Shown one piece after another: positions 1 through 64,000 of a stretch of 64,000 nt of DNA (its first letter is position 1; each line of letters starts with the position of its first letter). The translations under genes were made by a program, and so were the position numbers. This stretch comes from Isurus oxyrinchus (taxonomy: Eukaryota): contig JANJGN010000152.1 in assembly GCA_026770705.1 (NCBI GenBank), positions 620,001 to 684,000 of the forward strand, in the 5' to 3' direction. The notes beneath the pieces are model-generated. The model was not told the DNA's origin, did no database searches, and saw only the letters and a program-made list of their open reading frames with translations.

Positions 1-530
1 TCATCACTCACTCACCCTCACTCACACTCACTCAATCACCCTCACTCACCCACACTCATTCACTCACCGTCACTCAATCTCACTCCTTCACCCACCCTCA
101 CTCACCCTCACCCACTCACCCAGCTTCACACACCCTCATTCACTCACCATCAATTACTTTTACCTTCACTCACTCACCCTCACTCACTCATCCTCACTCA
201 CCCTCCCGTCCTCACTCACCTACCTTCACTGACACTCAATATCTCATCCACCCGCCCTCACACACCCACTCACCCTCACTCACATACCCACCCTCACATA
301 CCCACCAACCCTCACTCAGCCACTCAGCTACTCTCATTCAATCACCCACCCTCACTCACTCACTCATCCACTCTCACTCACCGACATTCAGACACCGACC
401 CACGCCCACTCAGCACCACCCTCACTCACACCTTCACTCACCCACGCACCCTCACTCACTCAGACACCCACCCTTGCTCTGTCACTCAGCCACCCTCACT
501 TTGTCAATCATGCACGCGCTCACTCACTCA
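1..530. repeat. C/A-rich low-complexity tandem repeat (CACT/CACCCT units)
   Basis: Continuous degenerate ctcactcacc units, almost no G on + strand. Confidence 0.9.
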
Positions 531-559
531 ATCACTTTTCATAAATCGGTGTCTGGGAG

Positions 560-2215
560 GGTGGGAACTGCGGGGAAGAGAGACCTGGACGTGAGGCCTG
601 AGGCCTTGTAGTGCCAGAAAGTGGAGCATGGCTGAAGGGAGTGACGAGCTTCGTTGGAAAGCACAGAGAGCCTGGGGGAAAGGGCAGGGAGGTGGGGGAA
701 ATGGCAGAGAGCCGGGGAGGGTTGTGGGTGAAGGGTAGAGAGTCGGGGAAAAGGGCAGGGATCCAGCAGAAAATGCATTGGGATGGGGCAAAGGTCAGTG
801 AGCAGGGGGAAAGGTCAGCGAGCCAGTGAAAGGGCAGAGAGGTGGGGGGGTGAGGAAGGGCAGAGAGGCAGAGGGATGACCGGGCAGAGAAGCGGGGGAT
901 GGTACAGGCAGAGATGCGAGGGGAAATGGCAGAGTGGTGGCAGGTGGAACGGGCAGGAAAGTGGGTGGTGGAAAGGGCAGAGAGGCGGGGGAAAGGGTAG
1001 AGAGATGGGAGGGGGAAAAGGCAGAGAAGAGGGAGGGGGAAAGGGCAGAGAGGCGGGTGAGGGACAGGGCAGAGAGGCGGGAGAGGGACAGGGTAGAGAG
1101 GAGGGAGGGCAGAAAGGCGGTAGGGGGAAAGGACCAAAAGGTGAGTGGGGAAAAGGGCAGAGAGGCGGGGGGGAAGGGCAGAGAGGTGGGGGGTAAGGGC
1201 AGAGAGGCAGGTGGGGGAAAGGGCAGACAGGCAGCAGGGGGAAAGGGCATAGAGGACGCAGGGCAGAGAGGCAGAGGGGGGAAGGACAGAGAGGAGGGTG
1301 GACAGAGAGTCGGAGGGGGAAAGGGCATAGAGGCGGGGGGTAAGAGCGGAGCGGCAGAGGGGGAAGGGCAGAGAGGTGACGGAAAGGGCAGAGAGTCGAT
1401 GGAAAGGGCAGTGAGCTGGGGAAAGGGCAGAGAGGCGGGGGATAAGGGCAGAGAGGCAGGGGGTAAGGGCAGAGATGCAGTAGGGGGAAAGGGCAGAGAG
1501 GCAGGAGGGGGAAAGGGCACAGAGGCGGGAGGGGGAAAGGCCAGAGAGGGAAAGAGCAGAGAGGCAGAGGATGGAAAGGGCAGCGAGCCATGGGAATGGG
1601 CAAAGAACCAGTGGAAAAGGTCAGAGAGCTGGGCAAAAGTGCAGAGAGTAGTGGAGTGTGCACAGAGAGCTGGGGGAGAAAGGGCAGAGAGATGATGGAG
1701 AAAGGGCAGAGAGGCAGGAGGGGGAAGGGCAGAGATGAGGGAGGGGGAATGGGCAGAGAGGCGGGAGGGGAAAAGGGCAGAAAGGTGGGGGTGAAGGGCA
1801 GAGCAGTGGGTGGGGAAGGGCAGAGCGGCAGGGTGGAGAAGCAGGGGGTGGGGCGTGCAGAGAGGCAGGAGGTGGAAAGGGCAGAGAGATGGGTGGCGGA
1901 AAGGGCAGGGAGGAGGGAGAGCGGAGAGGCAGAGGGTGGAGCGGACAGAGAGGTGGAAGGCGGGAAAGGGCTGAGGGAGAAAGGTCAGTGAGCCAGGGGA
2001 CAGGTCAGTGAGCCAATGGAATGGGTCAGAAAGCTGGGCAAAAGCGAATAGAGCCGTGGAGTAAGTGCAGAGAGCTGAGGACAAAGGGCAGAGAGCTTGG
2101 GGAGAAAGGGCAGAGAGGCGGGGGAGAAAGGGCAGAGAGGTGGAGGGGAAAGAGCAGAGAGGCAGAGGGTGGGGGAAGGGCTGAGAGCCAGTCTATAGTG
2201 GGGAGAACTGGGCAA
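560..2215 (+). repeat. G-rich purine minisatellite (~20-22 bp unit GGGGGAAAGGGCAGAGAGGC) in presumed JH-Cmu intron
   Basis: Dozens of AAAGGGCAGAGAGG units separated by G-runs; the G/R-rich and P/L-rich ORFs here are repeat artefacts. Confidence 0.9.
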
Positions 2216-2375
2216 AAGCAGTTGCGAGTGGACGCACCAGATAACCTGGGCTCCACTCTCTCTAACTCTCTCTCTATCTCTCCCTCATTGTCTCTCCCCC
2301 TCCTGAAATCCTTTCCATTCCCGGGGAAAGGCTCTCATCTGCAGGCCAGTTAGTTTAACATCTGTCCGAGCGAAA

Positions 2376-3715
2376 ATGCTGGAATCGATTATTCAGGAAT
2401 CTATCACGGGTCACTTAGAAAATTCAAATGCAATTATGCAAACCCATCATGATTTTGTGAAAGGGAAATCATGTTTGGCTGACGAGGAAGCAACAAAGAA
2501 CATGAATAAAGGAGAACCTGTGGGTGTGCTGCCCTTGGGCTACCAGAAGGCATTCGACAAAGTGGCACATCAAAGGTTACTGCACAAAATAATGGTGTCA
2601 GCAGTAACATTTCAGCATGGGTAGAAGTTTGGTTAGCTAACAGGAAACAGAGAGCAGGGAGAAATTGGTTATTTTAGGTTGGCAAGATGTGACAAATGGA
2701 GTTCCACAGGGATCATTGCCGCAGCCTCAACTATTTACAGTTTATCTCAATGACTTGAATGAAAGGACTGAATGAATTTGCCAAATTTGCTGATGACACA
2801 AAGACAGATAGGAAAGTAAATGGTGAAGAGGGGATAAAGGGTCAGCAAAGGGATATCAAAAGGTTAAGTGAGTGGGCAAAAAATGACAGATGGAGTATAA
2901 TGTGGGAAAATATAAACTTGTCCACTTTGGCAGGAAGAATATAAAAGCAGCATATTATTGAAAGGGAGAGAGATTGCAGAATCCTGAGGTACAGAGGAAT
3001 GTGGATCCCTTGGTGTATGAATCACAAAAAGTTATAATACAGGAATAGCTAGTGATGAGGAAGGCAAAGGAAGTGTTGGCATTTATTATAAGGGGAATAG
3101 AATATAAATGGAAGGATATTTTGTTACAGTTTAACAGGGTGTCGATGAGACCTCTTCTGAATTACTGTGTACAGATTTGGTCTCATTTAAGAAAGGGTGT
3201 AAAAGCATTAGAAGTTGTTCAGAGAATGTTAATTCAAATGATACTGGGAGGTGTCGTCGGTTATCTTATGTGGAAATTTGGATAGGCTGGGCCTGTATCC
3301 ATTGGAGTTTAGAAGAATAAGAGCTGATTTTATTGAAACATGTAAGATCCTGAGGGAAATTGACAGGGTGGATGCTGAAAGGATGTTTCCCCTTGTGAGA
3401 GAGACTAACGATAGGGAACACGGTTTAAAAATAAGAGGTCTCTCATTTCAGACGGAAATGAAGGGATTTTATTTTTATCTCAAAGGGTCGTGAAACTTTG
3501 GAACTCTCTTCCCCAGAGATCGATGGAGGAGGAGTCATTAAAATTTCAAGGCAGAGGTAGAGAGATTCTTCATTAACAAGGGAGTCAAAGGTTAGCGGAG
3601 ATTAGGCGGGAACGTGGAGTTAACGTCACAATCATATCAGCTATGACCGGAGTGAATGGTGGAGGAGGCCCCAGAGGCCAAATGGCCTACTCCTGCTACT
3701 GATCCGCATGTTCAC
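2376..3715 (+). mobile_element. 5'-truncated CR1-clade LINE (RT domain and 3' end), decayed
   Basis: Fragmented ORFs with [31 protein letters not shown] motifs; 3' end gaatggt...ggcctactcctgct. Confidence 0.9.
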
Positions 3716-4274
3716 ATGCACATACGATTGGAAACTGGTCGTACTTACTGTAACTGGCATTCAGTTTAGAGTTCTATGGTCATTATATAGTTACCATTAC
3801 AAAGGTACTTTCGAAGGGCCGTTGATATTCTTTGTTTTGGGAGGACGTGGAGAGGGGAGGGGGCATCAGTCAATTTGAACAGAGCTAATTTCCAAAACTG
3901 CAATGATATAAATGACGAGAGAATTTCTCTCTCACTAAGTGCTGTTGATTGAGAAATAAATGGTGGTGAAATAATGGGGAAGATGCTCTGCTCTTCCGTT
4001 TTAATCCAATGAAAGGTACGTCATTCAGATGACCCAAAATGTTCTCTTTTAGTAATGGGATAGAGGCGGGAAAAGAGGTGTGGGTTTCTAAAGAGGGAAC
4101 CGATAAGTGACGGTCACCAAATGATGGAAATAATAAATGATCAAATGTGGATGTGGGTTTTAGTTGGAATATATTAGGATATATTTATAGTTATTGTCAA
4201 TTTTTGAGTTGTATGGTTACTTAATGATCACAAATCACAGAGTCTAACTTGTTCAATCGGTCATTCTTTCCCAG

Positions 4275-4574
4275 CGACACCGTCTTCGCCCACTCTCTAC
4301 AGCCTGGTCTCCTCCTGTCAGCAACACAACACCGATGGCTCCGTCACCTACGGCTGTTTGGCGATGGATTACTCCCCAGAAATCACCAGCCTGACCTGGA
4401 AGAAAGATGGGCAGCAGATTCCCACTGGATATAAGACTTACCCGTCAGTGAGAAACCAGAAGGGAACCTACACCCTGAGCAGCCAGTTAACCATCACCGA
4501 GTCAGAGGGGGAATGCAGCAAAATCAAGTGTGAGGTTCGACACAGCGGCTCAGACAAGAGCATTGAAATGCAAT
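4275..4574 (+). CDS. IGHM: IgM heavy-chain constant exon CH1
   Basis: Acceptor ttcccag|; reads [45 protein letters not shown]...[16 protein letters not shown]; donor gtaagt at 4575; C1-set Cys/Trp/Cys plus light-chain-pairing Cys. Confidence 0.95.
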
Positions 4575-4786
4575 GTAAGTGTTGGGGAACCTGTGAGAAA
4601 CAGAGGCTGGGAATGACCTGTATAGGGCCTTGGTTATAACACATTTATAGTGCTTTGCATAGATTTGCTCCCTGCAAATTCTCGGTTAGTGTCTATTAAC
4701 GGAAAAGAACCTATAAAAATGTAGGAATTAATTGTATCTGTTATCAATTTATTCTGCAAGAAATGTTTAACCTGTATTTTTTGAAG

Positions 4787-5101
4787 GTCCTCCTGACATC
4801 TTCTCTCCAACTGTTCTCCTCACCGTGAGTTCCCGGGAAGAAATCACAACCAACAAATTTGCAATCGCCGTCTGTTCAATCATCGATTTCCGACCAAATC
4901 CAATCACCGTGAAGTGGCTGAAGAATGGACAACCCATGGATTCAGGAATTGTCACCTCTCCCGCCTTTGAAGTGAATGGGAACTTCTCGGCCACCAGTCG
5001 GCTGAAAGTCTCCGCTGGGGAATGGTTCACCGACGCGGTATATACCTGTCAGGTCACTCACCAAGGGGTCACCCAAAGTCGAAACGCCACCAAGTGTGAG
5101 G
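4787..5101 (+). CDS. IGHM: IgM heavy-chain constant exon CH2
   Basis: Acceptor ttgaag|; [47 protein letters not shown]...[20 protein letters not shown]; donor gtaaga at 5102. Confidence 0.95.
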
Positions 5102-5725
5102 GTAAGAAATACAAACCGAGGAAGCAATAGATCATTCTGCTCTCCGATGTTAATCAAATGAGGAATTTATTGGTGTTAGTAGAAAGCATGGAACAACTTC
5201 CAATTTACTATCATGTAGTCAGTATTTAATTCCGATGTAATGGCTGCATTCGGTTTGTTCACCATTCAGGATTTTATCACATCACGTCTCTGCATTGACG
5301 TCACAGAGTGAGTGAGGTGGACTTGACATCAGCTTTACCCTGAGTCAGCTGATCATGTTTGGAGAGGCAGAAGATGTCTGGAACCCTTCACTGGTAACAG
5401 CTTCGAGATAGAGTGTTGGAAAGTGCATCCACCCTATTTATAAAACAGCTTTCAGTCCTGCATTCCAGGGCCCAGGAATGATACATTTGTATTGGGACTG
5501 GGGCAACGCAGATTCATCAGAATGTTACCGGGGCTGAATGACTTAAATTATGAGAATGATTTACACAGACCAAGCTGGTTTTCCATTGTGTAAAGAAGAT
5601 TTAAGACGATAGTTAGAGGTTGATATGTCCGAGGTGATTTATTCTCCTTTAGAGAATGAAGACTGAACACTGCTGTCCTCATTCTGAAGGTGAAACTTTG
5701 GTTGATATTAATTTCTGTCTCACAG

Positions 5726-6037
5726 GTGATCACCACTGCCACAACGATCCCACAATTACTCTATTGCCACCGCCAATTGAACAGGTCTTACTGGAGGCGA
5801 CGGTGACCTTAACCTGCATCGTTTCTAATGCTCCTTATGGAGTCCTCGTGTCCTGGACACAAGAGAAGAAGCCTTTGAAATCAGAGATCGCCGTCCAACC
5901 GGGAGAAGATCCCGACAGCGTGGTCAGCAACGTAAACATCTCGACACAAGCCTGGCTGAGTGGGGCTGAGTTCTACTGCGTGGTGAGCCATCAGGATCTG
6001 CCGACTCCTTTAAGGAGTTCCATCCACAAGGAACAAG
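5726..6037 (+). CDS. IGHM: IgM heavy-chain constant exon CH3
   Basis: Acceptor ctcacag|; [43 protein letters not shown]...[22 protein letters not shown]; donor gtgagc at 6038. Confidence 0.95.
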
Positions 6038-6429
6038 GTGAGCGGTGAGATTGAAGCAATAAGTGGTTCAATGAATCTATTTCCAGTGTAAGTGTAAGGA
6101 TCAATATTTACTATTCAGTGTACTCATGGTCTACTCTGATGAGCAATTTCGCCAACTAAACGCCCTGGGCATGTGGACTTTCAAGGGGAAATTGATAAGT
6201 AGATGAATGAACGATGAATTGAAGGTTGTGCCATTGGGTTTAGATGAAGCAAGATGGGAGGATCCTGGTGCGAAGCTGTAACACCAACATAGACCAGCTG
6301 GGCAGAATGGCCTGTTTCTGTGCTGTAAACTTTGAGAAACTTTCTCGTCCAACCCCATAAGTTCTCCATGAAAAGGATTGTGCCACCTCTGCTCCGAGCT
6401 GGAAAGCCGGACAGATCCCAAAGTATTTT

Positions 6430-6632
6430 ATTTATTAATTCATGGGATGTGGGCGTCGCTGGCTGGGCCAGAGTTATTGCCCATCCCTAATAGCCCTTGA
6501 CAAGGTGGTGGTGAGCTGCCTTCTTGAACCGCTGCAGTCCATGTGGTGTAGATACACCCACAGTGCTGTTAGGAAGGGAGTCCCAGGATTTTGATTCAGT
6601 TATAGTGAAGGATCGGTGATATATTTCCAAGA
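6430..6632 (-). mobile_element. 3' end of a common shark LINE/SINE family in CH3-CH4 intron
   Basis: catgggatgtgggcgtcgctggctgggcca...gcccatccctaa; homologous to 51590-51930 and 56350-56990. Confidence 0.7.
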
Positions 6633-6751
6633 AGTGGATAATGAAAAACCTTAATATTCATCACAAAACACGTTTCTCTCACATCTAACCAGCAGTTTCA
6701 TTATCTACGAAAGTATCCAGTTTGTTGACATTTATTGTACATTTTCTGCAG

Positions 6752-7143
6752 TTAAAGACCCGCGGGAACCGTCCGTGTCTGTCCTCCTGCCCTCGGCAGA
6801 AGATGTCTCCGCTCAGAGATTTGTCTCCCTCAGCTGCTTAGTGAGAGGTTTCTCCCCACGAGAGATTTTCGTCAAGTGGACCGTCAATGACAAGCCGGTG
6901 GATCCCGGAAACTACAAGAACACTGAGGTAGTGGCGGAGAACGGCAATCGCTCCTTCTTCATGTACAGCCTGTTATCCATTGCAGCAGAGGAGTGGGCCA
7001 GCGGAGCTTCTTACTCCTGTGTGGTGGGACATGAAGCGATCCCCTTGAAGATCATCAACAGAACTGTTGATAAATCCAGCGGTAAACCGAGTTTTGTGAA
7101 CATTTCCCTTGCACTGATGGACACCGTTAATTCATGTCAATGA
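6752..7143 (+). CDS. IGHM: IgM CH4 plus secretory tailpiece
   Basis: Acceptor ttctgcag|; [14 protein letters not shown]...[22 protein letters not shown], then [20 protein letters not shown] with N-glycan site and penultimate Cys; internal donor g|gtaaac at 7082 for the membrane form. Confidence 0.96.
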
Positions 7144-7170
7144 GAATTTCTCGGTTAAATTTCAAGCCTC

Positions 7171-7187
7171 AATAAACAAATAATAAA
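7171..7187 (+). terminator. Tandem AATAAA poly(A) signals of secreted mu mRNA
   Basis: aataaa at 7171-7176 and 7182-7187 just after the stop codon. Confidence 0.8.
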
Positions 7188-7569
7188 GTCCTTTTCTCCA
7201 ATCGTGATTTAAATACACAATTGTATAATCAATGTTGTTTTCCACTTTTGCTGATGTTAGACCTGTTTAGTTAAAATCGAATATTTACAGGGCTCATACC
7301 CAAGTCTTGTACACCCAGTGCTCGCAGCTCAGATACACCCAGGGTTAGAGACAGAGTAAAGCTCATTCATTAAGGGATTCTGCAAAATAACTTCACCAGC
7401 TCTCCTCCCACTGAGGAGAAATCTGACAATTCCCATTTCAGACAAACAAACACAGCACATTTAGATCTCAGTGTTCCTGCTTCTCTTATTGTCCATCCTT
7501 TTAAAATGGACGTCAGCTTTAAACTGCTGCACCACACCCACTGGGAACTGAAGTGGAGTCACACAGAAA

Positions 7570-8040
7570 CATGTCCCAACAATCCCCCATCAGGGAGGGG
7601 GAGGGTAATTGTTAACCCACTGTACTCGCTCTTGCCCAACAGAGAGATGGGGGAGGGAAGTTGTTAACCCACTGTACCCCACTTCCCCAACAGAGGGAGG
7701 GGAAGGGAAATTGTTAACCTACTTTACCCCCACTTCCCCAACAGAGAGAGAGGAAGGGGACATTGTTAACCTACTTCACCTCCACTTCCACAACAGTGGG
7801 TGGGGGGGGGGGGGGGGGGGGGGAATTGTTTAGCCACTGTACCCCACTTTCCCAACGGAGAGAGGGGAAGGGAAATTGATAATCCGCTGTACCTCCACTT
7901 CCCCAACAGAGAAAACTGAAAGGAAAATTTTAAGCCAATCTTACCTCCACTTGCTAAACAAAAAGAAGAGGAAGGTCATTGGTTAACCCGGTGTGTCTCC
8001 ACCTTCTCAGCAGAGAGAACTGAAAGGGAAATTGTTTAGA
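7570..8040. repeat. ~50-bp minisatellite in secretory-TM intron
   Basis: ~9 copies of ccccacttccccaacagagagaggggaagggaaattgttaacccactgta. Confidence 0.85.
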
Positions 8041-8509
8041 CAACCAGACAGAACAAAACTATTAGCTCACTGGACCCTCACTCACCGAGCAGAGAATCTG
8101 GAAGGAAACGGGTCTCTACTGTCAGGACTCAGTTACCAACAGTCCACGTTGGCTTCCAGCTTACTGGCCACAGATTTGAAACTCTCATCATGCTTAGGAT
8201 GTTGTAAAAACATATATTTATGCAACATAATTTGAAGATGTTTTAATACTCTTGTTCCTGTTAAGCTTATGCTAAGATTAATTTCCCATAATCCGAATCT
8301 ATACTGGTGATTGAATCCTCCCTGGGTTGTTCAAGGTTCTGTCCCTGAATTTTATGAGGCACATGATTGATTGTTTGCATTCGTTCACCTGATATCACCT
8401 TGCATCTCACAGAAAACATGTTTATGCACAGAACATTGAAAATATTCACCAAAATTTTCAACATCAAGGTCAGACTCGATCATTGGTACTGGTAAAATTC
8501 GGGAAAATA

Positions 8510-9630
8510 GTAAAAACACACACAGCTGACAAAAATGGACAGACACAAACATGCGTACACACACACATAGGCACAGACACACAGACAAACACACACAGGT
8601 ACAGGCAGACACATTTACACCCACACATGCGCAGCCACACAAACACAGGCAGACACAGGCAGACACACATAGACAAATACAGACACACGTGCATACACAC
8701 GCGCACACATGTGCGCACAATCACAAACACATGGGTGCAGACGCACAAACATACACAGACACACACGTACACACAATCACACACATGCAGAAATACACAC
8801 GCACACAATCACACACATGCAGAAATACACACACAGACACACTCACTCACACACATATACACAATCACACACACACAAACAGATAAAACCAGACAGGCAG
8901 ACTCATACAAGGACACAAAGAACAAATGTAAGTTTTAGCATATGCAGTATTACATGTTCACAATGACATAGATACAGACATAAAGACACACACTATCGTA
9001 CAAATTAAAACAAATGCATGGACACACATTAACACATGCACACATATGAGCAGATGACACCCAGACACAAAAACACAGAAGAACAGACTAACACATTCAC
9101 AAACACACATGTAGACACAAATATGAATATACTCATACACACTAGAAAACAAAAAACACACGTTAGTACATATGAAAACATAAAAACACATTGATACATA
9201 GTTCTAAATATCGATCAACACACAAATGCACATATTAAAAACTCTCTCTCTCGCTGTGTCACACACACATGCACATACACACACACACACAGACGATGTG
9301 ACACAGACATTAATATGCTGACATACACGTGGAACACAAAAAGAAACATTAACACTCATATTAGCAGGCACACATTAAACAGGTAAATACACATTTACAC
9401 AGATAGTAATAAGTAAATTTGGAAATCAAGACATAAACACACACAATAACACACGCATACACCCACATTAGCAGAAAAACAAAATATACGTAAAGATGCA
9501 GACACAAAAATACACAAATCAGCACTCATTGGCACATGAACACACACATTAACACACATGCACACCTATGGACACACAAACAAACAGTAATGCAAAGCGC
9601 GAGATACTGATGCACACACATACAAAAGCT
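8510..9630. repeat. Degenerate (CA)n-rich tract
   Basis: Long imperfect CA microsatellite; H/T- and C/V-rich ORFs are artefacts. Confidence 0.9.
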
Positions 9631-10185
9631 AAAGCACAACGCAAACGCCAGACTATTGAAGAAAGTATAATTCAAATGGACTTTTTTAACGGCATATCCT
9701 CCGGCAATTGTCTCTTTTACATAATAACCCGATAAACACACTGAAAAAATGCTCTTACTGAGAAACTGATTTAAGTTAATGATGCACCAAATATTCCCAT
9801 CACAAATAGAAAAACAAGATGGGAACTCACATCCGAGCTTTTAAAAAGCAACATTCACAGTTTCCAAATAAGTAACTCAGTGAATCTCTCCTGATATCCA
9901 TCATAATATTCTCCAATAGTAGATCGTACGAAATTGTTCGAAAATAAACTGATACTGGAGAAAAGTTGCCATATTTTCCGACACGGACTGTACAAAGATT
10001 GTAAAGGGAGAACGGCTGTGGAGATAGTTACAGAGATGGGTTACTGAGTGTCACGAACTTAATAGGAGATATACATTGAACATGGAATACATTAATAACT
10101 TAGGAAAGAGTAAAGGAAATGTTTAAAAATGATATCCTAGATTAATAATCAATCTAGTTATATCTCCTCGGTTATATCCCCGTAG

Positions 10186-10313
10186 ATTCCACAGACCGTA
10201 TCTGGACTGAAGACTCTGAGGATGATAACGGCAACATCTGGACAACCGCTTCTACATTCATCATCCTGTTCTTCCTGAGCATTTTCTACAGCACTGCCGT
10301 CACTCTGGCGAAG
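10186..10313 (+). CDS. IGHM: IgM membrane exon TM1
   Basis: Acceptor ccccgtag|; DSTDRIWTEDSEDDNGNIWTTASTFIILFFLSIFYSTAVTLAK with conserved antigen-receptor TM motif; phase matches CH4 donor; donor gtgaga at 10314 (alternative in-frame acceptor at 10194 possible). Confidence 0.93.
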
Positions 10314-10451
10314 GTGAGAAGATTCAATCCACTCACACTTCAAACTGACAGAAGCAGTTTGAAAAATCTCTCAATGTTTCATTGATTAAAACTCTAACAT
10401 AAATGTCCTAGATCAAAACAACCTGCTTCATTATTTCATCTTCTTTTACAG

Positions 10452-10460
10452 ATCAAGTGA
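10452..10460 (+). CDS. IGHM: IgM membrane exon TM2 (I-K-stop)
   Basis: ttcttttacag|ATC AAG TGA; candidate poly(A) signals at 10862 and 10898. Confidence 0.88.
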   Translation: MK

Positions 10461-11454
10461 CCGGTTGAATTTTGGACACGGTAGATTTTCCTCAGCTGTT
10501 TATTGAGATTTCTGTATTCCGAATTTAAAATATGTTCTCTCGGTGACTGTAAAAATGAAATACCTTCAGTTCATGTTTCCGAATTTGTAACTGAGACAAT
10601 TATGAACGGTATTTCCGTTTCTCTGTTTCAAATGTGCGGGATAATTATGATTGCATTGCAATAGCAGCTTATAATTTCCCAGTAGTTTGAATTCCCTGTG
10701 TAAATAAGTAACGTTTCTAATCCCTCATTCACAATTAATTGAGTTCCTGTTTTCTCTTTCAGGTCTCTGTTACAGTTGTACACACAGTTGGCAGCTCAGA
10801 GCGAATATGCTCTGTTCTCAATGTGACTCTCAGTCATTATATTCACTTCAGTTAACTTTAAAATAAACTTTTCTGTAAAATGTTCCCTGAAATTGTTAAT
10901 AAATCATGAATGTGAAACGAACTGACTTTGCTGAACTCCTTTCTCTCAGGCCCATCGACACCGCTCCATTTTCCCTATTACACTGTTTTAGCCCTTTTCC
11001 CAGGCAGGTATTTTTAACCAGTCCTGTCTGGGATCTGAAACAAAAACAGAAAATGTTGGAAAAACTCAGCAGGTCTCACAGCATCTGTGGAGACAAAAAA
11101 AAACAGAATTAACGTTTCGAGTTCTTATGACTCTTCTTCAGAGCCCAAGGTCCTTCAGTGCAAGAGTCAGTGCTTCACCCAGCGACCCATTGGTGTTAAT
11201 GCACCTTTTCTTCTGCCTTTTTATGCCAAACCCCAGAGGCAAAATGATCGTACAGCGAGGAGAGCCTCGGTGCTTTCACTCATACTCAGGCCTGTCACAG
11301 TCACATGTCAGGCAATAGTAAACAGCAGGAGTCTGCTTCATCAGATGCCCATGCAGGACAGTATATGGAGGACTAAAGTTTCCTTTGCACAGTCCCGTTA
11401 AACATGCCCTGGGTCCGTTTAGCAGGGGTTAAATAGGGAGTAAAAGTTTTTTTT

Positions 11455-11780
11455 TCTCTTTATCCTTTCATGAGATGTGGGTGTCGCTGGCAAGGCCGCC
11501 CCGAACAGCCCGGCTTCCGAGACCAATTCAGAGGGCAGTTAAGTCACATTTCTGTGGACCTGGAATCACATGTCGGCCAGGCCGGATAAAGATGGCAGAT
11601 TTCCTTCACTAAAAGATATTAGTGCAGCAGATTGGTTTTTACGACAATCGGTGATAGTTGCCATGGTCACCATTACCGAGGTCAGTTTTCAATCCCAGAT
11701 TTTATGAACTGAATTTAAATCCCAGCAGCTGTCATGTTGGGATTTGAACCCGTACCGCCAGAGCATTCGCCTGGACTCTC
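11455..11780 (-). mobile_element. tRNA-derived SINE
   Basis: Reverse-oriented B-box (gggatttgaacc) and core shared with 41230-41505 and 48600-48870. Confidence 0.7.
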
Positions 11781-12347
11781 TCTACCTTGTCCAATTAAAC
11801 ACTGACAAGGCAGAGACATCACAGTCCATCTTCTCAAGGCAATTAGGGATGTGCAATAAATGCTGGCCCAGACAGCCACGCCCACATCGCATAAATGAAT
11901 AACAAAAAGTACACATATAATACAGAAGAAACAGCTGACACAAACCCAAGACTCACTCCCAGAAGCTGGGGCCGATCTGACAAAGACACATTATCGAGCA
12001 GTATTCCTGCAAATTATTACCACAGTTTGGGGTTTATCAGGATCACCAGTGAGTACAAATCGTGGAAATTCTCAGAACCTGCGGTCTGCCTGACGCAACA
12101 AACAACTGATCTCATTCAACATCACCACAGGGATCCTCTCTCGCTGTTCCATTCCCTCTGATATGAACCTCCTAAACTCACTGAACATCACCCTGGGGAT
12201 CTTCTCTCCCTGCTCCATACCCTCTGATACCAGCTCTGATGTGAAACTTCAACTCTCACTCCACTGATTCGCCACTGCGTTTTCAGTTTTTTACCAATAA
12301 TATAAACTCTCTGTTTAAGCAGTGTGGACATGAGCAAAGAACCCTCA

Positions 12348-12405
12348 TTCCCACGCAAGGCCGCGGCGGTCAATGTGCTGAATCCTGTCCACTCGGACAC
12401 CAGGG
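12348..12405 (-). pseudogene. tRNA-Glu pseudogene
   Basis: ggccgcggcggt...gctgaatcct...ccactcggacaccagggg resembles the reverse complement of vertebrate tRNA-Glu. Confidence 0.55.
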
Positions 12406-12421
12406 GCGTTATCACTGTGCT

Positions 12422-12493
12422 TTAATCAACCAGAAATTGAACGCGAGCCGCGGCAGTACAAATTCCGAACCCTAGCCATGAGGCCAGCAGGGG
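12422..12493 (-). pseudogene. tRNA-Glu pseudogene
   Basis: accagaaattgaacgcgagccgcggcag...ccgaaccctagcca...ggccagcaggg aligns to reverse-complement tRNA-Glu; stems broken. Confidence 0.55.
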
Positions 12494-12929
12494 GGGTTAC
12501 CCCTGCAGTTTCATAAACAATACTTTTGCCATTTTTTTCACTTTAAACCACTTTCTCCAGAGGCAAAATGACCTATCCAGCCAATTAAAACAACCATTGC
12601 CATTGGCTACAACATGAAATTGACAGGTTGGTGAAATAGTACCAAAAGCTGTGAAATGCAAAATTCAATTTCCAAAACCCACCAATCAAATCACTGTGGT
12701 TCCTGCAAACCTTTTAAGGCAGCACATGGCAGATATTCATGACGGAAAATATTTGACCAACATAAAATTCTTCCACTTTCATGTCACATTTTTAAATTCC
12801 TAATCTCCAACTCAGACATTTCCAGTTCTATTTAATACCCACGTGGAGCTTTAACTCTGTTTCTCGTTCCGCTGATTATGGCCGACTTGCTATACATTTC
12901 ATGTTTTAATAAAGCCAGGAATTGGTGCT

Positions 12930-13790
12930 CTAATAAAAACAGGGGGCGCTGAAGTTCACAACAGGCCTGGCAGCATCTGTAGAGACAGAAACAGAGTTAA
13001 CATTTCCGGACAATATGATGTCTTCAGAACTGAAAGGAGGTAGAAATGTGATGGGTTTTATGCTGTTGCCCAGGGTGGGTGGAGCAGATGGAGCAAAATA
13101 GAAGGTCAGGGATTGTTTGGAGGTCAGGAGGGATTCAATGACAAAAATGTCATGGAACACAAGTCAAAGGAAATGTTTATGATATCATTAAAGACTAAAG
13201 CATGTGTTAATATCTAAACAAGGGTCAGCACTGACTGGAAGCAAAATAGCAGAATGTGTTAATAGCAGGAAAAGGGTCAGGGCTGTCTGAAAGCAAAACA
13301 TGAGAAAAAGATGCAGACTGGCTCTTGGGGGGTTGGGAGCTGCAGGGAAATTAAAATGGAGGGCAGAGTTCATAATGTGAACTTATTGACCTCAATGTTG
13401 AGTCCAGAAGGCTGTAGAGTGCCTAATGAGAAGATGAGGTGCTGTTCCTCGTTTGCGTTGGGCTTCACTGGAACATTGTAGAAGGCCCAGGACAGAAATG
13501 TGAGCGTGAGAGCAAGATGGTGACAGGCAGGCCTGGGTCAAGCTTGTGGGCTGTGAAGGTGTTTGGCAAAACGGGCAGTCAGTCTGTGCTTACTCTCCTT
13601 AGTGTAGAGGAGACCACATTGTGAGCAGTGAATACAACAGTCTGAATTGTAAGAAGTGCAAATAAATCTCTGCTTCACCTGGAAGGAGTGTTTGGGGACT
13701 TGGACGGTGAGAAGGGAGGAGGTAAAGGGGCAGGCTTTGCACATCGTGCGATTATATAGGAAGGTGCCATGGGAAGGGGTTAAGGTTTTG
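12930..13790 (-). mobile_element. Penelope-like retroelement remnant
   Basis: Inverse homolog of 46500-47165 (gaggaacagcacctcatctt motif); family assignment from memory of shark repeats. Confidence 0.5.
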
Positions 13791-13847
13791 GGGGTAACTT
13801 TTTCAAATCAGTAATTGATTTCTGGTTGTGATATTGTTGCACAACAG

Positions 13848-13908
13848 TGAGAGCGGGGATCAAACCTGGGCGATGAAAGCCCGAATCCAAACCACTAGGT
13901 CACCAGGG
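13848..13908 (-). pseudogene. tRNA-Glu(TTC) pseudogene
   Basis: gggatcaaacctggg...tgaaagcccgaatccaaaccactaggtcaccaggg; internal deletion. Confidence 0.55.
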
Positions 13909-14239
13909 TATTTGTGTAACATCTTGTTTCGCGAATGCAGCTGTCAACCCAAACATTGATGGTTTGATACCATCTAGGGCCAGTAGATTCTCTCTATTCC
14001 TGCTTCTACATATATTACTGACAGAGTTCTGCGCTGTGTCCTTTGGCTACAAAAATATTGTCCAAACTTTGCCAGTCCTGCTGTTATCCCAAGTACCTTC
14101 CCAGACAAATAATTTTACGAACGTTTATTTCCAAGAAAATAAGTTAAATTAGATCAAACATATGCATAACATCCAACCCATTAGAAATATTGGGTTCAAA
14201 GCAACAAATAGAAATTGATTCTATGATTGCACATATTCA

Positions 14240-15170
14240 TAAGACCATAAGACATAGGAGCAGAAATTAGGCCATTCGGCCCAACGAGTCTGCTCCGCCA
14301 TTCAATCATGGTTGATAAGTTTCTCAACCCCATTTTTCTGCCTTCTCCCCGTAACCTTTGATACCCTTACCAATCAAGAACCTACCTATCTCGGTCTTAA
14401 ATACGCTCAATGACGTGACCTCCACAGCCTTCTGTGGCAATGAATTCCATAGATTCACCACTCTCTGGCTAAAGAAGTTTCTCCTCATCTCTGTTCTAAA
14501 AAGTCTTCCCTTTACTCTGAGGCTGTGCCCTCGGGTCCTACTAATGGAACATCTTCCCCAAGTCCACTCTATCCAGGCCTTTCAGTATTCTGTAAGGTTC
14601 AATCAGATCCCCCCTCATCCTTCTAAACTCCATCGAGTATAGACCCAGAGTCCTCAAACATTCCTCATATGTTAAGCCTTTCCTATCTGGGATCGTTCTC
14701 GTGAACCTCCTCTGGACATTCTCCAGGGCCAGCACATCCTTCTTGAGATACGGGGCCCAAAATTGCTCACAATATTCTAAATGTGGTCTGACCAGAGCCT
14801 GATAAAGCCTCAGCAGCACATCCCTGCTTTTATATTCTTGTCGTCTCGAAATGAATGCAAACATTGCATTTGCCTCCCTAACTACTGACTCAACCTGCAA
14901 GTTAACCTTAAGAGAATCCTAGACTAGAACTCCCAAGCCCGTTTGCACTCCAGATTTCTGAATTCTCTCCCCATTTAAAACATAGTCTATGCCTCTATTC
15001 TTCCTACCAAAGTGCATGACCTCACACGTTGTATTCCATCTGCCACTTCTTTGCCCATTCTCCTAACCTGTCTAATTCCTTCTGCAGCCTCCCCGCCTCC
15101 TCAATACTACTTGTTCCTCCACATATCTTTGTATCATCTGCAAACTTAGCCTCAGTTCCTTCATCTAGAT
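14240..15170 (-). mobile_element. CR1-clade LINE 3' fragment
   Basis: LYQALVRPHLEYCEQFWAP...LGLYSMEFRRMRGDLI; short repeat tail cataagac at 14240. Confidence 0.9.
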
Positions 15171-15299
15171 TGTTATCTAACTGGAAAATACCATCGCACC
15201 GAATGAATCCACTGTCTGTTTACATGTTCCTCAGTGAAAATGTCAATCATCCTTGACTTTGTGGCATACAGGCACTGAAAGCAGCCTGGATTCAAAGAA

Positions 15300-15940
15300 T
15301 ATGTGAAGATATGAACTAGGAGTAGGCCACTCGGCCATTCAAGCCTGCTTTCCGCCATTCAATAAGTTCATGCCTGATCTGATTGTAACCTCCCACCGAC
15401 CTCCTGATAATGATCAATAATCTATCTAGCTCTGCCTTCAAAACCTTCAAAGACTCTGCTTCCACTGCCTTTTGAGGAAGAGAGTTCCAAAGACTCACGA
15501 CCCTCTGAGAGAAAAAAAATTCTCTCATCTCTGTCTTCAATGAAGGATCCCTTATTTTTAAACAGTGACCTCTAGTTCTATATTATCCCACAAGAGGAAA
15601 CATCCTCTCCACATTCATCCTGTCAAGGCCCCTCAGGATCTCAAAGATTTCAGTCAAGTTGCTTCTTAGCCTTCTAAACTCCAGCAGATACAAGCCTAGC
15701 CTGTCCAGCCTTTCCTCATAAGACAACCTGATCATTCTTGGTATTAGTCCAGTAAACCTTCTCTGAACTACTTCTAACGCATTTACACCTTTCCTTAAAT
15801 AAGGAGGCCAATAATCTACACAATACTCCAGATATGGTCTCACCAGTGTCCTGTACAACTGAAGCATAATCTTCTTATCTCAAATCCCCTCATATTAAAT
15901 TATGACATTCTATTAGCTTTCCTAATTACTTGCTTTACCT
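15300..15940 (-). mobile_element. CR1-clade LINE 3' fragment
   Basis: LYRTLVRPYLEYCVDYWPPY...LGLYLLEFRR. Confidence 0.88.
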
Positions 15941-16132
15941 AAATAGTTCATCTTTTTAAAAATTTCTTTTGAACCTTCTGAATCACATAACCTTCGCACA
16001 TCCCGAAGCTATACTCCATGTTCCATCCTTGTTGCCCAGATCTGTCCTAAATCTCTTTTCAGCCTACATACTCCCCTGTACCTTCCCCACAGCTTACATT
16101 TCCACTGCTTTCATCAGCTAAACTTTGACTAC

Positions 16133-16206
16133 AGGCACCAGCAAGGACCGAACTCACAGCACCTGGTTTGTGAAATCAGTATTTTAATGGGCTATGCCAA
16201 TGGCTC
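16133..16206 (-). pseudogene. tRNA-Thr-like pseudogene
   Basis: Minus strand ...aaaccaggtgctgtgagttcggtccttgctggtgcct resembles the 3' half of tRNA-Thr; anticodon degenerate. Confidence 0.4.
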
Positions 16207-16589
16207 TAGTATGTACAAAAATGTTAATCCCGTCGTGCAACTTTTAAGCCGGATGTTTTTCTCTGTACCATTTACCATGAAGATACATAACGAAAGTGAA
16301 TTATGTTTGCGATGGCAAAAATGTGTTTACCCACTCAGGGACTGAACCATACTGACACACGACGAGGAACACACACAGACATAGACACCAATAGTGACAG
16401 AGGCCGAAGGAAAGACAAAGATCCAAAAATAAAGGATGTCACCAAATTGGCTCCATATTTGTTCCATTTGTAATGGCAAATTTGGTGAATGCCTGCGGAT
16501 GAACGGAAATGAAAAACACACGGGATCATTTGAAAGATTCTTTAGTCCATTTCATAGATAATTAATTCTGTAACTTAAGCAAATTGATA

Positions 16590-18135
16590 CAGTGAGTGAC
16601 AAGGTATTGGAGGTGTTGGCAGGCTTAAAAGTGGACAGATCTCCAGGTCCGGATGATTTGTGTCCCAGACTGCTGAGGGAGGCAAGGGAGGAGATCGCAG
16701 GGGCTCTGACCCAAATTTTTAATTCCCCTCTGGCCACGGGGGAGGAGCCAGAGGACTGGAGCACAGCTAATGTGGTTCCGCTATTTAAGAAGGGTTGTAG
16801 AGAGAAGCCAGGGAACTATAGGCCGGTGGGTCTTATGTCAGTGGTAGGGAAACTATTGGAGAAATTCTGAAGGAGAGCATCTATCTCCACTTGGAGAGGC
16901 AAGATTTGATCAGGGATAGTCAGCATGGCTTTGTCAGAAGGAGGTCATGCCTAACAAATTTGATTGAATTTTTTGAGGAGGTGACCAGGTGTAGATGAGG
17001 GTACTGCAGTTGATGTAGTATATATGGATTTCAGCAAAGGCTTTGACAAGGCCCCACATGGGAGACTTAGAAAGAAGGGTAATTTGCTAAGGTGGATCCA
17101 AATTGGCTTCGCTAAAGGAAGCAGAGGGTAATGACAGAAGGATGCTTTAGTGACTGGAAGCCAGTGTCCAGTGGCGTACCACAGGGATCTGTGCTTGGTC
17201 CGGGGGTGGGGATAGGATTAGAAAGTTTACAGATGGCACTAAGATTGGCCAGGTGGTTAACAGTGAGGTTGAGTGTCTTGGGCTGCAGGAAGACATAGGC
17301 GGGATGGTCAAATGGGCAGATAAGTGGCAGATGGAATTTAACCCTGAAAAGTGTGAGGTGATACACTTTGGAAGGTGTAATTTGACAAGGAAGTATTCAA
17401 TGAATGGCAGGAATTTCTGAGGAATAAAGGGACTTTGGCGTGTGTGTCCATAGATCTCTGAAGGTGGAGGGGCATTTTAGTGTGGTAGTGAAAAAGGCAT
17501 ATGGGGTACTTGCCTTTATCAGTCGAGGCATAGGTTACAAAAGTAGGGAGGTCATGTTGGAGTTGTATAGAACTTAGTGAGGCCACAGCTGGAGTACTGT
17601 GTGCAGTTCTGGTCGCCACATTATAGGAAAGATGTGATTGCACTGGAGGGGGTACAGAGGAGATTCACCAGGATGTTGCCTGGGATGAAACATTTAAGTT
17701 ATGAAGAGAGGTTGGATAGGCTTGGGTTGTTTTCACTGGAGCAGAGAAGACTGAGGGGCGACCTGATCGAGGTGTACAAGATTATGAGAGGCATGAACAG
17801 GGTGGATAGGGAGCAGCTGTTCCCCTCAGTTGAAGTGTCATTCACAAGGGGGCTTAAGTTCAATATGAGGGGCAGGAGGTTTAGGGGGGATGTGAGGAAA
17901 AACTCTTCTACCCAGAGGGTGGTGACGGTCTGGAATGCACTGCCTGGGAGGGTGGTGGAGTTGCCTTACATCCTTTAAAAAGTACCTGGATGAGCACTTG
18001 GTACATCATAACACTCAAGGCTATGGGCCAAATGCTGGTAAATGGGATTAGGTAGGTAGGTCCGGTGTTTCTCACGTGTCAGTGCAGACTCGATGGGCCG
18101 AAGGGCCTCTTCTGTGTGATTCTGTGATTCTGTGA
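16590..18135 (+). mobile_element. CR1-clade LINE (RT region to 3' tail)
   Basis: SPGPDDLCPRLLRE, NVVPLFKKG, PGNYRPV, RPQLEYCVQFWSP; (gattctgt)n tail near 18120. Confidence 0.92.
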
Positions 18136-18452
18136 ACTCATTCTTAAAACAGGAATAGTGAGAAATGTAGTTTGGTAGTATTTGAACCTACATCAGGGAA
18201 ATCTAAAGGATTTCCAACCCATTTCCTGAGCAACTCAGCTCTGCACTCAGGCGCCATGTGCCTCTTAATGCTCTGTACATAAAATCAGAGAATGGCTTTG
18301 CAGAGAATAAAGACGTGGCCCCAGCTATTCCTCGCTGCCCTGCAATTCCTCCTGCCTCTTTTCGATCTTCCCTCCAGAATGGAGCACTATACTTGTCCCA
18401 AGCACACACTGAAGGATTTGGCTAAATTGACTGAAAATATGAACCATCTGAA

Positions 18453-18535
18453 ACTCAGTGGTGGGATTCAAACCCCACGCCTCCATAGAAACTGGAGCTT
18501 AAATCCAGCACCTTCAGCCATTCAGCTTCACCACC
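18453..18535 (-). pseudogene. tRNA-Leu pseudogene (long variable arm)
   Basis: cagtggtgggattcaaaccccacgcctccatagaaactggagcttaaatccagcacctt matches reverse-complement tRNA-Leu (TAG/AAG type); D arm and acceptor stem decayed. Confidence 0.7.
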
Positions 18536-19091
18536 ACGATCAATTCCGAAATTGTCATTGCCTTGACAGAAAATTTCAATCATCCTCCACCTTGTAGCAT
18601 ATGGGGACTCGGTAATGGAATAGTCTCCACTGAAAAAGAAACATCCAGAAAGAAACAATTTCCTCTTGCATTTTTCCAACGTGCTTTTTCTCTCTGAACC
18701 TTTTTAATATGAAGCTACACAGCTAATGTGAATGAAGCTTGTGGTGGTAAAACTGTGTCCACCCCCTTGTGGAACTGAACCGAATTGATTCATTCCTGAT
18801 CTGATCCACTCGCTGTGCAACAAAGAAGCCCCTTTAAAATTGTAGACTTTATCTTCTGTTTCCTCTCCTCTCCGACCAACATGAATCATTTCACAGTTCC
18901 TCCCATCAAATTTCAGCTGCCACTTGTCCATCCAAATGGATTTGTTGAAGGTGCCGAAAGGAGAACCGACTCAAACTGGGAATGAAAGAGTGAGAATGAA
19001 GGAAGAGAAGTGACGGGTTTTGTGGATCCTGGGGGAAAGAGACTCCGGGATCAGTTCATTGTGACAGTTCACACAGAACAAGAAAACAACA

Positions 19092-19140
19092 TTCCCTGAT
19101 GAGGGCCGAACCCGGGCGGCAGGAGTGGGAGCGCTGAATA
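19092..19140 (-). pseudogene. Partial tRNA-Glu pseudogene
   Basis: ttccctga...gaacccgggcggcaggagtgggagcgctgaat. Confidence 0.5.
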
Positions 19141-19973
19141 ACAGTAATTTTAGTTAAAACACAGAAGGTTTGTTCAGCCAATTACAGCATAGAGTGTGTT
19201 CAACATGAACATGAAGTTAACAGTGAGGGGAAATTGTGCCACAAGCTGCGGATGTACAACTTTCAATTTCCAAAACCCACCAACAGAATCAATGCGGCTC
19301 CTCTGAAACTTTCAAGGCATATATTGATCCTCTATCAGGTGCTTTTACCAAAACTATCCACAGTCCTCCTAGTCTGACCTAACCAGGGCTTTGTATAGCT
19401 GCAGCAAACCTTTCCCACTTTTCTCTAACAGTCTCTGTAACAGGTTGTACAGCAAGGGGAATTAGATTGTACAGAGCGCCTGAAAAAAATGATGACATGC
19501 TTGATCTCAGTAAACTTCTTTTGAAAGTTCGGTATGAAATCAGCTGCATAAATACATTTTTTTGGTTCGAAAACTATATGAGATTTTCGAGTCCAACTCT
19601 TGATGTTATTGGGTCAGGGAAACTTTGTTAATGATCACGCAGTGCGCGTGGGCACTGCAGAAACTCCTGCACTTCTTTCAATATTGTTTCTCTTCACTCA
19701 GAGTTTTCAAAAGGGAGCTGGACAATGACTTTAAAGCGAGAAAAAACAAGATTATGGAAAGCTCTTTGTAAAATTCTGTCATAGACACGATGGGCCGAAT
19801 TGTTTCCTAATGTGCTGTGTAATCTTATGATCACATTGTTGAATCAGTCTGACTCCAGCATTCCTATTTATAGCAGCTGAATCCATTTATTCAAAACAAA
19901 GACCCAAAGTGCTGCTGCATGGTGGCATAGGTTAACATTGTGGACAAGTCCATTGTGATCCCAGCAGTGTGTC

Positions 19974-20046
19974 GTTTCTGTGGTGTAGTGAGTATCATGT
20001 GCACCTAACATACAGAAAGTCCCTCATTCGAAGCTCGGCAAAAAAG
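19974..20046 (+). pseudogene. tRNA-Val(AAC) pseudogene
   Basis: gtttctgtggtgtagtgagtatcatgtgcacctaacatacagaaagtccctcattcgaagctcggc resembles vertebrate tRNA-Val-AAC with CpG decay. Confidence 0.65.
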
Positions 20047-21731
20047 AAGCTTTGCCAAAAGCCGTTTGTTAAGTGCTAATTTACTTGTGTTATAAAAGAC
20101 AGCATCATACAGCCACTTAATACCTCTTGTCAAGGTGAATAACATCCAACAAAATAAAAACAGCCGCCATTCCATCACACACGAACCACTGGAAGTTATT
20201 AAACATTTTCAACCGTCACTGGGCAGGTCGATTTGCAGTCAACAAAAAGGGATTATTGATGCAGATTAACATATTTACTCCCCGTCTCAAAGATTGGCTA
20301 ACAGCAACCGAAGGCAGGTGCAAGGATACTGTAACTGAAACTGAGGAAATGACAGACCTGCTGCAGAATCACCTTGCATCGGTCTTCAGAATAGAGGGAG
20401 AGGAAAAACTACGATGGAGGCGAGGAAATCGAGACTCAGTGTAGGTCTGGTGACACCCCTCCTTTTCTATTCAGTTGGGAAAGAAGATACATGACCGGAT
20501 TTAGGCACCAGAATGTAAAAGATGCCATGAACCTATTTGAAAGAAGAGCAGGGGAGTTTTCCCCTCTTCCTGGTCAATGTTTATCTCTCAATCAACTGTT
20601 TCCATGTATCCACAATGCATGTTCCACCCTTTTGTTTGGAAGAAGGAAACTTTTGAGAACAATTGCTAATGTGGCAGCAACAATCTGAAGTTTTAAATGG
20701 GTACCTTGCCAGATTGCTTTGCCAACTGTTTCTAAAGCGCAATTGTTCAGTATTTGGCTAATTAGTTGGTAGTTCGATCCATCCACGGGTGGAGTTTTCA
20801 CTTTAGCAGCATTCATTCCCCCACAGCTCTGGGTTATCAGGATCCACTTTACCTGAAAGAAAATATTTCACAATCGAGGCAAGTGTTTCTGTTATTTAGT
20901 GAATTCCCATGCAAGCAATTTTTTGTCATGTATATTCACGTCAAGTTTAATGAGAAAATGATTAGACCAACCATGTACCTATGTCTAACCCACTGGAAAT
21001 CTATGAAGTCATTGGATTCAAACAAACCCACTCGCTCCTCCTCCTCCAGCACCACAGTGAGTGGGACAGGGAAAAGCAGAAAAGCAGCAATATTCTGGCC
21101 CCGCACTCTCCAATCACCTGCTGCCAGCAGAAAGCGGCGACTGCAGCTTCAATCAGTGGGTTACTGCCCATCTCTGGTACGCAAGATATTCCAACCCGGG
21201 CTAATCCTCCCAACACACCGAGCACAGGCTCAGGAAAACACAGGTATATTATATCCCGGTCACTAAACCTCCGAGCATCATTTACAGAATACCCAAATGA
21301 GTGAGTCACAAATAAAAACAACGACAACGTTCTAAATATTTTCACTACAAAATTCTTTCCTTTGATTTAAAAGCTGACTGTGGTGGATCTGGAAATGAGA
21401 ACCATGGGATTTACGTTATGCACTGACTGGTTTTGCATTGTTTGTCTATCAGATTTGCAATTCAACTTGTGTTGGAGATTGAAGCGTATCTGATTTCAAA
21501 ACGTGGTCACAATGCAGGTAAATATTAAATCCAGGAACAAATCCTGAGGAAACTGGATCACAATGTTTGAAAGGAGGTGCAGCTGAGAAGCAGAAGCTGT
21601 GAATGATGTTATTGATGATTGATGGGAAAGCATTGGACCCTTGGGCTTCTGGTGGTCAATTTCCTTCTCTACCATTGCATTCAGACAGTTATCTCACTGT
21701 GACCAGGGATATGGACATGTCATCACTACAT

Positions 21732-21800
21732 GTCCCGTTAGCTCAGTCGGTGGAGTTTAAGACCTTGAAACATCCTCGGTTTGAGCCATTCCTCCAAGGT
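21732..21800 (+). pseudogene. tRNA-Lys-like remnant
   Basis: A-box tagctcagtcggtggag and decayed B-box ggtttgagcc. Confidence 0.4.
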
Positions 21801-22504
21801 ATCACGGGGCTCAAAGTAAATCATTCTCCAGCACGCTATTATTCACATCATAATTGCAGGTTTATGAGTTAAAACTGTCACCAGCTTCACCGGAAGCACG
21901 GCAGGTATATGGCCTTGTGTACAATGAATAATGGTATTCAAAGTGGCAATTTCCATTCAAACCGCTTTACCAGCAAAACTGCTCAGAGTCAAAGGGTTAA
22001 AATAGACACTTACTGAGGAACTGAGAGACGTGGGTGCAGTTCAAACACAATCCAGATGAGAAAGATCAGATCTATATGATTAGGGGAGAGTATTGGAAAA
22101 CTCCTGCTGAACCTGATTCACATCAAAATGAGTGAATAGGAAAGATTGGATAGGATGGGTCTGTTTTTTTTGAACAGGGAAAGCGAAGGCCATTTAATTG
22201 AGGAATATCAAATTATAAGGATCGAGATGGAGAAGATAGAAAGGACCGATCTCCGTGAGCCGATCAATCAATAACCAGGGACATGGATTGAGAAAGAAAC
22301 AAATGCTCATATTTACAAAGTTCCTTTCACTACCACCGGAATCTCAAAGGGTTTTATAGGCAATTATGCACTTTTGAAGTATATTTGCTGTTGTAATGTA
22401 GGAAATGGAGCAAACCCCCACAAACAGCAGTGCATTAATGACCAGATAATATGTTCTTGTGGTATTGATTGAGGGATAAATATTGGGCAAGACACGAGAC
22501 TCTA

Positions 22505-23150
22505 TTACAGAGTCATAGAGGTCTACAGCACAGAAAAAGTCTCTTTGGCCCATCGAGTCCACGCCAGCCAAACAAGTACCTAACTATTCTAATCCCATTT
22601 TCCAGGGCGAGGCCCGTAGCCTTGTATGCCTTGGCATCACAAGTGCACGTCCAAATACTTCTTAAATGTTATGAAGGTTTCTGCCCCTACCACCCTGTCA
22701 AGCAGGGAGTTCCAGATTTCCACCACACTTGTGGGTGAAAAAATTCTTGTTCACATCCCCTCTAAACATTTTGCCCTTACCTGAAATCTATGCTCCCTTG
22801 TTATTGATCCCTCAACCAAGGGGAAAGGTTCCGTCCTGTATACCCTATCTATGCCCCTTATAATTTTTTACACCTCAATCAAGTTCCCCCTCAATCTCCT
22901 CTGCTCCAGGGAAAATAAGCCCAGTCTACCCAATTTCTCCTCATAACTAAAACCCTCCAGCCCAGGCAATAAACTGGTAAATCTGCTCTGCATTCTCTCA
23001 AGTGCAATCACATCCTTCCTATAATGCGGATTCCAGAATTGCAGGCAATACTCTAGCTATGGCCTAATCAGAATTTTATGCAGTTCCAGCATAATCTCCC
23101 TGCTCTTATATTCTATGCCTAGGCTAATAAAGGCAATGATCCCATTTGCA
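22505..23150 (-). mobile_element. CR1-clade LINE 3' fragment
   Basis: Reverse homolog of the 3' part of 16590-18135. Confidence 0.8.
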
Positions 23151-23699
23151 ATTTGTGGACAGTGGTGAGTTCGCTGCTCAGGTTAGCTCAGGTCTCCATA
23201 CTATAACATGTATTTAGAAGCAATGCAAGAAGCGAGCGATGGAGGTGATGCATGAAAGATTTATTGCGCTAATGCTACAGCTGACAGGTGATACCTATCA
23301 ATAAATATTGAACAGGCTGGAGACGTTTAATATGGAAATCTGAGTGAGCGGTGACTTGATCAGGGAATTTAAATCGCTTAAGTGTTTCTACACGTTAGAC
23401 GGGTGGAAGATTTTTCCACTTGTGCAACGACGAAAATAAATATAACTTAGTAATGAATCTAATGTGCAGTTCAAGATAAACTTCTTTAACCAGAGATAAA
23501 GACAGAAAATGCAGGAAATACTCAGCATAACAGTATCTAGAGAATAAGAAACAGGCTCAATGTCCGTGTAATGATCCAGTGCCATTCTAATGAAAAGACA
23601 TCGACCTGAAACTATGTCTCCCTTTCCACAAACACAACAGATCTGCTTAGTGTTTCGATTCAACAATTTCGACTCTCAATGGCTGGATGGTAACCAGCA

Positions 23700-24000
23700 T
23701 TCTCCGCGGGGAAGAATGCGTCCTACCAAGACGACAGGGAGATTGCTGCGCAGGCGTACTACCTAGCTGGAAGCTGAGCATGCGCAACGCGATCCCTGAC
23801 TGGTACATGCGCAGTGCGAGTTGTGGCAGGAGTTCGGCGGAGAAAAGAAAAACAATCGAGTGCGGTTGAGTAATGGAGCCGCTGGGTGGGTGGAGAGGAT
23901 TAGAGCCAGCGGAGTGGGCGGGGAGGATTCATAAACATCTGGTGGCGGCCTCAAACCCCCAACTACGAACCTAGCGATTCTGCGTTTGCGCGGAACGGGA
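23700..24000. promoter_or_regulatory. CpG-rich housekeeping-type promoter remnant
   Basis: Three NRF1-like motifs (tgcgcaggcgta 23747, gcatgcgca 23778, catgcgca 23806), GC box gggcgg, ZNF143-like aactacgaacctagc at 23961. Confidence 0.45.
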
Positions 24001-24013
24001 CAACTGTTGGCCT

Positions 24014-24238
24014 GATCTGGGTCACAGGCCCGACTGAGTGAAAGAGCCTGAAAATTTAACAGAGAGATTTTAATGGAGCATCAGAACCGAACCACAGAAC
24101 GGATTTAAAACCCAGGACAGTGTCTGTAATAGAGATGGATACGGGCAGCTTTATATTAAATCCAAACAATGTCGGTTTGTTTGATCGGTACTCACGGGGT
24201 AAACAGACACACACAGTGAAAAGAAGGAGGATTCCCAT
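24014..24238 (-). pseudogene. Orphan NAR-TCR V leader exon (24196-24238) plus V-exon stub (24014-24047)
   Basis: MGILLLFTVCVCLP|gtgagt; intron and upstream sequence homologous to 36154-37200; acceptor ttttcag at 24048; V stops after VTQI. Confidence 0.8.
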
Positions 24239-25094
24239 CTGCCTGGAGCTGAGGGTTTATATTCCGGGGAGCTGGAAGACTGCAACTTTGGACTGCACTG
24301 GGAGACCGGATCTCAGAGCTGGATTGAAATACTTTAGGGGGATCGAGTAAATTTGCACAGGGCAGTTTCGCTGAGATTATTGCCGCATGGTTCCCGGGTC
24401 GCTGGCTAAGTGTTGTGGAAATAAGAGACAGGTTTATTAAAGGAAACTGCAACTTTCTGACCCTTCATTTGGATAGTTATCCGGATGTGAAAACCCCTCC
24501 CACAATACTCTGGTGTACAGGGGTGGGGGAGGGGAGCTTTACTTTCTGTCAGTTGTGCTGCCGCCTTCCTTTCCCCACAGTGGTGAACTGGGAGGTCGGT
24601 GCATGTGTTTGTATTGGGTGGTGTTTGTTAAAGGTGGAATGTGGGCCCAGGACACCGGGAGAAAGCCCCCAATCCACTCTTACTCCAATATTCCGGAGAT
24701 TCTCCCAGTCATTTAGCCAAATGCTTCCTGCACCAGCTCTGCATTTAAAATGGCGTTTAATTTGAGCCATATTTGACTTCCAGATTGGGAATATTCAGAA
24801 TTTCTGTTTGCAGTAACTGAGAATGAAACGGCACTCGGGGGTACAACAGACCTTGGGGGGCTGTGCGCTTGGGTGCTCTCTTTAAAGATGACAGTCACTA
24901 CATTCTGTTCTGAAAACTGTTTATGGTGTACGATTATCTCTCAACCAGCAACAGCAATACTCAATCAAATAAACCCCGTGACAAGGCCGAAGTCAGAGGC
25001 TTCACGAAGCTGACAGCGGAGTTCGGGAAAAAGCTGCTCAACATTGCGGGCAGGTACGGAAATGCAATTAGAAGGCGAAACGAAAATTAAGAAC

Positions 25095-25425
25095 CGCAGC
25101 ACGTCACACAAACACGGCCGAATTCGTCACAAAAACGCGATCAACATTACGTCACACAAACATGGCCGACAGTACATCACACAAACCTGGCCGACAGTTT
25201 CGTCACGCAAACATGGCCGACAATACGTCACACAAACATGGCCGACCGTACGTCACAAAAACATGATCGACAGTTTCGTCACGCAAAGATGATCTACTGT
25301 ACGTCACACAAACCTGGCCGACAGCTTTGTCATACCAACATGGCCGACAGTACGTCACGCAAACATGACCGATAGTACTTCACACAAACATGGCCGGCTG
25401 TACGTCACACAAACATGGCCGATGA
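25095..25425. repeat. 25-bp minisatellite TACGTCACACAAACATGGCCGACAG
   Basis: ~13 tandem units. Confidence 0.9.
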
Positions 25426-25579
25426 CTTGAGATGCAATATGTAAAGTTACACTTTTTTCTGCTCGTCCGGCCAACTTCTGTCAGCTTTCTTAACGTGATA
25501 AAAATGCTGCTTTGAGAATAATAATTAGTGTAAATCACTGTTAAGAGTCACATATAAATGTGTCGTGCACATAAACTTA

Positions 25580-26450
25580 GTTAACAAAAACAGGGATTTG
25601 GTCAAGAATAGTAGTAACAAAGGCACGACCTGGCGTAACATGAATAGAGGCAGGATCCATTTCAGTATTAACTGAAGCAAGGCCTGGAGCAAGGCAACTA
25701 GAAATTGGGTCTCGTGTAATGTAAAGAAGGAGTTTGGTTTCGAGCGGGAATAACAAAGTTAGGGCCTACCGAAATATAAGCAGATCAAGGGTAATGAGAT
25801 AATAGATCAGACAGGTCTCCAGCTAACATGAACAAAGACATGGTCTAATGTAATCTACAGAAGGCCAAAGGCTATTATTTTATAATGTGAGTACTGTCGT
25901 AGTGCAATATCAGCAGGGACGTGGCCTAGTGCAATGTAAATTCAATCATGTCCTAGTGCAGTAGAGCATAGAAAATGGCCACTGTAATATAAACTGAGAC
26001 AGAGTATCATTCAGTAGTAAATCAGGCAGGGCCTAGTGTCATACAAGCAGAGACATGTCAAATGCCGCAACAAATGAGATTGTGTCTCATGTACCTTAAA
26101 CAGAGACACAGGTTATTGTAATATTAAGAGTGATATTGTCTGGTGGAACACTGAGACAGGATGTTGCTGAACACTAACGGAGATTATCTATTACAATAAT
26201 AACTGAGATGTGACCTAGGGAAACACAGAAGGATATGCATCCTCTTGCAAATAACTAGAAAAAAGGACGAATGCAACATAAAGTGGGTGTGGTCTCGTGT
26301 AATTCGACTGGGGCAGTGTCTGGTGTAATATAGACGTTAGCATTAAGATGTTGTAGTTAGTAATAACAAAAATTGTGCCTGGTGGAACATAAGTGGAGGC
26401 AATCTAATGCAGAAATAGCTAGGATATCATTTAGTGTGACAGTCCAGTGC
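25580..26450. repeat. Highly diverged ~27-bp tandem array
   Basis: Recurring tagtgtaatataaactgagacagggcc-like units. Confidence 0.55.
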
Positions 26451-26519
26451 ACTAATAAATGAGTATTGCTTAATTCTCGAATAATGGTTTATAATCAGGC
26501 ACTGATCTCAAGCCACTTA

Positions 26520-27020
26520 TCTTCTCACCTATTTTGTGTCATCTGCAAATTTGACGATTGTACATTCACTTCCATCATCTAAGTCATTAATATATGGTAT
26601 AAATAATTGAGGCCCCAACACTGATCCCTGTGGCTCCCCGCTAGTTACAGATTGCCATCCTGAAAATGCCCCCTTAACCCATCTCTCTGTCTTCTATTAG
26701 TTAGCCAATCCTTTATCCATGCTGAGATATTACCCCCAAAAACGTGGGGTGTTACCTTATTAAGTAGCCTTGTGTGAAGTACCTTACCGAACGCATTTTG
26801 GAAATTGAAATACATTACATCTACTGGTTCTCCTTTTTCAATCTTACTTGTTACCTCACCAAAGAATTAAGATTAATTTGTCAGGCACGTTTTCTCCTTC
26901 TTGAAGCCATGCTGATTCTGCTTCATTAGACTATGTACTTCTAAAGGCTTTGCTATTGCATCATTTATAAAAGACTCCAACATTTTCCCAATGACAGATG
27001 TTAAGCTAACTGGCCTGTTT
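26520..27020 (-). mobile_element. CR1-clade LINE RT fragment
   Basis: Reverse complement of the KFADDTK region (tgtgtcatctgcaaattt) and upstream RT motifs. Confidence 0.8.
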
Positions 27021-27829
27021 TTCTACAAACCCCAATTCCTCTGTCAGGGCAGAAATGTAAACCCCATCCCACTCCACTGCTGATCCAACCAACATCAAAA
27101 CGGGAACAGCAGCAACATACGGAACAATGGGGGAGGCGGCCGTGCGCATCGCATTCACACGTAAATCTGTCTTCCGCCTCTTAGCTTAAATCTCTGCCCC
27201 CTGGTTATTGACTCCTCTAATAATGGAAAAATTGCCTTCCAATCCACCCTACCTGTGCCACTCATAATCATATACATATCTCTCAGGTCCCTTTCAGCCT
27301 TCATTGCTCCAAGGAAAACAACCTGTGATGACACTTTTGGCCCTCTATCACTACCTGCCTTTTTGGGGGCCTATAGTACATACCCAATCTCGTGTTTGCT
27401 CTTTTCGCATTTCTTACTTGTACCTACGGGGTTTCATTTGATGACCCTTCTAAAATATGATCATTCCCCAAGATTCCTTGATCTATGTTGCAACCCCTCC
27501 CCCATCCCGCCCACCGCCCCCCCCCCCTCCCCCACCTCCCCCCCCCCCCCCCCCAAACCAACTCTTCTATCCCTCTCACCACCTCGTCCAAACACACTAT
27601 AAGCAGGAAGGTTGAGCTGCCAATCCTGGCCATCCTTTAGCCAAGCCTTGGTCATAGCTATGATATCATGCCCTTCGTGTATATCTGGGTCCACAGCTCC
27701 TCACGCTCCTAGCATTAATTATATTCCATTTGTGTTCCATTTGAAAATGTTTAAAATGGAACATTTGAATGGAACATTTAAAATAGAACATTTTAACAAG
27801 CACACCCAGAAATTGATTTCTGCTTATCG

Positions 27830-30415
27830 ATGAGTATAAGGAGCATAAAATGTTAGTGGAGGTTGTATATAGACCCAAAACTGCTGTGGTGAAGCTGGGA
27901 CTGGAATTAAGCAGGAAATTAGAGAAGTATCCAATAAAGAAACATCTGTAATTATGGGTGACTTTCATCTGCATATAGTTTGGCCAAATCAAATACTGTA
28001 GAGGAAGAATTCCTGGAGTGTATACGGGATGGCTTTCTGGACCAATGCGTTGAGAAACGAACTAGAGAACAGGCCATTCTTGACTGGGTATTGTGTAATG
28101 AGAAAGCAATAATTGGCAATCTAGATGTGCCAGGCCCCTTGGGGATGAGCGGCCATAAAATGATAGAATTCTTCATCAATATGGAGAGTGACATAGTTGA
28201 TTCTGAAACTGGGGCCCTGAACCTTAATAAAGGAAACTACGATGGTGTGAGGCGTGAGTTGGCTATGATGGATTGGGAAACGTTACTTAAAGGGATGACG
28301 GTGGACAGGCATTGGCAAACATTCAAAGAGCACATGGGTGAACTGAAACAATTGTTATTCCTGCCTGGCGCAAAAGTGAAACAACAAACGTGGCCAAACC
28401 ATGGTTTACGAGAGAAATTAGAGATAGTATTAGATGCAAGGAAGAGGCATACAAATTGGCCAGGAAAAAAAAGACCTGAGCATTGGAAGCAGATTAGAAT
28501 CCAACAAAGGAGGACCAAGGTATTGATAAAGAAGGGGAAAATAGAGTACCAGAATAAGCTTGCAGGGAACATAAAACCTGACTGTAAAAGATTCTATAGG
28601 TATGTGAAGAGAAAAAGGTTGGTGAAGACAAATGTAGGTCCCTTACAGTCAGAAACAGGGGAATTTATAATGGGGAGCAAAGAAATGGCTGACCAAGTAA
28701 ATACATACTTTGGTTCAGTCTTCACAAAGAGGTCACAAATAACATACCAGAAATGTTGGGAAACTCAGGGTTTAGAGAGAGGGAGGAACTGAAAGAAAAT
28801 TGTATTAGTAGGGAAATGGTGTTGGGGAAATTGATGGGATTGAAGGCCGAAAAATCCCCAGGGCCTGATAATCTACATCCCAGAGCACTTAAGGAAATGA
28901 CACTAGAAATAATGGATGCATTGGTGATCATCTTCCTAGATCCTATAGACTCTGGTACAGTTCCTGCAGATTGGAGTGTTGCTAATGTAACCCCACTATT
29001 TAAAAAGAGAGGTACAGAGAAAACAGGAAATAAAAGGCCAGTCAGCCTGATGTCGCTAGTGGGGAAAATTCAAGAGGCCATTATAAAAGATTTAATAGCT
29101 GAGCACTTGGAAAATATTGGCAGAATCGGACAGTCAGCATGCATTTACGACAAATTTATTGGAGTTTTTCGAGGATGTCACTAGTGGAGTTGATGAGGGG
29201 GAGCCAGTGGATGCGTTTTAGTTGGACTTTCAGAAGGCTGTCGACAAAGTCCCACAGAAGAGATTAGCATGTAAAATTAAAGCGTATGGGATTGGGGAAA
29301 GTGTGTTGAGATGGATAGAAAACTGGTTGGCAGACATGAAACAAAGAGGAGGAATACACGGGACATTTTCCGAATGGCAGGCAGTGACAAGTGGGGTACC
29401 TTAGGGATCGGTGCTGCGTCCCCAGCTATTAACAATAGATATTAATGATTTAAATTAGGGAACTAAATGTAATACCTCTAAATTTGCAGATGACACAAAG
29501 CTGGGTGGGAGGGTGAGCTGTGAGGAGGATGCAGAGCTGCTTCAGTGTGACTTGGACAGGCTGAGTGAGTGGAAAAATGCATGGCAGGTGAAGCATAATG
29601 TGGATAAATTTGAGGTTATCCACTTTGGATGCAATAACAGGAAGGGAGATTATTATCTGAATGGCTATAAATTCAGAGAGGGGAATGTGCTACGAGAGCT
29701 GGGTGTCGTCGTACACCAATCGCAGAAGGTAAGCATGCAGATGCAACAGATGCAAAAGAGGGCAAATGGTACGTTGACCTTCATAGCAGAGGATTCCAGT
29801 ACAGGAGCAGGATGTATTGCTGCAATTGTACAGGGCCTTGGTGAGACCACACCTGGAATATTATGGGCAGGTTTGGGCTCCTTATCTGAGGAAGAATGTT
29901 CTTGCTATAGAGGGGGTGCAGCGAACGTTTATCAGACTGATTCCTGGGATGGCAGGACAGACATCTGAGGAGTGATTGAGTTGGTTACGATTATATTCGC
30001 TTGGGTTCAGAAGAATGAGAGCAGAATCTCATAGAAGACTATAAAATTCTAACAGGGCCAGACAGTGTACATGCAGGAAGGATGGTCCCGATGGCGGGGG
30101 AGTCCAGAACCAGAGGTCACAGTCTGTGGATACGGGGTAGACCATTTAGAATTGAGATGAGAAGAAATGTCTTCACCCAGAGAGTGGTGAGCCTATGGAA
30201 TTCGCTACCACCGAAAGTATTTGATGCCAAAATAACGCATGCTTTCAAGAAATAGTTAGATATAGCTCTTGGGGCGAAAGGGATCAAAGGGTAAGAGCAG
30301 AAAGCGGGAGCAGGCTATTGAGTTGGATGATCAGCCACAATCATGATGAATGGCGGAGCTGGCTCGAAGGGCCTATGGCATAGCCCTGCTCCTACTTTCT
30401 ATGTTTCTATGTTTT
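27830..30415 (+). mobile_element. Long CR1-clade LINE ORF2 (endonuclease, RT, 3' tail), frameshifted
   Basis: MGDF, FLDQCVEKRTREQAILD, KSPGPDNLHPR, DFQKAVDKVP, FADDTK; (tttctatg)n tail near 30400. Confidence 0.93.
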
Positions 30416-30461
30416 TATATTTTCTAAACACGAAATATTTATTTTTTGCGAGCAAACGCAT

Positions 30462-30630
30462 NNNNNNNNNNNNNNNNNNNNNNNNNNNNNNNNNNNNNNN
30501 NNNNNNNNNNNNNNNNNNNNNNNNNNNNNNNNNNNNNNNNNNNNNNNNNNNNNNNNNNNNNNNNNNNNNNNNNNNNNNNNNNNNNNNNNNNNNNNNNNNN
30601 NNNNNNNNNNNNNNNNNNNNNNNNNNNNNN
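30462..30630. other. Assembly gap
   Basis: Run of N. Confidence 1.
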
Positions 30631-31255
30631 GGGAGAGAGAAATAGACAGTGACCGGCAAGAATACACAGAACCCTCACACATTCTCAAGTCCAGGTATCA
30701 GGGGCACAACAGAAGAGTTCAGGGAGACTGCTTGCGGGACCGCAGGCAGTGCTGATTGTCACAAACTGCGGCAATGATCATAGGCTTTTGGATAGATGCA
30801 GGAAGCAATGGGGGCCGATATGCTGGCGAAGAGCACTCAAAATTCTCCTCCCTCCTCTCCCACCCCTGCCCCCCACCTTGATTCCGAAAGCCTCGACTGA
30901 CAGGAGGCTCCAAATAAAGCGCAGGGTCCCAGAGCGCAAATAATGTGGCCAATATATCGATGGAGTTTTCACTTTTGGCTGTCAACCAACATTGTTATTT
31001 GATTGTTTCATTCATTTTTAATTTTCGCTCTGTTTGCCCATTCCAACATTGATACGACTCTCTTCTATTCATCAATCTATAATTCTAATTGCTTCTCTGA
31101 CAAGCTTTTTATCCCAGTCAGTGTCAGCATGTACATTTATATCTGAAGCTATGTCAATCATCATGTAAAATCTATCAATCTGTTTTTCCTGCTCCTTTGT
31201 CTCCGGAACGAAGAGTCCTTAAATGGCAAAAACGTTTTCTATCTATTTTATCATA

Positions 31256-31566
31256 NNNNNNNNNNNNNNNNNNNNNNNNNNNNNNNNNNNNNNNNNNNNN
31301 NNNNNNNNNNNNNNNNNNNNNNNNNNNNNNNNNNNNNNNNNNNNNNNNNNNNNNNNNNNNNNNNNNNNNNNNNNNNNNNNNNNNNNNNNNNNNNNNNNNN
31401 NNNNNNNNNNNNNNNNNNNNNNNNNNNNNNNNNNNNNNNNNNNNNNNNNNNNNNNNNNNNNNNNNNNNNNNNNNNNNNNNNNNNNNNNNNNNNNNNNNNN
31501 NNNNNNNNNNNNNNNNNNNNNNNNNNNNNNNNNNNNNNNNNNNNNNNNNNNNNNNNNNNNNNNNNN
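31256..31566. other. Assembly gap
   Basis: Run of N. Confidence 1.
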
Positions 31567-31750
31567 CTGTATCACTGTATCTGGAATCCCCACTTTGTTC
31601 ACGTTTTCATAGAGCTCTTTCCGCGCTTTGTATCTCTATGTGTCTGTAATCCCACCATGTTCAAGTTTTTGTACAGCTCTCTCCGTGCTCTGTATCACTA
31701 TGTGTCTGTAATCCCACCATGTTCAGGTTTCTGAACAGCTCTCTCCGTGA
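31567..31750. repeat. ~60-bp tandem repeat running into the gap
   Basis: Three copies of tgtatcactatgtgtctgtaatcccaccatgttca...cagctctctccgtg. Confidence 0.85.
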
Positions 31751-31752
31751 TC

Positions 31753-31841
31753 TAACCCTGAACATTCACAGCTTCAAGTAATGGTGTCACCGACAGCAGA
31801 TGTTTGTAGAGGCGGGCACTAAGACACCAGGGAACTGGAAT
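31753..31841 (-). pseudogene. Leaderless supporting TCR-delta V of NAR-TCR, 5' fragment
   Basis: Acceptor ttttattctccag| then DSSSLVS*CPPLQTSAVGDTIT*SCECSGL; no leader exon nearby; phase matches upstream J; truncated by satellite. Confidence 0.7.
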
Positions 31842-33240
31842 CTGGAGAATAAAAAAAACGAACATTAATTGTTTGTTTAGCCATGGTTTACCTGGGAGAA
31901 TTTGTCAATGACATGAAACGTTCGTTTTTCTAAACTTGAAGCAAGCCTGTTCCAACCGTATTCACCATCATTGAGATGTGATTAAGTGCAGAGATGATAA
32001 TTTTCTTTTGCATCGAGAATTTTTCCAATCTGCACTGCGCGGTCAGAATGGGTGGTGCGAACAGACTCAGTGGGAACTTTCAAATGGCTAATGTACCTAT
32101 ACTACAACAGGAAAAATGGTAAAAATTGGATTGCACTTTGAAAGTGATAGCACCTCCACGATGGGCCGAATGTCATTCTACCTCTTGGCATGGTTCTATG
32201 TTGTATATTACATTTCTGCTTCTATTTTCCTTGGTGAGTGACACCCCGATGGAACATTTATTATCAGTATGGCAATCAGTTTCCAAAAAATGATTGTATG
32301 GGACAATCAGCATCAGCATCACTGTGCAAAGCATGATCGAAATGAAAGTGATTGTGATTAATCAGCATTGATTGAAACTTCTCTCTTCCCCATTCTAATG
32401 GCCGACCCCTTATGCTGAAACTATGGCTCCCAGTTATAGACTTTCCAACCTGAGGAAACTCCCACCTAGAACCTTCCCTCGCAAGCTTCTTAAAGATATC
32501 ATGTGTTCTCATGAGATCGCCCTCATTACTGTAAACTCCAGGGAACACAGGTCCAGTCTACTCAATCCCTTCCCATAGGACAATCCCTTTACTTCAGGAA
32601 TCAGTCTGATGAACATTTGTTCCAAAGCATGTACAACCTTCCCTAAGTTAGATACCAGACTTTACACAGCATTCCAAACTGGAGTCCTTCTCTCCATAAA
32701 CATTGCCCACCACCCTTTGCTCGGATTGTACTTTGAACAGCCCAGAGATCATCCAATCCTTCTCTCCCATTCGATGAATTATTTCTTGCTGGTTCTAAAT
32801 GAACATTCTCTCAGTTTATAATTTTTTCCTTATGTCCCTGTTCTCCTTTATAAGATTAATGCATCATCCTCACTCTCTCACTGCACTTTGCGTTTTTAAT
32901 TCACAGTAATCAGGGATACAGAGAAATTACAGCAATCCCATCTCTCAAACATTGACATTCAATAAAGAGAAATGTCTGCAGTTCCAAACTTTCACATTTC
33001 GATCTGAGGATGGAAAAGGAGGAAATGATTGGGTATATGAAGACAATTGAAACAAATGGCGGGTAAATGACCCGACTGTCCGATCATACCCTATTCCTAA
33101 ATCGAAGCCTGCAATGGAAAAGGTCCCTTAGAAATCGTTTTTTTTAGTTTCGATGTGATTGAAACGATGTTGATCACAAGAAGCTGACTGTGAACAATAT
33201 CCAGCACAGTCTGCAACATGCGGGCTTCAGAGTCACTTAT

Positions 33241-33317
33241 CGGCTGTGCCAGTCACCACCATCCTGGATCCATCTACATAATTCGCACACCACTCTCACT
33301 CTCCCAGTTCAAGAACC
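33241..33317 (-). pseudogene. NAR-TCR J segment with decayed RSS
   Basis: YVDGSRMVVTGTA resembles NAR-type J (YxGxGTVVTV); donor mutated G|ataagt; heptamer cacacca 33286-33292, nonamer tcaagaacc 33309-33317, shortened 16-bp spacer. Confidence 0.6.
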
Positions 33318-33499
33318 ATTGACAACTCAACTGCCGGGAAATCATCATCAGGCAGTAGACAATTATACAGCAGGTTTAAATGAATAATCAATATTCAATG
33401 TTTCAAAGTCTCTATCTGTTCAAACTATTCTTTCTGAGGCCCCCAGCTCTGCGTAAATGGTCCTGGGAATGAGATATTCGCTTCATATAAACCGAGAAA

Positions 33500-35630
33500 A
33501 ATATCAAAGAAAGATAACTGTATGGTGGAAATTAAAATTAAAGTGGATCGGCAATGGTTAATATTTAAGGAGTGTATGCATGAATTACAAAAATTGTTCA
33601 TTCCCGTCTGGCGCAAAAATAATATGGGAAAGATGGTTCAACCATGGATTACAAAAGAAATTAGGGATAGTATTAGATCTAACGAGCAGACATAAAAAAT
33701 CTCCAGAAAAAGCTTCAATCCTGAGGGTTGGAAGTAGTTTAGAATTCAGCAAAACTGGAAAAAAGACTGATCAAGAAGGGGAAAATGTAGTACGAGAGTA
33801 AACTTGCAGGGAACATAAAAATTGATTGTAAAAGCCTCCATAAATATGCGGAAGAGAAAATGATTAGTAAACAAACACTCACAAACGGGGGAAACGATAA
33901 TTGGGAACAAAGAAATGGCAAAAAAATTGAAGAGATATTTTGGTTCTGCCTTCAGAAAAGGCAACACAAATAATTTCCCAGAAATGTTAGGGAACCACGG
34001 GCCCAGTGAGAGCGAGGAATTGAAGGAAATCAGCATTAGTGAAAAACATTGTGGTGGAGAATTAATGGGGTTAAAATCTGGAAAATCCCCAGGGCCTGAT
34101 AATCCACATCCCAGATGTCTAAAGGAGGTGGCGCTGGAAATATTGGATGCATAGGTGGTCACCTTCCAAAAATCTATAGACTCTGGAACAGTTCCTACAT
34201 ATTGGGGGTGGCAAATGTAACCCCATTATTTTAAAAAAAAGGAAGGAGAGCAAAAACAGATAATTACAGAGCAGTTAGCCTAACATCAGTTGTGGGCAAA
34301 ATGCTAGAGTCTGTTATAAAATAACTGAACACTTGGAAAGCATCAATGAGATTAGACAAAGTCAGCATCGGTTTATGAAAGGGAAATCATGCTTAACTAA
34401 TCTACTCGAGTTTTTTTAGTAGGATAGATAACGGAGAACCACTAGATCTGGTGTATTTGGATTTCAAGAAGATTTTAATAAGGTCCCACCTAAGAGGCTA
34501 GTGGACAAAAGTAAAGCACATGAGATTGGAGGTAATATACTGGCTTGGACTGAGAATTGGTTGACAGACCAGAAACAGACAGTGGGAATAATGGGTCTTT
34601 ATCCCGGTGGCAGGCCTTGACTAGTGGTGTACCGCAGCGATCAGTGCTTGAGCCCCAGTTATTCACAACATATATAGATAATTTGGATGAGGAAACCAAA
34701 TGCAATATTTCCAAGTTTGCTGACGACACAAAACTGCACGAGGCTGTGAGATGTGAGGAGCATGCAAGAGGGATTCAGGGCAATTTAGACAAGTTTTCTG
34801 TGTCGGCAATCACATGGCAAGTGCAGTATAACGTGGATAAATATAAAGTTATACGCTTCGGTGTGAAAACAGAAAGTCAGAGCATTATATAAATGGTGAT
34901 AAATTGGGAAATATGGGTGTACGAAGGAGTCTGGGTGTCGTTGTACACCAGCCAATGAAGCTAAACAGACAGGTGCAGCAATTGGGAAGGCAAATGATAT
35001 GTTGGCCTTCATTTAAAGTGGATTTGATTTCAGAAGTAGGGATGTTTTACTGCAGTTGCAAAGGGCCTTGGTGAGAACACACCAGGAGCATTGCGTGCAG
35101 ATTTGGTCTCTCTACGCAAGAAAAGATATATTTGCCGTAGATGGAGTGGAGCGAATGTTCACGAGGTTGATACTGGGGATGGCAGGACAGTTGTATGAGG
35201 AGAGATTGGTTCAACTGGGCCTGCATTCACTAGAGTTTAGAAGAATGAGAGGGGTTCTGATTGAAACACATATAATTCTAACAGCGCTAGACAGACTAGA
35301 TGCAGGAAGGATGTTTCCCTTGGTTGGGGAGTCTAGAACCAGGGGCCACAGCAGAACACGGGGAAGGCCATTTGCGACCGAAATGAGGAAGATTCCTTCA
35401 CTCTGAGGGTGGTCAACCTGTAGAATTCTCGACCAAAGAAGTCTATGGAGTCACTGAGTATATTCAAGAAAAAAATCGACATATTTTTGGATATTAGTGG
35501 CATTAAGTGGTATGGACAGAAAGCGGGAATATGATGTTTAGATCCAGGATCAACCATGATAATATTGAATGGCGGAACAAGATCGAAGGGCCGAACGGCC
35601 TACTCCAGCTCCTATTTCTATGTTTCTACG
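33500..35630 (+). mobile_element. CR1-clade LINE inserted between NAR-TCR V and J
   Basis: KSPGPDNPHPR, SGVPQ, KFADDTK, LGLHSLEFRRMRG; tttctatgtttcta tail near 35620. Confidence 0.92.
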
Positions 35631-35835
35631 TTCCACTGTTTCACCGACACCAACCCCGGGGAAGCCTTCACCATCCGCACACGCTTCGTAGTTTTAAAAC
35701 TCAAGTTGTTAACGGTAATAATCCAATCTCACTACAAACTAGACTGGGGGACAGACGGTATGAGGCTGAACTCTGGGCGTTTAACGGCAGAATTAACTCC
35801 GCTTTTTTACTTGTTTTTGTGATAATCTGCATGAG

Positions 35836-36339
35836 AATGTTTGTATCCCGGGAAGCCGAGGCCAGTCGCTGTGTAACGTAGTACTGAGCTTTACAGTAAT
35901 AGGTGGTAGTGCCTTCAACTCTCACATCCCAAATTTCCAACGAAAATGTATTTTCTGTTTTATCCATTGACACAAACAATGTCCCCCCGCTGGAGATCCG
36001 CTCCCGCTCTGCTCCGGTCTGGGTTTGTCTGATGAAAAGCACCGTTTGGACAATATCCCAATAACCAGCGTGGAAAACACAGGTAATGGTGAGAGACTGA
36101 CATTACTTCCTGGTCACCGCTGCCGGGGTTTGTGTCACTGCTGACTGAAAACTCCTGGAAATTAAACAGAGATAGTTTCATGGACCATCGGAGCCGAATC
36201 ACAGAACCGGGTTAAACCCCCTGTCTGTAATTGGGATGGACTCGGGCAGCCTTATATGAAATCCACATAATGTCTGTTTGTGTGATCGGTACTCACGGGG
36301 TAAACAGACACACAGGGTGAAAACAAAGTGGATTCCCAT
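35836..36339 (-). pseudogene. NAR-TCR V segment: leader 36297-36339, V exon 35874-36154, RSS 35836-35873
   Basis: Leader MGIHFVFTLCVCLP; V reads VTQTPAAVTRK*CQSLTITCVFHAGYWDIVQTVLFIRQTQTGAERERISSGGTLFVSMDKTENTFSLEIWDVRVEGTTTYYCKAQYY (NAR-type, no CDR2, ERISxGG, YYCK, extra FR1 Cys); RSS CACAGCG-22-ACAAACATT; one stop and one frameshift. Confidence 0.88.
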
Positions 36340-39300
36340 CGTTCTGCTGCCTGGAGCTGGGGGTTTATATGACGGGGAGTTGGAGACTGCAGCCCTGGAC
36401 TGCACTGGGAGGCCGGACCTCAGAGCTGGACTGAAAGATTTTAGGCACGAAAATTTGGCCACGCCTGCCGTTTAAATAAAACGAGAGTTCAAAGGGGCGG
36501 AGCTGTTGCACTCAGTCTGTTGCTGCTTCGGAACTCACGACCCCCAAATTCGGCCTCGTAACCCCACTGGGTGTCGCGTGACACGCAGTTTGGGATGCCC
36601 TGCTTAATGTGGGGTAATGCTGATTTGCAGAGGGCAGTATCCGCGAGATCAGTGGTGGGCCGCAAGGATCCACGGTCTCTGGTTGTGTGTTGCGTGAATA
36701 ACTCTCAGGCTGAATGAGGGAACCCTATGACTATCTTTCGCTTCATTGGAGCTGGATGTTAAATCCCCTTCCACATTTCTCTGTTGAACAGGGCGGTGTG
36801 AGATGGGCATGATTCTGTCAGTAGGTGCTGCTGCCCTCCTTCACGCTGTAGTAAGGAGCTGGGAGGTGGTTCCATGTGTATTTACTGTGTGGTCTTACTT
36901 CCACTCATTGCAATACTGCCGGGAATTCATTAACACCCTGAAGGGGTTGACGGGATCTGGGTTGAGTACCTGATCTGAAGGAGAACGCCTGAGGCGCCGC
37001 TGCTTCCCTCAGTCCAGCCTCTGAGGATCAGCTTGCAATATGATACAGCCCATTGACAACATCCAGGCAGATATATACAACATACGCGAAAAACAACCCC
37101 CCTCTCTCATTTAAACAAACGCTTCCCTTCTCTGTTTTGCATTTAAAATGATGTTTCCATTCAGTGAGGATTGGTTTCCAGTTCTGTAATATTCAGAATT
37201 ATCATTAACAGTGACAGATTCTGCGAGTAAAGACTCCAGGAAATAGTCGACTGCATTTCACAGAAACATATTCGATATTCTTATTGACATTCCAGCACAA
37301 CAGGGTATCCGCAATGTCCTAATATTCACCCAAATACGTGACTCTCATCATAGTGCCCGTTTTTTTACCATTTTTTGCTAATATCCACCAGGCTTTTTTT
37401 CCCCACCACCTATACCCATGCCGGGGTCCCGTAGTCGTGTTCGTGAGCCACCACCAGCACGCAGGTGCCTTGGTGATGACTGCAATGCTCCCAACTGCCG
37501 ATCACTGGGCTGAGTATGCGCAGACTGTCACATTCAAAGGTCCCGCTGAAACCCCCAGGGAATTCTGTGCTTGTTTTCCTCCGCCTCTGCCCGGAAAATA
37601 CCCCGGACAGACAGGTAAGTTCTCATCCTTAACTGGTGAAAAAAAATAAAACCCCTTCATGGTGTTTCTCTTCCACCAGAGTGTCTCAGTGCATAGAACT
37701 TTCTGTCACCTTACCCATAAACTGTCCGCTCAAGCTCCCACATTGGAGGCATATAAAACTCATAGTGCAGCGCCAACAGTCTGCTGTTATCTACACTGAA
37801 GGAATCCTGAGCGATTGTACATGCTGACTTTCTGGATGAGACGCTGAACGATGGACTCTGGCTACGCTCTCAGGTGGATTGCGAAATGTCTCTATTCAAA
37901 GATTTAAGAAAACAGCAAAGAATTCTCCCCAGTGACCTTGGCCATTATTTATCCTTCATTTAACACCACTGAAGACAGTTTTGTGCTCGTTATTCTCATT
38001 ACGTTTTGTGGAATCTTGCTCTGCCTACCTTTTGCTGCCACGTTTCCTGCAAAGCAACAGGAAATTTCTAACTGGCTGTAAAGCCATTTGGGCTCCCGGA
38101 GGCCGGAAAGGACGCTCAGTAAATACCTGATTGTTTTTCCTTCTTTCTTTCATTCTTTCTCAGCACCAACTCCACACTGCAGAGACTCGATCTCTAAGTT
38201 TAGCCCTGATACTTAAAATAAAGTATTTGATAACATGAGAAGTCATTTTTGAGTTTTGATCCCGAATGTGCTGTCCGAAAGGAAGCTGGACCCAGACTAA
38301 ACAATAAATTCCAAATGGGAATTGGATAAATGCTGGAAAAGGGGGACTTGGTGAAAAAAGCAGAGGAGTGTAAGGAACTGCTAGTTATCTACTAATTCTA
38401 AAGGAAAATACAGCTAGAGTTATGGATTCAATCCATTCCTTTAAAACGTCATCTGTTGGAAAGTCGAAACAAATTTGCAATTTACTCATCAATACAATCA
38501 CGGCCGGCTTTCAGCTCATTTTTTAAAAGCCGGCAGTTTTTTTTTTTGCCCCCGCACTCCTATTCCCTACCATTCGTCCCTCCAGACATTGTAGTCCGAG
38601 GCCATCACCTAGTTCGCCGACTGGAGGCGCCTCTCCTGCTAACTGAATAGTTCTTTCAGAAACCCGGCAAAACGCAGTTGTCGATTGGCTTCACCCGATG
38701 CTGTGTGGGTGTAAACTGCGCTTTTCGCGACGTCAGGCCAACCGAAAAGTACTTCACGGTGGCTCTGGGGGCGAGAGGTTATCGGGGATTGGCAGGAATC
38801 TCAGGCCGAGGTTACAATAAAATCAGTCATGACCTTATTGAATGGTGGAACGAACTCGAGGGGCCGAGTGGCCTATTCCTGCTTCTAATGCGTATGTTAA
38901 CATGGTCCAGTGTAATATGAGCAGCGACAGGGAAGGTCTGGTATGATAGAATGAAAAACGGTTTCAAATGTAATATGAATAAAGATAAAAGGTGTCATGA
39001 CGTAATCACTGGGGTAGTATTTAATTTGACAAGAGGAGATGTGCTTTAATGCGATGGAGGCAATGTGTAGTTGATTAATACTAGGGCCAGCAAGTAATAT
39101 AATATGAACAAATCGTTTATAGTGGTGATCAGGCTGATGACTAACATATGGGGTGCAGTGACCTCTCGGCGACTCGATCACAGGCCCTCCTGCACGGGAA
39201 GTAAGTTTCCGTCAGGGTCTCCTCAGTAAATTCTCGGATTGTTGTTTCCGACAGATTACGCATGCCCCGTGAGCGGACAGAATCTGTGAACAGACTGGAG

Positions 39301-40489
39301 ACAGAATCCTGGTAATCCCAGGACGTGGGGACCCGTCAATAGCATAACCCATAAAAAAGGATTGAAATGAAGAGAAGGAAATTTAAAGAAATAAACTTTA
39401 CTGGCCCCCTGGAAGCAGGGAGCCATTACATTTTAACCCTGGAATCAAATATCACACGAAAAGAGAAATAGCCTCTTACAGATGCAGGATGTCAGTAAGC
39501 ACTTCCCAACTGGACGAAGTACCTTTCCAGTGTAGCCGCTGTTCTGATGTTAGTAATATTATTTACACAGTGGGCAGTGGGAATCTTTGATTCTCTGCCA
39601 GAAAGGGTTGTCTCTCTGACTCTTATAGTGGAGTGAAGGGATTTGAGTGTTCCGGTATTTTCCTGATATTTTGAAGTTGTGACCAATAGTGACCAAAATA
39701 TTCGGTCACGAAAAGATGAACTGGTCTCTCCCTCCCTATATCTCTCTCTGTCTCTTTGTCTCTGTCTCTCTGTCCCGCCCTCTATCTCTCTGTCTCGCTC
39801 TATCTCTCTCTTTTTCTCACTATCTCTCTCTCTCTCTCTCAATGCGATAACCTTTTACTTCGGACTATGCAATTATATTGGACCAAAAAATATAATGATT
39901 TATAGGCCTCAACCTCTAAGTATCTTCTGTAATTCACCTATCGATTCTTAACCTATATACACTATTGTTTACAGTATCATCTTACAACGCCAAAATATTT
40001 CCCGTATTCCCCAACTGTCACGTGTCAGAGCCGTGAACTGACGGCTTGCTACGTTTTCTGCAAAGATAAGGTCCTGGAGCGCCATGTAGTGGAATCCTGC
40101 CTGTAAAACAACGACTCTCAATTTATTCTCGAATATTGCTGAATGATATTGCTGGATCACTATTCTGCCACGTGATTATGGTTCTTGTAGCTTTAGTTTT
40201 ACTATTACTGGAAGTGCTATCTTTTCGATGTTTTGCGTATACTACCGTTACTAATTAATATTCATTCCTAGACTATTTGAGTCAATTTTCTGACGTGCCC
40301 ACGTCATTCGGACAGTACCTGTTCATTTGCATAGATAGGGGGGCATCTTGTTCATAAATTCATAAATCCGTAACTGATGAGGTTGTGATCGATCATTTCA
40401 GAAGAATGTAATGCTTGCAAACACCTTAATCATCAAAGAACGATGTCAATCAAATTTCAGGATGCCAGATATATATGAGCATACAAATA

Positions 40490-40765
40490 CCCCGCCGTCC
40501 AATAAGGTCATGTCTGATTTGATTGTAAACTCTCACCTAACCCCGGTTACCTTCCACTCCCTTGTTTATCAAAAATTGATCACCCTCTCCTTGAAAAGAT
40601 TCAAAGACCCTGTTTCCCCTGCCCTTTGAGGAAGGGGGTTCCAAACACTTACTCTTTCTGAGAGAAAATTTTCCTCTCATCTCTGATTTAAATAGGAGAC
40701 CCCTTATTTTTAAACAGTGACCCCTAGTTCTAGCTTTTCCCACAAGAGGAAAGATCCTTTCCATG
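40490..40765 (-). mobile_element. CR1 LINE 3' fragment
   Basis: RIFPLVGKARTRGHCLKIRG motif. Confidence 0.75.
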
Positions 40766-40933
40766 CGTGATTTATTTTTATAGAGGTCGTTAATCTGTAT
40801 GCTGTATTATTATGAAATAATAAAAAAACTATTTTTATTCAGTTACTCGGATGATGAACAGTTTTTTTTTGCAGAATCACTCCCGCTTCTTAAGCCCATG
40901 TCCCGATTGTCTCCCCAGTCCCCATGTCGAATG

Positions 40934-41190
40934 AGTTCTAGCGCAGTCTCCTCCCCTCCGTACCTCCACGTGTTTCACTGCATTGTTCTACACCGTAGCA
41001 ACTGAGAACTTAACCGAGTGAACGGTAAGAGTGGTAGAGCCTTTCACATGGTCCACAGATACTTTAAATCTTCATTCAACTCTTTCATCACTGAATATGG
41101 AGAAGAGATGCTCTGGGGGCGCAATTAGAGAATTGGCGGTGCAAGAATGTAAGTTCATTTGCAGCGAAAGTAGAGTTATGGTGTACTGGT
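40934..41190 (-). pseudogene. Strongly decayed TCR alpha/delta-like V
   Basis: ...RQFSN.APPEHLFSIFSD..RFKVSVDHVKGSTTLTVHSVKFSVATV*NNAVK; RSS CACGTGG-23-GCTAGAACT. Confidence 0.5.
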
Positions 41191-41229
41191 ATTATCCTTA
41201 CAATAGTGCTTTAAGAATCCGGGCTAACC

Positions 41230-41505
41230 CTTTGGGGGCTCCGGTTCGAATCCCGCTTTAGTGGAATTTAAATTCAATTTAAAAGTATAATGATGACCAT
41301 AAAACGGTTGTTATAAAAACCCATTTGGTTCACTGTTGTACTTTAGGGAGGGAAATCTGTCTTCCTTACCTGGCCTGGCCTACATGTGGCTCCAGGCCCA
41401 CAGCAATGTGGTTAACTCTAAAATGTCCACTGAACAAGGGCAATTTGGGAATGGGCAACAAATGCTGGCCTAGCCAGTGACGCCCACATCCCATGAAAGA
41501 ACAAA
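41230..41505 (+). mobile_element. tRNA-derived SINE
   Basis: ggttcgaatccc B-box followed by the shared SINE core and LINE-derived tail. Confidence 0.7.
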
Positions 41506-41668
41506 CATTTTTCCCCCCAAAACTGTCTCTCTGTGGATTTAGACAAGGACAAAAAGAGCAATAAAACTGCGGTAAATAGACCTGTCTGTTTTGCTTTTCA
41601 GGAACCAAGGATGAAACCCTTCCCATTCACAAAAGCACATAAGAAAGCTTATCGAAGCTGTAAGTTCT

Positions 41669-42236
41669 CGCTAAGGTATGGGGTTCTAGCTGTGATCTAA
41701 CGCTGTGCCTCATTGCAGAGTAATACACCGCCCCGTCCTCCACACTCAGTTCGCTTATGTTGAGGTAACCGTTCTTTCGAGACATGTCAGCAGCCGCCAG
41801 ATACCGTCCTGAAATTTAATTTTTCTTCAGTGCTAAGACATTGGTAATAATCCATCTTGGTGGCTGTGCCGTCTGCTGCCGATACCATTGCATGTAGTTT
41901 AGATTCCGATCTGTATATTCACAATCTAACTGCACCAAACCCCCTTCCGACACCGTTAGTGCGACCGGGGACTGAGTTACTGGATGTGCGCATCGTCCGC
42001 CTGTGAGGTAGAGGAATGAAATATCAAGCGGTTAAACAGTGTTGATCTCAATTTGTTTGTAGCTGTTTGGGTTTGCAGAACCTCCTATCTACCTAGTTAT
42101 CCATACTATGGATATTTCTGATCGTGAATTCTACTAAAAACTATCGCAATCTCTGTACACTAATCTACCGATCTGCCTTGATCAACTGAATCCAGTACTT
42201 ACTGTCGAACAGCACCGTCAGTATTATCAGCAACAT
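41669..42236 (-). pseudogene. TCR alpha/delta V pseudogene (leader 42203-42236, V 41708-42000)
   Basis: MLLIILTVLFD|gtaagt; HPVTQSPVALTVSEGGLVQLDCEYTDRNLNYMQWYRQQTAQPPRWII...KN*ISGRYLAAADMSRKNGYLNISELSVEDGAVYYSAMR; heptamer CACAGCG, nonamer decayed. Confidence 0.85.
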
Positions 42237-43349
42237 GTCAGACTGAATCTCTCTCAGCGAATGTGAATGGAATGAGCGAGAGATGGAGAAGGAGAGAGGG
42301 AACCCGGGCTCGGCCCAGCTCATTGTTCCTCCCGCACACTGCGGGGGGCAAGGCCCATTGTGACCTCACTCAGGAAACCATCCCTATTGGTTTTGCCGTT
42401 TCCACCACGTGACTTAGTGACGCCCATGCTTGAATTTGGCACCCTCCGCTGGTGATTTCGGTTAAATCAGTGTTCGGATGCGGCCGTTGAATGGACTCAG
42501 GGTTTATTGAAATACATATCAAGAAACGAATGCTCCCCAGGAATCTGAATTGGAGCTGTTCAGACAGTCATTGCGGCTGCTGATCTTTAGGTCGGGCGTG
42601 ATGTTAAATCTGTAGAAATGATTGCTGGAGTTCTATGTCCAAAGCCTGAGCACTACGAAGTAGAAGGAATGTCAAGATTTTGGAGAAAGTGCGGACGCTT
42701 CACATCAGAATGGCACCAGATATGTGGACGTTTATGCGAACAGACTAGGCAAACGTGGATGCTTATCCTCGCAACAAAGAAGGTAGAAGAGAGATTCAAT
42801 TGATGTGCCAAAAATTGTCCTTTATTCAGAGTAGAACTCAATTTCTTCCATTGTCAGAAGATTCAATAACCAAATCACCTCGATTTCATGAAAAGATTTG
42901 AGGGAAAGATCTGTTTTATTTATTACATTGTATATGATACCATCTTGAATACGATGCTTGAAATGTTGGAGAAAGAGGTTTCAATCATAAATTTCAATGC
43001 GGAATTGTCCTAATTTGGAAAAGGAAAACAACGTGGAAAATGCAGGCTCTGAAAGGCGATTGGGATCGGTCTTTCAAATAGACACAAATACGGTCCTCAT
43101 TCCATCCCCTAACTTACAATGCTTCTGCTCCCTTCCTGCCCATCGCGCACTATTTATTCTCAGTCACTTGATGAGTGAACAGGTGCAGGATGCTCACGGT
43201 CTCCTGGAGCTTCAACCGTCGCTATTTCCGCTCCAACACTTCCGGCTGCAGCTGTTCATCGCCGCGCACTTTGATCAGTCTTCAATCTCCTGTATCCTCG
43301 GCCATAGCTTCCGTTTGTTCCTCTCCTCAGGCCCGAATTTGCCAGAGAC

Positions 43350-43595
43350 AGTTTGATCTTTACTTGATTTGACAGGTTGATAGTTAATCGATCTGAGAGA
43401 CTTAAGTTGAAAAGTGAAGTACTTCCTGGAGGTGATGTGGCACATTAATCATATGTCTAGAATTAACACAAAAAGGCGGAAAAGAGTTTAATCTTTAATG
43501 GATCTGAGAGACAGTTTAATCTTTAATCTATCATGGGAGACAGTTTTCTCTCTAATTCATCTGAGAGACAGTTTGATTTTTAATTGATCTCTCTA
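43350..43595. repeat. Short dispersed/tandem repeat atctgagagacagttt
   Basis: Five or more imperfect copies. Confidence 0.6.
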
Positions 43596-44745
43596 TAGAC
43601 ATATATCTCTCTGTGTATGTATGCTTCTCCTTGTCCTCGTGTGCCTGTGCGTGCGTGCTTGAGTTGATGCACTTCAGAGTACGTGTTTGATTTTGCATGT
43701 CTGTGTGTGCACCTGCAAGTGCTTTTATGTATTTCTCTGTGTGCTAATCTCTGCGCGTGTCCATTGTGTGGGTCTGTGCCACCAGACTTTTTCCAATGCT
43801 GTGTGCGAGGCTTCGCCTGGACACAGCAGGGCTCTACTGGGACATTTGATGAAGAATTTTCAACCCAAATACAGTTGAATTAGGTCAGTAACTTTCTTAC
43901 TTTTGTGCTAATTCTGGATATGTGATTAATGGGCCACATTACCTCCAAGAATTACTTCACTTTTCAACTTAATAAAAAACAGGAGCGAATATTCCCACAG
44001 AGAGAAAAGACAGAGTAAAATAGGCAGAAAGTGATATCGAGAGAAAAAGAGGGAAACAAGTAGACAAAGCTAAAGGAGAAAGAGGAAGAGAGAGGGAGAA
44101 AAAAGTGGTATTGGGGGAGCGGGATATGGGGTGGTGTTGGCGGGGTGCAGAATGTGTGGCATTCTATGTAAGATCCCTCTTTATATCGGCTGAGTATTTT
44201 TCACGGTCATCGAGAAGCTTTTTTAACGGGAGACTCGAACACTGGTCAGAGAAAAACTTTAAATATTACCCATCATCGTTCCACATCAAAGATTGACCCA
44301 CTTAAAGAAACTATATCGGCTTCAATGCAGTTTTCATTATTCCACACTCCAGAGCGTAGTTGCTGAGTTTATGTTAGACTGAGGTTGCTAGATCTTTGGG
44401 TTTGAAGGGAAACAAGGGACCTGGATTTAGTGCAGGAAGGTAGATGAGAGTTAGATAGGTAGATTAGAGATAGCTGGTGCTGCAGGGTCGAGAGACCGAG
44501 TGCCCGACTCCAGCTCCTGTTTCATAAGTTCGTATGCTCTCTCTGCTTATTTGGAACTCTCTGGCGACACGGATTGAAGGAACTGTGAGCTGATTGGATG
44601 AACTGAAGGACAAAGAGCTGTGAGCTCAGTCAGGAATAAACCAGTCGGACGCGGGGCCGGATATTACTCAACATCTTCTTAACTCTTCACTAAAACAATT
44701 CTGGTTGGAATCAATCTATTCAAATCCGCCATCGGCTCTGCAAAC

Positions 44746-45260
44746 ATGTTGTCTGTTCATTCTTCACAGCTGCGATTCTCTTAACTGGTAAATTGCAAAG
44801 TTACGCAATTTTCATTTTGCAGGTTATACTGGCACAGTGATCTTCCTTTTAACTATGTTTCCTTTATTTGTAAAGGGCTCCGTTAACATGATAACCCTGA
44901 TTGTAACAGTGATAATAAGAAGTTGAAGTTCTGTACTTTGAATTTTCTGCAGACTCGGTGTTACAGGAGCCGGTTGCAGGGGCACAGTTTGAAGGAGACT
45001 CGCTGACCATTAATTTCAGCTATTCGACCACGTTTGGTTTCTGCTTATTGCAACTGTACCATCAGGAAGGCGAAAAAGCCCCCACAATATTGACCTGTAA
45101 CCGCAGAGGGCGCGGGGACTCGATTATCCGCATCTCTCGACACTTTCAGAAGTGAGGAGAATTTCACCAACCGCGACCTGCGGCTGCCTGACAGCGCAGT
45201 GTATTACTGCGGGCTGAGAGACACAGTGACAGGAACCAGACGGAGCCTTCCTCGTAGAGG
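44746..45260 (+). pseudogene. TCR alpha/delta V pseudogene (leader 44746-44787, V 44953-45221)
   Basis: DSVLQEPVAGAQFEGDSLTINFSYSTT...LQLYHQ.GEKAPT...SAVYYCGLR; CACAGTG at 45222-45228; frameshifts, nonamer decayed. Confidence 0.85.
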
Positions 45261-46499
45261 AACACTGCAGAAACGTGACCCGTTGAACGGAATGGCGGGT
45301 AGAGTGGGGAGGAACAGACTTTCAAAGCATATAACCGGAATGTGCTCATTTAAAGTAAATCCAAATAAATAACAAGCCGATAGCAACAGGTGCAGCATTT
45401 TGAATTTTTCCATTTAGATCGAATACATCCTGAGCATAATGTAAAATGTGTTCAGAAAAGTCATCCTATTTTTGTAAATTAAAGAATAAACGGCAGAAAT
45501 GCTGAGCAAAATAGTTGAGCTTATGTTCCAGCCGTTACAGAGGGTACACACAACACAAATGCAGCATCAGTTATATATCACTGAAGGGAGGCGCAGCAAA
45601 AAAGGACAAAGGCTTTGCATTTTCATAAAGCCTTACCTAGTGTGTTCAGATTTCCCAAAGCGCTTTCAGTGCTCAAACTTTCTGATACTTAAAAAAAAAG
45701 CTTTAGTATTCAGTCAGTTACCTGGTCATCTGTTCCGGTGCCTAGAACACAGCAGCCTGTCCTTGTGGATTATACAATCTATTAATCATTGTTCATCAGC
45801 TTCTAATCATGTCTTGAAAATAACCTCTTTGTGCCTGTTTATTTTATAGGTTCTTAATTTCAATATATGGAAACAACTAATATCGAGAGATGTTTAATCA
45901 GGTCATTATATTTATTCGGATTCTCCTCACCTAGTGGCCTTATGTCTCACTACTGGCTATTTCAACACAAAAGAAACATTTGTTCCTTTGCCATCAGTTG
46001 TTTCATGAACAGCAGTGCACTGATATAAATCGGCGCAGGCCACTTTCATGTGTTTGTATTCTCAATGGATATGGCGATCTCTCAGACATTCCCAAATAAG
46101 CAATAGGATTCTGCCCCCCACATTTAATACAGTAATCAGACTGAATCAATATTCAATGCGAGCGATTTAGATGGTGATTCCGTGGATTGTGCTCGAACAG
46201 AATGGATTGACGTGCCAGTGTCTGACCCGCTGTTATAAACAGCCCTCAACAGACAGCAGCTGTGCTCCAGAAAGTGAGACTCAGTGCACAGCAATAGACC
46301 GCGGTGTTTGACAGCCACAACTCCAAGATCGTCAATCGATACAACTGCTAGACTATATTAGAAAACCAGCTCTGAGCGAAATCCGCCTTAAATACTGAAC
46401 TGCCACCCGTGAGCCTCTGGACTGCAAATTCGGGCTGTCTGCCTGGGTACTGCCGGTACCAGCATAAGGAATCAGCATCGTCGGTACAGGGTGGCGTGT

Positions 46500-47165
46500 T
46501 GAAATGCATGTCCACCCTCTCATGCCCACATGTCCATCCTTGGCCTGCTGCAATGTTCCAGTGACGCTCAACGCAAACTGGAGGAACAGCACCTCATCTT
46601 CTGACTAGGCACTTTACAGCCTTCCGGACTGAATATTGAGTTCAACAATTTTAGATCATGAACAGTCTTCTCCATCCCCACCCCCTTTCCGACCCCCCTT
46701 TTTTCCAATAATTTATATAGATTTTTCTTTTCCCGCTTATTTCCATTACTTTTGAATGTATTTCCATCCATTGTTTTATCTCTATTTCGATCCCTTCCCC
46801 CCACCCCAACCCCACAAGGGCTATCTGTACCTTGCTCGTCCTGCTTTCTACCCTTAATGTCACCTATTAGCACATTTCTTATCTAATATCACCACCGTCA
46901 ACATCTCTGTGTCCTTCTGTTTATGACATCTTCTGGAAATCTCCACCTATCACTGGCCCTCTATCCAGCTCTACTTGTCTCCACCACCGCACCCCCCCAC
47001 CACCCCCCCCCCCCCCCCCCCGCCCCCCATTAAACGAGCTTATATTTCACCTCTCTTTTATTTTTCCTTAGTTCTGTTGAAGAGTCATACGGACTCAAAA
47101 TGTTAACTGGGTTCCTCTCTGCAGATGCTGTCAGACCTGCTGATTTTTACCAGGTATTTTTATTG
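46500..47165 (+). mobile_element. Penelope-like retroelement remnant
   Basis: Homologous in inverse orientation to 12930-13790. Confidence 0.5.
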
Positions 47166-47175
47166 TCATATTAGA

Positions 47176-47453
47176 TGGAGGTTCGGTGTAGTTATATTGT
47201 GAATAAAAAACCATGGATATTTACTACAGGCAATGGTAACGGCAGAAACCAACACATCCTCCAGGCTGGATAATCAGCAGAACAGTGGTGCTGAAAGAAT
47301 GCAAAAATCTCAGGACAATATCTGGTGGCTGCTGACAGGTCTACAAAGTCTGGTTACCTCAAAAAAAGCGGTCTGAGTATGAAGGCCAGCGCGGTCTATT
47401 ATGGCGCAGTGAAACACAGCGTCAGATAACAGCCAAGTCGCCGTATAAAATCC
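47176..47453 (+). pseudogene. TCR alpha/delta V pseudogene, 5' disrupted
   Basis: QW*RQKPTHPPGWIISR...SGQYLVAADRSTKSGYLKKSGLSMKASAVYYGAVK; RSS CACAGCG-23-ATAAAATCC (47415-47453). Confidence 0.8.
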
Positions 47454-48132
47454 TGAGCGACTACTCACAACACTGTCAAGTGTTCTTTTGCGCTTTTACC
47501 GGTGGGGAATTTGATCCCGAGGAAGCCCATGGAGAAAGATTGGTAGGTTTATTTCTCAAATTGTTGTATTACTCTCTTGGTCCTTTCCTACGTCAACAGG
47601 GAGCTTGGATGGAAATATTGAGATCTAACTCAATGTTTCGAGCTACACCTCCTCAGTAAATACCTCGGATCTCACCCGGAATATTAATGTGTCAGCAGAG
47701 CTAGAGAAAGTTATCAGGTATGCAGTAACTGCAGCCTAACATGATTATCTTTTCTTCCAGACCGTTAACCCAGAGGGATGCAGGAACTCTCACTCTCTCG
47801 CTCCCTCTTGCCTGTAACAAAGCACAGAATGCGCCAAAATTTAGGACTAGACTTAAACATGAAATACCCAATGATTATTTCAACACTGGCCCACTGAACA
47901 CATTTTCAGAAGGAACATGGGAGGCACATGGTGTCTTATTTCCATTTTGACAGGACATAAATGAATATTAAACGGATGTTGAACCTTCTGGTCTGATCTT
48001 ATAGTGTGAATTCTGATCTGGGCAGTATTCACTTATTAGGGGACTGAGGGCCCTTTTCCAGTCAGATTGTTATCAAATTCCCAGTTCTTTAATGAGGGCA
48101 GAGGCTACAAATTGTCGCCCTCTCCCTCAGAA

Positions 48133-48425
48133 GGCTTTTCTATGATCCTTATTGCGAGGTAACACCTTCTGTCTCAAACGAACAGAAATAGGTGGCACCG
48201 TCTGTCACTGAAGTGTTGCTAACATTCAGAGCACTTCACTATGCTAAATTGGGCCAAACTTTGATCCTTTTCCGATCGCTGGTACTTCTCGCCAGGTGCT
48301 GCACTGTTTAGTCCGGATATTGTCTGTACCATTGTAGGATCCGCCCTGCTACTGTGATAAAACACGTCAATGTTACAATGTCCCCTTCTGCAACAACCGC
48401 TTACTGTCATGTTCCATCACTGCCA
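48133..48425 (-). pseudogene. TCR alpha/delta-like V pseudogene
   Basis: AVVAEGDIVTLTCFITVAGRILQWYRQYPD*TVQHL...SALNVSNTSVTDGATYFCSFE; decayed RSS CAGAAGG-23-AGAAAAGCC. Confidence 0.7.
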
Positions 48426-48599
48426 GTTACATTAGATATAATGGCACATAATTAGTAAAATATAACGCAATTCCTTATAACATACAACAATAAAATACAA
48501 AATAACAAAATACATGTTGATAGAATACAGGAAAATGCAATCCAACAGAATATAGCATAATTATATTTTTATATATATCTACATATATAGACATATATA

Positions 48600-48870
48600 T
48601 AATTCGAACCCCGACAAATCCTGAAATTTGAATTCAATACAAATCTGGGAATATGACCATGAAACCACTGTCGGTTGTCGTAAAAACCCATCTGGTTCAT
48701 TTATACTCTTTAGGGGAGGAAATCTGCCATCCTTATTTGGTCTGGCCAACATGTGACTCCAGTCCCACAGCAACGTGGTGAACGCTTAAATACACTCTGA
48801 ACAAGGTCAACTAGGGAGGGATGGGTAATAAATGGTGGCCCGGCCAGCGACGCCCACACCCCATAAACGA
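48600..48870 (+). mobile_element. tRNA-derived SINE
   Basis: Homologous to 41230-41505. Confidence 0.7.
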
Positions 48871-51589
48871 ATAATATATATTATGTTGTGGCAATATATA
48901 TTGCACTATATACGATATTATAGTCATATTGTATCTAATGTTGTGTGCCGCAATCACGTGGAGGATAGAGTGAGAAATCCAGAGAGGCCACCAATAAAAT
49001 GAAGCTAAGCTTCATGTCGTGTCCTATCAACTTCGGTAAATTAATTGTCGGCAGATCCAGGTCAGGGTAACAGCTTCTGGAGAAGTTAGTGCTGTTGTGC
49101 ATCAATCTTAACGAACACAAGAACACTGTACCCGCTAGGAACAGGCTTCTGGGGCTTCACTTCACAGAGTGAAGTATTTCTCGCTCAGCTTTGTTGGAAG
49201 GTGGGAGGAGCGTCCGTTTCATTATCCTGAATCAGACCGAATAATGGAAACAGAAAGAACACAAATCGTGAGCAATGGTCTCTGTGATCCTCTCAAAGGT
49301 GACCATTTAAACCAGACCACCAGGTGGCGGTGCCGGGTCGCTGTGTCTACCACAGGTCATGTTGTCCCAAAGAATGCGGACTGGCATTTGCTTCCATCTA
49401 AATTCACAAAATAAATTATTTTCAGTCCTTCGGTTTGAATTCATAATATTCTATCTTTGATCATGCTAAAAATTTCATACCTTACTTTAATACAAATAAG
49501 GTAGCTACCTCAAGTTGACAGTTTTGAATTAAGTACATTTGCTATGACAATGGATTATAATTCGGATTGGGTTGGGATTTTTCTGGTCATCCAAAATCTG
49601 CTTTCACCCGCATACTTCAACCCGAGCTCAATGGTGAAGGGATTTGCAACTATATAACAACATTGGAATTCATTTCGTGAACCTGGAACTAACATGGTTC
49701 TCATGGAGAGGTGGAGTTATATCATTTTCAATGAGCATATTATTGTTGAAGCAACTTTCTCACACTTGTTTTGTCCATGCGCTGTCTAGGTAAATGCTGC
49801 AGTTGAACAGCGACCACAGATATGATATCCTTTTAACGCTGCCAATGTCAAGGTATGGTGAAAAGATATCTCCTACTGTCAGTATGCAAGGTATTCTTGA
49901 CTGCATGCCCTGCAAATCGGAACCCGCTCGACCCTCTGATCTCTTTCACATTCATCTGCAGTTATTATAGTAACACCAGAAGGTCTATATGTTCTCTATT
50001 CTACCTTCTTACTTTTCAATAATTAAGGCAATTTTACATTTTGTTTCAGCTGCATTAATTGTTTGTATTACAGCCCCACCCCCCCACAACCCCACGCCCC
50101 CCTCGGCTGGGTGGATCCATTCACCGGCAGCAATAACGCTGACGTCTCCCTTGAATTCACTAGTCCCGAGTGCCTTAAAAGGTGAACTTTCTGACTCATT
50201 GCTCAGTCCAGTCACCTTCCTCGAGAAAGGTAGGTCTGGAACCACTTTTTCTGGGCAGATTTCCACACAGAGCAGCAGTGGGTGAAGTTTGATTTCGGGC
50301 CAGATCGCGAGGACCTGACTGCGCCACCAAAGTGATTTGTCACCAATCACTTTTGACCTTTGCAAACTGCAACCAGCCCGATTATCGGATGTGTTGTTGA
50401 GGAACACGTCGGCCACCTGGTTAGATGCCGGAGAACAAACAGATAGGAGGCTGTCGCGTTAGCCGTACTCTGGAAAATTAAAAGATCATAAAGCGAATTG
50501 ATCAATAATAAGAAAAGATTTTCCAGAGAACTGATCTTGCTGGAATTTCTGAAACGATTTGCAGGATTATGGGAGGAAGGCAGGTATTCTGGCTTAGCTG
50601 CTCTCACAGAAGGTCGGCACGGATAAAATGGGATGAATGGTCTTCCTCTGTGCTGTCACCGCTCCATCATTTTATGATTCTAACCACTGTCTTGAAATAT
50701 TACGTATCCAATTGGGACATTCACCTTTTTATCTTCAAGTGACTATTCTGGTGTAAGAAGGCTAGGTTGGAAAATGAAGCTATTGAAACTTTTGCATGTT
50801 TGCCTTGCATTAAGACAGGTCCATGGTGAGGGCCGGATACCCCAAGTTTAATTCTCAATGTATTTTCAAAGTACATCAATCACAGTCAGCAATCTATCTC
50901 TGCTTCTACCTCAACAGCAGCTCTTCCTTAATGATCCTCAGGAAGTCATAACGACGGATTAAAATCTGAAGTTAATCACTGAGCAAAGCAAGTGAGTGAA
51001 AAGTATGGAGGATAGGGAAAGGGATATTAAAATATGAAGGAAAGATACACCTGAATTGGGATTTCTGAAGAGGAGGAAAGGAATATTACACCCTGAGGTG
51101 GTATTTCTGAAGAAGGGGAAAGGGATATTAAAATATGAAGGAAATATGTGATGAGATGTGATTTCTGAAGCCATTCACTGTACCGAGGGTGGGGATCGAT
51201 GTTAAAGGAGTGAAGGACAATTCAAAACCGTTTTATTTTGTTTCTCTCTGCCCAACTCCTTTTCTAATCTGATTGACAGTTGTAAGTACGGAATGTTATG
51301 CACAGTGGGTTTCAAGTACTTTTTAATGAGTATGCACCCTGCACCTCCCCCTGGGAGCTTTGACCCGCCCGGAGCATTCTGCATTCTGTAACTGGCTGCA
51401 GACCGTCGATGTGACATAATCTCTTTTCTCCCTATTTGCAAGCCCGAAGTCTGAAAGTTATGGCTGTTTAAATATATCCTTACTTGCACAAAGCTGGACA
51501 GAATTCACGACTGAGGTTTACACAAAAGTTTACATAAACAACAGCAGGGATCAGTGCTCGAAATATTGTTTAAAATAGAGGGATAGCTG

Positions 51590-51930
51590 TTTTTTTATTC
51601 ATTCACGGGATGTGGACTTCACTGGCTGGACCAGCATTTATTGCCCTTCCCTAATTGCCCTTGAGAATTCGGTGGTGAGCTGCCTTCTTTAACCGCTGCT
51701 GACCGCATGGTGTAGACACACCCACTGTGTTGTTAGGGAGAGAGTTCCAGGATTTTGATCCAGCGACAGTGAAAGAACAGTGCCATATTTCCAAGTCAGA
51801 ATGATCAATGACTCGGAGGGGGATCTCTAGGTGGTGATATTCCCATCTATCTACTGCCCTTGTCCTTCCAGATGGTAGTGGTCATGGGTTTGGAAATTGC
51901 TGTCGAAGAAGCCTTGGTGAATTTCTCTCG
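51590..51930 (-). mobile_element. LINE/SINE 3' fragment
   Basis: Homologous to 6430-6632 and 56350-56990. Confidence 0.7.
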
Positions 51931-52467
51931 GATTGTTTCTCTAGGTTTGTTCAATTACCTGTTCACTAAAAATAGCTATCACCTTTATAATAACACGGTT
52001 CTAAAAATCACTGAGACAAAACACAGAATCGTCCTTAGCTCAATAGTTAACCGATGCTTGAGGGAAATGTCAGTGGGTCACTGTTCTGACTCTCCTCCCG
52101 GACAGGTCAACCTTGTGTTTCCTGGTTAAATAATCAGCCACTGTTACGCTGGTCCCTAAAACAGAACCATTCCCCCATTAGGGGCACTAAATATCGCCCT
52201 GGGTGATTAAATTCACTGACAGCCAGAACACCACCCTCGGTCTCTAAAGATGAGCCATTCCCCCTGTAAAAACACTGACCATAGTCCAGTTCTGGGTGTT
52301 TACATTCACTGAGGGCTAGCTCACCACCTACCTCTCACAGCACCACTGGGGACCGAAGGAAGTGAGGTGAGAACATCCGGAGACACGAAAGCAGATTATT
52401 GAGATTGGGGGATTAAAACGAGTGTCTTTAAATATCCAACTCCCCTTTTACAGAGCGGACAGCGACA

Positions 52468-52952
52468 ATGCAACTACTCAACATCTGGCTTGTGTGGGGA
52501 CCATTTCTGACAGGTAATTTTGGACAACGCACATTTCATCTTTATTTTTCTCATTTCCCACACAGCTTTTAAATGTTCTGATTTTTTTTTTTTCTGTTTC
52601 AGCATGTTGTTCACATCTAATTCATGGAAATTCTGTAAGAACCGCTGTCCTCAGATGCAAAGGCAAAAGAGGAAGCAGTGACTTTAAGCTGCAGTTAATA
52701 TCTGACACAAAGCAGCTATTGGCTATACTGGTACAGGCAACAGCTAGGCGCCCAGCTCCAGTTTATATTGCTGAAATCTACGAGCGATTATGAAGATAAA
52801 ACAGGTTTTGCCCAAATCCGTTTCTCAGTCAAGCTCCAGACCTTCGCGAAATTCACTATTTTATCCAATTCAGATCTGCAGTTGACTGATGCTGTCGTGT
52901 ACTGCTTCTCTGTTAACGATGGAAAACAGTCTCACACCTGCGAACAAACTCT
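52468..52952 (+). pseudogene. TCR alpha/delta V pseudogene (leader 52468-52513)
   Basis: MQLLNIWLVWGPFLT|gtaatt; AVTLSCS*YLTQSSYWLYWYRQQLGAQLQFILLKSTSDYEDKTGFAQIRFSVKLQ...DLQLTDAVVYC; decayed heptamer, nonamer ACAAACTCT. Confidence 0.82.
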
Positions 52953-54686
52953 CTTTGAACTGTGACTCGGGCCTCCTGTCCATTTGTGTTTATTTCTAGA
53001 ATCCCGGGCAGATGCAACCACAATGTTCAGCTGTGCTATTAACCGCTCAAGCACAAACGAGAGGAAACCACGTTCACCTCGAATCAGACAGTCAGCCAAC
53101 AGTTTCCAGCAGCGACCGAGAGAACAAACTGCAGATTGAGGATTCCTGCTGAATAATAGAATCTGCATCGCTCAGATCTGGAACACACGGTTAAAGAAAA
53201 CAGAAATTAGAGATTAAAAGTTCAACTGAACTGAACTAACGGTGAAATTTCGCAAACAATGCTACAGAAAATGATATACAAACTAAACCACAGAAAATAG
53301 CACCTTACTCAATATTTCGGTGTTTACAATTCCAGAGAGCCTATCCATCGTTATCTCACTCTCTCAGCATATCCTCCGATTCCACTCACCCTCTGTGTCC
53401 CTTAAATGCATCAGTTCACTTCAGCGCCTGCTGGTGATAGTGATTCACGAATTCCATCCCACCTTTGGATAAATAAATTTCTCTTGAACTCTATGTTGGA
53501 TCTTTTGGTCACTTATATACCCCACAGTTTTGAATTAAGTACAAGTGGAAACATCTCCATGTCTACCCTTTCAAATTCCATCATTATTAAAAGAACCCTT
53601 TTTGGTTACCCATCTGTATTCTCTTTAATATAGGAAAGGAGGCCAGTCTGTGCAGTGTTTTCTTTAACTCTTACACCTGGCATCGTCAATGTAATGCCTT
53701 GCTGAATTGTGTCTATGCCTCTGTAAATTCCTCCCGTAAGGAAGAGTACAGAATTGCTCACGATAGCTCATGTGTGCTCTAACCAAGATCTGCTGCATTT
53801 TTAACATGTACTCCCTTGCTTTTAAACTCATTCATCCGAAAAGTAAACCCTTTTAAAACTGCTAAATTTCTTACAGACAGTGAATCTCACCCAGATCACA
53901 GCGAGAATGGAGACTCGCATTGCTGCTGCACTGGGAATTCAAGAGACTTTTTGTGCTTCAGAGATCTGCAGAGTATCGAACAAGAATAATCTGACAGCAT
54001 TGGCTGAGACTGTTCTGATGTCACTTCCTGCAGAACATAAGACTGGAGAAGCTGAGATCACTGGATCTGATTGGGACTGATGTCATTTCCATCACCATAT
54101 GGTGAAAGTCTTTATTACAGAGAACTGAGACTTCAACGTCGCATTCTGCTGATCAGAGAGAAAGACGGGTAAGTGTACTCAGCTTGATCTCTAATTGACA
54201 TGAGGGACAGTGTGAACTTTAAGGAACCGGCATGAAGGTCTTCTCAAAGAAAGAAATACAGGGGTGTGAATGTAGATGGAGATTTTTAGTTATTTCACTC
54301 ATAATCACAAATTAGACTGAGCTCGTTGACTGTGATGAAGTCGGGTTTAATCAGCATTCTACTGCGTTCACACAACGAGTAGATCGTAACTTGTAATTCT
54401 TGTGTTAGTGGCACACTAAATAGAGCGTGAAAATACACGGGCAATAAACAAGAGAAATTTCCTATGTATCAGACATTAACAGGTCGGGTTACCAAAAAGA
54501 TCTGCACAGGGATTCTCCTGCTGAATTTTCGAGTGGATGAATTCTGCATTTGAACTCACCTACTCAGAGTTGATGGGAGTTGCCTTGTGAACAGATTGCC
54601 TGGTGGCTTTACTTGGAGAAGAACGTGCATTCCCTGTATATCGCTACACAGTCCGCTGCTCAATTCACTTTGAAATATTGCAGCAC

Positions 54687-54725
54687 TGTTTTTGTACGGC
54701 GCCCCTTCTGGTCCCTGTCACTGTG
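54687..54725 (-). promoter_or_regulatory. Near-consensus 23-bp-spacer RSS
   Basis: CACAGTG-23 bp-ACAAAAACA. Confidence 0.92.
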
Positions 54726-55241
54726 TCTCTCAGTCCGCAGTAATACACCGGGCTGTCAGACAGCCGCAGGTCACTGATGGTGAAATTCCCCTCACTTTTC
54801 GAAGTGTCGAGAGATCCAGAAAATCGAGTCCCCACGTCCCTTGCCCTGAAAACATTTGCATAATTCGGGATGTAGATTAAGAATGTGGGGGCTTTACCCC
54901 AGTGCTGACAGTATAACTGTAAGGAATATCTAGTAGCAATGGTGGAATAGCTGTAATGAATGGTCAGCGAGTTTCCTTCAAACTGCATCTCTGCATCTGA
55001 CCCACGTGAGACCGAGTCTGCACCACTTACTCCTGCAGAAATTAAAAATTAAGGAACTTTAAGATTTTATTACTTTATCCCAGTTTATTAGGTTAAGTGA
55101 GGGAACACATTCTAAATAGGAATAAGACTGAATTTTAAAAAAATATTAATGTTACCTGCAAGAGGAAATCCTATAACTAGTAGACTTACCGGGTAAGAGA
55201 GCTGCAACTGTGAGAAATGAATAAAAAATAAAACCCAACAT
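54726..55241 (-). CDS. TCR alpha/delta V segment with open frame (leader 55190-55241, V 54726-55032); lacks canonical Cys23 and Trp41
   Basis: MLGFIFYSFLTVAALLP|gtaagt...ttctgcag|GVSGADSVSRGSDAEMQFEGNSLTIHYSYSTIATRYSLQLYCQHWGKAPTFLIYIP...RFSGSLDTSKSEGNFTISDLRLSDSPVYYCGLR; no stop or frameshift. Confidence 0.8.
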
Positions 55242-55769
55242 ATTTACAGCGAGCTAATGGCGGATTGAAACAGGACAGGTTGAATCTGTAAATGTTTCAG
55301 TGAAGGGTTGGGATGATTTTCATTTGTACTCGGTCTCTTCAGCCATTGGTTAATTTCTGAAAGTCTCAAGAAGTGGTGTCCAATCAGCTGCACACACGTT
55401 GTTTGCGTCAGAGCGTGGTGCAGCAAATCAGCGAAGTCTTCGTCCCCCCCAAGGGGACTGAGCCGAGGATTGAACTGAATTCTGGTTCACTCGCAGAGTC
55501 AGTGTGAAGTGGTGGCAGTGAGGGGGAATAGTTAATGTTCTCTTTAATGTTGTCCACAATGCCGGAGACTCGCATTAAAAGAACTGCTCACTGACCATGG
55601 GAAATTCGCACAGCTGATATTAATTGGAATATTAAACAGATGGACAATAATGGGGTCTGCAACACAGAAATGTGCAATTTCACATAACTAGTCTTTACTT
55701 TGGTTTCTGTTCCGTTAACAGTTCAGGGTCAAAACTGATTCAATGAAAAAAAAGTGAGAGCTTTCTGTG

Positions 55770-56232
55770 GCTTCTTGTGCGGTCTGACAGCGTCTCGCTA
55801 ACACAGAGGCTCAGCGCACAGAGATAGACGGTAGAGACAGAAACTAGAGAACTGGGAACTGTTCAGCATCAGTTTTTTTGTCTGCCTAAAACAGCAGAGA
55901 ACAGGTCGAGGTAATCTCGAGAATTATCTCTCCGTCCCATCCCGAAGCTCTTCATTAAATACCGAGGAACTGCCCCGGGATACTGGACATATCAGTAGAG
56001 ATAGGAATTACGACAGAACGTGGAACATCTGCAGTTAATATCAGGGTCTGTCCTTCTTGAACCGTTAATTTTGGCGGTTCCTGAGCCACTAAATTTTTGC
56101 CACTCGTTCCTGTAACAAAAACACAAAAGATTTCAGAATTCTGCGAGTAAGTATAACTAATAGAACAGAAACTCGTCATTTAACAACAGGTAGAACGGCT
56201 ATTCTTGTCAATAACAAATATGGGGAGCACAT
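55770..56232 (-). pseudogene. TCR alpha/delta V pseudogene (leader ~56188-56232, V 55809-56109)
   Basis: MCSPYLLLTRIAVLP (donor lost); GTSGKNLVAQEPPKLTVQEGQTL..NCRCSTFCRNSYLY*YVQYPGAVPRYLMK...STVYLCALS; RSS CTCTGTG-23-ACAAGAAGC. Confidence 0.8.
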
Positions 56233-56349
56233 GATGCCTCGTGTATACAATGCTAGAGAATAATAGATTTATTAAATCGGATGACTCTTCCGCTCTGACA
56301 TTAACAAGTACATTCAGAGAAAGGGGTATATGCTTATTGTGAGAACTTT

Positions 56350-56990
56350 TTTCTATCCTTTCATGGGATGTGGGTGTCGCTGGCTGGGTCCGCCTTTATT
56401 GCACATCCCTACTTGTCCTTGAGAAGGTGATGATGAGCTGTCTTCTTGAACGGCTGCAGTCCATGTGGTGTAGGTACACCCACAGTGCTGTTAGGGAGGG
56501 AATTCCAGCGTTTGTACCCAGCGACAATGAAGGAACGGCGATATATTTCGAAGTCAGGATGATGAGTGACTTGGAGGAATATTTCCAATTAGTGGCGTTC
56601 CCTTCAATTTGCTGCCCTTGTCCTTCGAGGTGGCAGTGGTCGTGGATTTGGAATGGGCTGTCGAATGAGCCTTGGGGAATTTCTGCAACGCATCTTGTAG
56701 ATGATGCACACTGCTGACACTGTGGGCTGGTAGTGGAGGTAGTGAATGTTTGTGCATGTGGTATCAATAAAGCGGGCTACTTTGTCCTGGACAGTGTCAA
56801 GTGTCTTGAGTGTTGTGGGAGCAGACCTTATCTAGGCAAGTAGGGAGTATTCCATCTCACTTTTGACTTGTGACCTATAAATGGTGTACAGGCTTTGGGG
56901 AGCCAGGAGGTGGATTACTCGCCACACAATTCCAGCCTCCCCTTGTAGCCATTGTATTTATATGGCTAGTCCAGTTCAGTTTCTGGGGCT
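56350..56990 (-). mobile_element. LINE 3' fragment
   Basis: Longer homolog of 6430-6632. Confidence 0.7.
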
Positions 56991-59900
56991 TTTCTCTTTG
57001 TCAAGGTTGGCTGGTCTCCCAGAACCGCCTACAAATATACGCCAACCAGTGCTAGTTGTGGGCCAAGTATTGATGTCTCTTGCCCAAACTTCCCCTTGCC
57101 TAGCTGCATGAGTGAGACTCTGTCTATCTGTTTGTCTCTCACTCTCACTGTGTCTGTCCAATCTTCGGTGTCAATCCACCTCGTTAACACTTCCTCTATC
57201 TTCCTTTGACTTTATGCTTGCAGCTCTCTCTCCTCCTCCCCTTCACTTCCTCCCCATCGCTCTCTCTTTCTCTCTTTCTCTCTTCTCCCTCACTCCCCAT
57301 CTTTCTATCTGTCGTGCTTTCACTCATTTTGCTTAACCATTTGGGTTTCTCTTGAATCTTTCTCTCAGCAGATTTCTTTCAGTGCTTCTCCCTTTATCTC
57401 GGTCTTATTCTGTCTGTTTAACACGTAGTTTTTCTTTCTTCCGCTCTCTCTCTATCCCCTCATCCAATCCCCCACGCTCTCTATTCGCTGACATTTGAAG
57501 CGGAAAATAATGACAATCGTTAGGATTCCCTGTCAGAACTGCCACAGCTGATGAGCTCCATTACCAGTCAAAGCGGGAGGAGATTGAGGGGCACGGTTAA
57601 GTGAGCATGACTGTGGCTGGTGAGGTATCTTTTAAAATATCACCTGAAGTCTTTGCAGCACACCCAAAAACTGACTCGTGCAGCAACTGATTCTGTTATT
57701 CATTCCGAAATCTACAGGTCTCTGCTAACACTACGGTTTGAAATATCCGAACTTGACCGTAATTTAAAATGATTGAGAAATTACACTTTTCCTTATTCTG
57801 AAAATAATGATATTAGCCAGAGAATCCCGATAGGATCAGGACGTATTTTCTCCTGTATTTTCTATGTAAATTCCCAGGTATCATTCTGACGCGACTTCTG
57901 GCTTTGGATGGGACACTGAATTCCCGTTACCCATCTCTGATAATAAACAGAGGACAAACAACGGGTTTAACGAAGCAATCACCTTGGGGTGAAGTTGGGA
58001 AATTATGCAGTTATGGGGAAATATTGTAGAGAAGTCCCAATATCACAGACCAATGGTCAGAGCAATAACCAAAAATAGGCAGAACTTCGCTTCCGTGGTG
58101 CCAGCCTGAGCTCCAGAATCTGAAACTTTAATCACCTGGGGGAAAATAAAACTGTAACGTCGCCGAGATCTGAGCAGATAAGTGGGAATTTTTTTCCATT
58201 TGCATCTCGCTGAACAGCCACTTCCTGTAGCTGGGGATCTTGATCATTATCAAGTGATGAGAGAGCGCCCTCCGCCGGACAGCACAAGCCTCACCGTGAA
58301 AGTTGGAAACCCGCACAGATGCAGACGGATAAATATACATTTACACATAAGCGCGTACAGAGAGATAGACACAGTCGATCACCACACAAGACGTTGCTGC
58401 TGCTTTAATTGGCAAAGTGCATAAACCGTGGAAGGGTAATTTGCCTCACATCATCACAAGAGGCTCATTCGTGATTTTGGCGTTAACACTGCCGCATACC
58501 AATTTCAATGTCATAAGGTACTGGCGGACGAGACAGCCGTTTAACCCATCTTAATTTGTTCTTCCAGGCAACCCAGAACCCCTACAATTCCCCCCCCCCC
58601 CCCAGTTATTACTAAAGAAATTCTCTGGTTTTGGACTCTGTAATTTAAAGCGAAGGCTTTTTCATCCGGCTTTCAGTCTCTGTGCGACCAACAATCAGTT
58701 GGTAATAGTGCTAACAAAACTGGTTTTGTTTTTCCTCTCAACACAAACTCTTCAAACTGAGGAATCAGCCTCCTGCATCACCCCTGCACTACCGCCAAGC
58801 TTCAATAACCTCATTCGTACTTGGCAGAGGTAACTAAAAACGGTGTTCATGGAGTATGGTCCGACTACGCCTTGCTACTTTTCATTCAGGGCTTCCTTTG
58901 ACTTGTGTCCTTGTTGGCTGGATGTTAAACATCCCATTGGTATTGCTCACTTCCCTACTGAATTCTCTGCCCACATGGGGCATGTGTTCAGTGAGATACA
59001 CCAAACAAGGCGGGCGACATTTTTGAAGTGTCACGTAGTGATGTCCAGACATTGGAGCGTTCATTTGCAGATGGACAATAAGGACCAGAATTACCATCAA
59101 CGCCCGAATATACCGAGGATGCATGTTTTTATTGTTAGTTAAACATAATTTTTATCATTTACTCTCTCTTCAAATGAAATAGATAAAAAGGCAATATCTA
59201 CAATATTTAACCATATTTACCACTTCAGCTAAGTGCCTCACGTAGCAGCTAATCCCTCCACAGTAAAGTAAATTTTTAAAATAGGACATTTCAGGATCTG
59301 ATATCGAGTTTGACAGATTCGACTTACCAAACTTACTCGAAAAACCAGTAGGTGGCGCGTCTGCCCATTCGGTCTCTTCCTGCAAATAGAGGAAAGAAAG
59401 GACAATTAGTGAACGCCAGAAGAATAAATGAGAAAATGGTCCAAAGTGCAACCAAACATTTCTGTCTGTCTAAAAAAAAAACACAAAATGTAAAGTAAAT
59501 GAAATGCGAGAGGAACTAAGAAATAGATATTAATCTAAACCAGTAGAGGACGAGAAATAATTCAGGATTCAGATGCTGAACGTGGGGAACAAGCTGCTGA
59601 TTGTTTTAAAGAGCTAAATAATCCGAGGTTGTAAACAGGGATGTGGAATGTAGAACACAAAAAGACAAGGATAAAGCTGTACTTATCATTGCTGAGAACG
59701 CAGTTCAAACACTTGGGCCAGTTTCAGATCTCCTCTTTCGCTTGGTGTTAACCTGAAAATCAGAGTGTAGGACTGAGTGAGAAAGATAAAGCAAGGCGAG
59801 GGATGCTAATACAAATACTTGAGCTACTGGCGATCTTTTCACCATGAGAGGGAATGTTGAGAAATAGTCTGACAGACTTATGTCCAATGCAGGAAGGTTT

Positions 59901-60737
59901 TAAAAGGTCAGAAAAGAATAGCGTTAATCCGGCTTTTCGCTCAGTGGGTAACTGGATGCCGTCATTTCAGGTTATCGAGTGTCGATTATTTATGTAGTTT
60001 GAGCAGTGCACTGTTAGAAGATATGATTGTCCATGAGAAACAGTGATGGAGGCAGAATTTTTAAGTATTATTTAAAGAGGAAATGGATAAATATTTGTCC
60101 AGTAAAAGGGAATTTAAGAAGACAAAACTTGCAGACCACTGGCAGATAATTAAGAGTAAATGGATAACTCTTCCAGAGATTCAGCACATGGATGGTGAGC
60201 CGAATTGCCCTTCTTTTTGCTGGAAGACTCTATGATTCTAAAATGGCGAATGGGTCTTTTCAGTTAGAAAGACAACAGAGAACAAATCTTATGAAACGAT
60301 TTAACCCGTTGATACACCGGAAGCAGAGAAATTCGTGAGTTGTGACAGTTCAAGTGGTCTCTGGTTTGAGAAACTACCAATCGCTCAGTGGCACCGTGAG
60401 TTCCGTCAGATAACATCCCATAACAGTCCAATCGGTGCGAATGTCGCTCATCCGTCTCCCGCGGTACGAGGAGAATGTAAAGCTCTCCCGTCTCCTCGTC
60501 CTCCCCTCCCCACCACTGAGGGTCCTGGGCTCGGCAGCCAGCATCACTCTGCAAATCAGACCCTGATTGATCCGCCTTTTGCCCATCCTCATCGTCACGA
60601 ACAGAAATTCCCTCAAAGGCCTGTTTTCAGTTGAAGCCCGGTTGCAGTTGATATTGTGTCAGTTTCTTTATTTCACCATTTTTTTTATAATGTCTTAATA
60701 GCGTTAAGTTTGTGAGTGACTTTTCTTTTGTTCACAG

Positions 60738-61007
60738 TGTTCAGTGTGAGGATCAGAGCTTCTACCCTGAGCAGGTGTTATCTCGAGAAGGGGAACGGAT
60801 TGAACTGGATTATCGGCTCTCGGTTGCCTGGTACAGACAAATACCGACAGAGGCTGCGAAATTTATCGCCTCGATTTACCGGGGGAATATGTCCAAAGGA
60901 CGCTACACACTGTCCTTTGACCGAGTTAAGACGTTCAATACCATGTCTATAGTTAACACTGCGGCCCAGGGCGTCAGAGCTTGTTACTGTGCAATGGGGA
61001 CACAGTG
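60738..61007 (+). pseudogene. TCR delta/alpha-like V with open but defective frame
   Basis: ttcacag|VQCEDQSFYPEQVLSREGERIELDYRLSVAWYRQIPTEAAKFIASIYRG...GRYTLSFDRVKTFNTMSI...CYCAMG then CACAGTG (61001-61007); Cys23 lost, CDR1 deleted, nonamer decayed, no leader found. Confidence 0.75.
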
Positions 61008-61438
61008 AGACAAAGTCAGATTCTGCTTTCCAATGACTTTTTCACTGCCGTGTGTCCGCTGCACCGTTAACCTTTCCCGAACCCAGGACTTTTAGAAATG
61101 CTGGTGATATTCAGGAATGTTACGTTCCCATGTTTAAAATTAAAGTTACAACATCCTATAGCTGGTGTTACAGCTACAGATTATCGAAACATATTAAGTA
61201 AACATTCTATGTGTGGTTGTTCAACTTAGAAAATGATAAGACAGACAGAAAAATAACTCTTGCCCTCAGATACTTAGATCGATAGAGATGCGGGAGAAAG
61301 TTAGAAACACACAAAATAAATATATAGACAGACAGTTGGATAAGTCGATAGATATACAGGGAGACAGGCAGGCACACAGAAAGTAAGGCAGGCGAATAGA
61401 TCGAAGGATGAATAGTTACGTGGTTAGATAGATTAAAA

Positions 61439-61439
<1 letters not shown>

Positions 61440-61482
<43 letters not shown>
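61440..61482. repeat. (GATA)n microsatellite
   Basis: About ten perfect units. Confidence 0.95.
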
Positions 61483-61483
<1 letters not shown>

Positions 61484-62939
61484 CCGCTTATGTTGCTGAA
61501 ATCCGCAAACACTTTATTTACTTCTGCTTGCATATATCATTAATTTAATGTTACTCTTGTTTTGGCAGCTGCTCTTGTCACAAGGAGACATTTCAGATAT
61601 CGACGTATCGGGCCAGAACTCGTATTCTGGTGCTGGCAATTCTCCAATTAAGCTCCCGAGTATCTTGTCTTCACATACAGAGATGAATTGGCAGAAGGTT
61701 CACAGTATCTGTGAACCGTGAGGTAGCCTCCACCACTTTCACTGTTAACACGACTCAACTGCCAAGACTCTACGTTATGTTACAGTGAAGTGAGATACCG
61801 TGAAATGAAGAGCATTTATGAGCATATATGAACAAGGAGCATATATGAGAACTTACTGGGCATGGGGACTGAGGAGACAACAAGTCACGGGCTTCAGGTG
61901 TGAGAGACACACAAGCCTTTAGAAATGTAATTTCGATGTGTAAAGTACACCATCTCAGTAATTCAATAGAATAACATATTATTTCAGATGATTTAGAAGA
62001 TACAAGTTAATTAATTTCACAACTTCGCGTGTAATCCGTGCTCATCAAACCAGAATATCTCCACATTCATTCGTGGTGAGTGGACTAGGTGTCTTTGATG
62101 GTAGAGTGTAGAGGGAGATTCACCCTGCAGCTCATCCCTGTTCTATCTGTCCTGTAATTGTTTTTAGGACAGTGCAGAGGTAGATTTTATTCTGTATTTA
62201 ACCCATGCGGTACTGACTCTGGATAAGAGTGTTTGAGCAGTGCAGAATGAGATTTATTTTGTATCATAACCGTGGAGCACCTGTCCTGTCAGTGTTTTAT
62301 AGGATAGTGTGGAGGGAGAATTTCTCGGTGAGTAACTAATGATGACCCTGAGTGACATGCTTGGCTGGTGAACAGCACGTACACACGCATACACACACAT
62401 ACACACACAAACAGAGAAATAACAAATACCCATCTCCCGTAATTGATGGACCTATTCAACTTTGTGTCCACCTTTGATGCTTAATGAATTGGTCAGGCTG
62501 ATTTTTTTTAACCAAATTGCAACCTAACCTTATAATGGTGGAAACATTAAGGAGAATGCAAATGAGCATATATTGTCTTAATTAATTGGGCACATAAGAG
62601 AACTGAGACAAATAATCTCACAACTGATGTAAACGAGCAACGGCAGCGAATAGAAAAGAATACGTAGAGAAGTTATAATAACAGTATAATCAAAGTAATA
62701 ACATTCATTACAGTCTCACGTAATAACAGTTCAGCAAATTCATGCAGCAATATTCGTGTCGAAATTCAGAGTCATTGTTTTCCGCAGGTTGGCGCTCCAG
62801 CATTTCACCTTTGGTGAAAACGTGCCGAAGCACCCGTTTACTGGTGCCAGGGAGATAACAGGAAACATCATTGTTCCGTGACACTTCACTTCATACAATG
62901 GTATATTCAGGCCAAGAGCTCGTACATAATTTGCAGTTG

Positions 62940-63074
62940 GGGTGAATCTTTTAACAATCTCCGAGAAGGAAGCGGGATTAGTCCCTTATTGTGAGCGCCG
63001 AACGTTGCACTATTTAGAGACAAATGTGGTGGTGTGAAAGTCTACTAATTCACGCTGGCGTTGTGCCCTACCAA

Positions 63075-63141
<67 letters not shown>

Positions 63142-63888
63142 TGTGTAAAAGTAAACAACGTACGCATGTGTTGCATTATGCATGATTGCATAATTCGTAT
63201 GTAGAGTAGAAGTGTGTAGAAAGCACGTAACAAAGGAGGGTTAGACAATGAGCTCTTGGAATCATTGCATTTCATGGTCCAATGGCACCTGGTAGTCCGA
63301 CGAAAAAGACCAGCAATTCCTTCATCCAGATTGGTTCCTCAAATAATTCATAAACAGATGTTGAGATATGATGATCATTTTGTGACAGAATGGAATTTTT
63401 GCTATTGGCCACAAATTGAAATTTTCCAGAAACTATCTGGATTCCGCAATATCTTTATTCCCGATAGGCTCAGATTGGCAAAACTTCCTGACAAATAATT
63501 GTACATTCCCACCTCTCCCTGTGTAAATAATATTTCTACCCTATAATATCGACTATATTTGAAAACAAGTATGAACTTGCCGCTTTCTGAGATCCTCAGG
63601 ATGTAATAAGTGGTGGAGAAGCTGGGTGAATCTTTTAACAATCTCCGAGAAGGAAGCGGGATTAGTCCCTTATTGTGAGCGCCGTAAATTGCACTATTAG
63701 AGACAAATGTGGTGTGCAAAAGTCTACTAATTCATGTTGGTGTTCTGGCCTACCAATTCTGTGTGTGTGTCTGTGTGTGTGTCTGTATTTGTGTGTATGT
63801 GCGTGTGTAAAAGTAAACCATGTACACATGTGTTGCATTATGCATGTTTGCATAATTCGTATGTAGAGTAGAAGTGTGTAGAAAGCAC
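62940..63888. repeat. Direct duplication of ~280 bp (62940-63228 and 63623-63888), each copy containing a (GT)n tract
   Basis: Both copies begin ggtgaatcttttaacaatctccgagaaggaagcggg and end gtagaagtgtgtagaaagcac. Confidence 0.9.
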
Positions 63889-64000
63889 AAAACACATCAT
63901 TCTGAATGTTTACAAATGCATGTTGCTGGTAATATCGCATTAGACCCTGCCTTATTTCATAGATTGCAAGGAAATACCATTGCTTACGTCACACAAGACC

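Follow-up and report, generated by a model that had tools for sequence, protein, structure and literature searches.

A V segment without Cys23 and Trp41 behind an IgM cluster of Isurus oxyrinchus is a probable copy of the shark TCR alpha V10 family

The stretch of DNA analysed here (64 kb, C152:620001-684000, called the window throughout) carries the constant exons of an IgM cluster and, 3' of C-mu and on the opposite strand, a V segment (Table 1). The IgM cluster looks complete, with VH, D1, D2, an in-frame JH, C-mu1-4 and a TM exon, and the IgM exons together with NAR-TCR cassettes and the best protein matches indicate a shark-type antigen receptor region. An earlier sequence-only reading of the window had described the V segment as having an intact leader, intact splice sites, an open frame and a 23-spacer recombination signal (RSS), and all of these were confirmed on the minus strand at 54687-55241. 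The segment has the architecture of TCR alpha/delta V genes (leader exon, intron, V exon, 23-RSS), the spliced leader and V exon form an open frame of 119 codons, and the RSS, with one mismatch, is the top-ranked of three RSS-like sites within the 64-kb window. No octamer was found in the 360 nt upstream of the V leader. The V also proved to be the sole near-intact one among pseudogenes, as that reading had it, with one intact segment among the nine V-like segments detected in the window. Translation continuing past the RSS was ruled out as a product, the DNA downstream not being conserved between subfamilies.

Table 1. Features of the V segment and of the neighbouring IgM cluster (positions are those of the window unless a contig is named)
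Feature	Position	Strand	Remarks
VH, D1, D2, JH of the same IgM cluster	C152:612111-613700		6-8 kb before the window
IgM C-mu1 to C-mu4 and secretory tail	4262..7140	+	
IgM transmembrane exon	10230..10335	+	bounds approximate
Broken paralog, V10-like family	44926..45260	+	Phe23/Leu41; acceptor deletion; 23-nt V deletion; nonamer lost
23-spacer recombination signal CACAGTG-23-ACAAAAACA	54687..54725	-	heptamer 54725-54719, nonamer 54695-54687
V exon	54726..55032	-	307 nt, AG acceptor, open; TCR alpha/delta V-set, nurse-shark-V10-like family
Cys104 codon TGC	54737..54739	-	partner Cys absent
Gly-Asn-Phe-Thr, strand E	54779..54790	-	family-specific Gly87 and Phe89; N-glycosylation sequon (glycosylation predicted)
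Cys codon TGT at position 43 (FR2)	54908..54910	-	
Leu codon TTA at the Trp41 position	54914..54916	-	
Tyr codon TAC at the Cys23 position	54953..54955	-	
Leader-V intron	55033..55189	-	GT...AG, 157 nt
Leader exon	55190..55241	-	52 nt, ATG, GT donor
Promoter-like motifs (putative)	55345..55410	-	TGACG half-site, E-box, CCAAT

The V exon matches the Pfam V-set profile (E=9e-8), and its closest matches outside its own family are TCR alpha/delta-type V from sharks, chimaera, coelacanth and teleosts. Position numbering was fixed by an alignment (A5) with 69 canonical V domains, mostly teleost, and the codons and this alignment together confirm the Tyr for Cys23, the Leu for Trp41 and the Cys in FR2 that had drawn attention to the segment; the canonical domains have Cys in 69/69 at the Tyr column and Trp in 68/69 at the Leu column. 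Of the IMGT-type features of a functional V, the segment thus lacks Cys23 and Trp41 and retains the hydrophobic residue at 89 (Phe89) and the second Cys, Cys104. Two other identities were considered and ruled out. Supporting V-delta segments of NAR-TCR have no leader exon and pair with an upstream NAR V; the window V owns a leader exon, and the supporting V segments of this region are of another family, with Cys23 and Trp41. A VpreB-type surrogate chain, which does not rearrange and is without an RSS, does not fit a V whose RSS is present and conserved, and the VpreB top match in Foldseek is a length effect, since the V lacks the J strand and many VH/VL matches score alike.

The missing residues are a trait of a whole gene family. 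A search of the 4.98-Gb genome of Isurus oxyrinchus gave 41 matches by DNA and 62 by protein, which were merged with the broken paralog at 45 kb of the window into 63 analysed copies, a lower bound in which haplotype duplicates are possible. The copies are spread over contigs C26, C140, C151, C152, C242 and C301, and the 52-nt leader length is common to the 43 that have a full V exon. None of the 63 carries Cys at position 23 (Tyr in 39, Phe in 22, Asp in one and a stop in one) or Trp at position 41, which is Leu in every copy through four different Leu codons, while Cys104 is retained in 60 and the strand-E Asn-Phe-Thr sequon in 53. Leader, splice, frame and RSS checks were passed by 32 copies, a share similar to that of the canonical neighbour V family (15 intact among the 30 copies fetched, of 40 listed), and most of the remaining 31 make up one dead subfamily. 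Three copies (L088, L098 and L105), among them the one on the TCR alpha-delta contig, form a V10-like subfamily with a 3-nt insertion in CDR1.

Family members from two other sharks show the same trait. Only two sequences of the family came out of a protein profile search over 1.84 billion representatives and a word search. Both are gene models of the bamboo shark Chiloscyllium punctatum and 58-66% identical, one with Phe23 and Leu41 (GCC45228.1) and one with Phe23 and Val41 (GCC20152.1); a single-sequence protein search gave no candidate. In the nurse shark, both residues are lacking in 45/45 TRA V10 cDNAs when the V parts in the accessible source data of Ott et al. 2018 (PMC5931798) are read by eye, with TAC at 23 and CTA at 41 in the 43 aV10.1 clones and TTT at 23 and TTC at 41 in the two aV10.2 clones. 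The aV10.2 clones, with Phe at both positions and no clear Cys104 in their visible part, are diverged or broken, yet transcribed. Short contigs from sequencing runs, whose type is a guess, show Leu41 (X2, X5) or Tyr23 (X4) and are without a V-J joint, and they carry no weight on expression.

These counts bear directly on the possibility, raised by the sequence-only reading, that the V is a young pseudogene. Viewed in isolation, the window copy does bear the usual marks of decay, but a recent loss of Cys23 and Trp41 by this copy in the course of pseudogene decay is extremely improbable when neither residue occurs in any copy or ortholog found (0/63, 0/2 in bamboo shark, 0/45 in nurse shark). 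The FR2 Cys does not compensate for the loss either. It arises by a CGT>TGT change in 11/63 copies from at least three lineages and is not present in the nurse shark or bamboo shark family sequences, which marks it as a CpG hot spot and rules out a replacement disulfide.

The nurse shark cDNAs also show what such segments are used for. According to the parts of PMC5931798 that were available, they were amplified with a V10-leader primer and a C-alpha primer, 45 V10 clones have a complete CDR3-J, of which 27 are unique, and 13 V10 clones were used for hypermutation analysis, among clones called in frame and stop-free; the clone labels give thymus and spiral valve (gut) as tissues. As products of V10-specific PCR in a different species, these cDNAs give no repertoire frequency. 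The window V shares with nurse shark TRA V10 the Tyr23, Leu41 and Cys104 residues, the FR2-CDR2 and strand-E motifs and the Cys-Gly end, with 57/96 residues identical to aV10.1 by hand count. It differs in that Isurus oxyrinchus has at least 63 germline copies placed among IgM clusters and that the window copy additionally carries Cys43 and Pro100. On these likenesses, the window V appears to belong to the orthologous family of nurse shark TRA V10, a cross-species assignment that is distinct from formal membership under the rule of 85% nucleotide identity within a species given in the same paper.

The V10 family has already been sequenced, its cDNAs are public, and its lack of Cys23 and Trp41 seems to have gone unremarked in the literature searched. 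The accessible main text of PMC5931798 has no match for 'disulfide' or 'tryptophan' and does not discuss the missing residues there, the available parts of PMC13193013, PMC5192425 and PMC3430242 hold nothing on a V10-like family, and the searched part of the PMC10322711 supplements holds no V sequence matching the family. PMC10322711 names a public TCR-alpha repertoire of the bamboo shark (PRJNA865512, PRJNA865921). A literature search returned no report of a shark V family without Cys23 and Trp41; Criscitiello 2010, Deiss 2019 and Ott 2020/2021 may mention V10.

We consider it likely that the window V is an intact-looking copy of the nurse shark TRA V10 family that joins to J-alpha through its 23-RSS and gives an alpha chain with a V domain predicted to fold in the absence of the canonical disulfide. 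In the proposed pathway, the first two steps are visible as a conserved 23-RSS on the germline V and as nurse shark V10 cDNAs with V joined to J-alpha and C-alpha spliced on, and the same V-J-alpha joining and C-alpha splicing would take place in Isurus oxyrinchus.

The V10-like family is under constraint, with purifying selection on frameworks and RSS. Across 34 unique copies, drawn from the 43 whose leader and V exon are full-length (omission of the other 20 biases the set towards open frames), the overall omega came to 0.705 (2dlnL 9.2 vs 1), and tree lengths rose from 1.22 for codon positions 1+2 to 1.66 for position 3 and 2.34 for the intron. The RSS behaved in the same way (0.67 for heptamer plus nonamer vs 1.66 for the spacer), and a single gap pattern, of 3 nt, was seen in the V exon vs 24 in the intron. 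Codon models for the 25 unique intact copies gave omega values of 0.59 for the frameworks (2dlnL 11.3) and 0.95 for the CDRs, the latter from an unstable fit. The dead subfamily had an omega of 1.39, which is not significant. In the canonical control family, omega was 0.94 for intact and 0.84 for broken members, neither significant, and this shows that omega by itself is poor at telling live from dead genes and that the test is blunt. The sequence-only reading had looked to ortholog Cys23 and dN/dS to settle the status of its V; no ortholog with Cys23 was found, and family and framework omega are as given here.

Constraint of this kind also speaks to whether the family makes a protein at all. 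It could be rearranged and transcribed without yielding a stable protein and be kept by duplication and by selection on the RSS or promoter, and the overall omega of 0.70 is indeed just moderately under 1, and the family is without two of the three residues (Cys23, Trp41 and Cys104) by which functional V domains are defined, according to the sections of PMC6945721 at hand. We hold this to be unlikely, however, since the open frames, the rarity of exon indels, the framework omega of 0.59, the conservation of Cys104 and Leu41 in three species and the peripheral nurse shark clones, in frame, clonally expanded and hypermutated in the accessible material, all argue for selection on the protein.

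How such a protein may fold is suggested by other changes in its core. In nine family rows compared with the 69 canonical V domains, Tyr/Phe for Cys23 and Leu/Val for Trp41 are accompanied by Gly at about IMGT 87, Phe at 89 (Leu in 69/69 canonical domains), Ile in place of Leu at two sites and a Gly following Cys104, and Phe89, Gly87 and the two Ile residues are absent or rare among the canonical domains. That core positions such as 87 and 89 changed jointly makes a repacked core likely. With an aromatic lost from strand C and gained on strand B, the core volume stays roughly constant, judging by side-chain volumes. The aromatic at 23 would occupy the space vacated by Trp41>Leu, Gly87 would give room, and Phe89 would pack against aromatic 23, while Cys104 would remain as a buried free thiol and the strand-E N-glycan may contribute stability. 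Modelling without the canonical disulfide, which the earlier reading had proposed, came out divided: AlphaFold gave a V-set model at pLDDT 89 from a mixed alignment that included the 69 canonical rows but a pLDDT of only 43 from the family-only alignment, and the higher value, dependent as it is on the canonical rows, indicates compatibility with the V-set fold and not stability. The V10-like V domain is thus predicted to fold without the canonical disulfide, likely with a repacked core.

The N-terminal V-set folds of CD2, CD58 and CEACAM function without the B-F disulfide; they are non-rearranging adhesion domains, whereas the window V is an antigen-receptor V segment. The ABPC48 (A48) VH is described, in what was available of PMC5734687, as a natural functional V domain without one conserved cysteine. 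ABPC48 is a single antibody with one Cys missing, in contrast to a multi-copy germline family found in several sharks that is also without Trp41 and has further core changes. With two of the three defining residues missing from a conserved and expressed family, the disulfide is probably dispensable for the stability of an antigen-receptor V, and the family offers a natural core design that can be tested for antibody fragments needing to fold in the reducing cytoplasm. Annotation rules would class V10-like genes as ORF or pseudogene. A more far-reaching reading, to which we give somewhat less than an even chance, is that sharks keep, and Isurus oxyrinchus has amplified to dozens of copies, a dedicated TCR-alpha lineage with a disulfide-free and Trp41-free V (Tyr/Phe23, Leu41, Gly87, Phe89, free Cys104, strand-E glycan) that is thymically selected, hypermutating and unrecognised in print. 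The question raised is which T cells use V10 chains.

The state of the family and that of the window copy are separate matters, and the chances that this copy is itself still used are about even. The lineage of the window copy cannot be told from neutral evolution (subclade omega 1.12, not significant, in a low-powered set of seven sequences), and selection on the copy may be relaxed. The family could be a live TCR-alpha family of which the window copy is a recent duplicate, its decay just setting in within a distant array rich in IgM, a scenario that falls just short of an even chance and is compatible with our best explanation at the family level. Besides the subclade omega, it draws on the changes private to the copy, namely Gln6>Arg and a CDR2 Gly>Ala (both at residues on which 19/19 other intact sequences agree), Ala100>Pro and Arg43>Cys, on close sister copies (L007-L009) without working acceptor and heptamer, on the death of 8/9 V segments in the window and on three places in the assembly that are 100% identical across 571 nt. 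However, the leader, splice sites, frame and RSS of the window copy are all intact, its four departures from conserved residues lie within the range of 0-9 seen in other intact members, and the subclade test has little power.

The setting of the V next to an IgM cluster is shared with many of its relatives. On C26 and its sister contigs, V10-like copies are interspersed with at least 40 copies of C-mu4, and the same spacing of 48-49 kb between V and C-mu4 recurs on C140, C26 and C151, which points to a single block that has been duplicated; joint duplication of V arrays and IgM clusters would account for the position of the V behind C-mu. Polarity is mixed across the array, both for the 40 V-like segments in 264 kb (20+/20-) and for the V10-like family on C26 (26+/15-), so that an inverted placement behind C-mu is not special. 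Interleaved TCR V and IgM clusters have been described for elasmobranchs, and the relevant sections of that account (Flajnik et al. 2025, PMC12227049), so far as available, single out no V family without Cys23 and Trp41.

Contig C242 carries the TCR alpha-delta core, all of it on the plus strand. D-delta is located at 590155, C-delta at 617 kb and the C-alpha TM exon at 752 kb, and the core also includes J-delta segments and 16 J-alpha in which an FGxG motif is visible. The C-alpha TM exon was located with the C-delta TM, as Pfam PF09291 matched no TCR-alpha C, nor any control. An intact V10-like copy is found at C242:131955(-), 458 kb from D-delta, and the contig further holds an IgM cluster, NAR-TCR cassettes and TCR-type V of both polarities (33-/30+). 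The linkage to D-delta, J-alpha and C-alpha is that of the C242 copy, C152 being unjoined to C242 in this assembly.

The sequence-only reading had likened the window V to inverted V genes such as TRDV3 and TRBV30 and proposed that it joins by inversion to a 12-RSS D of the IgM cluster to give a TCR-V/IgM-C chimera. The likeness holds for a 23-RSS V that is inverted and 3' of a constant gene (PMC6945721, part available), but TRDV3 and TRBV30 are lone V genes directly behind their own TCR C, whereas the window V follows an IgM C and is part of a mixed-polarity array. The geometry of the proposal stands: the 12-RSS of IgM D1, 61.9 kb away, faces the same way as the 23-RSS of the V, so that inversional joining would be legal under the 12/23 rule. 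The IgM cluster looks complete, thymocytes of sharks carry partly rearranged IgH loci (PMC2435157), and chimeras of the reverse type are known (PMC12227049), as far as the accessible text of both sources goes. The chimera as the purpose of the arrangement is not supported, given the expression of the nurse shark family with J-alpha/C-alpha and the mixed polarity. The available portion of PMC2435157 reports that nurse shark IgM rearranges only inside a minilocus and that IgH transcripts are absent from thymocytes, and the nurse shark V10 cDNAs carry C-alpha, though C-alpha primers cannot show C-mu. No V-J-C chain with a family V was found among 7899 longer proteins scored with the profile, a weak and in fact uninformative test, as the nurse shark V10 chains were missed too. 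As a rare by-product, the IgM chimera is geometrically possible; that the V regularly inverts onto the D1 12-RSS of the adjoining cluster to make a chimeric chain we regard as very unlikely.

Several further features of the region were seen. The VH RSS of the window's IgM cluster is weak (C152:612414-612451; heptamer CACAGCG, nonamer with about three mismatches), and judged from this signal the cluster may rearrange poorly. A second C-delta gene lies amid IgM clusters at C26:29899676-29934158 (L032, L033, L039-L042), with IgH-like V and NAR-TCR cassettes upstream; in contrast to C242, no J-alpha array is found in the 40 kb behind it, and the C-delta exons of the two contigs differ at several residues. 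On C242, positions 380000-550000 hold a long tandem of cassettes of NAR-TCR V plus supporting V, almost all in the orientation opposite to D-delta and C-delta, so that their joining would need inversion, and an IgH-like V with a 23-RSS sits immediately 5' of D-delta (C242:584692-584991(+)), which fits the use of TAILV/IgHV in TCR-delta. A short V family (LLCRLLG...FHWY), unlike the other TCR V families and with some copies open, is repeated by the D-delta region (C242:558417-581355; C26:29862515 and 29937356). Behind a supporting V at C152:729301-729427(-) there are two perfect 23-RSS, 126 nt apart, probably from a local duplication. Within the window, decayed remnants of NAR-TCR V and supporting V lie between C-mu and the TCR V pseudogenes, at 35887-36171(-) and 31645-31842(-).
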